From positions 1-62,931 of the IMG/VR virus record IMGVR_UViG_3300017782_000013: DNA of 62,931 nt; one strand, given 5' to 3'. The position numbers and the translations under genes were made by a program. The notes below the pieces were generated by a model. The model searched no databases and was not told where the DNA came from. It was given only the letters and a program-made list of their open reading frames with translations. Positions 1 to 62,931 of this stretch are shown piece after piece (position 1 is the stretch's first letter; each line of letters opens with the position of its first letter). This DNA is from a virus (taxonomy: Duplodnaviria; Caudoviricetes).

Positions 1-1
1 G

Positions 2-592
2 GGGTACAATATTTATCCAAATACATATAACAGATATTCAGATGCGTTTACTACACAGAGTGCAACACCTGAAGCCTACAATGCTCTTGCTAAAGAAATA
101 TATAATGCAGGAATAGGTGATATATCACCGTCAACTCTTTACTTTTTTGCTAATGCTTACTTAGACGGCCCTGCTAGAATACTAGCTACGTTAGATGGCA
201 ACGTAAGAGCTTTCTCTGGCAATAAAAGTTTTGATAAATACGACATACCATTTTTTGGTAGCTTTGCCAGTAAAGAAAGTAATGTAGATGGCAAACAATT
301 TGCGGAAGCCGAAAGAGATTTAAGAGTATATCAAAAGGAACTTAAAGCGGCAGAAGGACAAGGTAGATTACGTGAGTACGTAGAAAGATTTCCAGAAAGA
401 TATCGAGCTACTAAATTATATAACTCACAAGTTAATCGTACTCTTCGTACATTAAGAACCGCTAAGAACAAGTTAAAAAGAAATCAAAAGTTAACTCCAA
501 AACAAAAAGAAGAACGCTTAAAGTATTTAGACAACGCAATCAATAAACAAAAAAGAATGATATTAAATCGTTTAGAGAGATTTGACTACTAA
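2..592 (+). CDS. C-terminal part of the giant internal/ejection (polyvalent) protein, continuing from 57013-62931 across the circular junction
   Basis: Frame 2 is open from nt 2 (GYNIYPNTYNRYSDAF...DISPSTLYFFANAYLDG...) to TAA at 590-592. It is in frame with the window end via the 7-nt overlap GGGGTAC. LPD38-like C-terminus. Confidence 0.85.
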   Translation, partial: GYNIYPNTYNRYSDAFTTQSATPEAYNALAKEIYNAGIGDISPSTLYFFANAYLDGPARILATLDGNVRAFSGNKSFDKYDIPFFGSFASKESNVDGKQFAEAERDLRVYQKELKAAEGQGRLREYVERFPERYRATKLYNSQVNRTLRTLRTAKNKLKRNQKLTPKQKEERLKYLDNAINKQKRMILNRLERFDY

Positions 593-780
593 TCTATCTT
601 CCAAATCCTTACTCCATATATATTGTCGTATACAACACTCTTTATTCTAATTTTAATATCCTCTTGCTTTGCTAATTTTCTTATCTCTTTTGTTATAGAG
701 TCTGGTTCTAAAGTGGGGACAAAAAAACTCTCCCCACTCTTCATAGCTTTAAACGGATATTTCCAACTAGGTTCTTTCAT
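589..780 (-). CDS. Small hypothetical protein, possibly DNA-binding
   Basis: 63 aa, coupled to the primase stop; YPF..M..GESFFVP...GVRIW pattern common in small phage proteins. Confidence 0.7.
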   Translation of the reverse strand: MKEPSWKYPFKAMKSGESFFVPTLEPDSITKEIRKLAKQEDIKIRIKSVVYDNIYGVRIWKID

Positions 781-3607
781 CTTCTATCTCTTTAAAAGCG
801 TTCTGGTCAAATATAATGCAATAAGGTCTGTACCCACTACCTTGTTCCCAACCTTTGTCTATAGTTTCTCTTGACCTTCTTTTAACAATTATTCCCTTCG
901 CTAACAAATCTTTTTCAAACTCTCTAAAGTTATATTTCACATCAGAACAATACTTCTCCATTTCGGATTTGATGACAAAAGTTCTTTTAGTATCTTTCTC
1001 CACTCTCATTACCAATTTATTTTTTGGAGTAGCGATAGGTACTTTTGTGTCATAACCGCTATCGTCTTTTCCGTTTTGTCTAAGAACTAAACTGTTGTTG
1101 GCGTTCAGAGCTAAGAAATCTCCAAGAATTTGCTCAGAAGTTTTAACCTTATTGTAGGCTTCTTTAGATATACTTCTTACCCCTTTTATAACAGCGTCAT
1201 ATATCCGTTCGTAATTCAAACCTACAATATCTATTTCAGAAGCTATCTCCATACCAGCCATACTTGAGGCTATGATAGCAACCCAATGCCTGTCTAATTT
1301 ATTAGTGTCGTTGATAACTCTATCCATCCATAGTTCCACTCTTCTTTTCAATTCCTTGTCAGTTTGGCAACATAACCATTGTGCATACATAATACCTGCA
1401 TGACCGTAATTCTCATGAATTGGATTTAAGTTTTGCCTACACCAATTGATTGTGAACCAATCAGGTTTCTTATCTATGTTTAATTGTAAAATTCTTACCA
1501 TCTCTCCTTCTGCCGAAGATTTATACCTAGATAACAATTCATATGCCGAAGTGTTTGAAGTAGTCAAAGCTAAAGTTGCCCATTTTGTGTTGTTCTTTCT
1601 TTCCTGATTTGAGCTTCTCATCATTCTAGCTTTGCCTTTACCCATTGGCATAGTGTATGCAAAATCAGATAAATCTTGCGGAGTCATGTTTGATATTTCA
1701 TCAACATATAAAGGTAGACTTCTAAGAACCCCAAGTCTTTCAAATTTTGCATTGATGGTGTGTTTAGCTAACATCATCTCTGATGGACAACCCCAAACAC
1801 TCAAAGCAAAATAACCGCTTAGTGTCTTACCACTTCCTGGTTTTCTACTATATAAATTAAGAATTGCCCCATTGACATTTGTATATTTTAATAAAGGTGT
1901 TCCAAAAGAAGCTCCCGCAAGAAATGTTTGATACTCTAAACCTTCTGCATCTAGTTTTTCAAAACATTCTCTCCATTTTTCAAATTGTCCACCAGTACGG
2001 CAAGTAGGAGCAACTTCTGTAATTGCCTTATTTGGAGCAACGTCATAACCACCGTCTTTTCTGTACTCTTTATAACCTAAAACAAAACCTTCCAAGTCAT
2101 TAGTCCACCCCATGTTTGCATGAGATGTGTCTGCTTTTTGTTGAGATTGTAGGTGTTTTACCCATTTTGTTACATATTGCATAAGTCTCTCCATTAAATG
2201 TTTATACGGCATGACGCCGCTACTTCTTACTACTTCCCCAAATTTTTCGCTAGACCCAAGACATTTCATAGGAATAGGAAAATCTTTTACGCCATCATGT
2301 TCAAAATGAACTCTTGCTATTACGCTGTCGCCATCTATCGGGTCTGTAATTCTTTTCACAATATAGAAATCGTTTTCGTAAATTTCTACTGGGTCTTCTT
2401 GAACCATTTGCCCTGACTTCTTATCGAACACAGGCGGCGGACTATATAACACACCACCATTTGCTCCCCTACTAAAAGGCATTAAATCATCAGGGTACTC
2501 GTGCTCTGTCTCAGAGGCAATGGTTTTTAGTACTTTCTTTTTCTCTTGTATTATATCTTTCGAGAGATTCTGTACCTGAGTATTCTCCTTGGTTATCCGA
2601 CCCAAGTGAAGAGGGGTCTTGACTTTCCCCCGATTTGGGCACTTCAAACAAATGTTTGAATCATGAGATATTTCTTCAAACGTAGCACAAGTATGAGGTT
2701 TTTGTATTCTCCTAGCTTTTAGTTCTGTTTTTTCATGGTCGTACTCAGGATGTAATCTGGACATTTCATGTATTGCGTTTTCCTCTACGCAAAGATTTGC
2801 AATTGACAAACCCGCAAACCAAACTCTTTCTCCAATTTTCTTTTGTTCCGTTACTATCCATTTTAGTTGACCGCATCCTTTACCTTGCATTGTCTTTTCA
2901 GCTATACGCCTCCAACTATATTCAAAGTTATAATTATCTGAATCAAATGGTTTATCAATAGAAGAATGTGCCAACGCTGTTTTTTCTTTTGAAATATCTC
3001 TTTGATAAGCGGTAAACACTTTTTCTCTGAGTTGCTCCCAACTAACAACTTCTCCAATTGCTTCTATATCGCAAAGTCTTTTTCTTTTAAAGTTGCGTGT
3101 AAATGGCAGTCTGAGAAGTCGTGTCGGGTCGCTAGGTACAGCTAAATCTATTTTGAAATTATGATGTTTGCATAACGTCTTAAATTTTTTAGCTACTTCT
3201 AACCAATCTTCTTTAGGTATATTTGTATCAGTAGCCCAGTAACAATGAAAACCACCACCTGATTGAATGATTGTAGGTTGGTCTAAATTTAACTCCTGTG
3301 AAAATCTTATAAGGTCTTGTATTGCTTCTTTATTGCTTGTGTATTCTCTACCATCACAATCAATATCTAAAAACAAACTTTTTAAGTGCGTACTGTTTTC
3401 TGCGGTGCGTCTACCATCTTTAAACACACTTTGTGAAAAATAAGAATTACTACCATTTATGTTTTGTTTATTAGCCCATACAAGTAACTCAGATAAATCT
3501 TTACTAAACTTATGTGCTACTTGCCCACTTTTATCTATCGAAGCTAAACAGTATTCTCCAAGCTCCGAAGAAGGTAAGACCTTCTCTAAAAATTCTTTTT
3601 GCTCCAT
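767..3607 (-). CDS. Primase-helicase (RepB/AEP-like primase + Cys-rich domain + DUF927 helicase)
   Basis: LFLDIDC, SGGGFHCYW and RLLRLP primase motifs; CATF...CLKC cysteines; Walker A PGSGKT and Walker B YVDE. Start placed at ATG 3607 (track gives 3619). Confidence 0.88.
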   Translation of the reverse strand: MEQKEFLEKVLPSSELGEYCLASIDKSGQVAHKFSKDLSELLVWANKQNINGSNSYFSQSVFKDGRRTAENSTHLKSLFLDIDCDGREYTSNKEAIQDLIRFSQELNLDQPTIIQSGGGFHCYWATDTNIPKEDWLEVAKKFKTLCKHHNFKIDLAVPSDPTRLLRLPFTRNFKRKRLCDIEAIGEVVSWEQLREKVFTAYQRDISKEKTALAHSSIDKPFDSDNYNFEYSWRRIAEKTMQGKGCGQLKWIVTEQKKIGERVWFAGLSIANLCVEENAIHEMSRLHPEYDHEKTELKARRIQKPHTCATFEEISHDSNICLKCPNRGKVKTPLHLGRITKENTQVQNLSKDIIQEKKKVLKTIASETEHEYPDDLMPFSRGANGGVLYSPPPVFDKKSGQMVQEDPVEIYENDFYIVKRITDPIDGDSVIARVHFEHDGVKDFPIPMKCLGSSEKFGEVVRSSGVMPYKHLMERLMQYVTKWVKHLQSQQKADTSHANMGWTNDLEGFVLGYKEYRKDGGYDVAPNKAITEVAPTCRTGGQFEKWRECFEKLDAEGLEYQTFLAGASFGTPLLKYTNVNGAILNLYSRKPGSGKTLSGYFALSVWGCPSEMMLAKHTINAKFERLGVLRSLPLYVDEISNMTPQDLSDFAYTMPMGKGKARMMRSSNQERKNNTKWATLALTTSNTSAYELLSRYKSSAEGEMVRILQLNIDKKPDWFTINWCRQNLNPIHENYGHAGIMYAQWLCCQTDKELKRRVELWMDRVINDTNKLDRHWVAIIASSMAGMEIASEIDIVGLNYERIYDAVIKGVRSISKEAYNKVKTSEQILGDFLALNANNSLVLRQNGKDDSGYDTKVPIATPKNKLVMRVEKDTKRTFVIKSEMEKYCSDVKYNFREFEKDLLAKGIIVKRRSRETIDKGWEQGSGYRPYCIIFDQNAFKEIEDERT

Positions 3608-3617
3608 TATTTTATCC

Positions 3618-3644
3618 AAAAAAATAGGGCGGACTAGCCGCCCT
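3618..3644 (-). terminator. Intrinsic terminator-like hairpin just upstream of the primase start
   Basis: Minus strand AGGGCGG-CTAGT-CCGCCCT followed by A and a T run. Confidence 0.6.
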
Positions 3645-3653
3645 CAAGTTTAG

Positions 3654-3681
3654 AAAAAAGGAGCTGCGTTGAGCAACTCCC
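3654..3681 (-). terminator. Intrinsic terminator-like hairpin after the HTH gene
   Basis: Minus strand GGAGTTGC-TCAAC-GCAGCTCC-TTTTTT. Confidence 0.6.
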
Positions 3682-3682
3682 A

Positions 3683-4000
3683 TTATATATTAAGAGAGCG
3701 AAAATAAGCAACCATTTCCTTTTTTGTTCCCAACGGCAACTTCCCTTTTTCCATATCGTCAAGAATAATCTCTGTAAAAGCAACTACTCTGTCGAGTCTT
3801 TTTTCATTTATATTTTTACCGTTGAACCAATTGAAAATTGTCATTCTGCTAACTTTAAAATACTTTGCTAGTAAACCTGTATTTAATCTTGCATCAATAC
3901 AAGCTGCAGCGAATTGCAAAGAATCGGTATCTTGAGCAGAATCTCTTAATCTCTCAATAGTCCTAGTACCATACGCTCTAGTTCTAGGTTCTTTTTGCAT
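3683..4000 (-). CDS. Cro/XRE-like helix-turn-helix protein
   Basis: LAKYFKVSRMTIFNWFNG is a typical HTH. Confidence 0.8.
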   Translation of the reverse strand: MQKEPRTRAYGTRTIERLRDSAQDTDSLQFAAACIDARLNTGLLAKYFKVSRMTIFNWFNGKNINEKRLDRVVAFTEIILDDMEKGKLPLGTKKEMVAYFRSLNI

Positions 4001-4003
4001 CTC

Positions 4004-5023
4004 TTAATCTCCATCATCTACTGTCGAAGACTCTTTTTTACCCCAAGTAGAAATTAAATCAGAAACATTTTCGTCCTTGTTTTCAAGTTCGGCTACTGCT
4101 TCTTTCTTCTTGTTTAATTTCTTAACAGGTTTGCTTTCTGCTATATCAATAACATCAGCAGTTTCAGGAAGTTTAGTTCCTTTGTTTGCTTCATGTTCTT
4201 TTAAAACATAATTGTTATTAACATTCACAAAGTCCGCAAAGTCTTTGAGCAAGTTGTTTACAGGGTCGTCCTTACCCTCGAATGGTATTTTTTTGCTACC
4301 CATTTCAAAAGTAGGAATGTAGAATTTACCTCCCGTGGCTAAAGTTCTTTCTTCAACATCTAAATCAAACGTGCGGTTGAAAGGAAGTTCTTTGTTTTCG
4401 TAGAGGGCTTTCATAATTTCCCCTGATGCTGTGTAAGCCTCTTTGTTGTGAATATCCCAAATGAAAGGAATAGGCTCTTTGTATTTATCAGATACATCTG
4501 TACCTTCAAAATCGAGTGCATCATTCATGGTAATTTCGCCAAACAAAACCCTTACTCTTTTTATATTTCGTAATAAGTCTTTAGCGTCTTGAGGCAAACT
4601 ATCAAAATCTTTTATATAGCCGCCTTTTCTACCACAATTAAATCCACCCTCTGTATCAGGTAACTCGCTATTCAAAGAACCCTCGTTGCACATTACAGTT
4701 TTAATGTACTTATTGTCATCAGACAAATACTTCTGGTACATAAACTTTTGGAGAAACAACTTTATCGTAGGCTGTTCAGAATATACTTTGTCGCCCTCTG
4801 AATCTTCAAGAACAAAAGACCCCGCATCAACAAGAAAAATTTGTTTCTTCTTGCCTTTAACTTCTGCTTCGCCTTTTATACCCTGATGGTCAATCTTTAA
4901 ACGGGCTAAAGTATTTTTCTGTTTGACACTTGGCGGAGTCATACCTAGCTGTTCAGCTAAGACGCTGAAATCGGACGTGTCGCTACCGATAACTAACTCC
5001 GTATTACTGTTCCATTTACTCAT
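4004..5023 (-). CDS. Putative single-stranded DNA-binding protein (second family)
   Basis: In the replication module; LARLKI...GGFNCGR...KRVRVLFG core; acidic C-terminal tail. Start at MSKW after GAGGA. Confidence 0.6.
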   Translation of the reverse strand: MSKWNSNTELVIGSDTSDFSVLAEQLGMTPPSVKQKNTLARLKIDHQGIKGEAEVKGKKKQIFLVDAGSFVLEDSEGDKVYSEQPTIKLFLQKFMYQKYLSDDNKYIKTVMCNEGSLNSELPDTEGGFNCGRKGGYIKDFDSLPQDAKDLLRNIKRVRVLFGEITMNDALDFEGTDVSDKYKEPIPFIWDIHNKEAYTASGEIMKALYENKELPFNRTFDLDVEERTLATGGKFYIPTFEMGSKKIPFEGKDDPVNNLLKDFADFVNVNNNYVLKEHEANKGTKLPETADVIDIAESKPVKKLNKKKEAVAELENKDENVSDLISTWGKKESSTVDDGD

Positions 5024-5038
5024 TTTAATCCTCATTGG

Positions 5039-5740
5039 TTAATTTATACCCGCAAATCGGGCTACTTTTTCGTACTGCTCCTTTTTGTCTAAGTCCTCCT
5101 TTCTCATTTCTTCGTAATTAAGTGTTATACAATTCGTTACTTCTGGTTCTGTCCTTCTTTTATTCACTAAAAAATATTCTTCGTCTGTCAAAGCACGAAT
5201 AGGTTTGAAATGAAGTTTTGGTACAGGAAAATCTAAATCAAACTCTATCTGAGTTACTAACTTGTTAATTGGCAAATTGCCCTCTAACAAAAAATTCATG
5301 TATGCCTTAAAAGGTTTTTTACCTAGGTCTCCTCTACCAAATATGGATGTGCTTGGAAGAGTTAGCTTAAATATATCTTTTGAAAGACCGCCTTCTAATA
5401 CAACTGCTGTTCTCCAATTGTATTTACAAGCCTTAGAATTACCCTTACCACTACCCATAATGTTTTGTTCACAATTCATACAAACATTTGAAATAGGTTT
5501 ATGAACATTCCTATCAGGAGTTCTACCATTACTTGACCAACAACGTGGTAAAGCTCTAACTTTTTCATCATAAGGCATATCATAATAAATCCTACTGGGT
5601 TGTGTAGCTCGTTCCACAAATACTATGTTTAGTTTTTTTTCTTTAGTGTATTTTTCTTCCCCACTTTTGAAGATTGTAAATACACCGCCTTTAATAGATA
5701 TTCTGTTAGGCTTAGAAGAAACAGATGTTACTATTTTCAC
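5039..5740 (-). CDS. Putative SSB / ssDNA-annealing protein with a Cys cluster
   Basis: RISIKGGVF...CWSSNGRTPD...CMNC...SKACK...FD....PKLHFKP pattern; position next to the helicase. Confidence 0.6.
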   Translation of the reverse strand: MKIVTSVSSKPNRISIKGGVFTIFKSGEEKYTKEKKLNIVFVERATQPSRIYYDMPYDEKVRALPRCWSSNGRTPDRNVHKPISNVCMNCEQNIMGSGKGNSKACKYNWRTAVVLEGGLSKDIFKLTLPSTSIFGRGDLGKKPFKAYMNFLLEGNLPINKLVTQIEFDLDFPVPKLHFKPIRALTDEEYFLVNKRRTEPEVTNCITLNYEEMRKEDLDKKEQYEKVARFAGIN

Positions 5741-6138
5741 GAAGGCTTCCTAACCACAACTACAAACTCTTTCAGAATATCCACACCTGGTGGAAACTTA
5801 TCAGGGTTCTCTTCAAGAAAAGTTTTTATATTACTTTCGTGAACTCTAGTTTGTAACAAACCTATTTCTCCAGTTTCTAAAACAAACTTATTAAAACTGT
5901 GTTTGTCATTCACAATATGCCTTTGTTTTATAGACCTCACGATTGTGCCACTTTTTGTCTTGATAGAACTACAACCTATCTTTTTACAAAGTGCCAACGC
6001 TTGTTCATCTAAGGCTCTTTTCTTTTCAGTAATAAGATTTACTTTTTTATCACAATCAGCTTTGATGTTTCTAATAGCTGTATTACATAATCTGATTTGT
6101 TCAGATAACTCTTCTGCCGTAGCTTCTTTCTTGCTCAT
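5737..6138 (-). CDS. Conserved phage hypothetical protein (coiled coil + SIKTKSGT; loosely Gam-like)
   Basis: 133 aa, coupled to the downstream gene; ends in PPGV...VVRK. Confidence 0.7.
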   Translation of the reverse strand: MSKKEATAEELSEQIRLCNTAIRNIKADCDKKVNLITEKKRALDEQALALCKKIGCSSIKTKSGTIVRSIKQRHIVNDKHSFNKFVLETGEIGLLQTRVHESNIKTFLEENPDKFPPGVDILKEFVVVVRKPS

Positions 6139-6155
6139 TTTTTCCTCTTTTCTAA

Positions 6156-7709
6156 TTAAATACCCAACTCGTTTTTATATAATTCTACTAACTGACTATG
6201 GGAAACAACCTTTGTTTGTAACATCCCATACATCCGTCTTTCTACTGCACTTCCTTCAAGATGAATTACTGTCATTTTATTTTTCTGTCCGTACCTATCA
6301 ATCCTAGCGATACATTGTAAGTATGTTTCAACTGACATAACAGGCGACCAAAAAACTACTGTGTCTGCACGGGTTAAAGTTACTCCATGCGAAGCCGCTT
6401 GCGGTTGTATTACTAAAACTCTAGGTCTTTCTTCATCTTGAAATCTTTTGAAAATCTCTGTTCTCTTATTTGCAGTAACGCTTCCATGAATAATACTAGT
6501 GTAAACTTTATGCTTTGTCAAGTGAGAAAATACTGTATCAATTGTGTGTCTGTAAGGAACAAAAACTAAAACTTTATGGTCTGTTTGTTCTATAACATCC
6601 ATTAGTTCTTTTAGTCTTGGTTTAATATCAAACTCAACTACATCACGATTGTCAGTATATACATTACCTCCTGAAATTTGTAATAGCTTAGTTAAATTAG
6701 CTGCAGCGTTTACTGCTGTTACTTCTTCCCCACCCGCCTGTATTAAGAACTGAGACTTTAAAGCTCTATAATATTTTTCTTGCTGAGTAGTTAAAGGTAT
6801 GTGTCTTGTTTCAACTAAAACTGACGGTAAATCTAAACATTCTTTTTTAGTAAATCTTATTGCGGGTTGCAACGCATCAAAGACCATGTTTTTTGAATCA
6901 GGTTTAGGAATCCATTTAAACTGAGTAATCTTTATCATTACTTTGTCTTGCCATGCACCTTTATATTTTGGCACTCTTTCTGGACTTACCATTTTTGCTA
7001 ATCCAAAAGCGTCTACTGGAGATTGTGAAGCGGGTGTTCCTGTTAACATCCACAACCATGTACTAGGAGTTAATATTTTATTTAAAATTTTCCATCTTTT
7101 TGTACTTGGGTTTTTGTATGCGTTTGCTTCATCAACTACAATTAGGTCAAAGTTTTGTTGAATTATATCTTCTGCTACTATTTCTAACCCGTCATAATTT
7201 ATAATTACAAACTCGTAACCTTTTTTAATAACTTGTTTTCTAATTTCTGGTTTGCCGTAAGCAATCCCAACAGTTCTGTGCATAGCTGTTTGAAGAATAT
7301 CTGTTCTCCACGCAGACGACATAATGGATAAAGGACAAATAACTAAAACTTTTTTTATCACTTTTGTTTTCATTAAGTAGTCAGCCGCCCAAACTACCGA
7401 AGAGGTTTTACCCGTCCCTGTTTCGTTAAAACAAAAACATCTTTGGTGTAAACTTAAAAAAGAACTCGTTAGTAGTTGGTGTCGGAAAGGTTTGTAAAAT
7501 CCTGGAAATGTATAATTCCTAAGGATAGGAGAGGGTACATTTTTTATGTTTAAGTTCTTCAAAACTTTTGATTCGTTGTAGCCCCAATGCACTAAAACTT
7601 CTCCGACACCTGATTCTTTTTTAATTACTCGACTTTTTGGTATCAGTTGTTTTATCTGGTCGTACTTTTTTGTCTTTAAAAGTAAAGCACTATTGTCAAC
7701 TATTTCCAT
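6156..7709 (-). CDS. SNF2-family helicase
   Basis: ETGTGKT, VVDEA, LTGTP, HGVTLT and ARIDRYGQ motifs. Confidence 0.92.
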   Translation of the reverse strand: MEIVDNSALLLKTKKYDQIKQLIPKSRVIKKESGVGEVLVHWGYNESKVLKNLNIKNVPSPILRNYTFPGFYKPFRHQLLTSSFLSLHQRCFCFNETGTGKTSSVVWAADYLMKTKVIKKVLVICPLSIMSSAWRTDILQTAMHRTVGIAYGKPEIRKQVIKKGYEFVIINYDGLEIVAEDIIQQNFDLIVVDEANAYKNPSTKRWKILNKILTPSTWLWMLTGTPASQSPVDAFGLAKMVSPERVPKYKGAWQDKVMIKITQFKWIPKPDSKNMVFDALQPAIRFTKKECLDLPSVLVETRHIPLTTQQEKYYRALKSQFLIQAGGEEVTAVNAAANLTKLLQISGGNVYTDNRDVVEFDIKPRLKELMDVIEQTDHKVLVFVPYRHTIDTVFSHLTKHKVYTSIIHGSVTANKRTEIFKRFQDEERPRVLVIQPQAASHGVTLTRADTVVFWSPVMSVETYLQCIARIDRYGQKNKMTVIHLEGSAVERRMYGMLQTKVVSHSQLVELYKNELGI

Positions 7710-7741
7710 ACAACTCCTTTATATAAACACGTTATATTTTT

Positions 7742-7984
7742 TTATACTTTGTTTTTCTTAGACCGATTTTTTTTCTTGCTAATCAGTCTTAAATTACTTC
7801 TTTTGTTACTACCACCCCTTGTTAATGGTATTTTGTGGTCTATATCTTTATTACCTCTTTTAATTCCTCTTTTGTCGTAATCTCTTCTAGCTTTCTGTCG
7901 TTTCATTCTATTGGCGTGTTCGCCTCTAGCTTTCTGCTGTTTGTATTCTTTTTTGTAAGGTCTTTTTTTGTTAACGTATGCCAT
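7742..7984 (-). CDS. Small HNH endonuclease
   Basis: DIDHKIPLTRGGSN...NL...NRSK. Likely start MAYVNK. Confidence 0.8.
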   Translation of the reverse strand: MAYVNKKRPYKKEYKQQKARGEHANRMKRQKARRDYDKRGIKRGNKDIDHKIPLTRGGSNKRSNLRLISKKKNRSKKNKV

Positions 7985-7985
7985 A

Positions 7986-8648
7986 TCAATGCTCTGGATT
8001 ATATTCACAAGATTCTACTGGACACCACTTACACAAAGGGGTAGGGTTTGGATTCCATGTACCAGATGCAAATGATTGTCTTAGTTTGTATAAGTTTATC
8101 TCAAACCTTTCCCACAATTTTTCTAAATCTTTTCTCTCATATGTTTCTTTTATTATACGATTTTTAACCATAAATAATAGACAAGCCTTAATGTTTTTTA
8201 TTTTAGGAAAGTGGTAAAAAGCCATAATTGCCATCAGTTTTAACTGGTCGGTATCTGCAAATCTATCGTTTCCTGTCTTGTAATCAACTATGTAAGCCAA
8301 ATCTCCATCAATTATCAGTAAATCAACTATTCCCCTGACCCACATATCTTTACTTTCAAACCCACATGGTTTTCTATCTTTGTCTAAAGCAAATTGATAC
8401 TCTGTTAATTTAGTTCCGTCTATATTGTTAAGGGCTTTCATCATGCTATCGAACTGAGAAAACCGTTCGGGAAGCTCTGTACCTTTCTCAATATATAATT
8501 CACAAGCTGTGTGTACCTCCTTACCGTAGATAATTGCTTGTGTTTCCGAGGTCTTGTAGTTTCTAAGAACTTTAGTTTCATGGTATTTCCTAGGACACTT
8601 CGTAAAGTCCTTTAAAGAAGAAAATGACCATGAAACTAATTTATCCAT
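7986..8648 (-). CDS. PD-(D/E)xK exonuclease, Cas4/RecB-like
   Basis: SFSSL...CPRK, G.EVH, GIVDL, IVDYKTG, QL..M and C-terminal CKWC...C. Confidence 0.88.
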   Translation of the reverse strand: MDKLVSWSFSSLKDFTKCPRKYHETKVLRNYKTSETQAIIYGKEVHTACELYIEKGTELPERFSQFDSMMKALNNIDGTKLTEYQFALDKDRKPCGFESKDMWVRGIVDLLIIDGDLAYIVDYKTGNDRFADTDQLKLMAIMAFYHFPKIKNIKACLLFMVKNRIIKETYERKDLEKLWERFEINLYKLRQSFASGTWNPNPTPLCKWCPVESCEYNPEH

Positions 8649-8749
8649 TATTTATATGTAAAAAATGTATGTGGGTTGTACAATATTTCATAAGGGATTT
8701 CTATTGTATAGCTGTTCCCTCCCTTGATAACGCACTCTAATTCAATCAT
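8648..8749 (-). CDS. 33-aa small ORF (not in track)
   Basis: MIELECVIKGGNSYTIEIPYEILYNPHTFFTYK; ATGA overlap with the RNR stop and TAATG overlap with the next start. Confidence 0.45.
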   Translation of the reverse strand: MIELECVIKGGNSYTIEIPYEILYNPHTFFTYK

Positions 8750-10635
8750 ATTTCACATCCTCCCGCAGTACATGATAGTTCTTGAACACCCTTGACGTTA
8801 TCATCTTCTTCAACTAAAGAATCCCAGTTCAGTTCTGTCGGCATTTTAGCTAATAACTCCTTATATTGCTCCTCAGTACATTCTTCATAAGGTGCTTGTT
8901 TGTATGTACCGCCATCCCAAGGGAGAAAAGATATACCAGAAATTTTACTAAAGTTTTTCCAAACCCAAGCTCCTACTTCTACCCATTCTTCTTCTTTGAC
9001 AGAAATAGTTACTGATGGTTTATGTTCGCACCACTCTTCCTGATACATCAACCATAGTTCTAAATGTTCAATGGCGGTTAAATCTTTTCTCATTATAGCT
9101 GATTCAGGTGATTTTATGGGGAATGAAAACACCGCAGTAGAATCGGGTTTCATTACACAATCCTCAGTAGGTACACCTGACTTCTTTAAAAAATCCGTAA
9201 GAGGGTCTTTTTTATCTCCACGCACCCTACGAATATAATAAGGGCTATGTCTACCATGAATACCAGAGGCAGTATTGCACAACTGACTAACAGTCCCAGA
9301 AGGCTTGACACAAGTGATAGCAGTCGATTGCGGGATTCCGAGTAAAACAGATAAGTCAGCGTTTGTTTTAACAGCCACTTGTTTGAGGTCTGCGAGTATT
9401 CCCCTAGTTCCGTCATCAACTTTCCCCATAAATTGGTTGTCTAAAATACCTGTAAGAGAAACACCTAACAGCCTTTCTTCCTCTGTATTCTTCTGCCATA
9501 TTTTGCGTAAGTATGGAAAATGAGTAAGTGTCGATTGCCAAGTACCTAATATTGTAGCTATTTCTACTTTTTCTTTCAAGGTTGCGGGAGTATCTTCTTC
9601 CCTCACTATTACCTCTGAGAGATTACAGAACTGATAAGGACGCAAAATAATTTCGCTGCAAGGATTACAACCAAATTCATAATTGGAGAGTCTTCTTTTG
9701 AGGGATGCTACTTGTCGTTTACTAGCCCCTCTACTAAATATCCCACGCTCTCCTGATTTTGAATCATACAAACTTTTCCATTCAGATAAAAATTGTCCAG
9801 TATCAGGTTCTACCTCATATACTGCTGAGTTATTAGCTAAGGCTCTTTGTCCCTCTTGTTGCCACCATGCTCCTGACTTACAAGACCTCATATGGTCGTC
9901 CTCTAAATCAGATAAAGAAATCATAGCTGACCTACGCACACCACCAACTACTACAACTTCCCCAATCTTACACATAATATCGTGGCACTCGATTGAGTTT
10001 AGCTTACGACCTGCTGCTTTGCGAAACTTACCAATTACAAATTTGAACAAACTTTCAAGTGGTTCTGGGCCTGATGCTCTACCACCAAATGTTTTTAATC
10101 TAGCTCCTGATGGTCTAACTTTTCTCATATCCCATTTTGGAATCTCGCCAGAATATAACAAAGCGATTAACTGTCTTAGGCTTTTCGCCCAACCCTCTTT
10201 ACTATCTGACACCGAAATAACGGTTTCAGACTCAAACATCTTTTCTGGTATTTCGGGTAACTGATTTATATACTTGTGTTCGACTGAGTAGCCGACACCA
10301 GTTCCGCACAAAAGAATATACATAGATTCGTCAAACGATTTCACATCATCAACAGGCAAATAACTACAATTGTAAGCTGCTGTGTTATCTCTTTCACAAG
10401 CCCTTCCGCCCGTCATAATCGCTCTCATGCTAGGCATAACTTCTAACTTGCATATTGCTTCATGCACTCTAAACTTAGTAGGGGTATCAACTACATGACC
10501 AACCTCTTTTTCTAAATGATTAACCATGAAATCCATATACCGACTGACGGATTCACTCCAATTCTCTCTCCTTTTTTCGTCTGTCATATATCGTGCGTAT
10601 CTGCTCTTAGCTATAAATTGGCTATATAAGTCCAT
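8746..10635 (-). CDS. nrdJ: Class II (adenosylcobalamin-dependent) ribonucleotide reductase, monomeric RTPR type
   Basis: YNCSY, VVVGGVRRSA, NPCSEI, FCNLSE, CVKPSGT, WCEHKPS and C-terminal CTAGGCEI; no beta-subunit gene. Confidence 0.93.
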   Translation of the reverse strand: MDLYSQFIAKSRYARYMTDEKRRENWSESVSRYMDFMVNHLEKEVGHVVDTPTKFRVHEAICKLEVMPSMRAIMTGGRACERDNTAAYNCSYLPVDDVKSFDESMYILLCGTGVGYSVEHKYINQLPEIPEKMFESETVISVSDSKEGWAKSLRQLIALLYSGEIPKWDMRKVRPSGARLKTFGGRASGPEPLESLFKFVIGKFRKAAGRKLNSIECHDIMCKIGEVVVVGGVRRSAMISLSDLEDDHMRSCKSGAWWQQEGQRALANNSAVYEVEPDTGQFLSEWKSLYDSKSGERGIFSRGASKRQVASLKRRLSNYEFGCNPCSEIILRPYQFCNLSEVIVREEDTPATLKEKVEIATILGTWQSTLTHFPYLRKIWQKNTEEERLLGVSLTGILDNQFMGKVDDGTRGILADLKQVAVKTNADLSVLLGIPQSTAITCVKPSGTVSQLCNTASGIHGRHSPYYIRRVRGDKKDPLTDFLKKSGVPTEDCVMKPDSTAVFSFPIKSPESAIMRKDLTAIEHLELWLMYQEEWCEHKPSVTISVKEEEWVEVGAWVWKNFSKISGISFLPWDGGTYKQAPYEECTEEQYKELLAKMPTELNWDSLVEEDDNVKGVQELSCTAGGCEI

Positions 10636-12465
10636 TTAACAATCTCCATAAGATTTTCCAAAAGTCGCCTCGCAAGACAAAGGTAATCCCTTAGCCCATT
10701 GAGGCACGAAATTCATACTATTTTGAACATAAGAAAGGGCTTCTTCGATTTCAGATTCTCTTGCTACACACACAACAGAATCATGAACAGTCAATGCTAC
10801 TTTGTATTGTTTAGAAATTAAAAGCAATTGCTCCGCAACAATACACCTTGCAAGGGCTTGTACTACGTTCTCAACAACAGAACCACCCCAAATATTGACT
10901 TCTCCATCTCTTGACTCGTAAGAAAATTTAATGCGATTGTTTTCAGTTTTATGTTTTAACTTCGGGTATCTTATTTTAAAAGAATTAGGTAACTCAAAAC
11001 AATTTGCATTTATATTAGGGACACCCCTAACTCCAAATATCCCATCTTCTCCTTTTTTCTCTTCAAACAGTTCTAACATTTTATCAGCTTGATTCCACAA
11101 TTCAACCACTTTATTATTAACTTTTCTATATGAACCTACAATTGCTTTAGATTCTTCGTCTGTAATATATAATGGAGAACTACTAACCTTTAAATACGAC
11201 TGGAACTTCTGCCAACCCGTGCCATACCCACAACCAAGCACCGCAGTTTTACCTACAAAGCGTTCGATTGGTGATATTTTTTCGACTTCCTTATTATATA
11301 TTTTAGAAGCCATAATCTTGTAAACGTCCTGCTTATCTGCAAATTGTTTTACTACATTGTCTTGACCAGAAAGCCAAGCTAAAACTCTTGCCTCTATTTG
11401 TGATGAATCACAATTTATAATTACATAACCATCAGGAGCAACCAAAGCCTTTTTAATAACAGACTTTTCTTTATCACGGCTAGGTAAGTTTTGTAAGTTT
11501 ACTTTATCCGAGCCTGACCACCTTCCCGTGTGTGCCCCATAGTATTTTAACGGAATAGGTAATTTGTTATTCATTCTTTGAGCTACGCCAATAAATCTTT
11601 CTAACCTAGTTTCTTCGATAGTAGATTTTATTGATAGTCTAGCTTCGGCTAACATTTTTATAGGTACACATTTGTGTTTCAATAAATCTAAAAAAGCAAC
11701 ATCTGTTTTTGCCAACGCTAAAGTTTCTTTTCCAGTCCGAGGGCTAATTTTTGTAGGTGGTTCTACACCTAAATTTTCCAGTAACATGGCGAACTTCTGA
11801 TTCGACATTATGGTTTCCCTGTCTTGACCGCAATCATTTAGTATCTTCTTTTTTTCAGTTAAAACTTTCTTCAATTGTTTAGTGAGTAAATCTACCTGGA
11901 GATTCAATACTGGTTCTAAATACATATTTAGAGTGGTATGGATTAGCTGCAGCTCGCTGAGTGGACAAGACTTCACTAGACACTTAAAAAGTTTGTAAGT
12001 TAGTTCAACATCATTCTTACAATATTTTGCGTACTGTTTTAATTCTTGTTCAGAAAAATCTACTTTTCGTTTATCTTTTGCCTCGTGAACCTCCGTGCCT
12101 TTCTCTCCTATGTTATATCTTTCAGAGAGTGCTTTTAATGACGCACCTTGTTCTACTCCGTGTAATGCTCTGCCCATACAAAGTGTGTCTAGCCAACCTA
12201 ACTTTGGTGATAACCCAAATTTAAACTTGAGTATCGCTCCATCAAATAAAGTATTGTGTGCAAGGCAAAACGTAGACCAATCAAACTTATAAAGAAACTC
12301 TTTTGTTTCCTCAAACGTACCAGAAAACCATTCAGTCTCTTGGTCGCCTTGTTTAACCGCCACCCCTATGATTTCAAAGTCAGAATGATTTATATATTCT
12401 TCGGTAGTAAGTTTGGTAAGAGAATAACCTCGACCATAAAAAGTTTCAAAGTCTATGGTTATCAT
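10636..12465 (-). CDS. polA: Family A DNA polymerase with 3'-5' exonuclease domain
   Basis: IDFET (ExoI), TGRWSG...NLQN, DSSQIEAR (motif A), RFVGKTAVLGCGYG (motif B), VHDS (motif C). Confidence 0.93.
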   Translation of the reverse strand: MITIDFETFYGRGYSLTKLTTEEYINHSDFEIIGVAVKQGDQETEWFSGTFEETKEFLYKFDWSTFCLAHNTLFDGAILKFKFGLSPKLGWLDTLCMGRALHGVEQGASLKALSERYNIGEKGTEVHEAKDKRKVDFSEQELKQYAKYCKNDVELTYKLFKCLVKSCPLSELQLIHTTLNMYLEPVLNLQVDLLTKQLKKVLTEKKKILNDCGQDRETIMSNQKFAMLLENLGVEPPTKISPRTGKETLALAKTDVAFLDLLKHKCVPIKMLAEARLSIKSTIEETRLERFIGVAQRMNNKLPIPLKYYGAHTGRWSGSDKVNLQNLPSRDKEKSVIKKALVAPDGYVIINCDSSQIEARVLAWLSGQDNVVKQFADKQDVYKIMASKIYNKEVEKISPIERFVGKTAVLGCGYGTGWQKFQSYLKVSSSPLYITDEESKAIVGSYRKVNNKVVELWNQADKMLELFEEKKGEDGIFGVRGVPNINANCFELPNSFKIRYPKLKHKTENNRIKFSYESRDGEVNIWGGSVVENVVQALARCIVAEQLLLISKQYKVALTVHDSVVCVARESEIEEALSYVQNSMNFVPQWAKGLPLSCEATFGKSYGDC

Positions 12466-12754
12466 CTATTCTTTTCAATATCCTATGTAAATGCTCTAAG
12501 TTATCTTCGTTGACTACGAGTGCAGTCCCTCCTGCTGTTTTGATTTTTTCTAAATTAGATAATTGGAGAGCAGTAGGTTTGTTTGTACCCGCCTTACATT
12601 CAATACCAATAAAATTACCATGTAGACAAGCAATTATGTCAGGTATTCCACTACTACCATATCCGCCTGTAACTGGGTAAAAATAGTAACAATCGAATTG
12701 CTTTAAAATACTAACGCATTTATCTTTAACTTTTTTTTCTGGTGTTTTTGCCAT
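12446..12754 (-). CDS. VRR-NUC domain nuclease (Holliday junction resolvase-like)
   Basis: PEKKVK...GIPDII...IECKA...TALQ. Confidence 0.88.
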   Translation of the reverse strand: MAKTPEKKVKDKCVSILKQFDCYYFYPVTGGYGSSGIPDIIACLHGNFIGIECKAGTNKPTALQLSNLEKIKTAGGTALVVNEDNLEHLHRILKRIDDNHRL

Positions 12755-13007
12755 AATATTTCTCTATTATTTCCTCATAATTTTCTCTTACAAACTCTAA
12801 ACAATGAATAGCTTTTTCAATATCCTGAAGTCCGCCTTTATCAGAAAACCTTGAAATATATCTTAGAACATCACTCGTCCAAGGGTCTAAGCCCCACCGC
12901 AATCTTACTTCCCAAGGTTGTAATTTTTTCTTAGTGTAGTGGTCGCCACCAACTTGTTTTAAACCATCTTTTATATAATCTTTAATTGTTCCGTGTTCTT
13001 TTTTCAT
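12726..13007 (-). CDS. DUF3310-like protein
   Basis: QVGGDHY...RYISR...KGGLQDIEKA. Confidence 0.82.
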   Translation of the reverse strand: MKKEHGTIKDYIKDGLKQVGGDHYTKKKLQPWEVRLRWGLDPWTSDVLRYISRFSDKGGLQDIEKAIHCLEFVRENYEEIIEKYYGKNTRKKS

Positions 13008-13255
13008 CTTTTAAATCCTAATCTTTCTCTACGTTCTTGGTCATCTTCAAAGTGTAGCAACATACACTCTTGTCTTAATTTTTCTTCTGTCCATTTATAC
13101 TGTGCTTCTGCAATTTTGTTTCCATCTCCATAACCCATTTTATACGCAGTTTCCCACATTGATTTCATATGGTCTATATTGTTTACAGTTGCGTAATAAG
13201 TTAAAAATGCTGTACCCAAAATACATAAAGAGAAAAAAAATTTATTCATCTTCAA
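13004..13255 (-). CDS. Hypothetical protein with an N-terminal membrane anchor or signal
   Basis: 83 aa, hydrophobic N-terminus, overlaps both neighbours. Confidence 0.65.
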   Translation of the reverse strand: MKMNKFFFSLCILGTAFLTYYATVNNIDHMKSMWETAYKMGYGDGNKIAEAQYKWTEEKLRQECMLLHFEDDQERRERLGFKR

Positions 13256-14318
13256 GCCTTTCTTCTATCAATTTTTTGTAGTCAGGATTCAGTTCTATCA
13301 ATACTGAATGGCGGTTGTTTTTCTTGGCTACTAACCCTGTTGTACCCGCACCCGCAAATGGGTCTAAAATATATCTTTGGGGAGGACAACTTGCCAACAC
13401 GCAAGGCTCAATCAAATCCTCTGGGTAAGTGGCAAAATGAGCCTTTTTGTATGGTTTAGTTGTAACACTCCAAACACTTCTTTTATTTTTCTTTAAACCA
13501 TTTTTACCTGACATTGAGTTCATTTTTGTGCCTCGTCTAGCATCTCCCCGTGAACCTCTATCGTCATTAGGGTATTTGCATGGTTCTTTAATAGCTTCGT
13601 TATCAAAGTAATAGCTTTTGTTTTTACTAAATAGAAAAATATATTCGTGTGCTTTCGTACATCTATCTTTTACAGACTCAGGCATAGGATTTGGTTTGTG
13701 CCAAATTATATCTTGTCTTAAATACCACCCAAACTCTTGCATGGCGAACGCAAACTTCCACGGGATTCCCATGAGGTCTTTCTCTTTGTAATTATATAAT
13801 TTATTAGCCCGTTTCGGGTTGTGTGAAGGCAAATCCTGTGATGTTTTACTGACTGTTTGCTTTGGCATAGATTGTCCACGCTTTGGTCGATAGTTATAAT
13901 AACTATCCCCAAGATTTACCCATACAGTTCCATCTTCACGCAACACTCTATGTACTTCAGCAAAGACACTTACTAGGCTACTAATATATAATTCAGGAGT
14001 TTCTTCTAGTCCAAGCTGTTCATCATCTCTAACCGCACCACACTTCGGACAAGTCGTTTTATAAATAGCATCTCCTACTACTGAGCCTTGGTCGTGCATA
14101 CCTTGATGTCCTGTAATCGTTTTTACAGTTTTACCAATTTTTGTAGTTCTTTTATGTGGACAGTTCGAGTCGCCACCAATCCATTTTCCAGTTCCGTAAT
14201 CTCGGAGTCCGTAATATGGCGGAGAGGTGATAACTGATTGTATTGATTTTTCTGGCATTGTCTGTATTACATCTTTACAGTTGCCAACCTTAATAATTGT
14301 TTTAGGCGGTAATATCAT
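13242..14318 (-). CDS. N4-cytosine/N6-adenine DNA methyltransferase (beta class)
   Basis: TSPPY, IIWHKPN, HEYIF, HFATYP and DPFAGAGTT motifs; CPH...CPKC insert. Confidence 0.92.
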   Translation of the reverse strand: MILPPKTIIKVGNCKDVIQTMPEKSIQSVITSPPYYGLRDYGTGKWIGGDSNCPHKRTTKIGKTVKTITGHQGMHDQGSVVGDAIYKTTCPKCGAVRDDEQLGLEETPELYISSLVSVFAEVHRVLREDGTVWVNLGDSYYNYRPKRGQSMPKQTVSKTSQDLPSHNPKRANKLYNYKEKDLMGIPWKFAFAMQEFGWYLRQDIIWHKPNPMPESVKDRCTKAHEYIFLFSKNKSYYFDNEAIKEPCKYPNDDRGSRGDARRGTKMNSMSGKNGLKKNKRSVWSVTTKPYKKAHFATYPEDLIEPCVLASCPPQRYILDPFAGAGTTGLVAKKNNRHSVLIELNPDYKKLIEERLEDE

Positions 14319-14631
14319 CTACTTCTCCCTCGACCGATTTAATTAAATTTATTATTTGGTCTTGGGTTAAGTAGCATTGAACAGAGAGGTCATGTTGTTT
14401 ATCCGTTACTAAACGCTTAAAAAAACCATTGTCGTTAAAAGTAGAGTCTACCAATTTAGATATTATATCTTTTGGTATTTGGTTTTCTGTAACAACTAAA
14501 TGATTTAACCTATCGTACTTTGACGGCATCTTTGTAGAATCCAAGATGACAAACTTCCAACAAGTTTTTGGCTCTGATACCAGAGATTTTTTTCTTTTAA
14601 ACTCAACCCAAATATCTTTTTCTTCACTCAT
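14302..14631 (-). CDS. Hypothetical protein
   Basis: 109-aa ORF overlapping the methyltransferase start. Confidence 0.65.
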   Translation of the reverse strand: MSEEKDIWVEFKRKKSLVSEPKTCWKFVILDSTKMPSKYDRLNHLVVTENQIPKDIISKLVDSTFNDNGFFKRLVTDKQHDLSVQCYLTQDQIINLIKSVEGEVDDITA

Positions 14632-14702
14632 TTTTTATTATTTTATACCCCTATGTAAAGCTGTAATGTAAATACTACCATACTAATTTTATGCGATACC
14701 AG

Positions 14703-14858
14703 TTATTTTATTTTATTCTTTTCCGTAACTTTAATTTTGTCTTCGGTACTCATGTCTTGCCAATTACATATTTCTTCGACTGTTCTATTGCAACCGATAC
14801 AGACGTTATCTTTTAATTCGCACACGCCAATACAAGGGGACTCTATCTCTGTTTCCAC
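14703..14858 (-). CDS. DUF1289-like small Cys-rich protein (not in track)
   Basis: GTG start; VETEIESPCIGVCELKDNVCIGCNRTVEEICNW... matches the SPC.GVC...C.GC.RT..EI..W signature. Confidence 0.8.
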   Translation of the reverse strand: METEIESPCIGVCELKDNVCIGCNRTVEEICNWQDMSTEDKIKVTEKNKIK

Positions 14859-14884
14859 ATCTTATTTTATCATTTTGAGTAGAC

Positions 14885-14914
14885 AAAAAAAAGGCAACCA
14901 TTATCGGTTGCCTT
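14885..14914 (-). terminator. Intrinsic terminator ending the early operon
   Basis: Minus strand AAGGCAACC-GATAAT-GGTTGCCTT followed by a T run. Confidence 0.8.
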
Positions 14915-14925
14915 AAAATAAGCTG

Positions 14926-14941
14926 ACGGCAAGATTGCCGT
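14926..14941. promoter_or_regulatory. ACGGC-N6-GCCGT palindrome, copy 1
   Basis: ACGGCAAGATTGCCGT, intergenic; one of four copies. Confidence 0.65.
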
Positions 14942-15033
14942 TTGATAATTTAGCCGTTCATAGTTTTACAGAATATATATTTTGTAAGTATCTAGTTCGC
15001 TGCTGACATCAGCTACATAACAAAAATTACAAA

Positions 15034-15423
15034 TTATATCTTGTGCGAAATTCTTTTCAGAGTCGCCTCCAAGTCAACTAGATTTTCTCGCATATAATCT
15101 TCTGCTGAGATACCAGGTTTCTGTCTTAACTCCTGTAATCTATCTTTCACAACTTGTATCTGAGCTTGGACTAAACTCCTTGACACTTTCTTAAAGAAAC
15201 AATATTTCTCAAACACTTTCAATCCTGTCCATGCTTGCTTGTGCGTTGGTTCTCTACCAATATGTTTCTTCATAGAAATAGACCTACAAATATCTATTTC
15301 ACGGGGGGTTAGATGTTCTGTTTCCTTACCCCAGATGATAACCTTTTCCCACTCAGAACAAGTGATAAAAGCACAACGCTCAATTCTTGATACTGAACCC
15401 ATGATAACGTCATTCATTTTCAT
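15034..15423 (-). CDS. Hypothetical protein
   Basis: 129 aa, coupled to the upstream ORF. Confidence 0.7.
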   Translation of the reverse strand: MKMNDVIMGSVSRIERCAFITCSEWEKVIIWGKETEHLTPREIDICRSISMKKHIGREPTHKQAWTGLKVFEKYCFFKKVSRSLVQAQIQVVKDRLQELRQKPGISAEDYMRENLVDLEATLKRISHKI

Positions 15424-15578
15424 TTGACACTCCTGTTTTTAGATTTATAAGAATAATACTCCTCTTCAACAACTACCAACTTAGAGAAATCGCTTTGCTT
15501 CATCTTCTCCGCTACGTCTTTGGGAATATGTATTAGCACAAACTTTTCCTCCAGCCGTTTCTTCAAACTAAGTTCCAT
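15420..15578 (-). CDS. Hypothetical protein
   Basis: Start MELSLKK preceded by AAAGGAG. Confidence 0.6.
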   Translation of the reverse strand: MELSLKKRLEEKFVLIHIPKDVAEKMKQSDFSKLVVVEEEYYSYKSKNRSVK

Positions 15579-15592
15579 ACCAACTCCTTTCT

Positions 15593-15757
15593 TTAGTGAT
15601 AAGTTTTTATCCATTTTTGTAATAGACTTCTTGCGGTGTATTTATCAACATCAAACTCAGCCATGATAAGTCTTGTTGTACCCATCATGTTGACTTCGCC
15701 TGATTCTCTAAGTAAGTCTAAGTAGAAAAATACTTCATCTTGGTTTTCATGTTCCAT
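15593..15757 (-). CDS. Small conserved phage protein (LRESG.VNM.G family)
   Basis: MEHENQDEVFFYLDLLRESGEVNMMG...; AGGAG RBS; TGATG overlap. Confidence 0.75.
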   Translation of the reverse strand: MEHENQDEVFFYLDLLRESGEVNMMGTTRLIMAEFDVDKYTARSLLQKWIKTYH

Positions 15758-17937
15758 CAGTTTTCTCCTAATATATAATATGCTTCGACTTCTTCTTTCT
15801 CGCCGCACTTGCTAATTACTTCTGCGGTACTTTTGTGAAATTTATCTTCCACAAATTTTTTGTTCCAACCAATTGGGTGGATAATCCAATCGTTAGAATA
15901 TGTGCTGTTAGCGTATTGATGAAACAAAATCATATCTCTCTCAGGAATATAATTACAAATAGCTTTCCTGTAATGCTTTCCACCACGATATTCTTTTTTA
16001 CCATCTGAACCTATTTCGTACGAAACAAAACCCTCTCTATCAAACTCTTCTTCCATTCTTGCGAACGTCAGGTTGGTAAACTGTTCCCCAAATAAATCTT
16101 TGTTGAATTTGGTAATGTCGTCTATATGTTTAAGTTGAAACAATCGTGTTTCTTGGTTTCTGTAATTACCCTTGTATAAAAACATATTGTTGGAATTTGG
16201 TAATTGGACTGTATTAGTTTCATTAAACAAATTATTTATCTCTTCTTGTCTGATGAGTAATTTATTCGTATCTTTGACAAGACCACTAGAAGGCACAACG
16301 CCAACCTCATAACTTTCCAAATACATAAATCCATAACAACCATTCTTACCAAGAGGTAACAGACCCACATAGTTTACAAACGATTTGTTTATCCTCGTAT
16401 TTTCGTTAGCCAACTCCAAGTAGTTTGGTAAGGCATCATCAAACATATATTTGATAAGGTCTGAACCAAATACATTTTCGAGTATGTCAGACGTACTACT
16501 GTCCAAAGAAATAGTATTGTTAGTAAACGCTGATTTGACACTTTTTGACTTGATGAAAGAATCAATCGTCTTTAGTTTGTCAGAAGATATATTCTTTTTC
16601 ATGCCATCTGTCATGTTGTCTATCAATAACTTGAGTATCAACCAACGACTGTCTCGATTATCTACTCCGTTTCCAGTCAAATTAAAACCACCATCTCTTT
16701 CGACTGTACCGATATGTAAATCTTCTTTGTCTAATCTCCTCTTGTAACGTGAGCCATCTTTCAGGTCGGTATCACTTGGTTCAAATATATGTTTGGTAGT
16801 CATGCCCTCCGTAATTTCTAACTTCAATCCATGATTAGCGTTGTCGCAATAATCATGAATAAAATCCAATTTATCGTTTAACTCTCGCCTACGAATTTTC
16901 TTAAAGAAAGTAGAAAACGAATTGTTGTAGTTGGACACATCTCTCGTATTACGCAATTGAGACTCGCTCGACAATCGAGTAGAGTGAATAGAGTATTGCG
17001 TAGTTGGGTTAACTTCGCTATGTCTTTTACCCTCTCTCGAATTGTAGTCATACTGGTCATAGTGAGAAATGCGGAGCATTGTAAGAGGTACGCAATCTTC
17101 ATCAGTCACTAAGAAATTACATGATTGTCCAGACCTTTTTGAATCGCTACCATCATGAGGTTTCAAATATTCTGCACTAAAATCTAACCCTTGTAGAGTC
17201 TGCAAAGTACCATGTCCAACAATAGAAGAAAATTGTTTGCCCTCCGCAATATCATGCAATCCTTGACAAATATCCATTATCGTTTTGTTTTTAGTATTCA
17301 TTGTTCTAAACAAATCTTGACAAACAAAACCATGCTTGTTGTCGTGCAATAAAAACAAATGGTGTCCTGTTTCCAAATTTGAAAACTGATTGGAAAGAAA
17401 CGTGTCGTTGGGTATCTTTGTTTCGTTGGGGTTGATATCAACTAGGTCAATTTTTTCCGTAGGGAAATCTCGTTTGTTTGGTACATCAAAAATATTCCAT
17501 GTCCCTGTTGAATGATACACTTGTTTGATTGTAGTTTTAGCCAACGTAGTTGGGTGGGTTATAGTACCATCTGAGCCATGCCCTACTTCAAATTCTTGTA
17601 GAGCCGACTTTCCATGATTATATAATTCCTTGGCGACTTCTCTTGCGTCTCTATGTTTTAGTACAGGGTTCTGTCTGATGAACCAATCTGGGTGTATTTT
17701 TGAAAACTTTTTTGTAAGACTCAAACAAGAATTTTCAAACTCACTCTTTGTTCCCATGTAAAAGAATCTCAAGTTTGTTTCCTTGCCGAACTTCTTTTTG
17801 AACCCATACAAAAATTCCTGTACATCAAATCTAAAATCGGCTGACTTGAAATTGTATGCACGAATGGGATAATGCTTTGAAACTTCATACATATCTTTAC
17901 AACTGAAATTACCAAATCTTTGGTCAACTTGACTCAT
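15757..17937 (-). CDS. Large orphan protein, 726 aa
   Basis: Long ORF with GAGGAG RBS; no motif recognised. Confidence 0.8.
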   Translation of the reverse strand: MSQVDQRFGNFSCKDMYEVSKHYPIRAYNFKSADFRFDVQEFLYGFKKKFGKETNLRFFYMGTKSEFENSCLSLTKKFSKIHPDWFIRQNPVLKHRDAREVAKELYNHGKSALQEFEVGHGSDGTITHPTTLAKTTIKQVYHSTGTWNIFDVPNKRDFPTEKIDLVDINPNETKIPNDTFLSNQFSNLETGHHLFLLHDNKHGFVCQDLFRTMNTKNKTIMDICQGLHDIAEGKQFSSIVGHGTLQTLQGLDFSAEYLKPHDGSDSKRSGQSCNFLVTDEDCVPLTMLRISHYDQYDYNSREGKRHSEVNPTTQYSIHSTRLSSESQLRNTRDVSNYNNSFSTFFKKIRRRELNDKLDFIHDYCDNANHGLKLEITEGMTTKHIFEPSDTDLKDGSRYKRRLDKEDLHIGTVERDGGFNLTGNGVDNRDSRWLILKLLIDNMTDGMKKNISSDKLKTIDSFIKSKSVKSAFTNNTISLDSSTSDILENVFGSDLIKYMFDDALPNYLELANENTRINKSFVNYVGLLPLGKNGCYGFMYLESYEVGVVPSSGLVKDTNKLLIRQEEINNLFNETNTVQLPNSNNMFLYKGNYRNQETRLFQLKHIDDITKFNKDLFGEQFTNLTFARMEEEFDREGFVSYEIGSDGKKEYRGGKHYRKAICNYIPERDMILFHQYANSTYSNDWIIHPIGWNKKFVEDKFHKSTAEVISKCGEKEEVEAYYILGEN

Positions 17938-17995
17938 AATAATGCTCCTCTAATATATAATTAATAAGCTATAAATAAAAATAGCGTTTGCACAA

Positions 17996-18019
17996 TTTAC
18001 TTCTTTACTTCTTTACTTC
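17996..18019. repeat. 8-bp tandem repeat (TTTACTTC)x3
   Basis: Three perfect copies abutting the vWA gene stop codon. Confidence 0.85.
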
Positions 18020-19357
18020 TTATTGCTCGTCAGGTATGTAAGGTACTAGACGACCTTGGGTTGGTACAAAATTTGTTTCTCCATCTGGAGTAACAACCAA
18101 CCATAAAACAGGTTTGCTAGGTTGCCACTCGATTGGGTGCAAATATCCATCTGTGAAAATGCAACACGCTTCCCAGTTGATATTGTTTTCTTCCAAATAT
18201 GTCGGAATACATTGTGCATTTGTACCACCACCACCAATAGGTTTAATCATCTCTGCGAACCTATGGTAATCTTTTGGGAGATATATTTCGTCAGACACAA
18301 TACTTGTGTCCCAAAACAATATCCGTACACACTCTGGTCGCATACGTTCCAATATCTCTTGAACTTGCTCAACAAAAACTTTCAATTCTTTATGTATTGA
18401 ACCAGAACAATCGAACGCAATCACAATCTCTCCAACTTTGTCGGTATAGTCTGTCGGATAAATTGGGTTCACATCATCATACCCTCCAACATCTAAGATA
18501 CTTCTTGGGTTATATATTGCGTAAGTCTGGTCGTCTGCTCCTTGTTGCGAAACAAGAACAATGTCCTCGAACAAAGGTTGCCAACGAACTTTGATTGCCA
18601 TTTCTCCATCAATCATTTTGTTTGAGTTTGGCGAACCCTCTTGAATCAAATGTTTTGCGTGAGCAATCATGTTGTCCAAATGCTCGACCATTTCTTGCAT
18701 GGCTTTTGCTTTTTCTTGGACAGATTGATTTGACTTGTCGCCATCTGAATCTCCATCATCAAAACCACCAAACTCCATCTCGTCAGTTGGTTCTCCGTCT
18801 GGACTCCACTTGCCACCCTCTTTTTCTTTTTCTTGTTTCTGTTTTTGTAGGTGCTTGAAAATCTTGAGTGGACTCCAACCACGATAAGACTCGTCCCAAA
18901 GACAACCCTCGATAAATTCAACACACGTTCTGTCTGGGTCTAGTTGGTCTATCCAATCGTTGACTTGATAGTCTGCTGAAATTCCTGTTAGTTGAGCATC
19001 AATCTTGAACAATCTTTTACAGATGAAAGTATGCTTGAGTAGGATATGACAACATTCGTGGCACATGACAAAATTCACTTCTTTTTGAGTGAGCGTGTCC
19101 ATAAACTCTTTACAGAAAACCATATCCCACCCGTTTGTATACGCTGTAAATGAATATGAACCATCTGGACTCGGAGCGGAAACAATCGAAATTTCTCCGC
19201 ACATCATAAATGGTAACAATGCTCTGAGAGTCGGGTGTTTACCAATCATAATTTTTGCTCTCATCAATGGTCGATAATCTTGTATCGGCATTTTGTGTTG
19301 CGATACCAGTTGCGTGGTCTTGCCGAATGTACTTGTTGTTGATGTTGTACCTGCCAT
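18020..19357 (-). CDS. DUF2201-type metallopeptidase + vWA domain protein
   Basis: TAYTNG, HECCH (HExxH), AD..VN, acidic linker, DCSGS (MIDAS), GGGGT, FTDG. Start MAGTTST after AAGGAG. Confidence 0.88.
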   Translation of the reverse strand: MAGTTSTTSTFGKTTQLVSQHKMPIQDYRPLMRAKIMIGKHPTLRALLPFMMCGEISIVSAPSPDGSYSFTAYTNGWDMVFCKEFMDTLTQKEVNFVMCHECCHILLKHTFICKRLFKIDAQLTGISADYQVNDWIDQLDPDRTCVEFIEGCLWDESYRGWSPLKIFKHLQKQKQEKEKEGGKWSPDGEPTDEMEFGGFDDGDSDGDKSNQSVQEKAKAMQEMVEHLDNMIAHAKHLIQEGSPNSNKMIDGEMAIKVRWQPLFEDIVLVSQQGADDQTYAIYNPRSILDVGGYDDVNPIYPTDYTDKVGEIVIAFDCSGSIHKELKVFVEQVQEILERMRPECVRILFWDTSIVSDEIYLPKDYHRFAEMIKPIGGGGTNAQCIPTYLEENNINWEACCIFTDGYLHPIEWQPSKPVLWLVVTPDGETNFVPTQGRLVPYIPDEQ

Positions 19358-19427
19358 TTTGAATCTCCTTGTAATATATAATTTGTTAGTGTCTGTGGTG
19401 CGGTCGTATGCTAGACAAAATAGACAG

Positions 19428-19443
19428 ACGGCTGTTTTGCCGT
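19428..19443. promoter_or_regulatory. ACGGC-N6-GCCGT palindrome, copy 2
   Basis: ACGGCTGTTTTGCCGT between the AAA and vWA genes. Confidence 0.65.
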
Positions 19444-19458
19444 CCGCCAATATAACGA

Positions 19459-20562
19459 CTACCCAAATATTAAATCTGAATTTTCGACAACCCACTTATC
19501 GAAACCGACCAATGATTTTGTCATTTTCTTGTCAATGTGCATAAGTGAAAAACAGAAAGTCGAGATGATTTGCTCGTCCGAAAACCGCTTCATGTACTTC
19601 CAAAACTTTTGAGCGTTCTCGATTGATTCGTCTTTTGCGAATTGGACACACGCCAAACACTGCATATACTGAACCATTGGTGCTGTTGGAATTGGTGCTT
19701 TGTCTGGGTCTGCGATAATGTCCGTTGGTGCGGTAACGTCTTTTGCCACTTGCATGAAAACAAGTAAATCATTTGCAAATGCTTCGCCAGATAATCCACC
19801 CAACATAGCCCTCAAGTTGTTGTCTTTTTTATCGACAGGTTGCCATTCATCAACGTAAGCATCTCTATTTACATAAACCCTAAATGAACGCTCCAATGAA
19901 CGTGGAGTACAAAACTGTCTGTTTGGGTGTTTGGGGTTCATAATGTAAGGGTTGTTTTCTTGACCCGATTGACGATAGTCTGCCAACACTTCTGGTTTGT
20001 GCATCAAAAACGCAAGGCAACTTGAGTCCCAATTGTTTTGTGAACCATACACAATCAACTCTTTTGGAGTAACATTCTTCAAATGTAGAACTGACAAGCG
20101 ATTGCCAAAGTGTGCTTCGATAAAGTCTCCGAGTCCATCTTGAGTACGATTAGATGTACCAAAAACAATTGAACCATCTGGTAATTGTTTACCCATAAGG
20201 TTGTGTTCCTGAATCAAACGAGTGAATATAAGTTTGACCGACCTAGCACATTTCAAAACTTCGTCAAGCATAATGATAAGTGGTTTGTTCTCGTCCAACT
20301 TGTAACGCTCGTTCAACCATGTCTCCAGAACACCCTTTGAAACATTTGGTACAGTCAAACCATTGTCTTGAACTGTCTCGGTAGGACAGTCAATATATAA
20401 ATAGTTATATTTGTCGCCATACTTGTCCATCAATTGCTTGAGAGCGGTTGACTTACCCTGACCCGCACCACCAACAATAAGTTTGGATATTTCTGGGTCT
20501 GCCATAATCATGGTTGGTAACGAATTGATTGATACTTCGGTTGCTTTGATTTCTCTACTCAT
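19459..20562 (-). CDS. MoxR/dynein-related AAA+ ATPase
   Basis: GGAGQGKS (Walker A), IIMLDE (Walker B), GTSN, NRL, TPRS; GAGGAG RBS before MSREIK. Confidence 0.88.
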   Translation of the reverse strand: MSREIKATEVSINSLPTMIMADPEISKLIVGGAGQGKSTALKQLMDKYGDKYNYLYIDCPTETVQDNGLTVPNVSKGVLETWLNERYKLDENKPLIIMLDEVLKCARSVKLIFTRLIQEHNLMGKQLPDGSIVFGTSNRTQDGLGDFIEAHFGNRLSVLHLKNVTPKELIVYGSQNNWDSSCLAFLMHKPEVLADYRQSGQENNPYIMNPKHPNRQFCTPRSLERSFRVYVNRDAYVDEWQPVDKKDNNLRAMLGGLSGEAFANDLLVFMQVAKDVTAPTDIIADPDKAPIPTAPMVQYMQCLACVQFAKDESIENAQKFWKYMKRFSDEQIISTFCFSLMHIDKKMTKSLVGFDKWVVENSDLIFG

Positions 20563-20588
20563 TTTATTGCTCCTCAAATATGTATTTA

Positions 20589-21488
20589 TTAAATGTTGAA
20601 TTTCTTTAAGATTGCTTCCATGTCAGATTTGACTTTCAAGCGTGTGTCGTCATTGTCTCGCAAGGTTTCAAAGTCGTTTACCTTGTCCCGCTGAATTGGA
20701 CTCATGGCTTTCTCGAAATCTGTAATTAGAGAACTAATCTTTGTGTTGTTGCCAATGTTGAAAGCATTGAGAATGTTGACCAATTCCAGATGGTTGAGCA
20801 TAGACGATTCTTGAAAACGATTTGGTTTAACCACTTCGTTGCCATGCTTGTCCTTGATTGCTTGACTCGAAAACGCTTTGATAATATGTCTTACAGAATC
20901 AAGAATCCTGTCTTGCGTTTGCTCCTCGACTTTCTCCAAATTGCGGATATGGTCTTGTTTTGCTTTTTCCTTGATAAAGTCAACGTGTTCATCAATCGCA
21001 TCAAGTCGTTCATCTTGCATATCGGACAGAGCATTGAGATTGTAAGTAAAAGAAAATTTTGCCCTCGCTTGTTTGAATGTCGGGTACATACTCGCATCAA
21101 AACCATTGGGGTCGTTGTCTTTTGCTCTTTGAATCATTTGACGATAAGTCTTTTCGTCTGGCAAAAACTGTTCAACAAGGTCGTTGAAATCAGACTCAAA
21201 CTTGTCCACATACTTCTTGAAATTCTCGAAATATGTAACGTCAAGAGACACCAACTTCAAACTGCCATGCCAATCAAGAGTCCGTCTTTTTAGGTTGTTG
21301 ATGAAATCTTGCCTTTTCAAACGAATAGCCTTGTAAACTGGGTCGTCTGCGGATAGGTCGGTTGTCGCATTGTGAACGGCAACACCCTTGACAGATTCGT
21401 TGAGTTTATCGGTATTGACTCTATGTTTGCGAGTCAACCCCAAAAGGGTACATTCATACCCGAACACAATGTAGTTGTTTTGTAACAT
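20589..21488 (-). CDS. DUF3150-like helical protein
   Basis: RTLDW...F...V..F...Y...F....YP......KFSF pattern; typical position upstream of the AAA-vWA pair. Confidence 0.6.
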   Translation of the reverse strand: MLQNNYIVFGYECTLLGLTRKHRVNTDKLNESVKGVAVHNATTDLSADDPVYKAIRLKRQDFINNLKRRTLDWHGSLKLVSLDVTYFENFKKYVDKFESDFNDLVEQFLPDEKTYRQMIQRAKDNDPNGFDASMYPTFKQARAKFSFTYNLNALSDMQDERLDAIDEHVDFIKEKAKQDHIRNLEKVEEQTQDRILDSVRHIIKAFSSQAIKDKHGNEVVKPNRFQESSMLNHLELVNILNAFNIGNNTKISSLITDFEKAMSPIQRDKVNDFETLRDNDDTRLKVKSDMEAILKKFNI

Positions 21489-21730
21489 TACTTGTCCTCC
21501 ATTTTTGTAGTCATATGATTTATATGGTCTAGTAACGGAGTTACTTGTCCCTTTGTTACGGCTTCAACGAATTTATCCACGTTAAAGTTTGGGTTGTCCT
21601 CCGAAAAGAAAAACGACAATCCGTTCATTGAAATCGTAGGGTTGTATCTATCTTCTGGGTCGTTAGTATTTCGTAACAACTCAGCTATAGCCATGTAATG
21701 TTTCTTAGTGAATAATGGTTTCTTACTCAT
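21488..21730 (-). CDS. Small conserved phage protein
   Basis: FTKKHY..IA...DNPNFN.DKF..A; AAGGAG RBS. Confidence 0.75.
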   Translation of the reverse strand: MSKKPLFTKKHYMAIAELLRNTNDPEDRYNPTISMNGLSFFFSEDNPNFNVDKFVEAVTKGQVTPLLDHINHMTTKMEDK

Positions 21731-21765
21731 AGGTCTGAACTCCTTTTTCGTTAATGTAAAGTCTT

Positions 21766-21794
21766 ATTGTAAAGTATGTAAATCAAAAAAACAA
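21766..21794 (-). promoter_or_regulatory. Sigma70-like promoter candidate for the early operon
   Basis: Minus strand TTGTTT-N17-TACAAT, about 35 nt upstream of the ATG at 21730. Confidence 0.5.
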
Positions 21795-21867
21795 GCGAAA
21801 TGTTTTGTGCTGGTAAAACTGAACTACCCAAATACATAATTGGATATTTGGTAAGTAAAATAGGCTG

Positions 21868-21883
21868 ACGGCTGTTTTGCCGT
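21868..21883. promoter_or_regulatory. ACGGC-N6-GCCGT palindrome, copy 3
   Basis: ACGGCTGTTTTGCCGT within AAAATAGGCTG...ACGGCTATATAA. Confidence 0.65.
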
Positions 21884-22035
21884 ACGGCTATATAAGAACC
21901 AAACACACACGCAATATTCCGCTTCGTTATCGTAGACAACCGACAACAAAGCCACAATACCATGCGAGTTGTTTTTATACAACAGATAAGGGAAACTATC
22001 GTAAAATATAAGATAAGGTTTTTTTGTGTCTTAAC

Positions 22036-22320
22036 TGTCCTACAACGATTGATGATTGGGACACTCCGAAACCAGTTGTTTATATAGTCGTGTCCCAACT
22101 GTCCTAAGTGTCTTAGTCTAAATATGTAATATAGATATTTATATATACGGAGATTTTGTTTTTGACACACTCGCCAATCTGCCCTCGACCGCCAAAGATT
22201 CTCAAACCGCTCGCACATATACCCTTTTTTGTTGGGACACTTAGGACAGTTGGGACAGTTGGCTTGTACTAGCCGTTTGGGGCGACTTGAGATGACTCAA
22301 TGTTTATATATTTTGGGACA
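22036..22320. repeat. TTGGGACA iteron cluster with a 22-bp inverted repeat; candidate replication origin
   Basis: TTGGGACA at 22056, 22232, 22250, 22313 and inverted at 22091; 22091-22112 is the reverse complement of 22236-22257; AT-rich core near 22118-22148. Confidence 0.7.
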
Positions 22321-22374
22321 GGCACATTAGCGGCACCTACGCCCGTATGATAAACTTCCGAATTATATAATCTG

Positions 22375-22390
22375 ACGGCAATCTTGCCGT
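22375..22390. promoter_or_regulatory. ACGGC-N6-GCCGT palindrome, copy 4
   Basis: ACGGCAATCTTGCCGT is the exact reverse complement of copy 1. Confidence 0.65.
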
Positions 22391-22465
22391 ACGGCTATTT
22401 TATCAGGACAATCCTCACTAATTTAGTAATCGACCCGCACCCACGCATACGCACATGGCGACAAG

Positions 22466-22480
22466 TAACTGGCTTCAATA
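22466..22480 (+). repeat. 15-bp direct repeat TAACTGGCTTCAATA, copy 1
   Basis: Identical to 24117-24131. Confidence 0.8.
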
Positions 22481-22536
22481 TCCAAATTTCTAAATACCTG
22501 CATGACGAGCGACACCAGTTCCCAAAAATTAAAGAC

Positions 22537-22571
22537 AAAAAAAAAGGGTAGAGCCGTTAAGCCCTACCCTT
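22537..22571 (-). terminator. Intrinsic terminator
   Basis: Minus strand AAGGGTAGGGC-TTAACG-GCTCTACCCTT followed by a T run. Confidence 0.8.
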
Positions 22572-22577
22572 CACTAC

Positions 22578-22787
22578 TTAGAGTGGCAAGTCCATTTGCT
22601 TAGACTCTTTACTCTCGACTGCATTTGTAATGTCAGTCCATTTGATGATAGTCTTATCATCAGCTAGTTGCTTCTTACGTTTGTAGTCAGCATATTCCAT
22701 ACCGATTGCAAAACATACTGCACCGAAGAAGAACAACATAGCGAGAAACAACGCTACTTCGTTGTGTGTCATGATGTCGTTACACAT
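22578..22787 (-). CDS. Small membrane protein
   Basis: Start MCND after AGGAGG; one hydrophobic segment VALFLAMLFFFGAVCFAIG. Confidence 0.7.
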   Translation of the reverse strand: MCNDIMTHNEVALFLAMLFFFGAVCFAIGMEYADYKRKKQLADDKTIIKWTDITNAVESKESKQMDLPL

Positions 22788-22791
22788 AATA

Positions 22792-22980
22792 TTAACCTCC
22801 TTTCTGGTCGAGTTTATCAAGTTCTGCTTTTAACTTCTCCCAAGAGGACTCAACGTCTATCTTCTTGATGTCCCGCTCTATTTCATAATGTCTTTTGACA
22901 TACGGTAGAAGTGCTCCAAAAATTTCTTCATCGGTTACTGCTCCACGTCCTGCGTTGGTCGCCACCTTTTTATTGTTCAT
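22792..22980 (-). CDS. Hypothetical early protein
   Basis: 62 aa, AGGAG RBS. Confidence 0.7.
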   Translation of the reverse strand: MNNKKVATNAGRGAVTDEEIFGALLPYVKRHYEIERDIKKIDVESSWEKLKAELDKLDQKGG

Positions 22981-23005
22981 AATGTTTTAACAGCTCCTAG
23001 TATTT

Positions 23006-23033
23006 AAAAAAGTGAGGGGAGCGAACTCCCCTC
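23006..23033 (-). terminator. Intrinsic terminator with TTCG loop
   Basis: Minus strand GAGGGGAG-TTCG-CTCCCCTC-AC-TTTTTT. Confidence 0.8.
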
Positions 23034-23055
23034 CCAAGTAGTGCTGATTAAGAAG

Positions 23056-23940
23056 TTACTTCTTAGATTTTTTGTACTGCTCTAAGATAGATACGAAGCC
23101 TAACTGGAACTGCTTGAGATTGTTCATTTGTTTCTCAACAAACTCATTCCCGTATTCTGCTCTGACCGTATCGCTTGATAGTGCATTACCTACCATTCCG
23201 ACATAGCTTTCGAGAATACCCTTGTTAGTACCCTCCTTCTTAACCTCGCCTTCGGCTTTCATCGCAGACTTGAACAAGTCCCCGTCGACTGGATGACCTT
23301 GACCGTTAATACGCTGGTCGAAAGTCTTAGCTACTCGCTTGTTACCCTTTCGCTTCCCGTCTTCGAGTAGTGACTGCAATTCCGTAGGAATCTCAACCCC
23401 AAGATTGAATAGTGCGGTAACACTATCTTTCCTGAACTTGATGAACTTCTTTCCGATGGAACTTGAAAAGTCACTACGGATTCTGGATGCTGTCTCCTTG
23501 TTAGGGGAGTCAGAAGATTTAGCAAGACCGTTCAAAAGAACTTTCTTGATGGTGTCTGCTGTTGCAGACTTCTTAGCATAACTAACCGCTTTCTTCTTGC
23601 CGTTACTCTTAGCTTCTTTCCAAGAGTAGCTTTCAGATTTGGCGGCATTTTCTGCCCATCCATCGACGTTACACAACACGCCTAACCCTGGTGCGTCCGT
23701 GTCCATTGATGCAAACAGCGGCTTCGAGAGAACAACAGTCAGTATGGAATCAACCTTTTGGGTTGCTCCCTTGACTACAACCTCCAAGTGTTGCTTGGAG
23801 AGAGACTCGTGCAGACCAAAAAATACTGCATCTCGGTTTGCATCCGCATCCTGTAGCAACTTACTGAAAGTAAATCTCACGTTGGTTACCGCACTTTTTA
23901 CACCGTCGGCGTAGGTGTACTCCGTTTTAGCTTTAGTCAT
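23056..23940 (-). CDS. Lys-rich orphan early protein, 294 aa
   Basis: Start MTKAKTEY after AGGAG; has its own promoter and terminator. Confidence 0.8.
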   Translation of the reverse strand: MTKAKTEYTYADGVKSAVTNVRFTFSKLLQDADANRDAVFFGLHESLSKQHLEVVVKGATQKVDSILTVVLSKPLFASMDTDAPGLGVLCNVDGWAENAAKSESYSWKEAKSNGKKKAVSYAKKSATADTIKKVLLNGLAKSSDSPNKETASRIRSDFSSSIGKKFIKFRKDSVTALFNLGVEIPTELQSLLEDGKRKGNKRVAKTFDQRINGQGHPVDGDLFKSAMKAEGEVKKEGTNKGILESYVGMVGNALSSDTVRAEYGNEFVEKQMNNLKQFQLGFVSILEQYKKSKK

Positions 23941-24045
23941 TAAATGACTCCTATTGAATAGGTTAATAAAAACCAATTGGAACAACACCAAGTGCTGAAC
24001 CAATCAGCACTAATGAACTAGCGATGTTTTGCTGTCCATACCTCT

Positions 24046-24073
24046 ATTATCTACATTTTTTCAGTATTGTCAA
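24046..24073 (-). promoter_or_regulatory. Sigma70-like early promoter
   Basis: Minus strand TTGACA-N16-GATAAT. Confidence 0.65.
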
Positions 24074-24116
24074 GCGTTATTGTAAAATAACCGTAATATA
24101 TCATACTTTAGTATAA

Positions 24117-24131
24117 TAACTGGCTTCAATA
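24117..24131 (+). repeat. 15-bp direct repeat TAACTGGCTTCAATA, copy 2
   Basis: Identical to 22466-22480; followed by a C-rich tract. Confidence 0.8.
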
Positions 24132-24233
24132 CCCCACCTACCCCCGACCCACCGCATATGACCTAGCTATGCACATTTACTACTACACAATAATCCGCAC
24201 AAATTATTGAAACTTTGTGGTATATTTCAAAAC

Positions 24234-24755
24234 ATGAAATCATTAGAACCAGCCATAGAGCAGGGAATACCTGTGCCTAACGTCAGACAAAAGCTGTTAC
24301 CGAAGCTAGATGAGAAAGAAGAACTTATGGTTAGAGCTAATACGGTCAAACTTTTATCAGATTTGACGGGCAATGAATTAGTAGTAACAGAAAAAAATAG
24401 AGAACAGGCTAAAGAAGCCTTGGTGTCTGACGATGATATACAGGAAGACCTCAAAAAATTTCCCAACGAAACGATAACCTACCTTGCAGGTTTGGTAACT
24501 ACTTACGATAAAATGGTGGTCAGGGACTATGCTGACCTAAAAAACTTCGTTGTAAACAAACTAATTGAAGAAAGTCATGGCAAAAACTCCAAAGATAGGA
24601 TTTCTGCTCTACGAGCTTTAGGAGATGTTGACGGAGTAGACGCATTTAAGAAGAGAACCGAGGTAACTTATTCACAAAAAAGCACAGAGGACATAGAAAA
24701 AGAGTTATTAGAGAAGTTAGATGCAATGACTATTGATGTAACGCCTCAAAAATAA
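24234..24755 (+). CDS. terS: Terminase small subunit (putative)
   Basis: Immediately upstream of and coupled to TerL; RISALRALG....VDAF helical pattern. ATG 24234 chosen as start. Confidence 0.7.
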   Translation: MKSLEPAIEQGIPVPNVRQKLLPKLDEKEELMVRANTVKLLSDLTGNELVVTEKNREQAKEALVSDDDIQEDLKKFPNETITYLAGLVTTYDKMVVRDYADLKNFVVNKLIEESHGKNSKDRISALRALGDVDGVDAFKKRTEVTYSQKSTEDIEKELLEKLDAMTIDVTPQK

Positions 24756-26257
24756 TGCTTTCACCTACTAAATTATCCACAATACGAAATAATGTAGGGA
24801 ATATGTCTGAAAAAGACAAAAAAGAGACTCTTTTACTATTAAATGAGTGGGAAAAACGCCAAAAAACCCAAAAAGGACAGTCAAACTTATTAGATTTTAT
24901 AAATTATGTGTATAAAGGCTATAAAGTAGGCCCACACCACAAAAGATTAGCAAAAATTTTTGAAGATATAGCCTGTGGTAAGAAAAAAAGGGTAATTGTT
25001 AACATAGCACCCCGCCACGGCAAGTCAGAATTGATATCATACCTCGCTCCAGCGTGGTTTCTAGGTAAATATCCGCATAAAAAGGTAATTATGGCTTCAC
25101 ACACTGCTGATTTAGCGGTGAACTTTGGTAGAAGAGTAAGAAACTTAGTAAATTCTGGTGAATACAAAGATGTATTTGGAGGTGTTCAACTACAACAAGA
25201 CTCGAAGTCTGCTTCTAGGTGGGGTACAAACCACAATGGAGAATATTTCGCTATCGGTGTAGGAGGTGCATTGGCTGGTAGGGGTGCTGATTTATTTATT
25301 ATTGATGACCCCCACTCTGAGCAAGACGCTAAACAAGGCACACCCACCGTATTCCAACCTGCTTGGGAGTGGTTTCAATCAGGGCCATTACAACGTCTGA
25401 TGCCAGGCGGTGCGATTATAGTTGTTATGACTAGGTGGAGTAAATTAGATTTAACGGGTCAGATAATCAACAACATGACAAAGAACGAAAAAGCTGACCA
25501 ATGGGAGATTGTAGAATTTCCAGCTATATTAAATGAAAAACCTTTATGGCCTGACTTTTGGTCTTTAGAAGAACTACAATCAAAAAAAGCTACACTAGAC
25601 CCACGGTATTGGCAATCTCAATATATGCAGAACCCCACCTCCGAAGAAGGTGCTTTGATAAAACGAGAGTGGTGGAAGACATGGGAGAAAAAGACACCTC
25701 CCGATTGTGAGTTTATAATAATGTCGCTAGATGCGGCACAGGAGAAAAACAACAGAGCAGATTATAATGCACTAACCACATGGGGCGTATTTTATTCTGA
25801 AGAGTCAAATGTGCCAAATATAATATTACTGAACTCTATAAAAAAGAGATTAGAGTTTCCAGAGTTAAAAGACATGGTTTTAGCCGAATACAAAGAGTGG
25901 CAACCTGATGCTTTCGTTGTAGAGAAAAAGTCAAACGGTGCGGCTCTTTATCAAGAGTTAAGAAGAATGGGTATACCCGTTGGAGAGTTTACCCCCTCAA
26001 AAGGTCAAGATAAAATTACTAGAGCAAATGCGGTAGCAGATATATTTGCTTCTGGTCTTGTATGGTGTCCAGATACAAATTGGGCAAAAGAAGTTGTTGA
26101 AGAATGTAATGACTTCCCTAGCGGTGCAAATGATGACTTAGTTGACTCTACGACTCAGGCTATGTTGAGATTTAGGCAGGGTGGGTTTATCCAGTTGCCT
26201 AGCGACGAGGAGGATATTAGTTATGATTTCAACCCTAGGAAAGCCGCTTACTATTAA
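24755..26257 (+). CDS. terL: Terminase large subunit
   Basis: APRHGKS, GRGADLFIIDDP, VMTRW, YMQNP, SLDAA, VEKK, DDLVDS. Confidence 0.95.
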   Translation: MLSPTKLSTIRNNVGNMSEKDKKETLLLLNEWEKRQKTQKGQSNLLDFINYVYKGYKVGPHHKRLAKIFEDIACGKKKRVIVNIAPRHGKSELISYLAPAWFLGKYPHKKVIMASHTADLAVNFGRRVRNLVNSGEYKDVFGGVQLQQDSKSASRWGTNHNGEYFAIGVGGALAGRGADLFIIDDPHSEQDAKQGTPTVFQPAWEWFQSGPLQRLMPGGAIIVVMTRWSKLDLTGQIINNMTKNEKADQWEIVEFPAILNEKPLWPDFWSLEELQSKKATLDPRYWQSQYMQNPTSEEGALIKREWWKTWEKKTPPDCEFIIMSLDAAQEKNNRADYNALTTWGVFYSEESNVPNIILLNSIKKRLEFPELKDMVLAEYKEWQPDAFVVEKKSNGAALYQELRRMGIPVGEFTPSKGQDKITRANAVADIFASGLVWCPDTNWAKEVVEECNDFPSGANDDLVDSTTQAMLRFRQGGFIQLPSDEEDISYDFNPRKAAYY

Positions 26258-26714
26258 GAAATGTTCTCGGTGTAACAAAGTAAAGAAGGTAGCAGAGTTT
26301 CATAAACATGGCATACGTTATAGAAAACAAAGATATAGACCTATGTGTACTGAGTGTTTTAGAGGTACAGTAGATAAGGTAAAAAGAAGAGAAATACAAA
26401 AAAGGCATTATCAACGCAATAAACAATATTATTTTGATAGAAACTTAAAAAGTAAGAAGAGATACAAGAAAGCTACCCCACCTTGGGTTAATTTTGATAA
26501 AGTAAGAGAAATTTATGCTAAAATGCGACAATTGAACGAGATGTCGAAAGATAAACTTTTGGTGGTAGACCACATCATACCAATAAAAGGTAAAACAGTT
26601 TGCGGACTTCATGTGCATTATAATTTACAAATCGTTACAGAAACATATAATAAACAAAAGGGGAGTATCTATGACCCCGTTTTATACCCCGAACAAGGAT
26701 TAGACAATGATTGA
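26223..26714 (+). CDS. HNH endonuclease with an N-terminal Zn finger
   Basis: CSRC...CTEC; ATPPW; VDHIIPIKGKTVCGLHV..NLQ...N..K; ATG 26223 after GAGGAGG. Confidence 0.85.
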   Translation: MISTLGKPLTIKKCSRCNKVKKVAEFHKHGIRYRKQRYRPMCTECFRGTVDKVKRREIQKRHYQRNKQYYFDRNLKSKKRYKKATPPWVNFDKVREIYAKMRQLNEMSKDKLLVVDHIIPIKGKTVCGLHVHYNLQIVTETYNKQKGSIYDPVLYPEQGLDND

Positions 26715-29127
26715 CAAAGGTATTTATCAAACGTCTGAAGCCACTGCTCCAATAAAAGAAGCTAATGAAGATGTCCAAGTAGAAATAGTTGCGGACGATA
26801 TTGAAGATGCCGTTGAAATGGCAGATGCAGTTTTAGACAGTTTTAAAAAGAATGATTTTTCTAAGAATTTAGCTGAAACAATTGACGACGATACTTTAGA
26901 CCATCTTAGTATAGAGTTAATGAGTTCTTATGAAGGAGACTTAAATTCACGCTCAGAGTGGGAAAAGACTTATAAAGACGGTCTTGAACTACTAGGATTA
27001 AAGTTTGAAGAACGTACAGAGCCTTGGGATGGAGCTTGTGGTGTATTTCATCCTATACTCACGGAAGCTATTGTAAAATTTCAAGCAGAATCTATAACAG
27101 AGACATTTCCCGCAACAGGCCCAGTAAAGACTCAAATTATTGGTAAAGTTACTGAAGATAAAGAACAAGCGTCGCAACGTATAAAAGAAGATATGAATTA
27201 CAGGCTTATTGAAGAGATGCCTGAGTATAGACAAGAACATGAAAGAATGTTGTGGAATCTTCCCATAGCAGGTAGTGCTTTTAAAAAAGTTTATTTTGAC
27301 CCTTCTTTAGATAGACAGGTGGCTATGTTTATACCTGCTGAAGATTTGGTTGTTTCTTATGGTGCATCAGACCTTTCAATGGCTGAAAGATGTACGCATA
27401 GAATGAGAAAAACAGAAAACGAATTGTTAAAGCTACAATCTTCTAAGTTCTATAGAGATATTGATTTAGATGAACCCGCAAACGAAAGAGATGATTTATT
27501 AAAAGAAAAAGATAAATTAGTCGGAATAGATGGCTCAAAGGACGAGCGTTATACGTTACTGGAGATGCACGTCGAAATAAATATTCCAGAAGCTAAAGAT
27601 GGGGATTTAGCTCTTCCGTATGTCATAACCGTCCTAAAAGATACTGGCGAGATATTGTCAATATATAGAAATTGGGAGGAATCTGATGAAGTTAAGCGAA
27701 AAAGAGAACATTTTGTGCATTATAATTATATTCCTGGTTTTGGATTTTATGGGTTTGGGCTTGTCCACCTTATAGGTTCTCACGCAAAATCAGCTACTTC
27801 CTTACTTAGACAATTAGTAGATGCAGGTACTTTATCTAATTTACCTGGTGGATTAAAAAGTAGAGGGCTAAGAATAAAAGGTGATGAAACACCTATTGCA
27901 CCTGGTGAGTGGCGAGATGTAGATGTGCCTGGCGGTAGTATTAAAGAGAATTTATTACCGTTACCTTATAAAGAACCATCACCTACTTTGTTTAATTTGT
28001 TAAATACGATAGTTGAAGAGGGTAGAAGGTTTGCCGCTGTCAATGAGTTAAAGATAAGCGATAGTTCAGCAAATGCCCCTGTCGGCACTACTTTGGCTTT
28101 ATTAGAAAGAAGTTTAAAGGTTATGTCAGCAGTACAGGCTAGGATTCACGCATCTATGAAAGCGGAGTTCAAACTATTAAAAAACATTATCAGGGATAAC
28201 GGTTCTATAGCGTACCCCTATGAAGTTGACCCATCTAGGATGGTTAAAACAAAAGATTATGAATTTGTAGAAGTTCTACCTGTATCTGACCCTAACGCAA
28301 CTACTTTGTCTCAAAGAGTAGTCCAATATCAGTCTGTGATGCAGTTGGCACAACAAAATCCAGATTTATACGATATGGTAGAGTTAAATAAAGAGGTATT
28401 AAAAGTTCTTGGTTTAAAGAATATTGATAAGTTAGTACCTAGTGCGAAAGAACAAAAACCTGCTGACCCTGTAACAGAGAATATGAATATTCTAATGAGC
28501 AAGCCAGTAAAAGTATTTGCTTACCAAGACCATGAGGCTCATATAACTGCACACTTAAATGCTATGAAAGACCCAAAAATAGCTATGTTGATAGGGCAAA
28601 ATCCAAAAGCATCTTTAATTATGAACGCTTTACACGCTCACGTTGCGGAACATACAGCTTACGCATATAGAAACGAAATAGAGAAATTAGCAGGAGTACC
28701 GTTACCTGACCCAGAGAAGGCGTTGCCAGCAGAGGTCGAGTTTAATCTTGCAGGGGTAATCTCTAAAGCTAGTGATAAATTGTTACAAAAGAACCAAGCT
28801 CAACAGGCTCAACAACAAGCACAGCAGAAAGCTCAAGACCCTGTTCTACAAATACAGAAAGAAGAGCTTGGCTTGAAGTCTAAGGAATTAGATTTGAAGA
28901 AACAAATCCACGAAGATACTATGAACGTGAGAATGATGGAGCAAAACACCAAGAAAGAACTAGAGTCTCAGAGATTAGCTAGTCAGGAAAGAACTGAAGG
29001 AGCTAAACTTGGGGCTAAAATTACGATGGACAATAAGAAAGCTACATTACAACAAGGCTTAGAAGGAGCTAAGTTGGGAGCTAAAATGGTTTCTGAAGGA
29101 ACGAAAGGAAGACAAAGTGGCAATTAA
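26707..29127 (+). CDS. Portal protein
   Basis: 806 aa after TerL; PWDGACGVFHP, GSAFKKVYFD, LVDAGTLSNLPGG, APVGTTLAL; Gln-rich coiled-coil C-terminus. Confidence 0.9.
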   Translation: MIDKGIYQTSEATAPIKEANEDVQVEIVADDIEDAVEMADAVLDSFKKNDFSKNLAETIDDDTLDHLSIELMSSYEGDLNSRSEWEKTYKDGLELLGLKFEERTEPWDGACGVFHPILTEAIVKFQAESITETFPATGPVKTQIIGKVTEDKEQASQRIKEDMNYRLIEEMPEYRQEHERMLWNLPIAGSAFKKVYFDPSLDRQVAMFIPAEDLVVSYGASDLSMAERCTHRMRKTENELLKLQSSKFYRDIDLDEPANERDDLLKEKDKLVGIDGSKDERYTLLEMHVEINIPEAKDGDLALPYVITVLKDTGEILSIYRNWEESDEVKRKREHFVHYNYIPGFGFYGFGLVHLIGSHAKSATSLLRQLVDAGTLSNLPGGLKSRGLRIKGDETPIAPGEWRDVDVPGGSIKENLLPLPYKEPSPTLFNLLNTIVEEGRRFAAVNELKISDSSANAPVGTTLALLERSLKVMSAVQARIHASMKAEFKLLKNIIRDNGSIAYPYEVDPSRMVKTKDYEFVEVLPVSDPNATTLSQRVVQYQSVMQLAQQNPDLYDMVELNKEVLKVLGLKNIDKLVPSAKEQKPADPVTENMNILMSKPVKVFAYQDHEAHITAHLNAMKDPKIAMLIGQNPKASLIMNALHAHVAEHTAYAYRNEIEKLAGVPLPDPEKALPAEVEFNLAGVISKASDKLLQKNQAQQAQQQAQQKAQDPVLQIQKEELGLKSKELDLKKQIHEDTMNVRMMEQNTKKELESQRLASQERTEGAKLGAKITMDNKKATLQQGLEGAKLGAKMVSEGTKGRQSGN

Positions 29128-29287
29128 GAAAAAGACTAAGAAAAAATCAGGTTCTAAACCAACAAACCCAGCTTTGTACGCTAGAGTAAAAGCTGAAGCA
29201 AAGCGTAAGTTCAAGGTATATCCTTCGGCTTACGCTAACGGTTGGTTAGTCAAAACATATAAGTCAAGAGGCGGAGGGTATGCTTAA
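29117..29287 (+). CDS. Small basic protein, DUF5872-like N-terminal part (not in track)
   Basis: GTG start; MAIKKKTKKKSGSKPTNPALYARVKAEAKRKFKVYPSAYANGWLVKTYKSRGGGYA. Confidence 0.8.
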   Translation: MAIKKKTKKKSGSKPTNPALYARVKAEAKRKFKVYPSAYANGWLVKTYKSRGGGYA

Positions 29288-29355
29288 TGGGACTTGTTAT
29301 GTTTTTTATAATTTTTGTAGTGCCTGTTATTTGGGTAGTTTACTATGTCTCTTAA
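29287..29355 (+). CDS. 22-aa hydrophobic micropeptide (not in track)
   Basis: MGLVMFFIIFVVPVIWVVYYVS; TAATG coupling; GGAGG upstream. Confidence 0.4.
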   Translation: MGLVMFFIIFVVPVIWVVYYVS

Positions 29356-29623
29356 AGAATGGTTCGGTAAAGGCTCTAAGGGAGATTGGGTCGATATAGG
29401 TGCTCCTAAAAAAAAGGGAAAATATCAAGCCTGTGGACGCAAATCGACAAAAACGAGCAAACGTGGCTATCCGAAATGTGTGCCAAGAGCAAAAGCCAAT
29501 ACAATGACTTCAGCACAAAAAAAGTCTGCGGTACAAAGAAAAAGAGCCGCTGGAAATCCTGGTGGTAAACCTACTAACGTAGCAACTATTAAAAAGAAAA
29601 GGACTAAAAAACGTGTTTCATAG
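29345..29623 (+). CDS. Small basic protein, DUF5872-like C-terminal part
   Basis: LKEWF...WVDI...CGR...YPKCVP...RKR. Confidence 0.78.
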   Translation: MSLKEWFGKGSKGDWVDIGAPKKKGKYQACGRKSTKTSKRGYPKCVPRAKANTMTSAQKKSAVQRKRAAGNPGGKPTNVATIKKKRTKKRVS

Positions 29624-29822
29624 TTTCGCAGAACATTTTTTAAAATACTTAGAAGAGGAGGAAAACTTAAAAAAAGACGTAGTAATTACGGGTAGTTGTA
29701 AAAATATTGAAGACTACCGCTATTCGGTTGGTTATATGGACGGTATAACTGCTGCTAAACGGGGATTTAAAGACCTGCTTGATAAATTAGATAAGGACGA
29801 AGATGAAAGAAGACCAAGATAA
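29613..29822 (+). CDS. Conserved head-module hypothetical protein
   Basis: G......YR..VG...G pattern; position between portal and GroES-like gene. Confidence 0.7.
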   Translation: MFHSFAEHFLKYLEEEENLKKDVVITGSCKNIEDYRYSVGYMDGITAAKRGFKDLLDKLDKDEDERRPR

Positions 29823-30159
29823 GAAGGCTACTCAATTGCCTAAACCTGTTGGTTATAAAATATTGATTGCGTTACCAGAAGTAGAAGATAAGTATGATTC
29901 TGGGTTAATAAAAGCTGATACAACAAAAAGTACAGAAGAATTGTCAACTATTGTTGGATTTGTTATAGAATTAGGCCCAGACTGTTATAAAGATGAAGCT
30001 AAGTTTCCACAAGGTGCATGGTGTAAAAAAGGAGATTTTGTTTTATTTAGAGCTTATTCGGGCACTAGATTTAAGGTGCATGGTAAGGAGTTTAGATTTA
30101 TAAATGATGATTCTGTAGAAGGAATCGTTGAAGACCCTCGTGGTTATACACGAGCTTAA
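29803..30159 (+). CDS. GroES-like co-chaperonin
   Basis: LPKPVGYKILI...SGLI...VG.VIELGPD...GD.V.F..YSG...INDD. Confidence 0.88.
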   Translation: MKEDQDKKATQLPKPVGYKILIALPEVEDKYDSGLIKADTTKSTEELSTIVGFVIELGPDCYKDEAKFPQGAWCKKGDFVLFRAYSGTRFKVHGKEFRFINDDSVEGIVEDPRGYTRA

Positions 30160-30174
30160 CACTTGGAGAGTGCG

Positions 30175-31134
30175 ATGGAAAATCAAGAAATTCAAAAAGA
30201 AGTACCAATTAGCGAACAACCAGTCGGTATACCAGAAGAAGATACACCAGAAATAGAGGTTGTTGACGATACTCCTAAAGAAGACCAAAACAGAAAAAAG
30301 TTTAAAGGCGACCCAGAACCAACTGAGGACGAATTAAATGAATATTCTGAGGGTGTACAAAAGAGAGTTCAGCAACTAACACACGCAAGACACGACGAAC
30401 GTAGAGAAAAAGAAAGGATAGCTAGAGAGCGTGATGAACTAGCAGCTCTCACAAAAAAGCTATTAGATGAAAAACGACAACTACAACAGAATTATGCTGA
30501 AGGCGAAAAGTATGTTGTTGGTAAATTTAAACAAAATGCTGAACAAAATATAGCTCACGCTAAGAAAATGTATAAAGATGCCCACGAAGCTGGGGATTCT
30601 GAAGCTATGGCTATGGCTCAACAGGCATTAACAACCGCAACTTTGGAACAGAAACAATATGAAAACTTTGTTCCTAGACCTGTTGACAAAGAAGAAACAC
30701 CTGTTATATCATCTGAAGATAAACCTGAAGAACCAGTTAAAGTAAAGCCTGATAAAGATACAATTAATTGGGTAGAAAAAAATGATTGGTGGTTCGGGCC
30801 TGATAAAGACAGACGCATGACAGGTTATGCGTATGGTGTACACGACGAATTAGTCGCAAAAGGCATAGACCCAAGGGTTGAGCCAGAGGTTTACTACACG
30901 GCAATTGACCGTGCTATGAGGGAAACATTCCCTGACAAGTTTGCAGAACGTGGGGGGACAAAACCTTCAAATGCTAAACCACAAAATACCGTAGTAGCTC
31001 CTGTAAAGCGAACAGCTAACGGAAAAGTAAAGGTAACTTTAACTGCAACTCAAGAACGTATTGCTAGAAGATTAGGAATATCTAAAGAGCAATATGCCCG
31101 TGAACTCGTTAAATTGGAGCAAAATAATGGCTAA
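30175..31134 (+). CDS. Capsid scaffolding protein (putative)
   Basis: Acidic coiled coil, W...N.WF, C-terminal LT..Q.RIARRLGIS.EQYA; upstream of the MCP. Confidence 0.75.
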   Translation: MENQEIQKEVPISEQPVGIPEEDTPEIEVVDDTPKEDQNRKKFKGDPEPTEDELNEYSEGVQKRVQQLTHARHDERREKERIARERDELAALTKKLLDEKRQLQQNYAEGEKYVVGKFKQNAEQNIAHAKKMYKDAHEAGDSEAMAMAQQALTTATLEQKQYENFVPRPVDKEETPVISSEDKPEEPVKVKPDKDTINWVEKNDWWFGPDKDRRMTGYAYGVHDELVAKGIDPRVEPEVYYTAIDRAMRETFPDKFAERGGTKPSNAKPQNTVVAPVKRTANGKVKVTLTATQERIARRLGISKEQYARELVKLEQNNG

Positions 31135-31573
31135 TCAAAAGATAAGTCGTGAATTAAACACAAGAGAACAGTCTAAGAGAAACGAACCTTGGAAACCTGC
31201 GAATACCTTACCCGTACCGCAGCCAGAAGATGGATGGACTTTTAGATGGATTAGGAAATCTATTCTCGGAACATCTGACCCTACCAATGTTTCTAAGAAA
31301 CGGAGAGAAGGTTGGGAGTTTTGTAGAGCAGAAGACCATAAGGACTTGTTAATGTCTATTGACCCTGACGCTACGAACTCAGGTCTTATTGAAGTAGGTG
31401 GTTTGATTCTTTGTAAGATTCCAACGGAAATAAAAGAGTCAAGAGATAACTACTACAAAGAGAACAATCGTAAGCAATTAGAGTCTGTGGATAATAATTG
31501 GATGAGAGAAAACGACCCTCGTATGACTAAGTTTTCTGAAAAAAATACGAAGGTTAGTTTTGGAAAAGGTTAA
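31127..31573 (+). CDS. Conserved head-module protein
   Basis: FRWIR...REGWE...IEVGGLILCKIP. Start MANQK after GGAG. Confidence 0.78.
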   Translation: MANQKISRELNTREQSKRNEPWKPANTLPVPQPEDGWTFRWIRKSILGTSDPTNVSKKRREGWEFCRAEDHKDLLMSIDPDATNSGLIEVGGLILCKIPTEIKESRDNYYKENNRKQLESVDNNWMRENDPRMTKFSEKNTKVSFGKG

Positions 31574-31594
31574 TTAAATTTTAGGAGATAGAAA

Positions 31595-32257
31595 ATGGCG
31601 ACAACCGCTTCTTTTTTTGGTTTAAGACCTGTCAATTTGATAGGTGGAAGACCATATAATGGCGGGGCTAGAAGGGAGTACAAAGTTGCTTCCAATAACT
31701 CTGCCGCTATGTTCAATGGCGATATTATAGCTTTAACTAATGCTGGACTGCCTGTGGCTAGGACAGCTACGCCTACTGCTATTAAAATACCCGCAACTGC
31801 TGCTGATGCTGTAGCTGGAGTAATGGGTGTTATGGTGGGTTGTAGGTATATTGATGCCAGTGGACAGTTACAATTTGCTCAGTATTTACCAGCTAATGCA
31901 GTCAACAGTGGGTTTGAGGACGTTCATGTTTTTGTAAATGATGAACCAGACCAAATCTTTAAGGTTGTTGGAAGTGCTGCTTTGGGTACACTTAATAGTG
32001 GAACTAACGGTTCAGGATTCCCTAAAGCAATTGGTAAAAATGCAGCACTAGGTAACTTTAGTTCAGGTAGTACCGCAACAGGTAATTCAGGTGTAAATCT
32101 TGTGGTAGGTTCTAATGGTGGTTCTTTAGCCGTTACTTCTACTTTAGCAATGAGAGTTGTTGATGTAGTTAGAGGCACTGAGGGACACGCTTACCCTGAA
32201 TTTCTTGTTAAATTTAATGTTGGCGTACATTCGTACACTAACTCACTTGGTATTTAA
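31595..32257 (+). CDS. Capsid cement/decoration-like protein
   Basis: FGLRPV...IF-like GD...GV..GC.Y...V.D/E.P..F; Gly/Ala-rich beta protein directly before the MCP. Confidence 0.65.
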   Translation: MATTASFFGLRPVNLIGGRPYNGGARREYKVASNNSAAMFNGDIIALTNAGLPVARTATPTAIKIPATAADAVAGVMGVMVGCRYIDASGQLQFAQYLPANAVNSGFEDVHVFVNDEPDQIFKVVGSAALGTLNSGTNGSGFPKAIGKNAALGNFSSGSTATGNSGVNLVVGSNGGSLAVTSTLAMRVVDVVRGTEGHAYPEFLVKFNVGVHSYTNSLGI

Positions 32258-32268
32258 GGAGACTTTAA

Positions 32269-33177
32269 ATGGCTATTTCAAGAGCACAATTACTTAAAGA
32301 ACTCCTACCTGGCTTAAACGCTTTATATGGTATGGAGTACGCACGTTATGGTGAAGAGCATAAAGAGATATACGAGACAGAAACTTCAGATAGGTCATTT
32401 GAAGAAGAAGTTAAGTTGTCTGGATTCGGTACTGCTCCAACTAAATCAGAAGGTGCAGCTGTAGAATTTGATACAGCACAAGAGGCTTTCACTTCAAGGT
32501 ATACACACGAAACTGTAGCACTCGGCTTTGCGATTACAGAAGAAGCAGTAGAGGACAATCTTTATGATAGTCTTTCAACTCGCTACACAAAATCGTTAGC
32601 TAGAGCTATGGCTTATACTAAACAAGTAAAAGCGGCTTCTACGTTAAATAATGGTTTTGATTCTAACTTTAAAGGCGGTGATGGCAAGGCTTTATTTGCT
32701 ACAGACCACCCACTAGTTAGCGGAGGGACAAACAGCAATCGTTTTGCTACAAATGCAGACTTGAATGAAACATCTCTCGAAGATGCAGTAATTCAAATTG
32801 CAGCTTGGACAGACGAGCGTGGTTTGTTAATCGCAGCTAGACCAAGAAAGTTAATCATACCTCCTGCTCTACAGTTTGTGGCAACACGAATTTTAGAAAC
32901 GGAAAAAAGAGTCGGTACTGCCGATAATGATGTTAACGCCCTTTCTACTAATGGAGCAATTCCAGAAGGGTACACAATTAACCATTATCTAACAGATACA
33001 GATGCTTTCTTTTTAACAACTGACATACCAAACGGATTGAAGCATTTTGTTCGTGCTCCGATGGCTACGTCAATGGACGGTGACTTTGAAACAGGTAACG
33101 TTCGTTACAAGGCTCGTGAGAGATATTCTTTCGGATTCTCTGACCCATTGGGAATGTTTGGCTCACCAGGAGCTTAA
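32269..33177 (+). CDS. Major capsid protein (HK97 fold, Mu gpT-like group)
   Basis: MAISRAQLLKELLPGLNAL...SDRSFEEE...RYTHET.AL...EDNLY...RYKARERYSFG. Confidence 0.92.
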   Translation: MAISRAQLLKELLPGLNALYGMEYARYGEEHKEIYETETSDRSFEEEVKLSGFGTAPTKSEGAAVEFDTAQEAFTSRYTHETVALGFAITEEAVEDNLYDSLSTRYTKSLARAMAYTKQVKAASTLNNGFDSNFKGGDGKALFATDHPLVSGGTNSNRFATNADLNETSLEDAVIQIAAWTDERGLLIAARPRKLIIPPALQFVATRILETEKRVGTADNDVNALSTNGAIPEGYTINHYLTDTDAFFLTTDIPNGLKHFVRAPMATSMDGDFETGNVRYKARERYSFGFSDPLGMFGSPGA

Positions 33178-33184
33178 TCGAGTA

Positions 33185-33201
33185 GGGGGCTTTATGCCCC
33201 C
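33185..33201 (+). terminator. Hairpin after the MCP (weak terminator or mRNA stabiliser)
   Basis: GGGGGC-TTTAT-GCCCCC with an offset T run. Confidence 0.5.
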
Positions 33202-33223
33202 TCACTCATTTTTGGAGATTAAA

Positions 33224-33364
33224 ATGGATTTGTTTTTTAAATTTACAGATTCTTGTATTAAACTTACCAAAGGTATAATTGACGCTAATACAGCAATAGC
33301 AAAAAAAGTGGTAGATTATTCTGAAAAGCCTTACAATTGGTTTAAAGATACAGTTAAAAAATAA
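33224..33364 (+). CDS. 46-aa amphipathic small protein
   Basis: MDLFFKFTDSCIKLTKGIIDANTAIAKKVVDYSEKPYNWFKDTVKK after GGAG. Confidence 0.65.
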   Translation: MDLFFKFTDSCIKLTKGIIDANTAIAKKVVDYSEKPYNWFKDTVKK

Positions 33365-33431
33365 CTAGGGTTAATTAGTCATACATACTGACCTAGCAGA
33401 CATATTAGAGATTGTATGACGAGTGCTAATA
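33365..33431 (+). ncRNA. Candidate structured cis-RNA with three interlocked helices
   Basis: CTAGG/CCTAG, GTCATACA/TGTATGAC and TATTAG/CTAATA in crossing order, ending 3 nt before the GGAG RBS. Confidence 0.5.
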
Positions 33432-33444
33432 CACGGAGATAAAA

Positions 33445-33876
33445 ATGGCATCAACGACATTTTCAGGCCCAATTAAAGCTGGAACAGTTAAAGAAGGGTC
33501 TTCAGTAAACGTAGGTTCAGTAGTAATGGCTCAGTCAGCAGTAATTGATATTATTGGTGCAACCAATAGTGCTACTGTAGCTACAGTACCCGCTAATTCA
33601 CAAATTATAGACGTTATTTTAAACGTATCTACAGTTAGTAATGATGGCGGTGCAGCGACTGTTAAAATCGGTACAGGTACAGATGATGATGAGTTTCTTG
33701 CGGCTACTAACGTAAAGGCTGTAGGGACAACTCGTGGAACTATAGGTGCTGAAGGAACTGACGTAGGTTCTTCTGATTTATCTGTTAGTTATACTTTTAC
33801 TGGGGCAAACGGTAACGGCACAACAGGTGCGGCTACAGTAACAGTCTTATATATTCAGAACAACAACCTTTCATAA
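33445..33876 (+). CDS. Virion structural/decoration protein (MA.TTFSGP family)
   Basis: MASTTFSGPIKAG...VPANSQI.D...G.ATVTV.Y.Q. Confidence 0.72.
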   Translation: MASTTFSGPIKAGTVKEGSSVNVGSVVMAQSAVIDIIGATNSATVATVPANSQIIDVILNVSTVSNDGGAATVKIGTGTDDDEFLAATNVKAVGTTRGTIGAEGTDVGSSDLSVSYTFTGANGNGTTGAATVTVLYIQNNNLS

Positions 33877-33886
33877 GGAGTAGTTC

Positions 33887-34207
33887 ATGGGAGATGTTAA
33901 ATCAGCTAGTAATTCCAGTGGCCTTAATTCAGCAGAAACAGCACAGCTTGTACCTGTAGGGCAAAGAACTAGACTAAGAAGTGTCTTACTTTCTGGGCCT
34001 ACTTGTCAGATAACTTTTTTAAATGGTTCAGCAGGCGGTTCTGGTTCTGTTTTTAATATAATATCTGACTCAAATGGTTCAGGAGGGCCGTTTCAATTAT
34101 CAATACCCGGTGATGGTGTTTTATTTGATAATGGAATAGGACTTTTAGTAAAAAGTGCAGATAGTACCTTTAAAACAGGAAGTGTAACTATTTTCTACGA
34201 AGGGTAA
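33887..34207 (+). CDS. Small beta-rich virion protein
   Basis: RLRSV...IPGDGVLFDNGI...SVTIFY. Confidence 0.72.
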   Translation: MGDVKSASNSSGLNSAETAQLVPVGQRTRLRSVLLSGPTCQITFLNGSAGGSGSVFNIISDSNGSGGPFQLSIPGDGVLFDNGIGLLVKSADSTFKTGSVTIFYEG

Positions 34208-34208
34208 T

Positions 34209-34577
34209 ATGGAAATAATCAACCTTCCCTTAGTAAATGTAGCCTCAAACTCACATTTTTTTAGTGACGATGTAGATAAACCATCTAGGTTTTTTGGGTT
34301 ATTTTTTGAGTTAGATTTAGACTCCAATAATCTTGCAATTGCTTTGCAAACAAATGATGAGTCAAGAACGGAGAGTTCAGGTTCTGCTGTAAATAATTCT
34401 GCTATTTGGTCTTTTACTATTAGTCGGTCACCTGGAGAACTACAAAAGGCTTCTAACCCTATGGTTATAAAGTTTGACTTTCCTATATTTTCATCTAATG
34501 GAACTACTATTGCTTTTACAAAGGGGCAAGCAGACCATGTAATGCCTAATTCAGTAAACATATTTGTGCAAAGATAA
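34209..34577 (+). CDS. Hypothetical protein, possible divergent paralogue of 33887-34207
   Basis: SRFFG...IFSSNG...SVNIFV. Confidence 0.6.
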   Translation: MEIINLPLVNVASNSHFFSDDVDKPSRFFGLFFELDLDSNNLAIALQTNDESRTESSGSAVNNSAIWSFTISRSPGELQKASNPMVIKFDFPIFSSNGTTIAFTKGQADHVMPNSVNIFVQR

Positions 34578-34870
34578 TGGCTACAAAACGTAAAGGTATG
34601 GGAATCAAAACTTCTGTTAAGTCTGGTAATTTTCGTAAAACCAAAAGCGGTGCGGGTATGACTAAAAAAGGTGTAGCCGCATATCGTAGGGCTAATCCTG
34701 GTTCTAAATTAAAAACAGCCGTAACAGGTAAAGTTAAAAAAGGTTCTAAAGACGCAAAAAGACGTAAATCGTTTTGTGCAAGGTCTGCGGGACAAATGAG
34801 ACAATTTCCAAAAGCGGCTAAAGACCCAAACAGTCGTTTACGACAAGCAAGAAGAAGATGGAAATGTTAA
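34577..34870 (+). CDS. Small basic protein, DUF6321-like
   Basis: GMTKKGV..YR..NPGSKLK...RRKSFCAR...SR.....RRWKC. Confidence 0.8.
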   Translation: MATKRKGMGIKTSVKSGNFRKTKSGAGMTKKGVAAYRRANPGSKLKTAVTGKVKKGSKDAKRRKSFCARSAGQMRQFPKAAKDPNSRLRQARRRWKC

Positions 34871-35166
34871 TAGATACGGTTACTGCTTTTCAAGGTGATA
34901 AAATGGAAAAAGAAGATATACAGAGAGTTTTTGGCAAAGATATAAATAGTAAAGTTGCTGTCCAAGGCAACGAGATAAAACATATGCAAAAAGATATGGA
35001 CGAAATGAAGTCAGATATAGAAGAAATTAAAAAGTCTTTGATAGAGATTCATGCTGTATTATCAGAGGCTAAGGGTGGGTGGAAAACACTCATGTGGGCA
35101 GCAGGTGCAGGTAGTGCCGTAACGGCATTTTTAATTATGATTCAACAATTTTTTTGGGGGAAGTAA
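34864..35166 (+). CDS. Coiled-coil protein with a C-terminal TM segment (XhlA-like)
   Basis: Heptads followed by KGGWKTLMWAAGAGSAVTAFLIMI. Start uncertain (34858/34864/34903). Confidence 0.65.
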   Translation: MLIDTVTAFQGDKMEKEDIQRVFGKDINSKVAVQGNEIKHMQKDMDEMKSDIEEIKKSLIEIHAVLSEAKGGWKTLMWAAGAGSAVTAFLIMIQQFFWGK

Positions 35167-35167
35167 A

Positions 35168-35539
35168 ATGAGTAGCTATAATAAACAACCAAGCAGTAGT
35201 TATTTTACAAAGAAAAAAAGACCTATGGCGGAAAAAGCTAGGGACGCAAGTAGTAGTTATTATGGTAAAGCTAAAACTAAAGCTGATAAACCAAAAAAGG
35301 TTTTAACTAAAGAAGACAAGCGTAAAGCAAAAAATGCAGGTTCTTCTTCAACTTATAAAATGACTTCTGACTATGCTACAGCACTTAAAAAGCCTAAAGT
35401 TAAAAAGAAAGTTAATATGCCTAGTAACAAATCAACTTTCAAAATGGGGTCAAATAAAGTGAAAGGTACTTCTAATGTAAAAACAAGATTTAGTGATGGA
35501 AGAGCCGTAAAAGGATTTACAAAAGGAAGACTTGTTTAG
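35168..35539 (+). CDS. Lys/Ser-rich basic protein
   Basis: 123 aa; ends in DGRAVKGFTKGRLV. Confidence 0.72.
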   Translation: MSSYNKQPSSSYFTKKKRPMAEKARDASSSYYGKAKTKADKPKKVLTKEDKRKAKNAGSSSTYKMTSDYATALKKPKVKKKVNMPSNKSTFKMGSNKVKGTSNVKTRFSDGRAVKGFTKGRLV

Positions 35540-36258
35540 TGGCTTATTTAATAAGCAACATTCCATATACTAAAGTTTGGGTTAGAAAAGAATTTACACA
35601 TGGACACGAAAAATATCACGGGGAGTTCGTACATGGTTTGGCAATCGCAGTTACAACAATGCCAGACAGATGCCTCAGCTTTCAAATCATCTTTACAGGA
35701 TGCGAAGCAGAAGAGGGAGAAGACAACCCGCACGGTGGAGCAATGTGGGCACGTATGCCCCTCACAGCCTTATGTGGCGACATCCCAATTGATGACGAAA
35801 TGCCACCTAGAATGGAGACACACCTTGCACAACCGTGGGATTGCCCCTCGCATCACCACTCTATTGTGTCCCTTGACAGGTGTAAACCTAGCCCCTGGAT
35901 TGCAAAAATTGCAGGTGAGTTTCACACAGCAAGATACTTATTTACCGTGGACTACACCGAAAGCGAAATTGCAGACTGTCCAGCCCAACACAAACAGAGT
36001 CACGTTATGGTGCTAACTGATGGTCAATGGAAAGGTAACATGGTAGCATTACCTAATAACAGGGTAAGAGTTACTAGTCCTGCTTTGTGGGTAACTGGAG
36101 AAGGTGCTCCTGACTTTAGACCGACACAATTTACGCATTGTGCAGAGCAAGATGATTCATATATGGATGCAGACGTAACTTTTGATAATTTATACCGAGA
36201 GGATGAAGATGGCGATAGGAAGAAGTCAGATGAAGAAGACTACTATGGCAACACCTAA
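35539..36258 (+). CDS. Conserved phage protein of unknown function (His/Cys-rich)
   Basis: GGAMWARMP, QPWDC, YLFTVDY, HKQSHV, PNNRV. Confidence 0.8.
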   Translation: MAYLISNIPYTKVWVRKEFTHGHEKYHGEFVHGLAIAVTTMPDRCLSFQIIFTGCEAEEGEDNPHGGAMWARMPLTALCGDIPIDDEMPPRMETHLAQPWDCPSHHHSIVSLDRCKPSPWIAKIAGEFHTARYLFTVDYTESEIADCPAQHKQSHVMVLTDGQWKGNMVALPNNRVRVTSPALWVTGEGAPDFRPTQFTHCAEQDDSYMDADVTFDNLYREDEDGDRKKSDEEDYYGNT

Positions 36259-36526
36259 ATCTAAAAAGAAATTAACTGATTTAACTGGAGATGGTAAAAT
36301 AACTTATGCTGATGTCTTAGAGGGCAGAGGCGTTAATAAAGCCAGAAAAGGAGGAGTTATGAGGATGTCAAAGGGTAAAGCCGTTATGAAAATGGCGAAA
36401 GGTAAGGCTGTTATGAAATTGTCTGGTGGTAAAAAAGTAAAAGGCGGTTCTGTTATGAAAATGGCAAAAGGTAAGGCTGTTATGAAAATGGCGAAAGGTA
36501 AAGCTGTAAGAAAACCTAAAAAATAA
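36209..36526 (+). CDS. Basic repeat protein with an EF-hand/dockerin-like loop
   Basis: MAIGRSQM..., DLTGDGKITYAD, tandem (M.M.KGKAV) repeats. Confidence 0.75.
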   Translation: MAIGRSQMKKTTMATPKSKKKLTDLTGDGKITYADVLEGRGVNKARKGGVMRMSKGKAVMKMAKGKAVMKLSGGKKVKGGSVMKMAKGKAVMKMAKGKAVRKPKK

Positions 36527-36537
36527 GAGAGGCTAAT

Positions 36538-37005
36538 ATGGCAGGTGGTGGACAAATGGGTGGTGGACAACCACCAAGTGGAGCATACGGTTCTCCCAAC
36601 TTTGATTCTTCTAATCCAGTAAATCAACCTTCATCAGGTTCAGGCATGAAGCCGCCTATGGGAGGTTTAGGTACAATGGGTATGGCTGGTATGGGTATGG
36701 CTGGTGCTATGCCTCAAGATATGGGCGGTGTTACGCCTCAACAACCTTCTGCATATGATACGGCTTATCAACCTAGATATAATTATATGTACGGAAATCC
36801 TATGGCTAATCCATTTGGTGGCGGAATGAATCCATTTTATGGTGGTTATTCTCCATTTTATCCTCAGTTACCCCAATCTGCATCATTATTTGGTCAAAAT
36901 CGTCTTTCTAGCATACAAGGAGAAATGGATGCTGAAGCGAAAGCTGAAGAGGAACGGGAAAAACGAAAAAGACCCATAGGTCATGGTCTGTATGAATACT
37001 ATTAG
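36538..37005 (+). CDS. Gly/Met/Pro/Tyr low-complexity protein
   Basis: 155 aa, GAGG RBS, disordered composition. Confidence 0.7.
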   Translation: MAGGGQMGGGQPPSGAYGSPNFDSSNPVNQPSSGSGMKPPMGGLGTMGMAGMGMAGAMPQDMGGVTPQQPSAYDTAYQPRYNYMYGNPMANPFGGGMNPFYGGYSPFYPQLPQSASLFGQNRLSSIQGEMDAEAKAEEEREKRKRPIGHGLYEYY

Positions 37006-37020
37006 GAGTATTGATAATAA

Positions 37021-37704
37021 ATGACTACTTCAAATACAGCTACATTTAATCCAGACATAAGTGAAATTATAGAAGAGGCTTATGAGAAAGCTGGTTTAGA
37101 AGTGAAATCTGGCTATGATGTAAAAACAGCTAGACGTAGTTTAAATTTAATTTCTATAGAATGGGCAAACAGAGGCGTTAATTTATGGACGATAGAAGAA
37201 GGCTCTGTGGTTTTAAGTTCAGGAACAGCAGAATACAATTTACCTGCTGACACAATAGATTTATTAGAGCAAGTTATAAGAACTACATCTGGAGGGCAAA
37301 ACCAAGACATAAATATATCTAGGATGAGTGTTAGCGATTATGCTGGAATACCTAATAAACAACAATCAGGAAAGCCTGTTCAGATTTGGATTGACCGTCA
37401 AAACACACCTCGTTTTTACGTGTGGCCTGTACCTGATAGTTCTACGACATATACCTTACGCTATTGGCGTTTGCGGCGTATTCAAGATGTGGGCAACACA
37501 GGACAGCTTACCTTTGATATTCCTTTTAGATTTATTCCTTGTTTAATAGCTGGTTTAGCCTATCAAATCGCTTCAAAAAGACCTGAAGCTGAAGCTAGAA
37601 TACCAAGATTAAAACAAGATTATGAAGAACAATGGACACTTGCTGCTCAAGAAGATAGAGAAAAATCTTCTGAAAGGTTTGTTCCACAGACTTATTCGGT
37701 GTAA
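37021..37704 (+). CDS. Head-tail adaptor / tail tubular A-like protein
   Basis: IEEAYE...TARRSLN....WANRG.NLWT...GKP.Q...VWPVPD...P.RF..CL.AGLAY. Confidence 0.75.
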   Translation: MTTSNTATFNPDISEIIEEAYEKAGLEVKSGYDVKTARRSLNLISIEWANRGVNLWTIEEGSVVLSSGTAEYNLPADTIDLLEQVIRTTSGGQNQDINISRMSVSDYAGIPNKQQSGKPVQIWIDRQNTPRFYVWPVPDSSTTYTLRYWRLRRIQDVGNTGQLTFDIPFRFIPCLIAGLAYQIASKRPEAEARIPRLKQDYEEQWTLAAQEDREKSSERFVPQTYSV

Positions 37705-37706
37705 AG

Positions 37707-38021
37707 ATGTCTAAGTTTGCATCTGGAAAACACGCAAACGCACATTGTGATAGGTGTGGGCAAAGATATAAGTATCATGAATTAAAACCTTTAGTCATAA
37801 ATAAAAAAATAACCGCAATAAGAGTTTGTCCAGAATGTTTTGAAACTGACCACCCACAATATAAAATAGGAGACTTAAACGTGTTTGATGCTCAAGCACT
37901 TCGTCATCCCCGCAAAGAAAGCGGGTTGTTTGACTCTCGAAATATATATTGGGGCTATAATCCAGTTTATAATTTAGAAATGCAGTCAGATGTAGGAACA
38001 GTAACCGTGGAAATATCATGA
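37707..38021 (+). CDS. Small Zn-binding structural-module protein
   Basis: CDRCG...VCPEC...HPQ. Confidence 0.75.
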   Translation: MSKFASGKHANAHCDRCGQRYKYHELKPLVINKKITAIRVCPECFETDHPQYKIGDLNVFDAQALRHPRKESGLFDSRNIYWGYNPVYNLEMQSDVGTVTVEIS

Positions 38022-38650
38022 ACTATACAGAACTAACTGAAGCAATTAAAAATTATACAGAAAATGATGAAGATACTTTTGTAAATTCTATACCTACGTT
38101 TGTAAAAAACGCAGAAAGGTTTATTTACAATAGTGTTAGATTACCTGCTTTAAGAAAAAACGTAACCGCAAATACTACTTCATCTAATAAATATTTATCT
38201 TCACCTAGTGATTTTTTAGCTGTCTTTGAGATAGCGATTATACAAGCAGATGGTACTTATGAATTTTTATTACCAAAAGATGTTAGTTTTATAAGACAGA
38301 ATTATCCAGACCCAGCTTATGTGGCTTTACCTAAGTATTATGCTATATTTGATGAAGATACGTTTATATTAGGCCCAACGCCTAATAGCAATTTTTCTGT
38401 AGAACTTCATTATTACTATTATCCAGAAACTATTGTAACTGCTAATACCTCTTATTTAGGGGATAACTTCGACCAAGTTTTACTTTATGGTGCTCTAATA
38501 GAAGCGTACACCTTTTTAAAAGGAGAGCCTAACATGATGAAAGAGTATAAAGAAAAATTTGGAGAGTATATGCAAACTTTAGTTACGTTAGCAAACGGAA
38601 AGTTAAAAGCAGATGTATATAGAAACAGTAAATACTTTACTAACTTTTAG
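38018..38650 (+). CDS. Head-tail adaptor protein
   Basis: MNYTEL...F...AE..I...P.DFL...PKYYA...GPTP...LLYGAL.EAY. Confidence 0.75.
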   Translation: MNYTELTEAIKNYTENDEDTFVNSIPTFVKNAERFIYNSVRLPALRKNVTANTTSSNKYLSSPSDFLAVFEIAIIQADGTYEFLLPKDVSFIRQNYPDPAYVALPKYYAIFDEDTFILGPTPNSNFSVELHYYYYPETIVTANTSYLGDNFDQVLLYGALIEAYTFLKGEPNMMKEYKEKFGEYMQTLVTLANGKLKADVYRNSKYFTNF

Positions 38651-38658
38651 AGGAATAT

Positions 38659-38946
38659 ATGTTTTTAACAGGAACAGCGACAATTAATAACGTAACAGTA
38701 AAAACTAGTAATAATGGTGGATTATCTACACAAGATTTAGCTGAAATTTGTGCAGATAAAATTATCTCTGTATCCGAAACTGCTGACCCCGCAATAAGAG
38801 AACAGGCTTTATTTTTTAAAAATAATGTGAAAAATCTGTTAGAATATTGGATAAATCAAGCAAAGCAATCTGAAAAAGACAGATGTATGCAAATTTTACT
38901 TCAGGGTGGGTATGAGGAGGCGGCTAATATATTAAGGAGATTATAA
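38659..38946 (+). CDS. Hypothetical structural-module protein
   Basis: 95 aa; KIISVS..A.P.IR.QA..F. Confidence 0.7.
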   Translation: MFLTGTATINNVTVKTSNNGGLSTQDLAEICADKIISVSETADPAIREQALFFKNNVKNLLEYWINQAKQSEKDRCMQILLQGGYEEAANILRRL

Positions 38947-38947
38947 C

Positions 38948-39379
38948 ATGGCTTTTAACGGAAGTTTTTTAGCAACCAGCTTTAAGAAAGAACTGCTTAC
39001 TGCAACGCACAATTTTACCAACGGAAGTGGTCACACTTTTAAATTAGCTTTGTACAGTAATTCAGCTACTTTAAACGCTGCAACTGAAGTGTATACAACA
39101 AATGGTGAAGTAACAGGAAATGGGTATAGTGCGGGTGGAAACACTTTAACAAATCAAACACCGACTAATAGTGGAACAACTGGATTAACTGATTTTGCGG
39201 ATACTTCTTTTTCTAATGCAACTATAACAGCTAGAGGGGCTTTAATTTATAACAGTTCTGCTAGTAATAAAGCTGTCGCAATTCTTGATTTTGGTTCGGA
39301 TAAAGCTGCGTCTTCAGGAACATTTAGCGTAATTTTCCCAACACCAGACGCAAACAATGCAATTATTAGGATAGCCTGA
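38948..39379 (+). CDS. Tail/fibre-base structural protein
   Basis: TSFK.ELL...FKLALY...GY.AGG...TARGALIYN...LDFG.DK. Confidence 0.75.
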   Translation: MAFNGSFLATSFKKELLTATHNFTNGSGHTFKLALYSNSATLNAATEVYTTNGEVTGNGYSAGGNTLTNQTPTNSGTTGLTDFADTSFSNATITARGALIYNSSASNKAVAILDFGSDKAASSGTFSVIFPTPDANNAIIRIA

Positions 39380-39771
39380 TGGCACTTATACAAGCAGATA
39401 GAGTAAAAGAAACCACAGCTACTACTGGGACTAGTGATTTTACATTAGCAGGTGCTAGTACGGGGTTTCAAACATTTGCTAGTGGTATAGGAGCTAATAA
39501 TCAATGTTATTACACTTGCACGGATGGAACTGCTTTTGAAATAGGTTTAGGCACTTTAAACGGTGCTGGTAATGTTTTAGCGAGAACAACTGTTTTTAAA
39601 TCTACTAATAGTAATAATAAGGTTTCTTTTAGTTCAGGTAGCAAAGATATTTTTGTAAGTTACCCTGCTGAAAAGGCAGTTATATTAAGTGGAAACGATA
39701 CATTAGTGTCAAAGTCAGGAGTTCCTTTAAACCAAGACCCTGTGGCTATGTCACTAATATTTGGAGGATAA
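39379..39771 (+). CDS. Tail fibre proximal protein
   Basis: DRVKETT.TTGT...FEIG.GT...YPAEK; ends in AMSLIFGG. Confidence 0.75.
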   Translation: MALIQADRVKETTATTGTSDFTLAGASTGFQTFASGIGANNQCYYTCTDGTAFEIGLGTLNGAGNVLARTTVFKSTNSNNKVSFSSGSKDIFVSYPAEKAVILSGNDTLVSKSGVPLNQDPVAMSLIFGG

Positions 39772-39772
39772 A

Positions 39773-40411
39773 ATGGCTTTAAAAGGAACACCCATAAATA
39801 TAAGTCCAACAAAACAAACATTGTTGGAAGTACCAGCTACGTTAGAAGCATCATTACACTCTCTCATATTATCTAATTCAACAGATACCGATAGAAGTGT
39901 AACGCTTTCTTATTTTAATTCTTCTGCTTCTTCAGAGTCTACATTTTTAACTACGACAGTTTCGGGTAATTCAACTTTTACTTTACCAAAACCTGTCAAC
40001 ATGGAAGCAGGGGATAAGATAGAAGCATCAGCCAACGGCACTGGTATCGTTGCTCTTGTATCTAGTTTTCAAAATAGTGCTACACCGATTGCTCAGGGAT
40101 TTAGTCCATTGGGTTCGTTTACAGCAGCTACCTCGTATGCCGTTAATGATGTAGTTTCTTTTACTGATGGGAATAGTTATTTATCAAGAACAAGTAGCAA
40201 CTTAGCTAATACTCCTAGTTCATCGCCAAGTAGTTGGCAAGTTTTAGCCCAAAAAGGAAACACAGGGGCGATAGCTTCTATAACAGCAGGGGCAGGTTTA
40301 ACTGGCGGTACTATAAACACTAACTCGGCTACTGGTACTTTTGCAGTAGACACAACCTCAATTTCAACCAAAGCAAGTGCATTAGTATTTGCAATGGTAT
40401 TCGCTAAATAG
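39773..40411 (+). CDS. Fibre adaptor: beta-sandwich + CBM5/12-like segment + C-terminal hook
   Basis: P..MEAGDKI.A; Y..NDVV...G.SY......P.....W; ends in ALVFAMVFAK. Confidence 0.7.
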   Translation: MALKGTPINISPTKQTLLEVPATLEASLHSLILSNSTDTDRSVTLSYFNSSASSESTFLTTTVSGNSTFTLPKPVNMEAGDKIEASANGTGIVALVSSFQNSATPIAQGFSPLGSFTAATSYAVNDVVSFTDGNSYLSRTSSNLANTPSSSPSSWQVLAQKGNTGAIASITAGAGLTGGTINTNSATGTFAVDTTSISTKASALVFAMVFAK

Positions 40412-40420
40412 GAGTAAGAG

Positions 40421-40774
40421 ATGGCAAACCCAAATATAGTAAATACTACTGAGATTCAAGGAAAAACTCAGACATTTGCTTTAGACGTAGCAGAGGCAAC
40501 TTTATTAACTGCATCCGCTAATACTGTTTATAAAATAAATGTAATTCAAGTAGCAAACGTAGATGGAGTAAGTGCAGCGGATGTAACTATTAAGTATCAT
40601 GATGGCACAAACAACAGACCTATAGTTTCTACTTTAAGCGTACCTGCTGATGCGGCAGTTGTAGTCACCGATAAAAACACTGGGTTTTATTTAGAAGAAA
40701 ATGATTCTATAAAAGCTAGTGCTGGAGCTTCTGCTGATTTAACTTGTATGATTTCTTATGAACGCATACTTTAA
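40421..40774 (+). CDS. Fibre adaptor protein (MANPNIV family)
   Basis: KIN.I.VANVDG...VPADA...YLEE.DSI...ISYE. Confidence 0.75.
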   Translation: MANPNIVNTTEIQGKTQTFALDVAEATLLTASANTVYKINVIQVANVDGVSAADVTIKYHDGTNNRPIVSTLSVPADAAVVVTDKNTGFYLEENDSIKASAGASADLTCMISYERIL

Positions 40775-40785
40775 GGAGATTTTAA

Positions 40786-41832
40786 GTGAGGTATATAGGC
40801 GGAGTTTTATCTTCTGTTGAACCTGAAGTAACTAGTTCTAACGCTAGTGGTGTTTTTACTTTAAACGACTACGCTCAAAAACTCTCAGCATCTAATCTTC
40901 CTGTTCCACAATTAGGCATCCAATTTATTATGGTTGGAGGAGGCGGTGCAGGTTCGCCTGGTAACGGGTCACGAGGGGGTGGCGGAGGTGCTGGAGGCGT
41001 ATTAGAATCCCTAGATTTTTCTTTTAAAATAAATAGAGGTGTTAATTACACTATTCAAATAGGTGCAGGTGGTGGTGTTACGGAATTTGTTAGTGGTACA
41101 AATGGAACAAACACAGAGGCTTTTGGTTTATCAGCTTTAGGAGGTGGTCGAGGAGCAATATCACAATATAATGTTTTTGCTGGTAGTGGTGGCTCTGGAG
41201 GTGGAACTAGTCATTACCAATTAAGAGGTGGTTTTTCTATACAAGAAGCTCCAAACGGAGTTGGTAACGTAAATGCTTTTGGTAATCATGGTGGTGGTTT
41301 TGCTGGTAGACCTAATGTTTCACCTGCTAATTCTGTACCTGGAGGTGGCGGCGGAGCTGGAGAACAAGGCAATACAGACGGAATATACCAAGGCGGTGAT
41401 GGTAAGTCTAATACTGTTTTTAAAAAAGCAGACGGTACCACTTTTTACGGAGAAGACGGTATATATGCAGGAGGAGGAGGTGGAGCTTTTGAAGCTACTA
41501 CGGCAGCTCCAACAAGCGGTATAGGCGGACTTGGTGGAGGAGGAGATACTAGTTATAAACTAAACATGGGGTTTGGAACTGCTGGTAATACAGGAGTTAT
41601 TTTTGATTATCACGTTAATGGATTACCAAATACTGGTGGTGGCGGAGGTGGAGATTTTCACCATAATAGCGTTAATTATAATCCTCCTGGTAACGGTGGT
41701 TCTGGAATACTTATTGTGAGATACCCAGACAACTTCCCTGCGGCTGTGGTAACAGGTTCACCCGAAATAGTTAACGCAAACGGTCATAGGCAATATGCTT
41801 TTTTAGCATCTGGAACATTTAAGGTAGACTAA
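40786..41832 (+). CDS. Glycine-rich tail fibre/spike protein
   Basis: ASGVFTL N-terminus; VGGGGAG, GGSGGG, NTGGGGGG and GGSGILIVRY repeats. Confidence 0.85.
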   Translation: MRYIGGVLSSVEPEVTSSNASGVFTLNDYAQKLSASNLPVPQLGIQFIMVGGGGAGSPGNGSRGGGGGAGGVLESLDFSFKINRGVNYTIQIGAGGGVTEFVSGTNGTNTEAFGLSALGGGRGAISQYNVFAGSGGSGGGTSHYQLRGGFSIQEAPNGVGNVNAFGNHGGGFAGRPNVSPANSVPGGGGGAGEQGNTDGIYQGGDGKSNTVFKKADGTTFYGEDGIYAGGGGGAFEATTAAPTSGIGGLGGGGDTSYKLNMGFGTAGNTGVIFDYHVNGLPNTGGGGGGDFHHNSVNYNPPGNGGSGILIVRYPDNFPAAVVTGSPEIVNANGHRQYAFLASGTFKVD

Positions 41833-42206
41833 TGGCACATTTTGTTAGATTAGATAAAAATAATATAGTGGTAGAAACTATTGTTGTTTCTAACTCTGTA
41901 ATTCTCGATAAGAATGGACAGGAGAACGAACAGTTGGGAATACAATGGTTAAAAAATTTTAGAGGTGGTCAAGGGACTTGGAGAAAAACCTCTTATAGTG
42001 GTAAAGAAAGAGAGAAGTTTGCGGGTATTGGATATAAATACGACACCATAAACGATATATATACACCACCTAAACCTTTTGATTCTTTTGTCTGGGATAA
42101 AACAATTAAGAATTGGAAACCGCCTGTAGCTTTAGGGAAAGATTTAAAACCCGAAGAGTATGAGTGGGATGAGTTTAATAAAACTTGGAAAAAAATAAAG
42201 GAATAA
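41832..42206 (+). CDS. Partner or chaperone of the glycine-rich fibre
   Basis: MAHF..LD.NN.V...W.KTSY...FAGIG..YD...PKPF.S..W...W.PP. Confidence 0.72.
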   Translation: MAHFVRLDKNNIVVETIVVSNSVILDKNGQENEQLGIQWLKNFRGGQGTWRKTSYSGKEREKFAGIGYKYDTINDIYTPPKPFDSFVWDKTIKNWKPPVALGKDLKPEEYEWDEFNKTWKKIKE

Positions 42207-42208
42207 CA

Positions 42209-45200
42209 ATGGGATTTAAAGGCAACATAATTAAAGCAAAAAGAACCTTACCTACTAAAGAGAAAGCCTCTGGAGTTTGGAAGGTAGAAGATGTTGCTGA
42301 AGCAAATCAAAGAGGTGAGTGGCCTGGTAAAGTTAAGAGAGACCCACATAGGGCTAATACCACTTTTATGATAAAAGCAGAAAATACAGATGGTGGAAAC
42401 AACGACAATTTAAGTGGAGATGCTTTTTTAAATGTATCTGACCACAATGCGGGAACTGGATATTTAGAAAACCAAGGCCCATCAGCAAAAGACACCTACA
42501 CTTTTAGATATTTTAATCAAGGTTTAAGACAAGCTAATAATATAGCTTCTCACGAAAACCCATTTGAAAAAGATGGATACTATTCATGGCATTTTTTCAA
42601 CGAAAATTTTAGGTCAATGATAGTTCCAAACATAGATAAAGGTTTTTGCCAAGGCGACCACTATGATTTTCATTGGGGCAGTGCAGAAGGCACACTTGAG
42701 ATGTTCATAAGACCAAATGAAACAGGTGAAATTGAAAACACTATTCAAAGTGCTATATGTGGGGCATTTACTAATAACTATGCACAAGTAAACGCAGAGC
42801 AATCTGGTTGGGCGTTATGGGAAGATAACAACAACGCACCTAGAAGAATAAGTTTTGCTTTAAAAGAACATAATACTAATGTTCTTACTCCATTTTTAAC
42901 TTCTGCCGTGCCGCATAGAGGAAGAGGTTGGGTACACGTTGCTCTAACTCGTGATAATCGTGAAACTGATTCAAGATATAGATTATTTATAAATGGTATG
43001 TTAGCCGCAACAAATACGATAGCGAAAAATACCAATTGGGGTGGTTATGAAGCAAACTACGCAATGTCTATTGGAGATTCATTATTAAATCAAAACTCTT
43101 ATTACTACAAAGGTTACATATCTAATATAAGAATATGTAAATCAGTACCTTCTGATTATGTAACATCTGCTTCTGTAGTAGGCACACATTGTTTTGACCC
43201 TCCTATGGACAGATTAACACCAGATTCTCAAGGTGCTAGTTCTTGTTCTTATTTAGGTTTGCAAAGTGCCTTGGCAAAAAACAATGCTAGTGGTTTTACT
43301 ATAGGTTACGAGTATAAAGATGGTGAAAGAGTAACTGCTTCACCTACTCATGAAATATCTAATTGGCAACCTCTTCAAGACGGAATAGGTCATCCTTGGA
43401 CAGGAACATATAATAACGCTACAAAAAACCCAGTTGCAGACCATGCTAACTATGGTGCGGAATGTAGAAACATTAGTCCATTTCATGGCGGTAATAAAAC
43501 ATTTACGTTTCAGTTAGGAAGTGCAACAGGTGTAGCTAACGGAACAGGGTTTTGTATTGAATCTGAGTTTGGTTCTGTAGGAACTGCGTTTGTTAGCGAA
43601 ACAATAACTATGTACGAAGGCTTTAAATATTCGTTTGACCAACAACACGCAACCAACTTTGGAAACCAAATAAAATTTTCTATAACAGAAGATGGAACTC
43701 ACGGAGGTGGTGTTGAATTTACTGATTTTGTTTCAGCAGAAGGGACTGCTGGTCAGTCTGCTTCATTTACTTCTATAACTATACCTAGTGGATTTACAAC
43801 TAACATAGCACCAAGATTATTTTATTACTCTGTAGGTGCTGCTAATCGTGGTGGAAAAATACAAATAAGTCCTAGATACATACCTAAATCAGAAAGTCAT
43901 AATTATGGTTCACAATTTTTTCCTTACCATGAAGAAGGTGGAAGTTTTTATCAGTTTGGTTCTGGTATGGATTCAGGTCTGTATGATACAGAAGTTACCA
44001 AAGCATTTATGTTTTCTGCTAGAGAAGCCTTTTGTTTTGAAGGGTGGTGGAAATTTGAAAGAAATACTGGCGTAGGTATAAGAGCCACAATGGGGTTTTT
44101 TGGTGCATATAACGTAACGAACCCTAACAGTCATCAATTTGTTTTTCGTATGCACGAGCTTACTGGTAATCCAAATGTAGCTATAATGGCTGGCGATACT
44201 GCTAATTACAGGTTTAATCAAGATTTATGGGTAAGTAATAATTTACAACATACTGCCCCTATAACTTTGGGAGGGTGGAATCACATTGCCGTTTGTAGAA
44301 CAAAACCACCAGTAAATACAAGTGCTGCGGTTTATGGAATATTTATAAATGGTAAAAATGTTAATTCTACTCAGGCTACAGTACAGGCAAACGGAAATAA
44401 CTTTATGCATGCCACTTACAATAAACATGGTTTTGCTTTTGGCACACCAAATAATAACGCAGTACCAGGAGCAGGTGGTTTACCTCCTCGTCTTGCAAGA
44501 AGAGGCAGATTTCCTAATTCAGATGGAAATGCGTTTATGAATAATGTTCACGTTTCTAACTTTAGATATGTAAGAGGACATTCTGTTTATAATGTATCGG
44601 CTGACCAAATATATTTACCATCTTCTCCGTTTACTACTTATCAAGGTCTTAACTCTGCTATGGCAACAACGCAGACTACGGCAGATGGAACTTCTACAGT
44701 TGTGCTTACTTTCCAGAACAAAAATGAAACAAGACAACGAGGTCTTTTAGATAAATCGCCTCAACAAAGAAGAGTAAGAACACATCCTGGAAATGCAAAT
44801 TTGCAATGTGGTACAGGTAGGTTTACTCCGTTTATAAAACCATTTGGGTATTGGTCTGGTTACTTCAGACAAAACTCTTATTTAGATATTACAAAAGAAT
44901 CTACCAGCACGGTGTTTAACGGAACAAATGCAGATGATACGTTTACATTAGAAGCATTTATTATGAACACTGCTCCTTCTATTTCTACAAGCGGTACTGA
45001 TGACCAATTCAATTATATATTTGTAAAAGGTCTAGGAACTAATATTGGTAAAGGTTTAGGAGTTACGACAGATGGTAAGTTAAGATTTATATACTATGAT
45101 GACACTTCAACGCAACACGTTATTGTAGAGTCTGCGGCTGGAAAAATAAAGTTTGGGCCTTGGTATCACGTTGCTGTATCAAACGCATCGGGTTCAGGAA

Positions 45201-47056
45201 ACTTAAAGTTATTTATTGATGGGGTTGAAGTCGCTTCTGGTACATATGGAGCAACTGCTACACAAAACGGTGAAGTTCCTAGAATTGCAATGGGAGATTA
45301 CAACCAAAGAAATTTTCAAGGATTTACAGGTTATATAAGTAATCTGAGAGTTTCTACTTCAACTAGATACACTCAAGGTTTTTCTCCTATTGATAAACCG
45401 TTTTCTGATGATGCGAATACAACATTACTTTGTTTAAATAATTATAGATGGACAGATTCAAGTAGTAATAACGCAATATTTGACTTTCCATATGGTTCAC
45501 CACAAGTAAATCCTTTGAGTCCTTTTGTTCCTCCTGTAGAAACTTATGACCCAGAGATTCATGGGGCTAGTTGGTATTTAAGAAATAACCATGATAGCCA
45601 AACCTTATTTACTCCTAACAACACTAAGTATTGGTATGTAGAAAGACAAGACGTTATGCTAGAGCCTGAAATGGCTGACTACACAATGGAGTGTTGGGTA
45701 TATCACGAAGGTAATAACTATACTACTGATTCAGTAGTAAAAGGCGGAAGACCATTTTTCAATACCAATGGTACTGGTGGTGCTGTTTCTGCTACCTGTT
45801 TAGATGTACCAGAAAACACAGTTCATCCATTTACTTGGAATCATTTGGTTATTCAAAAAGAACAACATAGCCCTGCTACAAGCACCTCTGGTAATCACGG
45901 CACGGTAGCAAGGTTTTCTATGTACTTAAATGGTAATCGAGTATATGAATCTACAACATGGCCTTTACGTCAATATAATGATGATGTTCCTTTAGAGTTT
46001 GCTAGAAATTTAGGTCAAGCTGTTAGTAGAGTAGACCTAATGCACATGGGAACTGGAACAGGAAATAGATGGGCTTGGTGTTTAGATGGAAGCACTTACG
46101 GAGGAATGAGAGGTTATATATTTGATATAAGATACCTTAAAAATAAAAACACATTCCCAGCTTCTAAAGCAACTTATGATGTACCTACTAAACCTACAAA
46201 AGTAGATGTAAACACTCAATTTCATTTAAACGCTTCAGGGTCGGCTTTACCAAATGTTACAGGTACAAGTAATGTAAGAACTGTAGCACAAGCTCAAGCC
46301 GCTAATAATGTTCCAGCAAAATTTGGTAGTGGGTGTATATATTTTACAGATAACGGTTCTGACCATTTATCTACACCATTAGACGTTAATAATTGTATGG
46401 AGCGTTGTTCATTTACTATTGAAGGGTTTGTTAAATATGAACAGTTATATAGAGTTGTTCAAAATGAACCAGATTACAGAGGGGCAATTGTTGGTACAGC
46501 ACAACAACACCAAGGGCTATTCCACATTATAAATCGTGGAGATGCTATGCAAAGCACTAATAATGGTTTAGGTGTAAGGTTAGATATTACCAGTAGTTTT
46601 ATGATGAGCTATAATTATCAAAACGCTACGACCTTTTCTACTGTAGCTGAAAACACTGCTGGACAACCTGAGTTAGCCGCAGGAAATTCTGCTGGACATA
46701 CTTATAACACTATTGTAGCTGAATCAGACTTTGGGCCTCTTGAAGATAGACCAGGACATCACAGAAAAGACCAAACTGACTCAAAAGCACCTTGGTATCA
46801 CTTTGCTTTAGTTCGTGACGCCACGTTGGCTTCTAACAATTTAGTGTTCTATTTTGACGGTAAAAAGAAACTTTTTGCTACGGACTCTAGTAACTACCCT
46901 GTAGATATGCCTTTTCTAAAAATAGGAATACACAATAACGCCGCCCATACTTTAGTAGGGTGGATGGATAACTTTAGAGTTACAAAAGGAATTGCTAGGT
47001 ACGATGTAAGTCAAGATACAATATCTGTTCCGACAGAGGACTTCCCTGAATTTTAA
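42209..47056 (+). CDS. Large receptor-binding protein with about five LamG/concanavalin A-like domains
   Basis: Five W.H[VIFL] motifs (WVHVA, WNHIA, WYHVA, WNHLV, WYHFA), each with FING/YLNG-like and GYISN.R-like strands. Confidence 0.88.
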   Translation: MGFKGNIIKAKRTLPTKEKASGVWKVEDVAEANQRGEWPGKVKRDPHRANTTFMIKAENTDGGNNDNLSGDAFLNVSDHNAGTGYLENQGPSAKDTYTFRYFNQGLRQANNIASHENPFEKDGYYSWHFFNENFRSMIVPNIDKGFCQGDHYDFHWGSAEGTLEMFIRPNETGEIENTIQSAICGAFTNNYAQVNAEQSGWALWEDNNNAPRRISFALKEHNTNVLTPFLTSAVPHRGRGWVHVALTRDNRETDSRYRLFINGMLAATNTIAKNTNWGGYEANYAMSIGDSLLNQNSYYYKGYISNIRICKSVPSDYVTSASVVGTHCFDPPMDRLTPDSQGASSCSYLGLQSALAKNNASGFTIGYEYKDGERVTASPTHEISNWQPLQDGIGHPWTGTYNNATKNPVADHANYGAECRNISPFHGGNKTFTFQLGSATGVANGTGFCIESEFGSVGTAFVSETITMYEGFKYSFDQQHATNFGNQIKFSITEDGTHGGGVEFTDFVSAEGTAGQSASFTSITIPSGFTTNIAPRLFYYSVGAANRGGKIQISPRYIPKSESHNYGSQFFPYHEEGGSFYQFGSGMDSGLYDTEVTKAFMFSAREAFCFEGWWKFERNTGVGIRATMGFFGAYNVTNPNSHQFVFRMHELTGNPNVAIMAGDTANYRFNQDLWVSNNLQHTAPITLGGWNHIAVCRTKPPVNTSAAVYGIFINGKNVNSTQATVQANGNNFMHATYNKHGFAFGTPNNNAVPGAGGLPPRLARRGRFPNSDGNAFMNNVHVSNFRYVRGHSVYNVSADQIYLPSSPFTTYQGLNSAMATTQTTADGTSTVVLTFQNKNETRQRGLLDKSPQQRRVRTHPGNANLQCGTGRFTPFIKPFGYWSGYFRQNSYLDITKESTSTVFNGTNADDTFTLEAFIMNTAPSISTSGTDDQFNYIFVKGLGTNIGKGLGVTTDGKLRFIYYDDTSTQHVIVESAAGKIKFGPWYHVAVSNASGSGNLKLFIDGVEVASGTYGATATQNGEVPRIAMGDYNQRNFQGFTGYISNLRVSTSTRYTQGFSPIDKPFSDDANTTLLCLNNYRWTDSSSNNAIFDFPYGSPQVNPLSPFVPPVETYDPEIHGASWYLRNNHDSQTLFTPNNTKYWYVERQDVMLEPEMADYTMECWVYHEGNNYTTDSVVKGGRPFFNTNGTGGAVSATCLDVPENTVHPFTWNHLVIQKEQHSPATSTSGNHGTVARFSMYLNGNRVYESTTWPLRQYNDDVPLEFARNLGQAVSRVDLMHMGTGTGNRWAWCLDGSTYGGMRGYIFDIRYLKNKNTFPASKATYDVPTKPTKVDVNTQFHLNASGSALPNVTGTSNVRTVAQAQAANNVPAKFGSGCIYFTDNGSDHLSTPLDVNNCMERCSFTIEGFVKYEQLYRVVQNEPDYRGAIVGTAQQHQGLFHIINRGDAMQSTNNGLGVRLDITSSFMMSYNYQNATTFSTVAENTAGQPELAAGNSAGHTYNTIVAESDFGPLEDRPGHHRKDQTDSKAPWYHFALVRDATLASNNLVFYFDGKKKLFATDSSNYPVDMPFLKIGIHNNAAHTLVGWMDNFRVTKGIARYDVSQDTISVPTEDFPEF

Positions 47057-47067
47057 TGGAGAATTAA

Positions 47068-47508
47068 ATGTTAATTGCAAAGATAGAAAACGAACAAGTA
47101 TATGAAGTAGGACATTGGTCTAGGTGGTTTGCTGTAGAACCTAGTTCTAGCAGACTGTCCCAAATGAGTTTTAAAAAAGTAAGCGATAGAGCTTATCATG
47201 ACCCTAATACGCAAAAACTTGTTTCCTGTCCGCCTTATATAGATGGAGATTTTGTAGTTACTGTAAAAGTAGAATCTTTATCAACCGAAGAATTAAAATC
47301 TCAAAAAGAAACTGTTTTAGAAGACATACGTTTAGAACGAAATAATAGACTAGCTAATACAGATTGGGAAGTAGTTAGAACATTAGAAAAAGGTTCTGCT
47401 GTAGGTACTGCTATGGTGACTTATAGACAAGCACTACGAGATATACCAAAAGAAATCGGTGATAAAGACCCAAGAACTTGGGATAACTGGCCTAAGTTAG
47501 ATGAGTAA
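47068..47508 (+). CDS. Tail fibre assembly chaperone
   Basis: R.ERN..L..TDW...YRQALRDIP...WP. Confidence 0.85.
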   Translation: MLIAKIENEQVYEVGHWSRWFAVEPSSSRLSQMSFKKVSDRAYHDPNTQKLVSCPPYIDGDFVVTVKVESLSTEELKSQKETVLEDIRLERNNRLANTDWEVVRTLEKGSAVGTAMVTYRQALRDIPKEIGDKDPRTWDNWPKLDE

Positions 47509-48014
47509 TGATAGACCCGATAACTGCACTTTCAGCAGCGTCTGTCTGCTTTACTACTCTGAAAAAAGCAGTAGCCTTAGGAAAAGACGTTGAAGAAATT
47601 TATGGAACTCTGTCTAAATGGGCAGGGCACATTGAAGATGTAAAAGAGGTAATTTCACAGGAAAAAGCTAAACCAGGAATATTTAAAACATTAACTTATA
47701 AAAAAACAGCAACACAAGAAGTATTTGACACTATTATTGCAGAGGAAAAAATACGTGAACAGGAAAAATATATCAGAGAATTTTTTACCTCAAATTGGAC
47801 AGCAGACTGGGGAGGCATACAAGGATATAGAAAATTCATTGATTTGCGTAGAAAAATTAAAGCAAAGAGAGAATCTGAAATATATAATCAGATGCGAAGA
47901 AGGAAGAATTTTTTATATAACACCAAAATGGGAATTTTTATTGGAGTTTTAGTTTTAGTTTTAATTTATTTGTCTAATTTTTTATGGACAGCAGTGGTGG
48001 AATCAAGTAAATGA
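47508..48014 (+). CDS. Coiled-coil membrane protein
   Basis: MIDPITAL...; C-terminal TM GIFIGVLVLVLIYL. Confidence 0.72.
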   Translation: MIDPITALSAASVCFTTLKKAVALGKDVEEIYGTLSKWAGHIEDVKEVISQEKAKPGIFKTLTYKKTATQEVFDTIIAEEKIREQEKYIREFFTSNWTADWGGIQGYRKFIDLRRKIKAKRESEIYNQMRRRKNFLYNTKMGIFIGVLVLVLIYLSNFLWTAVVESSK

Positions 48015-48202
48015 CAAGTATATTTTTTGTAACATGGATGGCGACTGTTGTTCCAAACCGCCACCAATACTATTGTAAGTTGGAATGGGTGGAGAGAAAA
48101 CTATGTTACTACTGGTGTGCGAATGAAACAAGAGGGTTTAATTGGTTTGAGCCAGAAACTAGAAAAGGTTGTAAAATAAGAAAAAAGTTCTATAAGACAT
48201 AA
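48011..48202 (+). CDS. Small Cys/Trp-rich protein
   Basis: 63 aa with 4 Cys; ATGA overlap. Confidence 0.6.
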   Translation: MTSIFFVTWMATVVPNRHQYYCKLEWVERKLCYYWCANETRGFNWFEPETRKGCKIRKKFYKT

Positions 48203-48215
48203 TTGGAGAAAATAA

Positions 48216-48674
48216 ATGTTGCAATTACTAACAGGATTATTACCAGTAGCAGAAAAAGTTTTGGATAGGGTTATTCCTGACCCAACTGCACGTGCTAAAG
48301 CTATGAAAGAACTCAAAGCTATGGAGCAAAAAGGTGAACTTGCAAAACTCGAAGCTGAGTATGCCGATAGAGATTCAGCAAGAAAAAGAGAGACGGCTAT
48401 TGCTACTAGCGAAAATGCTAGTTGGTTAAACAAATGTGTGACTCCAATACTTGCATTAGGCACAGTAACAATGTCTTTTGCTTTATTCTTAGTGATTATA
48501 TTTGCAGATGTAGATGTAAACTCAGGAGCAAAAGATATTTTGGTGTACGTCTTGGGTGCTCTAAACTCAGCTACTACTATGGTGTTGGCATATTATTTTG
48601 GCAGTAGTGTAGGTAGTAAACAAAAATCAAATGAATTAAATGACATATTAGAAAAGAAAGAGCCAAGAGTATGA
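48216..48674 (+). CDS. Holin (GTA 3TM-like)
   Basis: LDRVIPDP...DRDSARKRE...two TM segments...YYFGSS; upstream of the endolysin. Confidence 0.8.
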   Translation: MLQLLTGLLPVAEKVLDRVIPDPTARAKAMKELKAMEQKGELAKLEAEYADRDSARKRETAIATSENASWLNKCVTPILALGTVTMSFALFLVIIFADVDVNSGAKDILVYVLGALNSATTMVLAYYFGSSVGSKQKSNELNDILEKKEPRV

Positions 48675-49048
48675 ATTGGGGGAAATATTTTACGCAAAAC
48701 GAGTTTAAATGTAGCCACACACAAAAGTGCGAAATGAACCAAGACTTTATAAATAAGTTAAATGAGTTAAGAAAAGCCTATGGGCGACCAATGAGAATTA
48801 CATCAGGCTTTAGAGATGTTACTCACCCCATAGAAGCTAGAAAGAAAAACGGTGGTGGTGCTCATACCACAGGATGTGCTGCAGATATAGGGGTAGCAAG
48901 AGGAGATGCTTTTGATTTAGTTTCTTTAGCACTTGCTATGAAATTTACTGGAATAGGTATAAATCAAAAAGGTGATGCTAGGTTTATACATTTAGATACT
49001 TTAGAAAACACGAACGGGAGACCCAGACCTACTATTTGGTCTTATTAA
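48671..49048 (+). CDS. Endolysin, peptidase M15A family
   Basis: YF...EF.C, ITSGFR, AHTTGCAADI, GIG...FIHLD. Confidence 0.9.
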   Translation: MNWGKYFTQNEFKCSHTQKCEMNQDFINKLNELRKAYGRPMRITSGFRDVTHPIEARKKNGGGAHTTGCAADIGVARGDAFDLVSLALAMKFTGIGINQKGDARFIHLDTLENTNGRPRPTIWSY

Positions 49049-49050
49049 CT

Positions 49051-49440
49051 ATGTTTTATGGTGGCGTTGCTTTTTCTCAAGATTCATATGCTTCTTTTGG
49101 AGTAGTAGCAGAAGCACCTACTGTTGTTAATGTAACAGGACTTTCCGCAACTGCTGGATTAGGCACAGTTTCCATATCAATAGCTGGTGCAGGTAGCGTT
49201 TCATTTACCGTGGCTGGAGTAGCTGGTACAAGTGCTTTGGGAAATGCAGAAAGTGTGGTAATTACACCAGTAAATGTAACAGGAGTATCAGCAACAGGAG
49301 TTTTAGGAACTGCAATAGTAGAATTTAATGCTTTTGCTTCTGCAACAGGAGTTTTAGGTACTGGGGCTGTTGGAGCACCAGTGGTTTACGGTATAATAGA
49401 CGACAGTCAAACACCAATATGGACGGATATACCAACATAG
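49051..49440 (+). CDS. Val/Gly/Thr-repeat structural protein
   Basis: Repeated VTGVSATG.LG; ends in QTP.W..I. Confidence 0.72.
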   Translation: MFYGGVAFSQDSYASFGVVAEAPTVVNVTGLSATAGLGTVSISIAGAGSVSFTVAGVAGTSALGNAESVVITPVNVTGVSATGVLGTAIVEFNAFASATGVLGTGAVGAPVVYGIIDDSQTPIWTDIPT

Positions 49441-49474
49441 TCGAGACTTACAAAATATATATTAGGAGATAAAA

Positions 49475-50509
49475 ATGGCAAGTACTTACACTAGTAATTT
49501 AAAGATAGAAAAAATAGGTGATGGTGAACAAGCTGGAACGTGGGGTAATACCACTAATCAAAACCTTGAGGCTTTGGAAGAAGCTATATGTGGAAGAGTT
49601 GTTTTAGGAACAAGTGATTTTACAAATAATGTAGCTACTCTTTCTTTAAGTAACAGCAATGCTACTGCTAATGCTAGACATCTTTATATTGATGTTACAG
49701 CTACGCTGTCAGCAAATGCTACTATAAATTTACCTAATATACAAAAAACATATATAGTGCATAACAATAATGCTGGTGACTATCAAGTAACTGCAAAAGT
49801 ATCAGGGCAAACTGGCATATTTATACCTAAATCTGAAAAAGCATTTCTTGTCGGGACAGGCTCAGATTTTAAAGACGCTATGACTCACACAGAGAATCTA
49901 GGTGTTAACATGAGAACGGCTGGATTAGCCAATGATGCGAATAACTCTCCTGGCGGTAACTGGGCTTTATACGCACAATCAAATGACGAAGCACCTGCTA
50001 TCGGAGCTTTTGGATATAAGTTTGGTGGGTCTTTTCCATCCCCTTCTATGGTTTGTTACACAAATCAAACATCAAGTAATAACTTAATTCAGTTTCATTA
50101 TGTGGAAAATGCTAGTTTAACTAGTGTAGGAAATACAAGTGTTAGTGTTGGTAATATTCTTACAAATGGTTCAGCTACTACTTACTCTACTTCTTCTGAC
50201 TATAGGTTAAAAGAAAATGTTGTACCTTTGGAAAATGCTCTAAACAGAGTTAATCTTTTGTCTACATATAGGTTTAATTTTAAAAACACACCTGATACAA
50301 CTGTAGATGGGTTTATTGCTCACGAAGTAGCAAACGTAGTACCTGAATCAGTTACAGGCTATAAAGATGAAGTTGATAAATTAAGTAGACCTGTTTATCA
50401 AGGAATTGACCAAAGTAAATTAGTGCCTATTTTAGTAAAAGCTATTCAAGAATTAAGCTCTAAAGTAGATGCCCTTGAAACTAGGATACAGACTCTTGAA
50501 TCTAAGTAA
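49475..50509 (+). CDS. Tail fibre with a C-terminal intramolecular chaperone (peptidase S74)
   Basis: GEQAGTWG.TTN.N N-terminus; SDYRLKENV, GFIAHEV, DQSKLVP.LVKAIQEL. Confidence 0.88.
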   Translation: MASTYTSNLKIEKIGDGEQAGTWGNTTNQNLEALEEAICGRVVLGTSDFTNNVATLSLSNSNATANARHLYIDVTATLSANATINLPNIQKTYIVHNNNAGDYQVTAKVSGQTGIFIPKSEKAFLVGTGSDFKDAMTHTENLGVNMRTAGLANDANNSPGGNWALYAQSNDEAPAIGAFGYKFGGSFPSPSMVCYTNQTSSNNLIQFHYVENASLTSVGNTSVSVGNILTNGSATTYSTSSDYRLKENVVPLENALNRVNLLSTYRFNFKNTPDTTVDGFIAHEVANVVPESVTGYKDEVDKLSRPVYQGIDQSKLVPILVKAIQELSSKVDALETRIQTLESK

Positions 50510-52469
50510 ATTAAAAATAGCACCTGGAATAGATAAGCAAAATACTGAGTATGGTGCTGAAGGTCGATGGATTGATTGCGATAATGTTCGATTTAGATAT
50601 GGTAAAGCCGAAAAAATAGGAGGTTGGGAAAAATTTTTCGGTCAAGTTAAAGCGTCTGACCCTAGCCAAAGTGCAAAATTTGTCGGTCGTATAACAAACA
50701 TGATTTCTTGGGTTTCAAATAGTGGTTCTCCTTTTATAATAATAGGAACATCTAAAAAATTATACGCATACAATGGCGGTAACTGGGGTGATATTACTCC
50801 TCTTAGAAGTGTGAACGGTAGTTTTAGAGGTTGGGGTGCAGGGTTATGGAACAGGCAATCTTTTGCGGGACAAACAACAGCGTTTTCTACTACAAACGGT
50901 AGTAATGTAGTTACTGTTCATGTTAGTAATCACGGTATATTGATAGGTGATTTTATTACTTTAAGTGAACTAACTGGAGACCCTGGTGGGATTGCAAACG
51001 CTAATTTAGAAGGCGAGTTTGAAGTACAAGATGTAACAGGAATAAACACTTTTACAATTATAGCAAGAGCAAACGCTACTTCTACACAAAGCATACCTGT
51101 CGGTGCAGCTAATATAACATTTCAAATAAATGTAGGTACAGATGTAGGTTCTGTTGACTATGGTTGGAATGTGGGTTCTTGGAATGAAGGCTCTTGGAAT
51201 ACGGCTAGGTCAGTTTCAGCTAATGTAATAGAACCAAGGGTATGGCAGTTTGATTTATATGGAGAAGACGTAATATGTAATTTAATAGGAGATAGGCTGT
51301 ACTTATTTAATACTAGTTCAGGTATAAACTCCAGAGCAACCGAAATAACAGATGCTCCAGCGGCAACAGAATTTTTTATAATGGCCCCGACTTCTAGGCA
51401 ACTAATATGTTTAGGAACGGATTCCACAGTTGGAGATAGTGCAACACAAAACAAAATGCTATTAAGGTTTTCTGATATAGAAGGTCTTAACACAACAACG
51501 TCTTCAACTTTTGATGCAATTACTAACACTAGTACATTTACCGAAAAAGTAGAAAATTTTGCAGGTGCTATACGATTAACAGACGGAAGTAAGATAATGA
51601 CTGCTGTTAAGTCAAGAAACCAACTAATTGTTTTAACAGATACCGCAGCTTACGGTTTGCAATTTGTAGGCGGTACTCAAGTTTTTGCTTCTCAACAATT
51701 AGGAGCTAATTGCGGGTGTGTTGCTCCGTTAGCTGCTGTTGAAGCAGGTGGTATTACATATTGGATGTCTAAAGATTCGTTTTATATGTTTGATGGTACT
51801 GTTAAAAAATTACCTTGCACAGTAGAAGATTTTATTTTTGATAATTTAAACTTTACGCAATCTCATAAATTTCATGTTGGTCTAAACTCAAAGTTCAATG
51901 AAATTACATGGTGGTACACAACCACTAATTCTGACTATATAGACAGAATGGTTACATATAATTATTTAGAAGGTATTTGGTCTGTTGGTAGTTTATCTAG
52001 GACGGCTTGGGTAGATTACGGGTCTTTTGAAAACCCTATAGGGGCTGAATTTTTACCAACCGATAGCTCAGATACTTTAACTGACATACAAAGTTTATCA
52101 AATGGTAGAAGCGTGTTATATACGCATGAAAAAGGTGTGAATAACGAAAATCAACCTATTACAGCTTTCATACAATCAGGTTATTTAGATATTGCTGATG
52201 GAAATAGCGTTTCATTTGTTCGTAAATTTGTGCCTGATTTTAAAAACCAACAAGGTAACTTAAACATACAATTATTAACAAGGGTTTACCCAAATGCTCA
52301 AGCAAAAGTTAGCGTTACAGATTTGCATGATATTAGCCCAACTACGGAGAAAGTTGACACAAGGGCGAGAGGAAGACAAGTATCTTTAAAAATACAAAGT
52401 CAAAGTGTAGACACAACTTGGCGTATAGGAGATAACAGAATACTAATACAACCTGACGGATTAAGATGA
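50469..52469 (+). CDS. P22 gp10-like DNA stabilisation / tail nozzle protein
   Basis: PGID....Y.AEG.W.D.DNVRFR.G..EKIGGW...F.EI.W.Y...RARGRQ...PDG.R. Start may be TTG 50496. Confidence 0.78.
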   Translation: MPLKLGYRLLNLSKLKIAPGIDKQNTEYGAEGRWIDCDNVRFRYGKAEKIGGWEKFFGQVKASDPSQSAKFVGRITNMISWVSNSGSPFIIIGTSKKLYAYNGGNWGDITPLRSVNGSFRGWGAGLWNRQSFAGQTTAFSTTNGSNVVTVHVSNHGILIGDFITLSELTGDPGGIANANLEGEFEVQDVTGINTFTIIARANATSTQSIPVGAANITFQINVGTDVGSVDYGWNVGSWNEGSWNTARSVSANVIEPRVWQFDLYGEDVICNLIGDRLYLFNTSSGINSRATEITDAPAATEFFIMAPTSRQLICLGTDSTVGDSATQNKMLLRFSDIEGLNTTTSSTFDAITNTSTFTEKVENFAGAIRLTDGSKIMTAVKSRNQLIVLTDTAAYGLQFVGGTQVFASQQLGANCGCVAPLAAVEAGGITYWMSKDSFYMFDGTVKKLPCTVEDFIFDNLNFTQSHKFHVGLNSKFNEITWWYTTTNSDYIDRMVTYNYLEGIWSVGSLSRTAWVDYGSFENPIGAEFLPTDSSDTLTDIQSLSNGRSVLYTHEKGVNNENQPITAFIQSGYLDIADGNSVSFVRKFVPDFKNQQGNLNIQLLTRVYPNAQAKVSVTDLHDISPTTEKVDTRARGRQVSLKIQSQSVDTTWRIGDNRILIQPDGLR

Positions 52470-52642
52470 GTAAGATACACACAACAAGATTACCGTCTTT
52501 TTATAACAAAGATTACAACCCAGAACAATTAAATCAATTAGTTCTAGTTTTAGAAAGAGTCTTAACAGAATTAAATAGTGGTTATACGCCACCGCAGTCA
52601 GAAAATAATACACAAGCTATGGCTTGGTTTTTTGGAAAATAA
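52466..52642 (+). CDS. 58-aa structural protein with a C-terminal hook (not in track)
   Basis: MSKIHTTRLPSFYNKDYNPEQLNQLVLVLERVLTELNSG...QAMAWFFGK; ATGA overlap. Confidence 0.75.
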   Translation: MSKIHTTRLPSFYNKDYNPEQLNQLVLVLERVLTELNSGYTPPQSENNTQAMAWFFGK

Positions 52643-52990
52643 ATGTCAAATAAATTTAAAAGATTTTCGTTAGTAAATTTAGCCAATAATACACAAACTA
52701 GTATTTTAACTGTACCAACTGATACTACAGCTATTGTTAAATCAGCTATTGTTGCAAATAAAAGTGCAGGAACTAGAAACGTAAAAATGACTTACACCCC
52801 TGTAACAGACTCAGGGACAGGTACAGAAGTTATGTTGATACCAGTGGAGGGTGTTACAGCTAATCAAAGTGAAGATGTATTAAATGAGAGAAACCCCGTA
52901 GTTTTAGAAGGTAATGACATATTAAAATTTGAAATAAATGGCACTAGTGCTGATGTTACAGTAAATGTATTATTTGTTGACAGAGAATGA
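52643..52990 (+). CDS. Fibre-adaptor-like beta-sandwich protein
   Basis: LTVP..TTAIVKS..VAN...PVVLEGNDIL. Confidence 0.72.
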   Translation: MSNKFKRFSLVNLANNTQTSILTVPTDTTAIVKSAIVANKSAGTRNVKMTYTPVTDSGTGTEVMLIPVEGVTANQSEDVLNERNPVVLEGNDILKFEINGTSADVTVNVLFVDRE

Positions 52991-53415
52991 TTGAGATAAA
53001 AAAAGTTAAGATTGATACAAAAATAAAAATACAACTAATAAATATGCAAAAAGTATGCTTACCAGAAGATAAACCGATAAGACCCACTAAAGAAAAGGCA
53101 AACTGGTGGTGGGTTGGTAGAGAATTAGAACAACCTGTTTGCTTTGCAAGTTTAAAACAATCTTCTCAATGGTGCGATACAGTATATTTAGCTAGGAGTG
53201 GTGTTTTACCAAAGTGGAGAGGTCAAGGTTTACAAAAGAAAATGATAACTATAAGAGAGAAATTTGCTAGAAAACTAGGTTATAATTGGGTGATTACAGA
53301 TACTACGGATAATTTACCTAGTTCTAATAGTCTAATTAGTAAAGGATATAAAATGTTTTATCCTAGCAACCCTTGGGGGTACTCTAATAGTTTGTATTGG
53401 AGAAAAGAATTATGA
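52987..53415 (+). CDS. GNAT acetyltransferase
   Basis: YLARSGVLPKWRGQGLQK (acetyl-CoA loop); N..S.N.L...GY. Confidence 0.85.
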   Translation: MIEIKKVKIDTKIKIQLINMQKVCLPEDKPIRPTKEKANWWWVGRELEQPVCFASLKQSSQWCDTVYLARSGVLPKWRGQGLQKKMITIREKFARKLGYNWVITDTTDNLPSSNSLISKGYKMFYPSNPWGYSNSLYWRKEL

Positions 53416-54548
53416 ATTATGTAATAGAACAGATTGCTAACGCTGGACGGTATGGAGACGACAAGCTCGTTCATATGTCATCTGATGAAGTAGCAGGTTT
53501 AAAAGGACTTGCAAATGCTTATGGCACAGAGATAACTAAAAATCCACAAACAGGGTTAGACGAAGCGTTTAATTTAAAAAGTTTATTGCCTATGGTAGCA
53601 GGTCTGGCTTTAGGCCCAGCAGGTGTTGGTTTGACTGCTTTACAAGCTGGTATTGCAACAGGAGTTGGGGGTGCTCTAATAACAGGCGACCCACTTCAAG
53701 GTGCTATGATGGGGCTAGGTGGATATGGTGGTGCTGGTCTAGGCGGAGCTTTATCTTCGGCAGGTAGTGCTGGTGCTCAAGCGGGAAATACAGCCGTATC
53801 AACGGGTACTGAGACAATAACTGCTGCAACGCCTACAAATTTACCTAACGCATTTCCTGGTGGAGTTCCACCTATGAATCCAGCTACCGACACACTAGCA
53901 ATGGGTTCTGGAACAACTCCAGGTTTAGCTAATGCATTTAGTCCTAGTGAGGTAGCGTCACAAGCCGCTAATTATACTCAAAATGTAGTACCACCTGCTT
54001 CAACATCTTCAGGTGGATTCGGGGCAGTAGGGGACGGGTTACAAGGCGTAATTTCTGACGCACCTGGTGCTAGAGAAGCATTTATGTCTCCTGTAGAACA
54101 AGGCGGTATAGGTGGTAAGTCAGGTTTATTTAAGTCTGGTTTAGCTGCTTCTGCTCCTATGTTTGAGGAAGCTCTACAGCCAGAAGAAATGAACGCATAT
54201 TCAGACGGAGAGCCAATACCTTTTGAAAGCTATTTAGATGAATATGGTTTAAGGCGTGTAAGACCTAAAAAATTTGCAGAGGGCGGTTTGACAGACGCTA
54301 GTTTAACAAATAAAAGTGGTTTAGGTAGCCTAATACAAGGTAGTGGGGACGGCATGGGTGACGAAGTTCCTGCATTAGTTAGTCCTGGTGAATATATAAT
54401 TACTGCTCAAGCTGTTTCGGCACTTGGTAATGGTAATACAGATGCAGGGGCAAAAAAATTAGATGGAATGATGGACAGAATATATAAATCACAATCAGGA
54501 GAAGCTAAACAAATGCCAAGAATGTCAGATAGTGTGATGCCTACATGA
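53412..54548 (+). CDS. Internal virion / ejection protein
   Basis: GR.GD..LVHM...NP.TGL.EAF; Gly/Ala hydrophobic stretch; FAEGG; GDGMGDEVPA..S.GEY. Confidence 0.72.
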   Translation: MNYVIEQIANAGRYGDDKLVHMSSDEVAGLKGLANAYGTEITKNPQTGLDEAFNLKSLLPMVAGLALGPAGVGLTALQAGIATGVGGALITGDPLQGAMMGLGGYGGAGLGGALSSAGSAGAQAGNTAVSTGTETITAATPTNLPNAFPGGVPPMNPATDTLAMGSGTTPGLANAFSPSEVASQAANYTQNVVPPASTSSGGFGAVGDGLQGVISDAPGAREAFMSPVEQGGIGGKSGLFKSGLAASAPMFEEALQPEEMNAYSDGEPIPFESYLDEYGLRRVRPKKFAEGGLTDASLTNKSGLGSLIQGSGDGMGDEVPALVSPGEYIITAQAVSALGNGNTDAGAKKLDGMMDRIYKSQSGEAKQMPRMSDSVMPT

Positions 54549-54952
54549 ACGTAAAATATGTGCCAGTAGAACTATTACACCAGTATTGGAACAAAGTAGG
54601 AGGGTATTTACAAGCTGGTCTTGACAAAACAAACGGAGAATATGAACTCGCACATTTAAAAGTTTACTTAGGCACAGGTATGCACAGTTTATATATAGCG
54701 GAAGAAGACGAAGAGGTAAAAGGTGCGGCTAGTGTAAATTTTATAAACTATCCAAACCATAGAATAGCTTATATAATAAGCCTAGGAGGTAAGATGGTAG
54801 CTAATCCAGAAACTTGGTCTAATTTTGCTGAGTTACTAAAATTAGCAGGTGCTACAAAATGTCAAGGTTGTACTTTAGACTCTACAACAAGATTATGGGA
54901 GTCAAAGACAGGCTTTAGAAAGATATATTCTGTAGTTGAAAAAGATATTTAG
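54545..54952 (+). CDS. GNAT-fold-like protein of the ejection module
   Basis: GA......YP......I..LGG...RLW...GF...Y; position before the ejection gene. Confidence 0.55.
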   Translation: MNVKYVPVELLHQYWNKVGGYLQAGLDKTNGEYELAHLKVYLGTGMHSLYIAEEDEEVKGAASVNFINYPNHRIAYIISLGGKMVANPETWSNFAELLKLAGATKCQGCTLDSTTRLWESKTGFRKIYSVVEKDI

Positions 54953-54961
54953 GAGAATGAT

Positions 54962-55717
54962 ATGTCAGGTGGTGGCGGAGGAACACAAGTACAAACAAAT
55001 ATACCCCCATTCTTAGAAGGCCCAACGAAAAAAGTTGTAGGTGCTGCTGATGAATTAGTTTTTGGAGAGGGTTCTGGTTTTACTCCATATGACCCTTATC
55101 AAGCAATTGCTCCTTTAAGCCAATCTCAAAGAATGGGTATTGGCGAAACACAGGGTTTAGGACAACAAGCAAGATTTACTCCAGAAGCAGCTCAATATTA
55201 CATGAACCCGTACCAACAATCGGTAACGGATATAGCAAAAAGAGAAGCTGTGCAAGATGGTCGAATGATGGAAAGAGACTTGCGTGAAAAAGCCGCTAGG
55301 GCTGACTCTTTTGGCAATTCAAGAATGGGTCTTGCAGAAGGGCAAGTAAGAGCAGATTTAGGTAAAAGACTAGATGATATTCAAGTAAGAGGTAATCAAG
55401 CTGCATATAAAGATGCACAAGCTATGTTTGGTGCAGACCGTGCTGAAACATATAATAGGATAAAAGCGTTAGGTAATGCTGGACAACTTGAAAGAGGTAT
55501 ACAACAAGACCTACGAGACTTTTCATACGGACAGTTTCAAGATGCACAAGATTATGATTTTGACAGATTAGAAAGATTACGAGCCATAATTAGTGGAGTG
55601 CCATACAGCAGTATGCAACAAACACAAACATCAAGTCCATCTGCTATGAGTCAAATTGCTGGTCTAGGTATAGCTGCAGCGGGGGCTTATCCATATTTTG
55701 GGGGTAGAAGGTCATGA
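54962..55717 (+). CDS. Internal virion / DNA ejection protein
   Basis: MSGGGGG; YMNPYQQ.V; FG.SR; Gln/Ala-rich; hydrophobic C-terminus. Confidence 0.72.
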   Translation: MSGGGGGTQVQTNIPPFLEGPTKKVVGAADELVFGEGSGFTPYDPYQAIAPLSQSQRMGIGETQGLGQQARFTPEAAQYYMNPYQQSVTDIAKREAVQDGRMMERDLREKAARADSFGNSRMGLAEGQVRADLGKRLDDIQVRGNQAAYKDAQAMFGADRAETYNRIKALGNAGQLERGIQQDLRDFSYGQFQDAQDYDFDRLERLRAIISGVPYSSMQQTQTSSPSAMSQIAGLGIAAAGAYPYFGGRRS

Positions 55718-57012
55718 TAACAGCAGGCGATTCTTCAAATTTAGTAAAAATAGCCGATAATTTAAAGGGTCTGACAGATAATGCTTTAGAGCGAGAAAAA
55801 CAAAACCCGCATGGGTTTGCTCCTGCATACATGATTGTGTCAGAACAAGGAAGAAGAAAAAAATTACGAGACAAATATCCTGGCGACCCGCAAACAACTG
55901 TAGCACAAGATTTATCTATGGCTACACAAGCCTATCAAGGGCAAGATGTTTTGACAGGCATAATGGCAGGTGGTCAACCACCTATGATGCAACAACCACA
56001 AATGGCTGCTGAAGGCGGTCTTATGGGTTATAACGAAGGTGGTATTATAGGTTACGCTAACGGCACTCAACCAGGTGCGGTTCCTGAAGAAGAAGAAGAA
56101 GAACGTATGTCAGGACTTGCAAGGTTATTACAAGGCCCAGAAGGTGCTAGAGAAAGATACGAAGAGAATCAAGCTCGTATACGGGAAAGACAAAAACTTG
56201 CAAATGAAGGTTTTGGACAAGGTTTTTTTGCAGGTTTATTTAAAAATGAAACGGATGCTGAGTATCAGGCAAGAATAGCAAAAAATAAAGAACGTGACCA
56301 AGCTCTAGCTGATACATACAAGATACCAGGTAAATCTAAAAAAGATGCAAAAGAAGCAGTAGTTGATAAAACTAAAAAAAGTACAGATACAGGTACAGGT
56401 ACAGGTACAGGTACAGGTACAGGCAAAAGTACAGGTATAAAAGGAGGTCAACCAAAGGGAGGTCAACCAATACCACCGCCTAATCCTTTTGCAGAGTTAT
56501 TAAAACAAGAGTATGAAATGAGTAAAAAAGCCTATACTGATGCTCAAAATCAAAGAGATATGTCAAAACAGTTAGGTTTAATGGGTTTTGGTCTTAATCT
56601 TGCACAAACAGGAAGTCTTGCTAAAGCAGGTATAGCTGGTTTAGACCAGTTTAAAGGTGAGAAAGATAAACAAAGAAAAATACTTTCTGGACTTGCTAAA
56701 GATAGGTCTGCTTCTGCTAAAACTTACGCTAGTGGAATGTTAGATGTAGAAAAACTAGGATTAGACCGACGTAAACTTGCACAAACCGCTAAATTTAATG
56801 CAGAAAAAATTAAAACCGAATGGGCAAAAGCTAATTCTACTTCAGATAAAAATGAAGTATTAGGTGCTGCAGAAATACTAGAGAACGCAAGAACAGACGG
56901 AAAATTTATTACTTACGCAGAAGCTGTAAAACAATATAGAAACACAGCTGGGAGGCGAACAAAACCCATAGGGAGAGACGAAACTCGTAACCTAAGTTTA
57001 GGAATAGCTTAA
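55714..57012 (+). CDS. Internal virion / DNA ejection protein
   Basis: AAEGGLMGYNEGGIIGYANG repeats, GT linker, LMGFGLNLA segment. Confidence 0.7.
   Translation: MITAGDSSNLVKIADNLKGLTDNALEREKQNPHGFAPAYMIVSEQGRRKKLRDKYPGDPQTTVAQDLSMATQAYQGQDVLTGIMAGGQPPMMQQPQMAAEGGLMGYNEGGIIGYANGTQPGAVPEEEEEERMSGLARLLQGPEGARERYEENQARIRERQKLANEGFGQGFFAGLFKNETDAEYQARIAKNKERDQALADTYKIPGKSKKDAKEAVVDKTKKSTDTGTGTGTGTGTGKSTGIKGGQPKGGQPIPPPNPFAELLKQEYEMSKKAYTDAQNQRDMSKQLGLMGFGLNLAQTGSLAKAGIAGLDQFKGEKDKQRKILSGLAKDRSASAKTYASGMLDVEKLGLDRRKLAQTAKFNAEKIKTEWAKANSTSDKNEVLGAAEILENARTDGKFITYAEAVKQYRNTAGRRTKPIGRDETRNLSLGIA
56389..56423 (+). repeat. Coding hexamer tandem repeat (ACAGGT)n encoding a TG linker
   Basis: About six consecutive ACAGGT/ACAGGC units. 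Confidence 0.8.
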
Positions 57013-60000
57013 ATGTCGTATAATTTAAAAGGGTATGAGTTTGAAGATGATGTCCCTGAAGAGGAGGCAATACAGTACCTAAAATCAATGGGTATATCGG
57101 CAGGGCAATCTCAAGAGGGGGCTGATACCAGTCTTTTTAGAGATATTGGTGGCTCTTTAGTAGGTGGTCTTGGTTCTTTGGTTGAACTTGGCGGTGCTGG
57201 TTTAGGTTTAGCAACAGGTAGCGACCCCGAAAATATACTTACAAAAGCTGGTGGTGGTATAAGAGATTTTGCGAGAGATACTATACAATCAGAGGGGTTT
57301 CGCCAACAAAGAGATGAAGTAGAACAAAGATTAGCAGAGCTGGGTGATAAAGAATTAGGTAAACAAATTAGTGGTACTTTAGGGGAATTGTTTACTAACC
57401 CTTACTATTTACTTAATTTGGGAGTCGAACAAGCTCCACAATTACTGGGTGGTGCAGGTGCAGGTCTAGCCGCTAGAGGACTTATAAGAAGTGCTGCTAA
57501 GAAAGAATTTAGAGATACGAAACAGATACCTTCTTTAACAAAAGAACAAAAACAAAAATATGACGAAATACTAAATACAAAGAAAAAGAAAGGCGACAAA
57601 GTATCCCCTGAGAAAAAAGCTGAAAATTATTTAAACAGAGTGACGCAAAAGTCTGGAGTCGGAAAATTTGATGCTGGTGATATAGGAAACGTAGCTGCAG
57701 CTCGTACAGGTATAGGAGCAGCAGGTGCTTTACAAGGTGCAGATGTAGCTAAAAACACTTACGATGAAATTATGGGGTTGCCACCTGAAACTCTTTCAGA
57801 ATATCCAGAATACTTAGAGTTAATAAATCAAGGTTTATCAGGAGAACAAGCACAAAAAGAAATAGCTACAAGACAAGCTAGAGATTCGTTTGTAAAAGCT
57901 GGTTTGTTATCTCTTGGTACAGCAAGTCTTTTACCTAACACTCTAGAGAAAGGTTTATTTAGAGGATTTGGCGACACAGGTAGACTTAAAGGTGCTGGAA
58001 AAGGTGCGTTTATGGAAGGTCTACAAGAGACAGCCGAGGAGGGTGGCGGTGCGTTAATTACAGGTTTTAATGTGCAAGATGTAGACCCAACTCGTGACCC
58101 ATATCAAGGTGTAGGTGTTGCAGGAACAATGGGCGGTACATTAGGTGGTTTCTTTGGTTTAGGTGCAGGTGCTATTAGAGGCCCACAAGTAGAACCTAAA
58201 AAACCAGAAGAAAAGAAACTTGAAGAACCAAAACAACTTGGATTTACGCAAAAAACGGCTGGAGAAAATCCAGGTGTATTAGTCGGTGGGGTAAATCCTT
58301 TATCTGTTGACGAGAGAAGAGAAATTGCAAATATTTTAAAAACACCGAAACTTATAAAAGAATACGCAGAAAAAAACAAACTTACTGAAGTACAAGCTAG
58401 ACAAGAGTTAAAAGAACAATTAAGCAAGGGGGTAACAAATGTTACAGCCGAAACGAAAACCAATAGTACTAAAGACGTGGGTAATGACGGACTTAGAACT
58501 AAGCCAAATGTGGATGTACCTACTGGAGGGGCGGAAACTACCACGGAAACTAAAGATGCTGGCAGAGGAAAATCAGGTAGTGTTACTGGAAATGTTGAAG
58601 GAGGAACTGGAGGAACTAAAGGAGTCAACAATACATTAAAAGGTAAAAAACCATTTGTACCATCACCAAGACAAGTATTATATCAAGCCTCAAGACAAAA
58701 AGTTCTTAGCCAAGCAGAACCAACAACTGACGTTGAACAAAACAATGATATAAATAATCAAGAAGCACTATTGGAAAATGATGAACGAGCAATAACTGAA
58801 GGCGACCCAACAGAAACTAAAGATAAAAAAGACACAGGTAAAAAAGGCAAAGGCAAAGGCACAGGCAAAGGCACAGGCAAAGGCAATATGATGCTTGCCA
58901 AAGGTACTCCAGTAATTACTGACCAAGGTATAGTTAATTCTACAAACGGTGCTACAAGCGTTGCTCCTGCGATATCAAAAATAGAAACTATAAGACAAAA
59001 GGCTTTAAGAGACACTAAAAATATTGCTGCTAAACAAAACCATAAAGCAGCACCTATAACAAAAAAAACTGACGCAGAGCAAGATGCTGAAGCAAAGTTA
59101 GAAGCGGAAAATTTAAAAAGAGAAAGATTAGCAAAACAATTTGACGATAGAATAGAGCAAAAAAGAAGAGCAGGAGATAGTAGCGAACCTGATGTGTTGT
59201 CGTCTTTTCAAAGTAGTTCTAAAAAAACATTTCAGTTTAAAAACGATGTACGAAATGAAGATGAAAATTTAAACGATATATTTGACAAAGCAAAAGGGAC
59301 AGAGGGGTTTCTTAACAAACTAACGAATTATATAAGAAACGAAGAAGGTAACGATAAACAAGCCGACACGCTTGTACAAATAAGACCTTTTTTAAAAGAC
59401 GTAACTATAGAAAGATTATCTGATAAAAGTCCAAAAGATGTTATTAAGTTTATGGCAGATAATAAAGCTCATGGAACAATAGTTTATAATTCTGAAACTG
59501 GAAAATCTAAAATATTTTTAAATTCTAATTCAGGGATGAACGCTACAACAATACTACACGAGTTAATTCACGCTGCTACTATAAAAAGAATTTCTGTTGC
59601 TCAAAGAATAAAAAAGAATAAAAAGTTAGAAAAATCTGTTGGTAAAAATAATACTTTACTAAAATCATATGAGGCTTTACAAACTACGCTGTCGGCTTTA
59701 AGAACTTACGTAAAAGACCAATTGATAGACCCTAAAACTGGTAGACCAACAGGTAAAATAAAAACTGATAAAAATTCTACACTTATAACTAAACTTATAG
59801 CAAAAGTACAAACTTCTGTTCAAAACAACGCAAAATTAAATGAACAAATAGAAGCGGTTAATGACGACATTAACTCAATTACAAAAAACGTTTCTGAAAG
59901 ACAACTACAAGAATTATTTGCGGGAGAAAAAACAAATAAAGACCTACAAAAAGAACTTGAACTTAATGAAGACCAAGTTAAGGAACTACAAAAATTACGA

Positions 60001-62931
60001 AAAGAAAAACAAAAATTAGAAGCACAATTAGAGTCAAACATTTTTAGAAATACTGCTTTTGAAAATACTCATGAGCTTGTAGCTTATGCTATGTCAGACC
60101 CTCTATTTCAATCTTTCTTAAAAAATAAACAAATAATGAGGACTGATTTAGGCCCAATATTAGACCCAAAAACTGGGGAAAGACTGACTCAAGAAACTAG
60201 AGACAACGCACCTCCTTTTTATGAATCTCAGCGAAAGCAATTAGAAAAAGAAGGTATGGTAAACATTAGTTTATTTAAAAAACTTTTTGACGCAATATTT
60301 AGTATGTTGGGTTTAAGGTATACTTCAAAACTTGTTACTAAAAGAAGATTAGGAGACGACCCTGGCGGTGTATTTTATAGTCAAGACGCAATGTCTATAA
60401 TTTCAAATCAGTTTGAAATTTTGTTAGCAATAGAAGATAGTAAATTAGATAAAGTTGTTAAAGATGCAGAAGTAGAAGTGCCAGGTGCAATGGCATTAAA
60501 CCAAATAACTTTAGCTCAAGCTATGGCGAGTACACCTATAAGAATGTTTGGTTCTGACGGTAATGTAGTTAATTTAGGTGGTAAACAAAATCACCCAGCA
60601 CAGACACCGTATGGTATTTCTAAATTATTTGATAGGTTTTATGGCGACCAAAAAGAATCAACTATAAATAAATTTATACAAAAATTTGTAAACGATAGAG
60701 TATATGCTAAAGCTAAAGAAGAAGAAATTACAAACAATGGTGACGCTAAATTTGAAAATGAATTAGGAGATAATGGTTATAACTTAGTCTTTACAGCTTT
60801 AACTAATATGAATGGATTAGCTGAAGGAGATTATTTAAAAGATGTAAAAGGTTTGTCAGATGAAGTAGAATCTATATTAGAAGAAATAGTTGACTTAAAA
60901 GGTAGCGATTCAGAAACAGCTATGTCGCACATTAACAATGTCATGACTGCTCTGCATGATAAAGAAAGACGAGTTGTGAATAAAATGCTTTATTCTAAAC
61001 TAACTGAGACTAATGAAAAAAGAAGAGCAGAAATAATGGCAGAAATATATGATGGCGATACAGAAATAAGTAATGAAAGAATTGACCAACTAAGAGCAGA
61101 GTTAGAACAAATAATACAAAACGACCCAGAAGCTCAAAAATATGATTTTGATAATGACAGATACCAAGTGTCGCATTTAAAACCTTCTCAAAGAGACCAA
61201 ATATTAGACTTATATGAAAAAGATACAGAAATAAAAGAACAAATAGATAACATACGAGATGCGATAAAAAAACTTAATGGTACAAAAGAAACAGATGGGG
61301 TGACAATAAGTTTAAATAAAGCAGGTAATTATTGGTCAAAGCCTGTTGATAGAATTAAAAGACTATACGGTTTTGACAACTATGTACCATTAAAAGGGCT
61401 ACCACAAAACGAAGATAAAACCGATATGTTTAATTTTAGCTCAAGAAAAATATCTGGAGAACTTCAAGATAGAGTAACAGCTATGGAAGGTAGAACATCT
61501 GAGTCCGATAATGTTTTAACTAGAAGTTTTGTTGACGCTTCACAAGCTACACTAAGAAAACACAAAAATCCTGTTACTCTTGCAGTTCATAATTTAGTAG
61601 CCCAAAAAAAAGTTGAAGGAACTATCGAAAGAATATCTTTTAAACAAAGAGCAACAACAAAAGATTTTGACAAGTTTAAAAATCCAGAATACATATTTCA
61701 CTACGCAGAAAACGGAGATGTTTTATTAGTAAAAATAAAAGATAAAAATTTTAGAGAATCTGTTAGAAGAACATATAGAGAGACAAACCCATTACTAGAT
61801 ACTTTAAATGGCATGACCGCAAAGATGGGGCAGTTTCACACAAGGTATAATCCAAACTTCCCATTTTTAAACTATATAAGAGACTTACTAACAAACGCAT
61901 TTATTTTTGGAGCAGAGTACGGCCCTGGTGCCGCATTTAATATTATTAAAAAAATGACAATGGAGTCTGGCACTCACTTACATAAAACATTTACGTTTGC
62001 TCGTTTATATAATGGTGGAAAGGTTGAAGAAGCCTATAAGTATTTAGAAGATAGTGGCGACCCGTTTATGGTGAACTTAGCAGAATATATAAGAGGGGGT
62101 GGAAGAATTGCGTATCTTCAAGGTTTAACAACCGATAATAAAACTTCTCAATTTGAAGAGGCTTTGCCAACAGGTGGTGCTCTTGGAGAAACTGGAGTAA
62201 AACTATCTAAAGCAGGGCGAAAGTTAAGTAACGGTTTTGATATATGGATGGACACTTTTGAATTAACAGCTAGGTCGATTGCTTATTCAGAAGCTAAAAA
62301 ACAAATTCAAGCAGAAAACATTGAACAAGGTAGACCACCAATACCTCCAAAGATATTACAAGAAAGAGCCACAGCTTACGCAAAAAATTTAGCTAACTTT
62401 GAACAAACAGGAGAGTATGGAAAAGCCATAGGTGCATTTGCCATGTTCTTTAGACCATCTGCTACAGGTGCTTTACGTTCAGCCGAAGCAATTATGAAAG
62501 GCAAACATGGTGGTAAAATGGCATTGGTTCTATTAGGTGCTGGAGCATCTACTTATTTAATGTCATTAGCTGCAGCGGGAGAAGATGAACAAGGTAGAAA
62601 TACAGTTGCTAATGACGATATGACGAGGTGGACAAGATATTGGAGAATACATCTTGGAGACGACAAAGTTTTACAAATACCGTATGGATTCGGTAATGGC
62701 GGACTTCTAGCAGCAGGGGCACAATTAGCGGCTCTTCTATCAGGTAATCAAACAAATGCAAGTACAATATTTGAAAACGTAGCAAGGATTGCACAGGACT
62801 CGTATTTCCCAATACCTATTTCACAAATAAGTCCGTTTGAAAATCCTAGTGCTTTTTTAGCTGATACTATTACGCCTTCAATTGGTAAGCCTCTTGTTCA
62901 GTTTGGTATGAACGTAAGTGGGCTGGGGTAC
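57013..62931 (+). CDS. Giant internal/ejection polyvalent protein (zincin-like metallopeptidase + LPD38-like region); continues at 8-592 (not in track)
   Basis: ATG 57013 directly after the upstream stop; MSYNLKGYEFEDD...; HELIH at 59557-59571; later HELVAYAMSDPLFQ, YVPLKG, YNPNF...RD, NF...GE...MFF; frame still open at the window end. Confidence 0.85.
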   Translation, partial: MSYNLKGYEFEDDVPEEEAIQYLKSMGISAGQSQEGADTSLFRDIGGSLVGGLGSLVELGGAGLGLATGSDPENILTKAGGGIRDFARDTIQSEGFRQQRDEVEQRLAELGDKELGKQISGTLGELFTNPYYLLNLGVEQAPQLLGGAGAGLAARGLIRSAAKKEFRDTKQIPSLTKEQKQKYDEILNTKKKKGDKVSPEKKAENYLNRVTQKSGVGKFDAGDIGNVAAARTGIGAAGALQGADVAKNTYDEIMGLPPETLSEYPEYLELINQGLSGEQAQKEIATRQARDSFVKAGLLSLGTASLLPNTLEKGLFRGFGDTGRLKGAGKGAFMEGLQETAEEGGGALITGFNVQDVDPTRDPYQGVGVAGTMGGTLGGFFGLGAGAIRGPQVEPKKPEEKKLEEPKQLGFTQKTAGENPGVLVGGVNPLSVDERREIANILKTPKLIKEYAEKNKLTEVQARQELKEQLSKGVTNVTAETKTNSTKDVGNDGLRTKPNVDVPTGGAETTTETKDAGRGKSGSVTGNVEGGTGGTKGVNNTLKGKKPFVPSPRQVLYQASRQKVLSQAEPTTDVEQNNDINNQEALLENDERAITEGDPTETKDKKDTGKKGKGKGTGKGTGKGNMMLAKGTPVITDQGIVNSTNGATSVAPAISKIETIRQKALRDTKNIAAKQNHKAAPITKKTDAEQDAEAKLEAENLKRERLAKQFDDRIEQKRRAGDSSEPDVLSSFQSSSKKTFQFKNDVRNEDENLNDIFDKAKGTEGFLNKLTNYIRNEEGNDKQADTLVQIRPFLKDVTIERLSDKSPKDVIKFMADNKAHGTIVYNSETGKSKIFLNSNSGMNATTILHELIHAATIKRISVAQRIKKNKKLEKSVGKNNTLLKSYEALQTTLSALRTYVKDQLIDPKTGRPTGKIKTDKNSTLITKLIAKVQTSVQNNAKLNEQIEAVNDDINSITKNVSERQLQELFAGEKTNKDLQKELELNEDQVKELQKLRKEKQKLEAQLESNIFRNTAFENTHELVAYAMSDPLFQSFLKNKQIMRTDLGPILDPKTGERLTQETRDNAPPFYESQRKQLEKEGMVNISLFKKLFDAIFSMLGLRYTSKLVTKRRLGDDPGGVFYSQDAMSIISNQFEILLAIEDSKLDKVVKDAEVEVPGAMALNQITLAQAMASTPIRMFGSDGNVVNLGGKQNHPAQTPYGISKLFDRFYGDQKESTINKFIQKFVNDRVYAKAKEEEITNNGDAKFENELGDNGYNLVFTALTNMNGLAEGDYLKDVKGLSDEVESILEEIVDLKGSDSETAMSHINNVMTALHDKERRVVNKMLYSKLTETNEKRRAEIMAEIYDGDTEISNERIDQLRAELEQIIQNDPEAQKYDFDNDRYQVSHLKPSQRDQILDLYEKDTEIKEQIDNIRDAIKKLNGTKETDGVTISLNKAGNYWSKPVDRIKRLYGFDNYVPLKGLPQNEDKTDMFNFSSRKISGELQDRVTAMEGRTSESDNVLTRSFVDASQATLRKHKNPVTLAVHNLVAQKKVEGTIERISFKQRATTKDFDKFKNPEYIFHYAENGDVLLVKIKDKNFRESVRRTYRETNPLLDTLNGMTAKMGQFHTRYNPNFPFLNYIRDLLTNAFIFGAEYGPGAAFNIIKKMTMESGTHLHKTFTFARLYNGGKVEEAYKYLEDSGDPFMVNLAEYIRGGGRIAYLQGLTTDNKTSQFEEALPTGGALGETGVKLSKAGRKLSNGFDIWMDTFELTARSIAYSEAKKQIQAENIEQGRPPIPPKILQERATAYAKNLANFEQTGEYGKAIGAFAMFFRPSATGALRSAEAIMKGKHGGKMALVLLGAGASTYLMSLAAAGEDEQGRNTVANDDMTRWTRYWRIHLGDDKVLQIPYGFGNGGLLAAGAQLAALLSGNQTNASTIFENVARIAQDSYFPIPISQISPFENPSAFLADTITPSIGKPLVQFGMNVSGLGY

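What the first reader, a model, noticed from the sequence alone, without database searches (positions are those of the whole stretch)
33365..33445. Candidate double-pseudoknot RNA in the leader of a capsid-associated gene
Seen: the 80-nt gap is almost entirely three perfect helices in crossing order. P1 is CUAGG 33365-69 / CCUAG 33392-96, P2 is GUCAUACA 33378-85 / UGUAUGAC 33413-20, and P3 is UAUUAG 33403-08 / CUAAUA 33426-31, with ACUGA, CAGAC and AGA joiners. It ends 3 nt before the GGAG RBS. I cannot match it to the hammerhead, twister, pistol, HDV or SAM-V consensus. Inference: an undescribed riboswitch-like, ribozyme-like or protein-binding element that sets decoration-protein stoichiometry, or a nuclease-blocking knot.
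Basis: partly seen in the sequence, partly recalled or inferred. Interest (0 to 1): 0.75.

Follow-up and report, generated by a model that had tools for sequence, protein, structure and literature searches.

The report
Conserved double-pseudoknot leader of cement gene
A 67-base stretch of RNA just ahead of a phage capsid 'cement' gene folds into a three-helix knot that is preserved by matching paired mutations in hundreds of marine and lake phage sequences and matches no catalogued RNA family, so it is probably a new gene-control element whose trigger is still unknown.

Summary
P1 (33365-69/33392-96), P2 (33378-85/33413-20) and P3 (33403-08/33426-31) are exactly where stated. Single-sequence statistics were suggestive but not decisive: three other places in the record score as high. 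Comparative data settle it. The invariant core ACUGA-N5-CAGAC recurs in 198 unique elements from public phage contigs, nearly always just upstream of a homologous gene. The 5-nt loop segment covaries perfectly with the upstream 5-mer: 110/110, 38/38, 34/34, 8/8 and 2/2 for five pair classes. On a structure-blind MAFFT alignment of 104 sequences, 88.5% of cells pair against 63.3% shuffled, and the covariation score is 0.647 against 0.198 (0/500 shuffles). The topology is an intramolecular kissing hairpin (ABaCbc), 66-70 nt long, ending 11-18 nt before the AUG. Rfam 15 has no match. The gene encodes a jellyroll capsid cement protein. The function is inferred, not shown: a cis-acting leader that controls translation or stability of the cement mRNA. 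Its trigger could be protein, ligand, self-cleavage or none. The cultured Phage DSL-LC04 carries the motif, so it can be tested.

The parts
33365..33431 (+). Whole RNA element (67 nt): intramolecular kissing-hairpin / double pseudoknot, P1-P2-P3 in the order A B a C b c
   Evidence: helices; covariance model R1 scores 78.6 bits at 33363-33447; the next best hit in the record scores 11.1 bits; covariation.
33365..33369 (+). P1 5' arm, CUAGG
   Evidence: the upstream 5-mer always complements the loop 5-mer (CTAGG/CCTAG 110/110, CTAGC/GCTAG 38/38, CTGGG/CCCAG 34/34, CTCGG/CCGAG 8/8, CTTGG/CCAAG 2/2). TTAGG/CCTAA in L291 and L390.
33370..33377 (+). A/U-rich spacer between P1 5' arm and P2 5' arm (8 nt here; 5-13 nt in 103 of the 104 long-type relatives, one mis-parsed value of -2)
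33378..33385 (+). P2 5' arm, GUCAUACA
   Evidence: 8 of 8 P2 pairs change on both sides; 92.7% of cells pair; in L660, of the window's own lineage, GUCACACA/UGUGUGAC is a compensatory change.
33386..33391 (+). Junction U-ACUGA; ACUGA is invariant in the family
   Evidence: invariant columns A25 C26 T27 G28 A29. It was also part of the search pattern, so the invariance is partly by construction.
33392..33396 (+). P1 3' arm, CCUAG
33397..33402 (+). Linker CAGAC-A between the two hairpins; CAGAC is invariant
   Evidence: In relatives L081, L089 and L252, G replaces A33402 and extends P3 to 7 bp.
33403..33408 (+). P3 5' arm, UAUUAG
   Evidence: 4 of 6 P3 pairs change on both sides. examples: TAGTAG/CTACTA, GTAGCAG/CTGCTAC, TTGTAG/CTACAA, ACATGC/GCATGT.
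33409..33412 (+). Junction AGAU (family consensus AGAC/AGAU)
33413..33420 (+). P2 3' arm, UGUAUGAC
33421..33425 (+). Junction GAGUG (most often GAUGUG in relatives)
33426..33431 (+). P3 3' arm, CUAAUA
33435..33438 (+). Shine-Dalgarno GGAG, 3 nt after P3 and 6 nt before the AUG
33445..33876 (+). Downstream gene: 143-aa capsid cement (decoration) protein with a jellyroll fold
   Evidence: AF2 mean pLDDT 79.9. Foldseek matches 7eel_H (cyanophage Pam1 capsid, E 9.8e-6), 7dn2_1 (phage KHP30 capsid), 8h89_J (phage GP4 capsid) and 7dou_4 (trimeric cement protein of KHP40); the homologue in Phage DSL-LC04 is annotated 'cement protein'.
33349..33354 (+). Weak candidate -10 hexamer TACAGT, 10 nt upstream of P1 (TACAAT in L001); not a consensus promoter
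   Evidence: One search shows the sequence. One search found no + strand sigma-70 consensus promoter in 33000-33700. In relatives the best -10-like hexamer ends 6-8 nt before P1 in 86 of 185 contexts.
33224..33364 (+). Small ORF (46 aa, own GGAG RBS) inserted between the capsid-gene terminator and the knot; its stop codon abuts P1
   Evidence: tblastn finds a homologue only in L001 (56% identity). L160 has the identical knot without this ORF.
33184..33202 (+). Intrinsic terminator-like hairpin after the major capsid gene
32269..33177 (+). Major capsid protein gene (HK97-type)
   Evidence: phrog_371 at 8e-25; PF25209 at 1.2e-12

Best explanation
SHOWN. Bases 33365-33431 encode a member of a large, previously uncatalogued family of structured RNAs. 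The fold is an intramolecular kissing hairpin. P1 and P3 are two hairpin stems. P2 is an 8-10 bp helix between their loops. Written linearly this is a double pseudoknot (A B a C b c). Invariant junctions (ACUGA, CAGAC, AGAC/U) flank the covarying helices. The element is on the sense strand, occurs once in this complete 62.9-kb phage record, and ends 11-18 nt before the start codon of a jellyroll capsid cement-protein gene in all but one of the 104 long-type sequences measured (30 nt in one). It typically follows the terminator of the major capsid gene.

INFERRED. It acts in cis, after transcription, to set how much cement protein is made, working at the ribosome-binding region and/or the mRNA 5' end. 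The fold's 3'-most helix always abuts or overlaps the Shine-Dalgarno sequence. This holds for P3 here, for a covarying SD hairpin in the 'short' subtype, and for a direct loop-to-SD pairing in a sister leader class. In about half of the contexts a -10-like box places the transcript start at P1.

My most likely specific mechanism (about 35-40%) is a translational operator read by a trans-acting protein. One candidate is unassembled cement protein, or another late protein, recognising the three GAC triplets that the knot displays. The trigger is not established.
For: Structure:
- 198 unique elements; the loop 5-mer and the upstream 5-mer are complementary in 110/110, 38/38, 34/34, 8/8 and 2/2 cases for five different pair classes. 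The upstream 5-mer was never part of any search pattern.
- on a MAFFT alignment of 104 unique long-type sequences, 88.5% of cells pair against 63.3% shuffled. The covariation score is 0.647 against 0.198 (0/500 shuffles) and 0.06-0.15 for slid partners. P2 covaries at 8/8 pairs, P3 at 4/6, P1 at 3/5.
- in the short subtype (74 sequences) 93.4% of cells pair and P2 covaries at 8/9 pairs.

RNA on this strand: in P2 there are 58 G.U against 11 A.C cells.

Selection: the leader is 74/74 identical in L160, where the cement CDS is 320/453 identical and the capsid-gene 3' end 238/300 identical.

Gene link:
- 117 of 120 exact-core hits have CTAGG upstream, and by my reading of the listing they lie before an ATGG start of the cement-like gene.
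- There is one copy in the record.

Link to the ribosome site:
- P3b to AUG is 11-18 nt in 99 of 104.
- The SD hairpin covaries in the short type.
- In sister class C, 20 pairs are 100% paired in 34 sequences, and loop CCUAG/CCUAA pairs with C/UUAGG of the SD (GC 28, AU 6).
- L195 has the canonical core but its CUAGG partner sits at the SD.

5' end: the best -10-like hexamer ends 6-8 nt before P1 in 86/185 contexts, and 124/183 have a terminator-like hairpin within 90 nt upstream.

GAC triplets: 2.9-4.0 per 70-nt leader against 0.7-1.6 expected, in all seven leader classes.

Protein.
Against: - There is no experimental evidence of any kind.
- In the window's own subtype the folded knot leaves GGAG unpaired, so simple SD occlusion is not the mechanism here.
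- The knot is optional. Among the 160 closest cement-gene loci, only L001/L081, L089 and L160 (78-79 bits) and L155 and L157 (32-36 bits) carry it. The others use other leaders, including class A, which has no evident hairpin.
- An identical leader sits in front of cement proteins only 66% identical. This argues against tight co-evolution with the protein and weakens the autogenous-feedback version.
- The cement protein has no recognisable RNA-binding domain: no Pfam hit and a jellyroll fold.
- In this window no consensus promoter precedes P1, so here the element is probably internal to a read-through transcript, not 5'-terminal.
- Covariation shows each helix is selected. It does not show that all three form at the same time.
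- The GAC enrichment could reflect shared ancestry or a tertiary core rather than protein recognition.
Confidence: 0.6

Rival explanations
1. Self-contained stabiliser or enhancer. The knot is a constitutive tertiary fold that ties up the mRNA 5' end (P1) and blocks 5'-end-dependent decay or RNase scanning. It may also offer a ribosome standby platform next to the SD. This would give the cement gene capsid-level expression downstream of the capsid-gene terminator. The junction nucleotides would be conserved for folding, not for a partner.
For: - A -10-like box ends 6-8 nt before P1 in 86/185 contexts, so P1 would involve the first transcribed nucleotides.
- The terminator, then promoter, then knot architecture is common: 124/183 have a terminator-like hairpin and 74/183 have both.
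- The leader is interchangeable between divergent cement genes and is optional, as expected of a generic module.
- The SD is left free in the window's subtype.
Against: - In the window and in 22/183 contexts with a T-run <=12 nt upstream and no -10-like box, the element is not at a primary 5' end.
- Ten-plus invariant unpaired nucleotides and strict association with one gene family are more than a generic stabiliser usually shows.
- Sister class C and L195 pair the same loop with the SD, which points to translational control.
Confidence: 0.27
2. New riboswitch class. The knot is an aptamer for a small molecule or ion that reports host state, and P3 or the SD hairpin is the expression platform.
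For: - The conservation pattern is typical of riboswitches: covarying helices around invariant junction nucleotides, compact size (66-70 nt), pseudoknotted, next to the SD.
- Three different 3' 'platform' designs sit on one conserved core.
Against: - It is associated with a single structural gene family, not with metabolic or transport genes.
- There is no match to any riboswitch model in Rfam 15.
- No alternative pairing that would toggle the SD was found in the window's subtype (my inspection).
Confidence: 0.1
3. New small self-cleaving ribozyme. It would process the capsid-cement transcript, for example by cutting at or near the 5' edge of P1.
For: - A double-pseudoknot architecture with an invariant core is typical of small ribozymes (recalled knowledge of the twister, HDV-like, pistol and hatchet classes).
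- The family has a sharp 5' boundary at P1. It begins either at an inferred transcript start or <=12 nt after a terminator T-run in 41/183 contexts.
- Position -1 is never G (0/185).
Against: - There is no Rfam ribozyme hit, even at E<=10 or at E<=1 in 15 other loci.
- The topology (ABaCbc) differs from HDV-like and twister (recalled).
- Where a promoter is placed at P1, cleavage would be superfluous.
Confidence: 0.1
4. RNA polymerase-modifying (put-like) antiterminator, or another transcription-level element, that lets late transcription proceed past terminators downstream of the capsid gene.
For: It lies directly after an intrinsic terminator and at the head of the remaining structural genes.
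Against: - The distance to the cement AUG is constant and short, and the helices engage SD-flanking bases.
- There is no gap or terminator after the cement gene in the window.
Confidence: 0.04
5. Not an RNA structure: chance inverted repeats, or a DNA-level protein-binding or promoter element.
For: - Three other places in the record reach the same single-sequence score.
- The nested MFE is ordinary.
- P1's 5' arm lies where transcription would start.
Against: - Compensatory changes occur in all three crossing helices.
- G.U is tolerated far more than A.C in P2 (58 against 11).
- The orientation is fixed relative to the gene.
Confidence: 0.01

Closest known systems
Bacteriophage T4 gene 32 mRNA leader pseudoknot (autogenous translational control)
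   Same: A pseudoknot at the 5' end of a phage mRNA leader, upstream of the RBS of one gene whose level must be matched to demand. Like this motif, it has no Rfam model; that statement comes from passages of PMC10690425 seen.
   Different: T4's is a simple H-type knot (recalled), and its partner is a single-stranded nucleic-acid binding protein. Here there are three crossing helices, an invariant ACUGA...CAGAC core, and a jellyroll cement protein with no known RNA-binding activity. I have no sequence comparison with T4, because no T4 leader sequence was fetched.
E. coli alpha-operon (S4) and rpsO (S15) leader pseudoknots
   Same: Pseudoknotted leaders at the ribosome-binding site that set translation of an assembly component by binding the free protein (recalled knowledge). 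The alpha-operon leader is also a double pseudoknot.
   Different: Those folds include the SD and AUG themselves. Here the SD is outside the knot in the window's subtype. No Rfam hit to Alpha_RBS or any ribosomal leader was found at the motif.
Pseudoknot riboswitches next to the SD (SAM-II/SAM-V, preQ1-II/III, fluoride, guanidine-III)
   Same: Compact pseudoknots with invariant junction nucleotides immediately upstream of, or including, the SD. Some occur in marine bacteria and phages (recalled).
   Different: No covariance-model match. The topology is a kissing hairpin rather than H-type. The gene context is a capsid protein.
Small self-cleaving ribozymes with pseudoknots (twister, HDV-like, pistol, hatchet, hammerhead)
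   Same: The size class, the pseudoknots, the invariant core and the frequent occurrence in phage and metagenomic DNA (recalled).
   Different: No Rfam match even at permissive thresholds. The helix order is different. Catalysis is untested.
Anonymous candidate structured RNAs from IMG/VR (Fremin, Bhatt and Kyrpides 2023, PMC10690425)
   Same: The same data source (IMG/VR intergenic regions) and the same kind of evidence (covariation). Their 8,495 'DNAVirus_X' candidates could include a nested part of this motif.
   Different: The abstract, the passages and section 2.4 that I read mention no cement or decoration-gene leader and no pseudoknotted model of this kind. Their gene links relied on known protein domains, which this gene lacks.
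Sister leader 'class C' of the same cement-gene family (found here)
   Same: The same position and the same A B a C b c order, with a covarying 8-bp central helix and a loop containing CCUAG...AGAC.
   Different: Its CCUAG pairs downstream with the CUAGG that overlaps the SD, not with the 5' end. Its first helix (ACUAUAC/GUAUAGU) never varies, so it is unproven. Model R1 scores it at only 11-15 bits.

Membership tests
The new family itself (cement-gene leader knot, defined here) | Core ACUGA-N5-CAGAC, with N5 complementary to a 5-mer 13-30 nt upstream (P1) | tested here: met
   Window: CUAGG 33365-69 / CCUAG 33392-96. Family.
The new family itself (cement-gene leader knot, defined here) | P2: 7-10 bp between the segment just 5' of the core and the segment after AGAC/U | tested here: met
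   Window P2 is 8 bp. Family: 8/8 pairs covary.
The new family itself (cement-gene leader knot, defined here) | Long subtype: P3 of 5-9 bp (6-8 bp in 97 of 104), crossing P2 and ending 11-18 nt before the AUG of a cement-like gene | tested here: met
   Window P3 is 6 bp and ends 13 nt before the AUG. R1 scores 78.6 bits.
Any Rfam 15 family (4227 models, including hammerhead, twister, pistol, hatchet, HDV-like, SAM-II/V, preQ1, fluoride, Alpha_RBS) | Covariance-model score at or above the gathering threshold | tested here: not met
   0 hits in the whole window. No hit overlapping 33365-33445 at E<=10. No hit on the motif in 15 other loci at E<=1.
tRNA / tmRNA-like element | ARAGORN-detectable cloverleaf | tested here: not met
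   0 genes in 33100-33600
Self-cleaving ribozyme (any class) | Site-specific self-scission | not testable with these tools
   Needs a bench assay. Only contigs, not raw reads, were available for RNA runs.
Riboswitch (any class) | Ligand-dependent conformational change that alters expression | not testable with these tools
   Needs in-line probing and reporters. The gene context (a capsid cement protein) is atypical.
T4 gene 32-type autogenous operator | The gene product is a nucleic-acid binding protein that binds its own leader | tested here: inconclusive
   The product is a jellyroll cement protein with no Pfam domain. RNA binding was not tested.
Exoribonuclease-resistant RNA (xrRNA-like) | A ring-like fold around the 5' end that stalls a 5'-3' nuclease | not testable with these tools
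   No 3D prediction or nuclease assay was available. No Rfam hit.

The most novel reading that the evidence does not exclude
The knot is the sensing or catalytic core of a wholly new functional RNA class. Two versions are open.

(a) A riboswitch or a small self-cleaving ribozyme carried by hundreds of aquatic phages.

(b) An operator whose three junction GAC triplets (each 'GA' unpaired plus a 'C' that opens a helix strand) are read by the trimeric cement protein itself. Free, unassembled decoration protein would then shut off its own translation. That would be triplet-repeat recognition by an oligomeric protein, applied to capsid stoichiometry.
Probability: 0.3. Interest if true: 0.93.

Novelty: new variant of a known kind. 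Interest (0 to 1): 0.82.

Why it matters
Structured leaders with this quality of covariation and with invariant junction nucleotides have repeatedly turned out to be riboswitches, ribozymes or protein operators. This one is abundant: 332 parsed instances and 198-220 unique sequences came from capped scans. It spans marine and lake phages, and it is tied to one structural gene. If it is regulatory, it would show how tailed phages match decoration-protein supply to capsid production downstream of the capsid-gene terminator. That step has almost no known mechanism. Its small size (66-70 nt), its three independently testable helices and its presence in a cultured phage (DSL-LC04) make it directly testable. 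It is also an attractive target for RNA structure determination, because an 8-10 bp intramolecular kissing helix with GA-rich junctions is unusual.

Tried and rejected
- **Nested folding.** The MFE is -11.8 kcal/mol with z = -0.11 on the + strand, and z = -0.57 on the - strand. This is uninformative because the fold is pseudoknotted.
- **Rfam and tRNA.** Rfam at the gathering threshold and at permissive thresholds found nothing on the motif. The weak hits lie elsewhere, for example on terminator-like hairpins. ARAGORN found nothing.
- **Other P1 positions.** Variants at P1 positions 2 and 4 (loop A9 or C7 changed) gave 12 and 4 hits, none a true element. The suffix I added to cut chance hits would miss some subtypes, so this is a weak negative.
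- **Mini-stem around the P3 3' arm.** GUG/CAC flanking that arm is not consistently supported. The CUG/CAG flanks of the P1 3' arm are invariant, so they cannot be tested.
- **Loop-to-SD switch.** I looked for an alternative pairing of the loop 5-mer with the SD region in canonical members and saw no consistent complement (inspection). It exists only in L195 and in class C.
- **Weak model hits.** R1 scores of 11-15 bits on class B and C leaders were not counted as membership.
- **Bacterial and archaeal genomes.** The scan gave 16 stretches, 12 of them true elements on MAG contigs. I drew no host inference, because phage contigs are often mis-binned.
- **Sequencing runs.** Only Logan contigs were available. 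In one metatranscriptome run, a 519-nt contig lies on 33164-33682 without differences. It may be DNA carry-over, and contigs cannot show starts, ends or strand. It therefore neither supports nor refutes a transcript start or a cleavage at P1. Parts without cover mean nothing.
- **Earlier notes of this scan.** None concern this element.
- **Literature.** Searches that returned nothing relevant: 0 papers each; listings only, nothing on this motif. For PMC10690425 I read the outline and abstract, passages and section 2.4. Its supplements, which list all candidates, were closed.
- **PHROG label.** The weak 'Rz-like spanin' hit for the downstream protein (1.2e-5) was rejected in favour of the structural matches to cement proteins.
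- **Not used.** Complex prediction was not used, because it cannot take RNA.
Full report
**The observation**

- P1 is CUAGG 33365-69 / CCUAG 33392-96.
- P2 is GUCAUACA 33378-85 / UGUAUGAC 33413-20.
- P3 is UAUUAG 33403-08 / CUAAUA 33426-31.
- P3 ends 3 nt before GGAG (33435-38). The AUG is at 33445.

The order of the arms is A B a C b c. That is the topology of an intramolecular kissing hairpin: P1 and P3 are hairpin stems and P2 is a helix between their loops. The loops are 22 nt and 17 nt, large enough for this.

**Chance, from the single sequence**

None of 3000 dinucleotide shuffles of the 80 nt gave three crossing perfect stems totalling 19 bp or more. Eleven of 3000 gave any three non-overlapping stems that long, and 95 of 3000 gave a stem of 8 bp or more. 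Among 12,571 80-nt windows of the record, four places reach 19 bp or more (5871; 14881-91; 33356-61; 51826). The nested minimum free energy is unremarkable (z = -0.11). The sequence alone was suggestive, not decisive.

**Context**

- The window is a complete 62,931-bp virus record.
- Upstream lies an HK97-type major capsid gene at 32269-33177 (phrog_371 at 8e-25, PF25209).
- A terminator-like hairpin follows at 33184-33202, then a 46-aa ORF at 33224-33364 whose stop codon abuts P1.
- Downstream is a 143-aa protein with no Pfam match.
- An AlphaFold2 model built from 27 homologues has mean pLDDT 79.9 and is a beta-sandwich.
- Foldseek matches it to capsid chains of cyanophage Pam1 (7eel_H, E 9.8e-6), H. 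pylori phage KHP30 (7dn2_1) and Ralstonia phage GP4 (8h89_J), and to the 'trimeric cement protein' of KHP40 (7dou_4).
- The homologue in Phage DSL-LC04 is annotated 'cement protein'.

**Relatives found through the protein**

Back-translated searches with the cement protein found 417 relatives in viral contigs and 244 in metagenome contigs. The best 80 of each were fetched. Their leaders fall into several classes.
- Only five distinct contigs carry the window's type. These are L001 = L081, L089 and L160 (78-79 bits with my model) and L155 and L157 (32-36 bits, a shorter subtype).
- L160 was the key lead. Its leader is 74/74 identical to the window, while the cement CDS is 320/453 identical and the capsid-gene 3' end 238/300 identical.
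- L155 and L157 keep CUAGG upstream and ACUGACCUAGCAGAC in the loop, but have a different, still complementary, P2.

**Relatives found through the RNA core**

Of these, 117 have CTAGG upstream. By my reading of the listing (not a script count) they also have a complementary P2 and a following ATGG start of a gene encoding MA.(S/T)TF.GP. The exceptions are two chance hits (L257, L274) and one informative variant (L195).

Two architectures appear.
- The long type, to which the window belongs, has P3.
- The short type has a local SD-containing hairpin in place of P3.

**P1 tested without any alignment**

The core pattern fixes the loop, so I searched with exclusion codes that forbid the usual base at one loop position. 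The upstream arm was left unconstrained.

In 198 unique elements, defined by the core plus a cement-like N-terminus, the loop 5-mer and the upstream 5-mer match as follows:

| Loop 5-mer | Upstream 5-mer | Matching / total |
|---|---|---|
| CCUAG | CUAGG | 110/110 |
| GCUAG | CUAGC | 38/38 |
| CCCAG | CUGGG | 34/34 |
| CCGAG | CUCGG | 8/8 |
| CCAAG | CUUGG | 2/2 |

In addition, CCUAA occurs with UUAGG (L291 and L390) and UCUAG with CUAGG as a G.U pair (L434). All four Watson-Crick pairs therefore occur at P1 position 3, two at position 5 and two at position 1, which means at least five separate double substitutions. No true variants were found at positions 2 and 4. That is a weak negative, because the suffix I added would miss some subtypes.

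**All three helices on a structure-blind alignment**

I aligned 104 unique long-type sequences with MAFFT (A1) and scored the window's own P1-P3 on that alignment.
- 88.5% of 1956 cells form standard pairs, against 63.3% after shuffling partners (0/500 shuffles reach this).
- The covariation score is 0.647, against 0.198 shuffled (0/500) and 0.06-0.15 when partners are slid by 1-3 columns.
- P2 changes on both sides at 8 of 8 pairs (92.7% paired), P3 at 4 of 6 (83.4%) and P1 at 3 of 5 (87.8%; MAFFT shifted the 5' arm in some rows).
- In P2, G.U cells outnumber A.C cells 58 to 11, as expected for RNA read from the + strand.
- In the window's own lineage, L660 has GUCACACA/UGUGUGAC, a compensatory change.
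- L081, L089 and L252 extend P3 to 7 bp through a G at the position of A33402.

The short subtype (74 sequences, A4) gives 93.4% paired. P2 covaries at 8 of 9 pairs and the SD hairpin at 3 of 6.

**Anatomy of the family**

- In the long type the element is 66-70 nt from P1 to P3 in 88 of 104 sequences.
- P2 is 7-10 bp and P3 is 6-8 bp.
- The P3 3' arm ends 11-18 nt before the AUG in 99 of 104.
- The invariant nucleotides are ACUGA before the P1 3' arm and CAGAC after it. AGAC/U before the P2 3' arm is nearly invariant.
- A covariance model built on P1 + P3 scores 78.6 bits at 33363-33447. Nothing else in the record scores above 11.1 bits with filters off, so there is a single copy.

**What lies upstream**

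- Over 185 unique contexts, the best -10-like hexamer ends 6-8 nt before the first base of P1 in 86. A uniform null would give about 25.
- 109 of 183 have a hexamer with A2, T6 and at least 4/6 matches ending 5-10 nt before P1.
- 124 of 183 have a terminator-like hairpin within 90 nt, and 74 have both.
- 41 begin 12 nt or less after a T-run, 22 of these without a -10-like box.
- Position -1 is never G (0/185).

The commonest layout is therefore capsid gene, terminator, promoter, knot, SD, cement gene, with the transcript inferred to start at or next to P1. Some copies must be internal to read-through RNA. This includes the window, where no consensus promoter is found and a small ORF precedes the knot.

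**Clues to function**

(i) The 3'-most helix always touches the ribosome-binding region.
- In the window, P3 ends 3 nt before the SD.
- In one CCCAG subgroup, the P3 3' arm UUUGGUAAG runs into AAGGAGG.
- In the short type, a covarying hairpin holds the SD.

(ii) A sister leader class C sits in front of cement genes about 70% identical to the window's and has the same A B a C b c order. Its 20 proposed pairs are 100% paired in 34 unique sequences. The central helix covaries at 8/8 pairs. The loop CCUAG pairs with the CUAGG that overlaps the SD, and CCUAA goes with UUAGG in 6 sequences. L195 combines the canonical core with a CUAGG placed at the SD.

(iii) GAC triplets are over-represented in the last 70 nt before the AUG in every leader class, folded or not: 2.9-4.0 per leader against 0.7-1.6 expected. 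GAC is first to third in excess among all 64 triplets wherever a class has at least two unique leaders, and tied third-to-fourth in the single class E leader. In the knot, each GAC is a 'GA' left unpaired plus a 'C' that opens a helix strand.

(iv) The knot is optional among close relatives and is exchanged between divergent cement genes.

**Interpretation**

What is shown is a real, strongly selected, sense-strand RNA fold tied to one gene. That it acts in cis on cement-protein output, at the level of translation initiation and/or mRNA stability, is an inference from position and from the SD-contacting helices. I put it at about 0.6-0.7.

Within that, my estimates are:

| Mechanism | Estimate |
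|---|---|
| Operator read by a protein | about 35-40% |
| Self-contained stabiliser or enhancer | about 27% |
| Riboswitch | about 10% |
| Ribozyme | about 10% |
| Transcription-level roles | about 4% |

- The protein-operator model has precedents in assembly-linked feedback, which I recall from the literature: T4 gp32, P22 scaffold, and ribosomal proteins S4 and S15. The GAC triplets and the trimeric nature of cement proteins suggest recognition of the triplets by the trimer.
- Modular exchange of the leader and the lack of any RNA-binding signature in the protein count against the autogenous version.

**Comparison with what is known**

- Rfam 15 has no match at the gathering threshold in the window, none at E<=10 over 33150-33650 that overlaps the element, and none at E<=1 on the motif in 15 other loci.
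- ARAGORN finds nothing.
- Full-text searches for the core sequence, and for cement or decoration-gene leaders, pseudoknots and phage RNA motifs, found no description.
- The nearest prior work is the IMG/VR-wide screen of Fremin et al. 2023 (PMC10690425). I read its outline and abstract, passages and section 2.4. It lists 8,495 unnamed candidates. The main text does not mention this motif.

I file this as a new variant of a known kind, a pseudoknotted mRNA leader. There is a real chance (about 0.3) that it founds a new functional class.

**Testability**

The cultured Phage DSL-LC04 (GenBank OR003939, lake water, host listed as Gammaproteobacteria) carries a canonical long-type copy between its 'major capsid protein' and 'cement protein' genes. 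Roseobacter phages CRP-901 and CRP-902 carry a different leader, class D. The experiments that would decide between the models are listed under decisive next steps.

Noticed in passing
window 33224-33364: A 46-aa ORF with its own GGAG RBS sits between the capsid-gene terminator and the knot. tblastn finds a homologue only in L001 (56% identity). L160 has the identical knot directly after the terminator without this ORF. It looks like an insertion.
   Followed up: partly
L007, L014-L031 and others (34 unique leaders, alignment A3): Sister 'class C' leader of homologous cement genes, with the same A B a C b c order. Its central helix covaries at 8/8 pairs, and loop CCUAG/CCUAA pairs with the C/UUAGG that overlaps the SD (GC 28, AU 6). 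Its first helix, ACUAUAC/GUAUAGU, is invariant and may instead be promoter DNA.
   Followed up: partly
leaders of L001-L160 and of the canonical set (70 nt before the AUG): GAC triplets are enriched about 3-fold in every leader class, folded or not: 2.9-4.0 observed against 0.7-1.6 expected. In the knot each GAC is 'GA' unpaired plus a 'C' that starts a helix strand.
   Followed up: partly
short-subtype loci, e.g. L186:3697-3780 (alignment A4): In place of P3, a 6-9 bp hairpin immediately before the AUG carries the SD in its loop and 3' arm (AUUUCC/GGAAAU, AUUAAG/CUUAAU, AUUUUUUC/GAAAAAAU). It covaries at 3 of 6 pairs.
   Followed up: partly
L144, L145, L150; L644 1240-1300 and L645 (Roseobacter phages CRP-901/902): In the class D leader, a 5' AAUCCCUG appears complementary to the SD region CAGGAGAUU with one bulge. 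A variable hairpin lies between two GACs. This was read by eye only.
   Followed up: no
L002, L011, L029 and others (class A); L008-L010 and others (class B): Close cement-gene relatives use quite different leaders. Class A has a terminator followed by CCCAAGACUUAAAACGAC and no evident hairpin. Class B has a TTGCAA-17-TATATT promoter and then a hairpin whose loop holds CCUC, complementary to the SD. Leader modules seem to be swapped between related phages.
   Followed up: no
window 5871-5950, 14881-14970, 51826-51905: Three other 80-nt windows contain three crossing perfect stems totalling 19-21 bp. They were not examined further.
   Followed up: no
position -1 relative to P1 in 185 contexts: The base before P1 is never G (T 117, A 56, C 12, G 0). 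A G there would extend P1 by pairing with the C of CAGAC, so the extension seems to be selected against.
   Followed up: no
window 33887-34207: The next gene encodes a 106-aa Gly/Ser-rich protein with only a faint PHROG hit of unknown function. It may be a second capsid accessory protein.
   Followed up: no
L646-L661 (genome contigs): 12 of 16 hits in bacterial or archaeal MAG assemblies are true knot elements on contigs binned to very different phyla. Most likely these are phage contigs mis-binned into MAGs.
   Followed up: no
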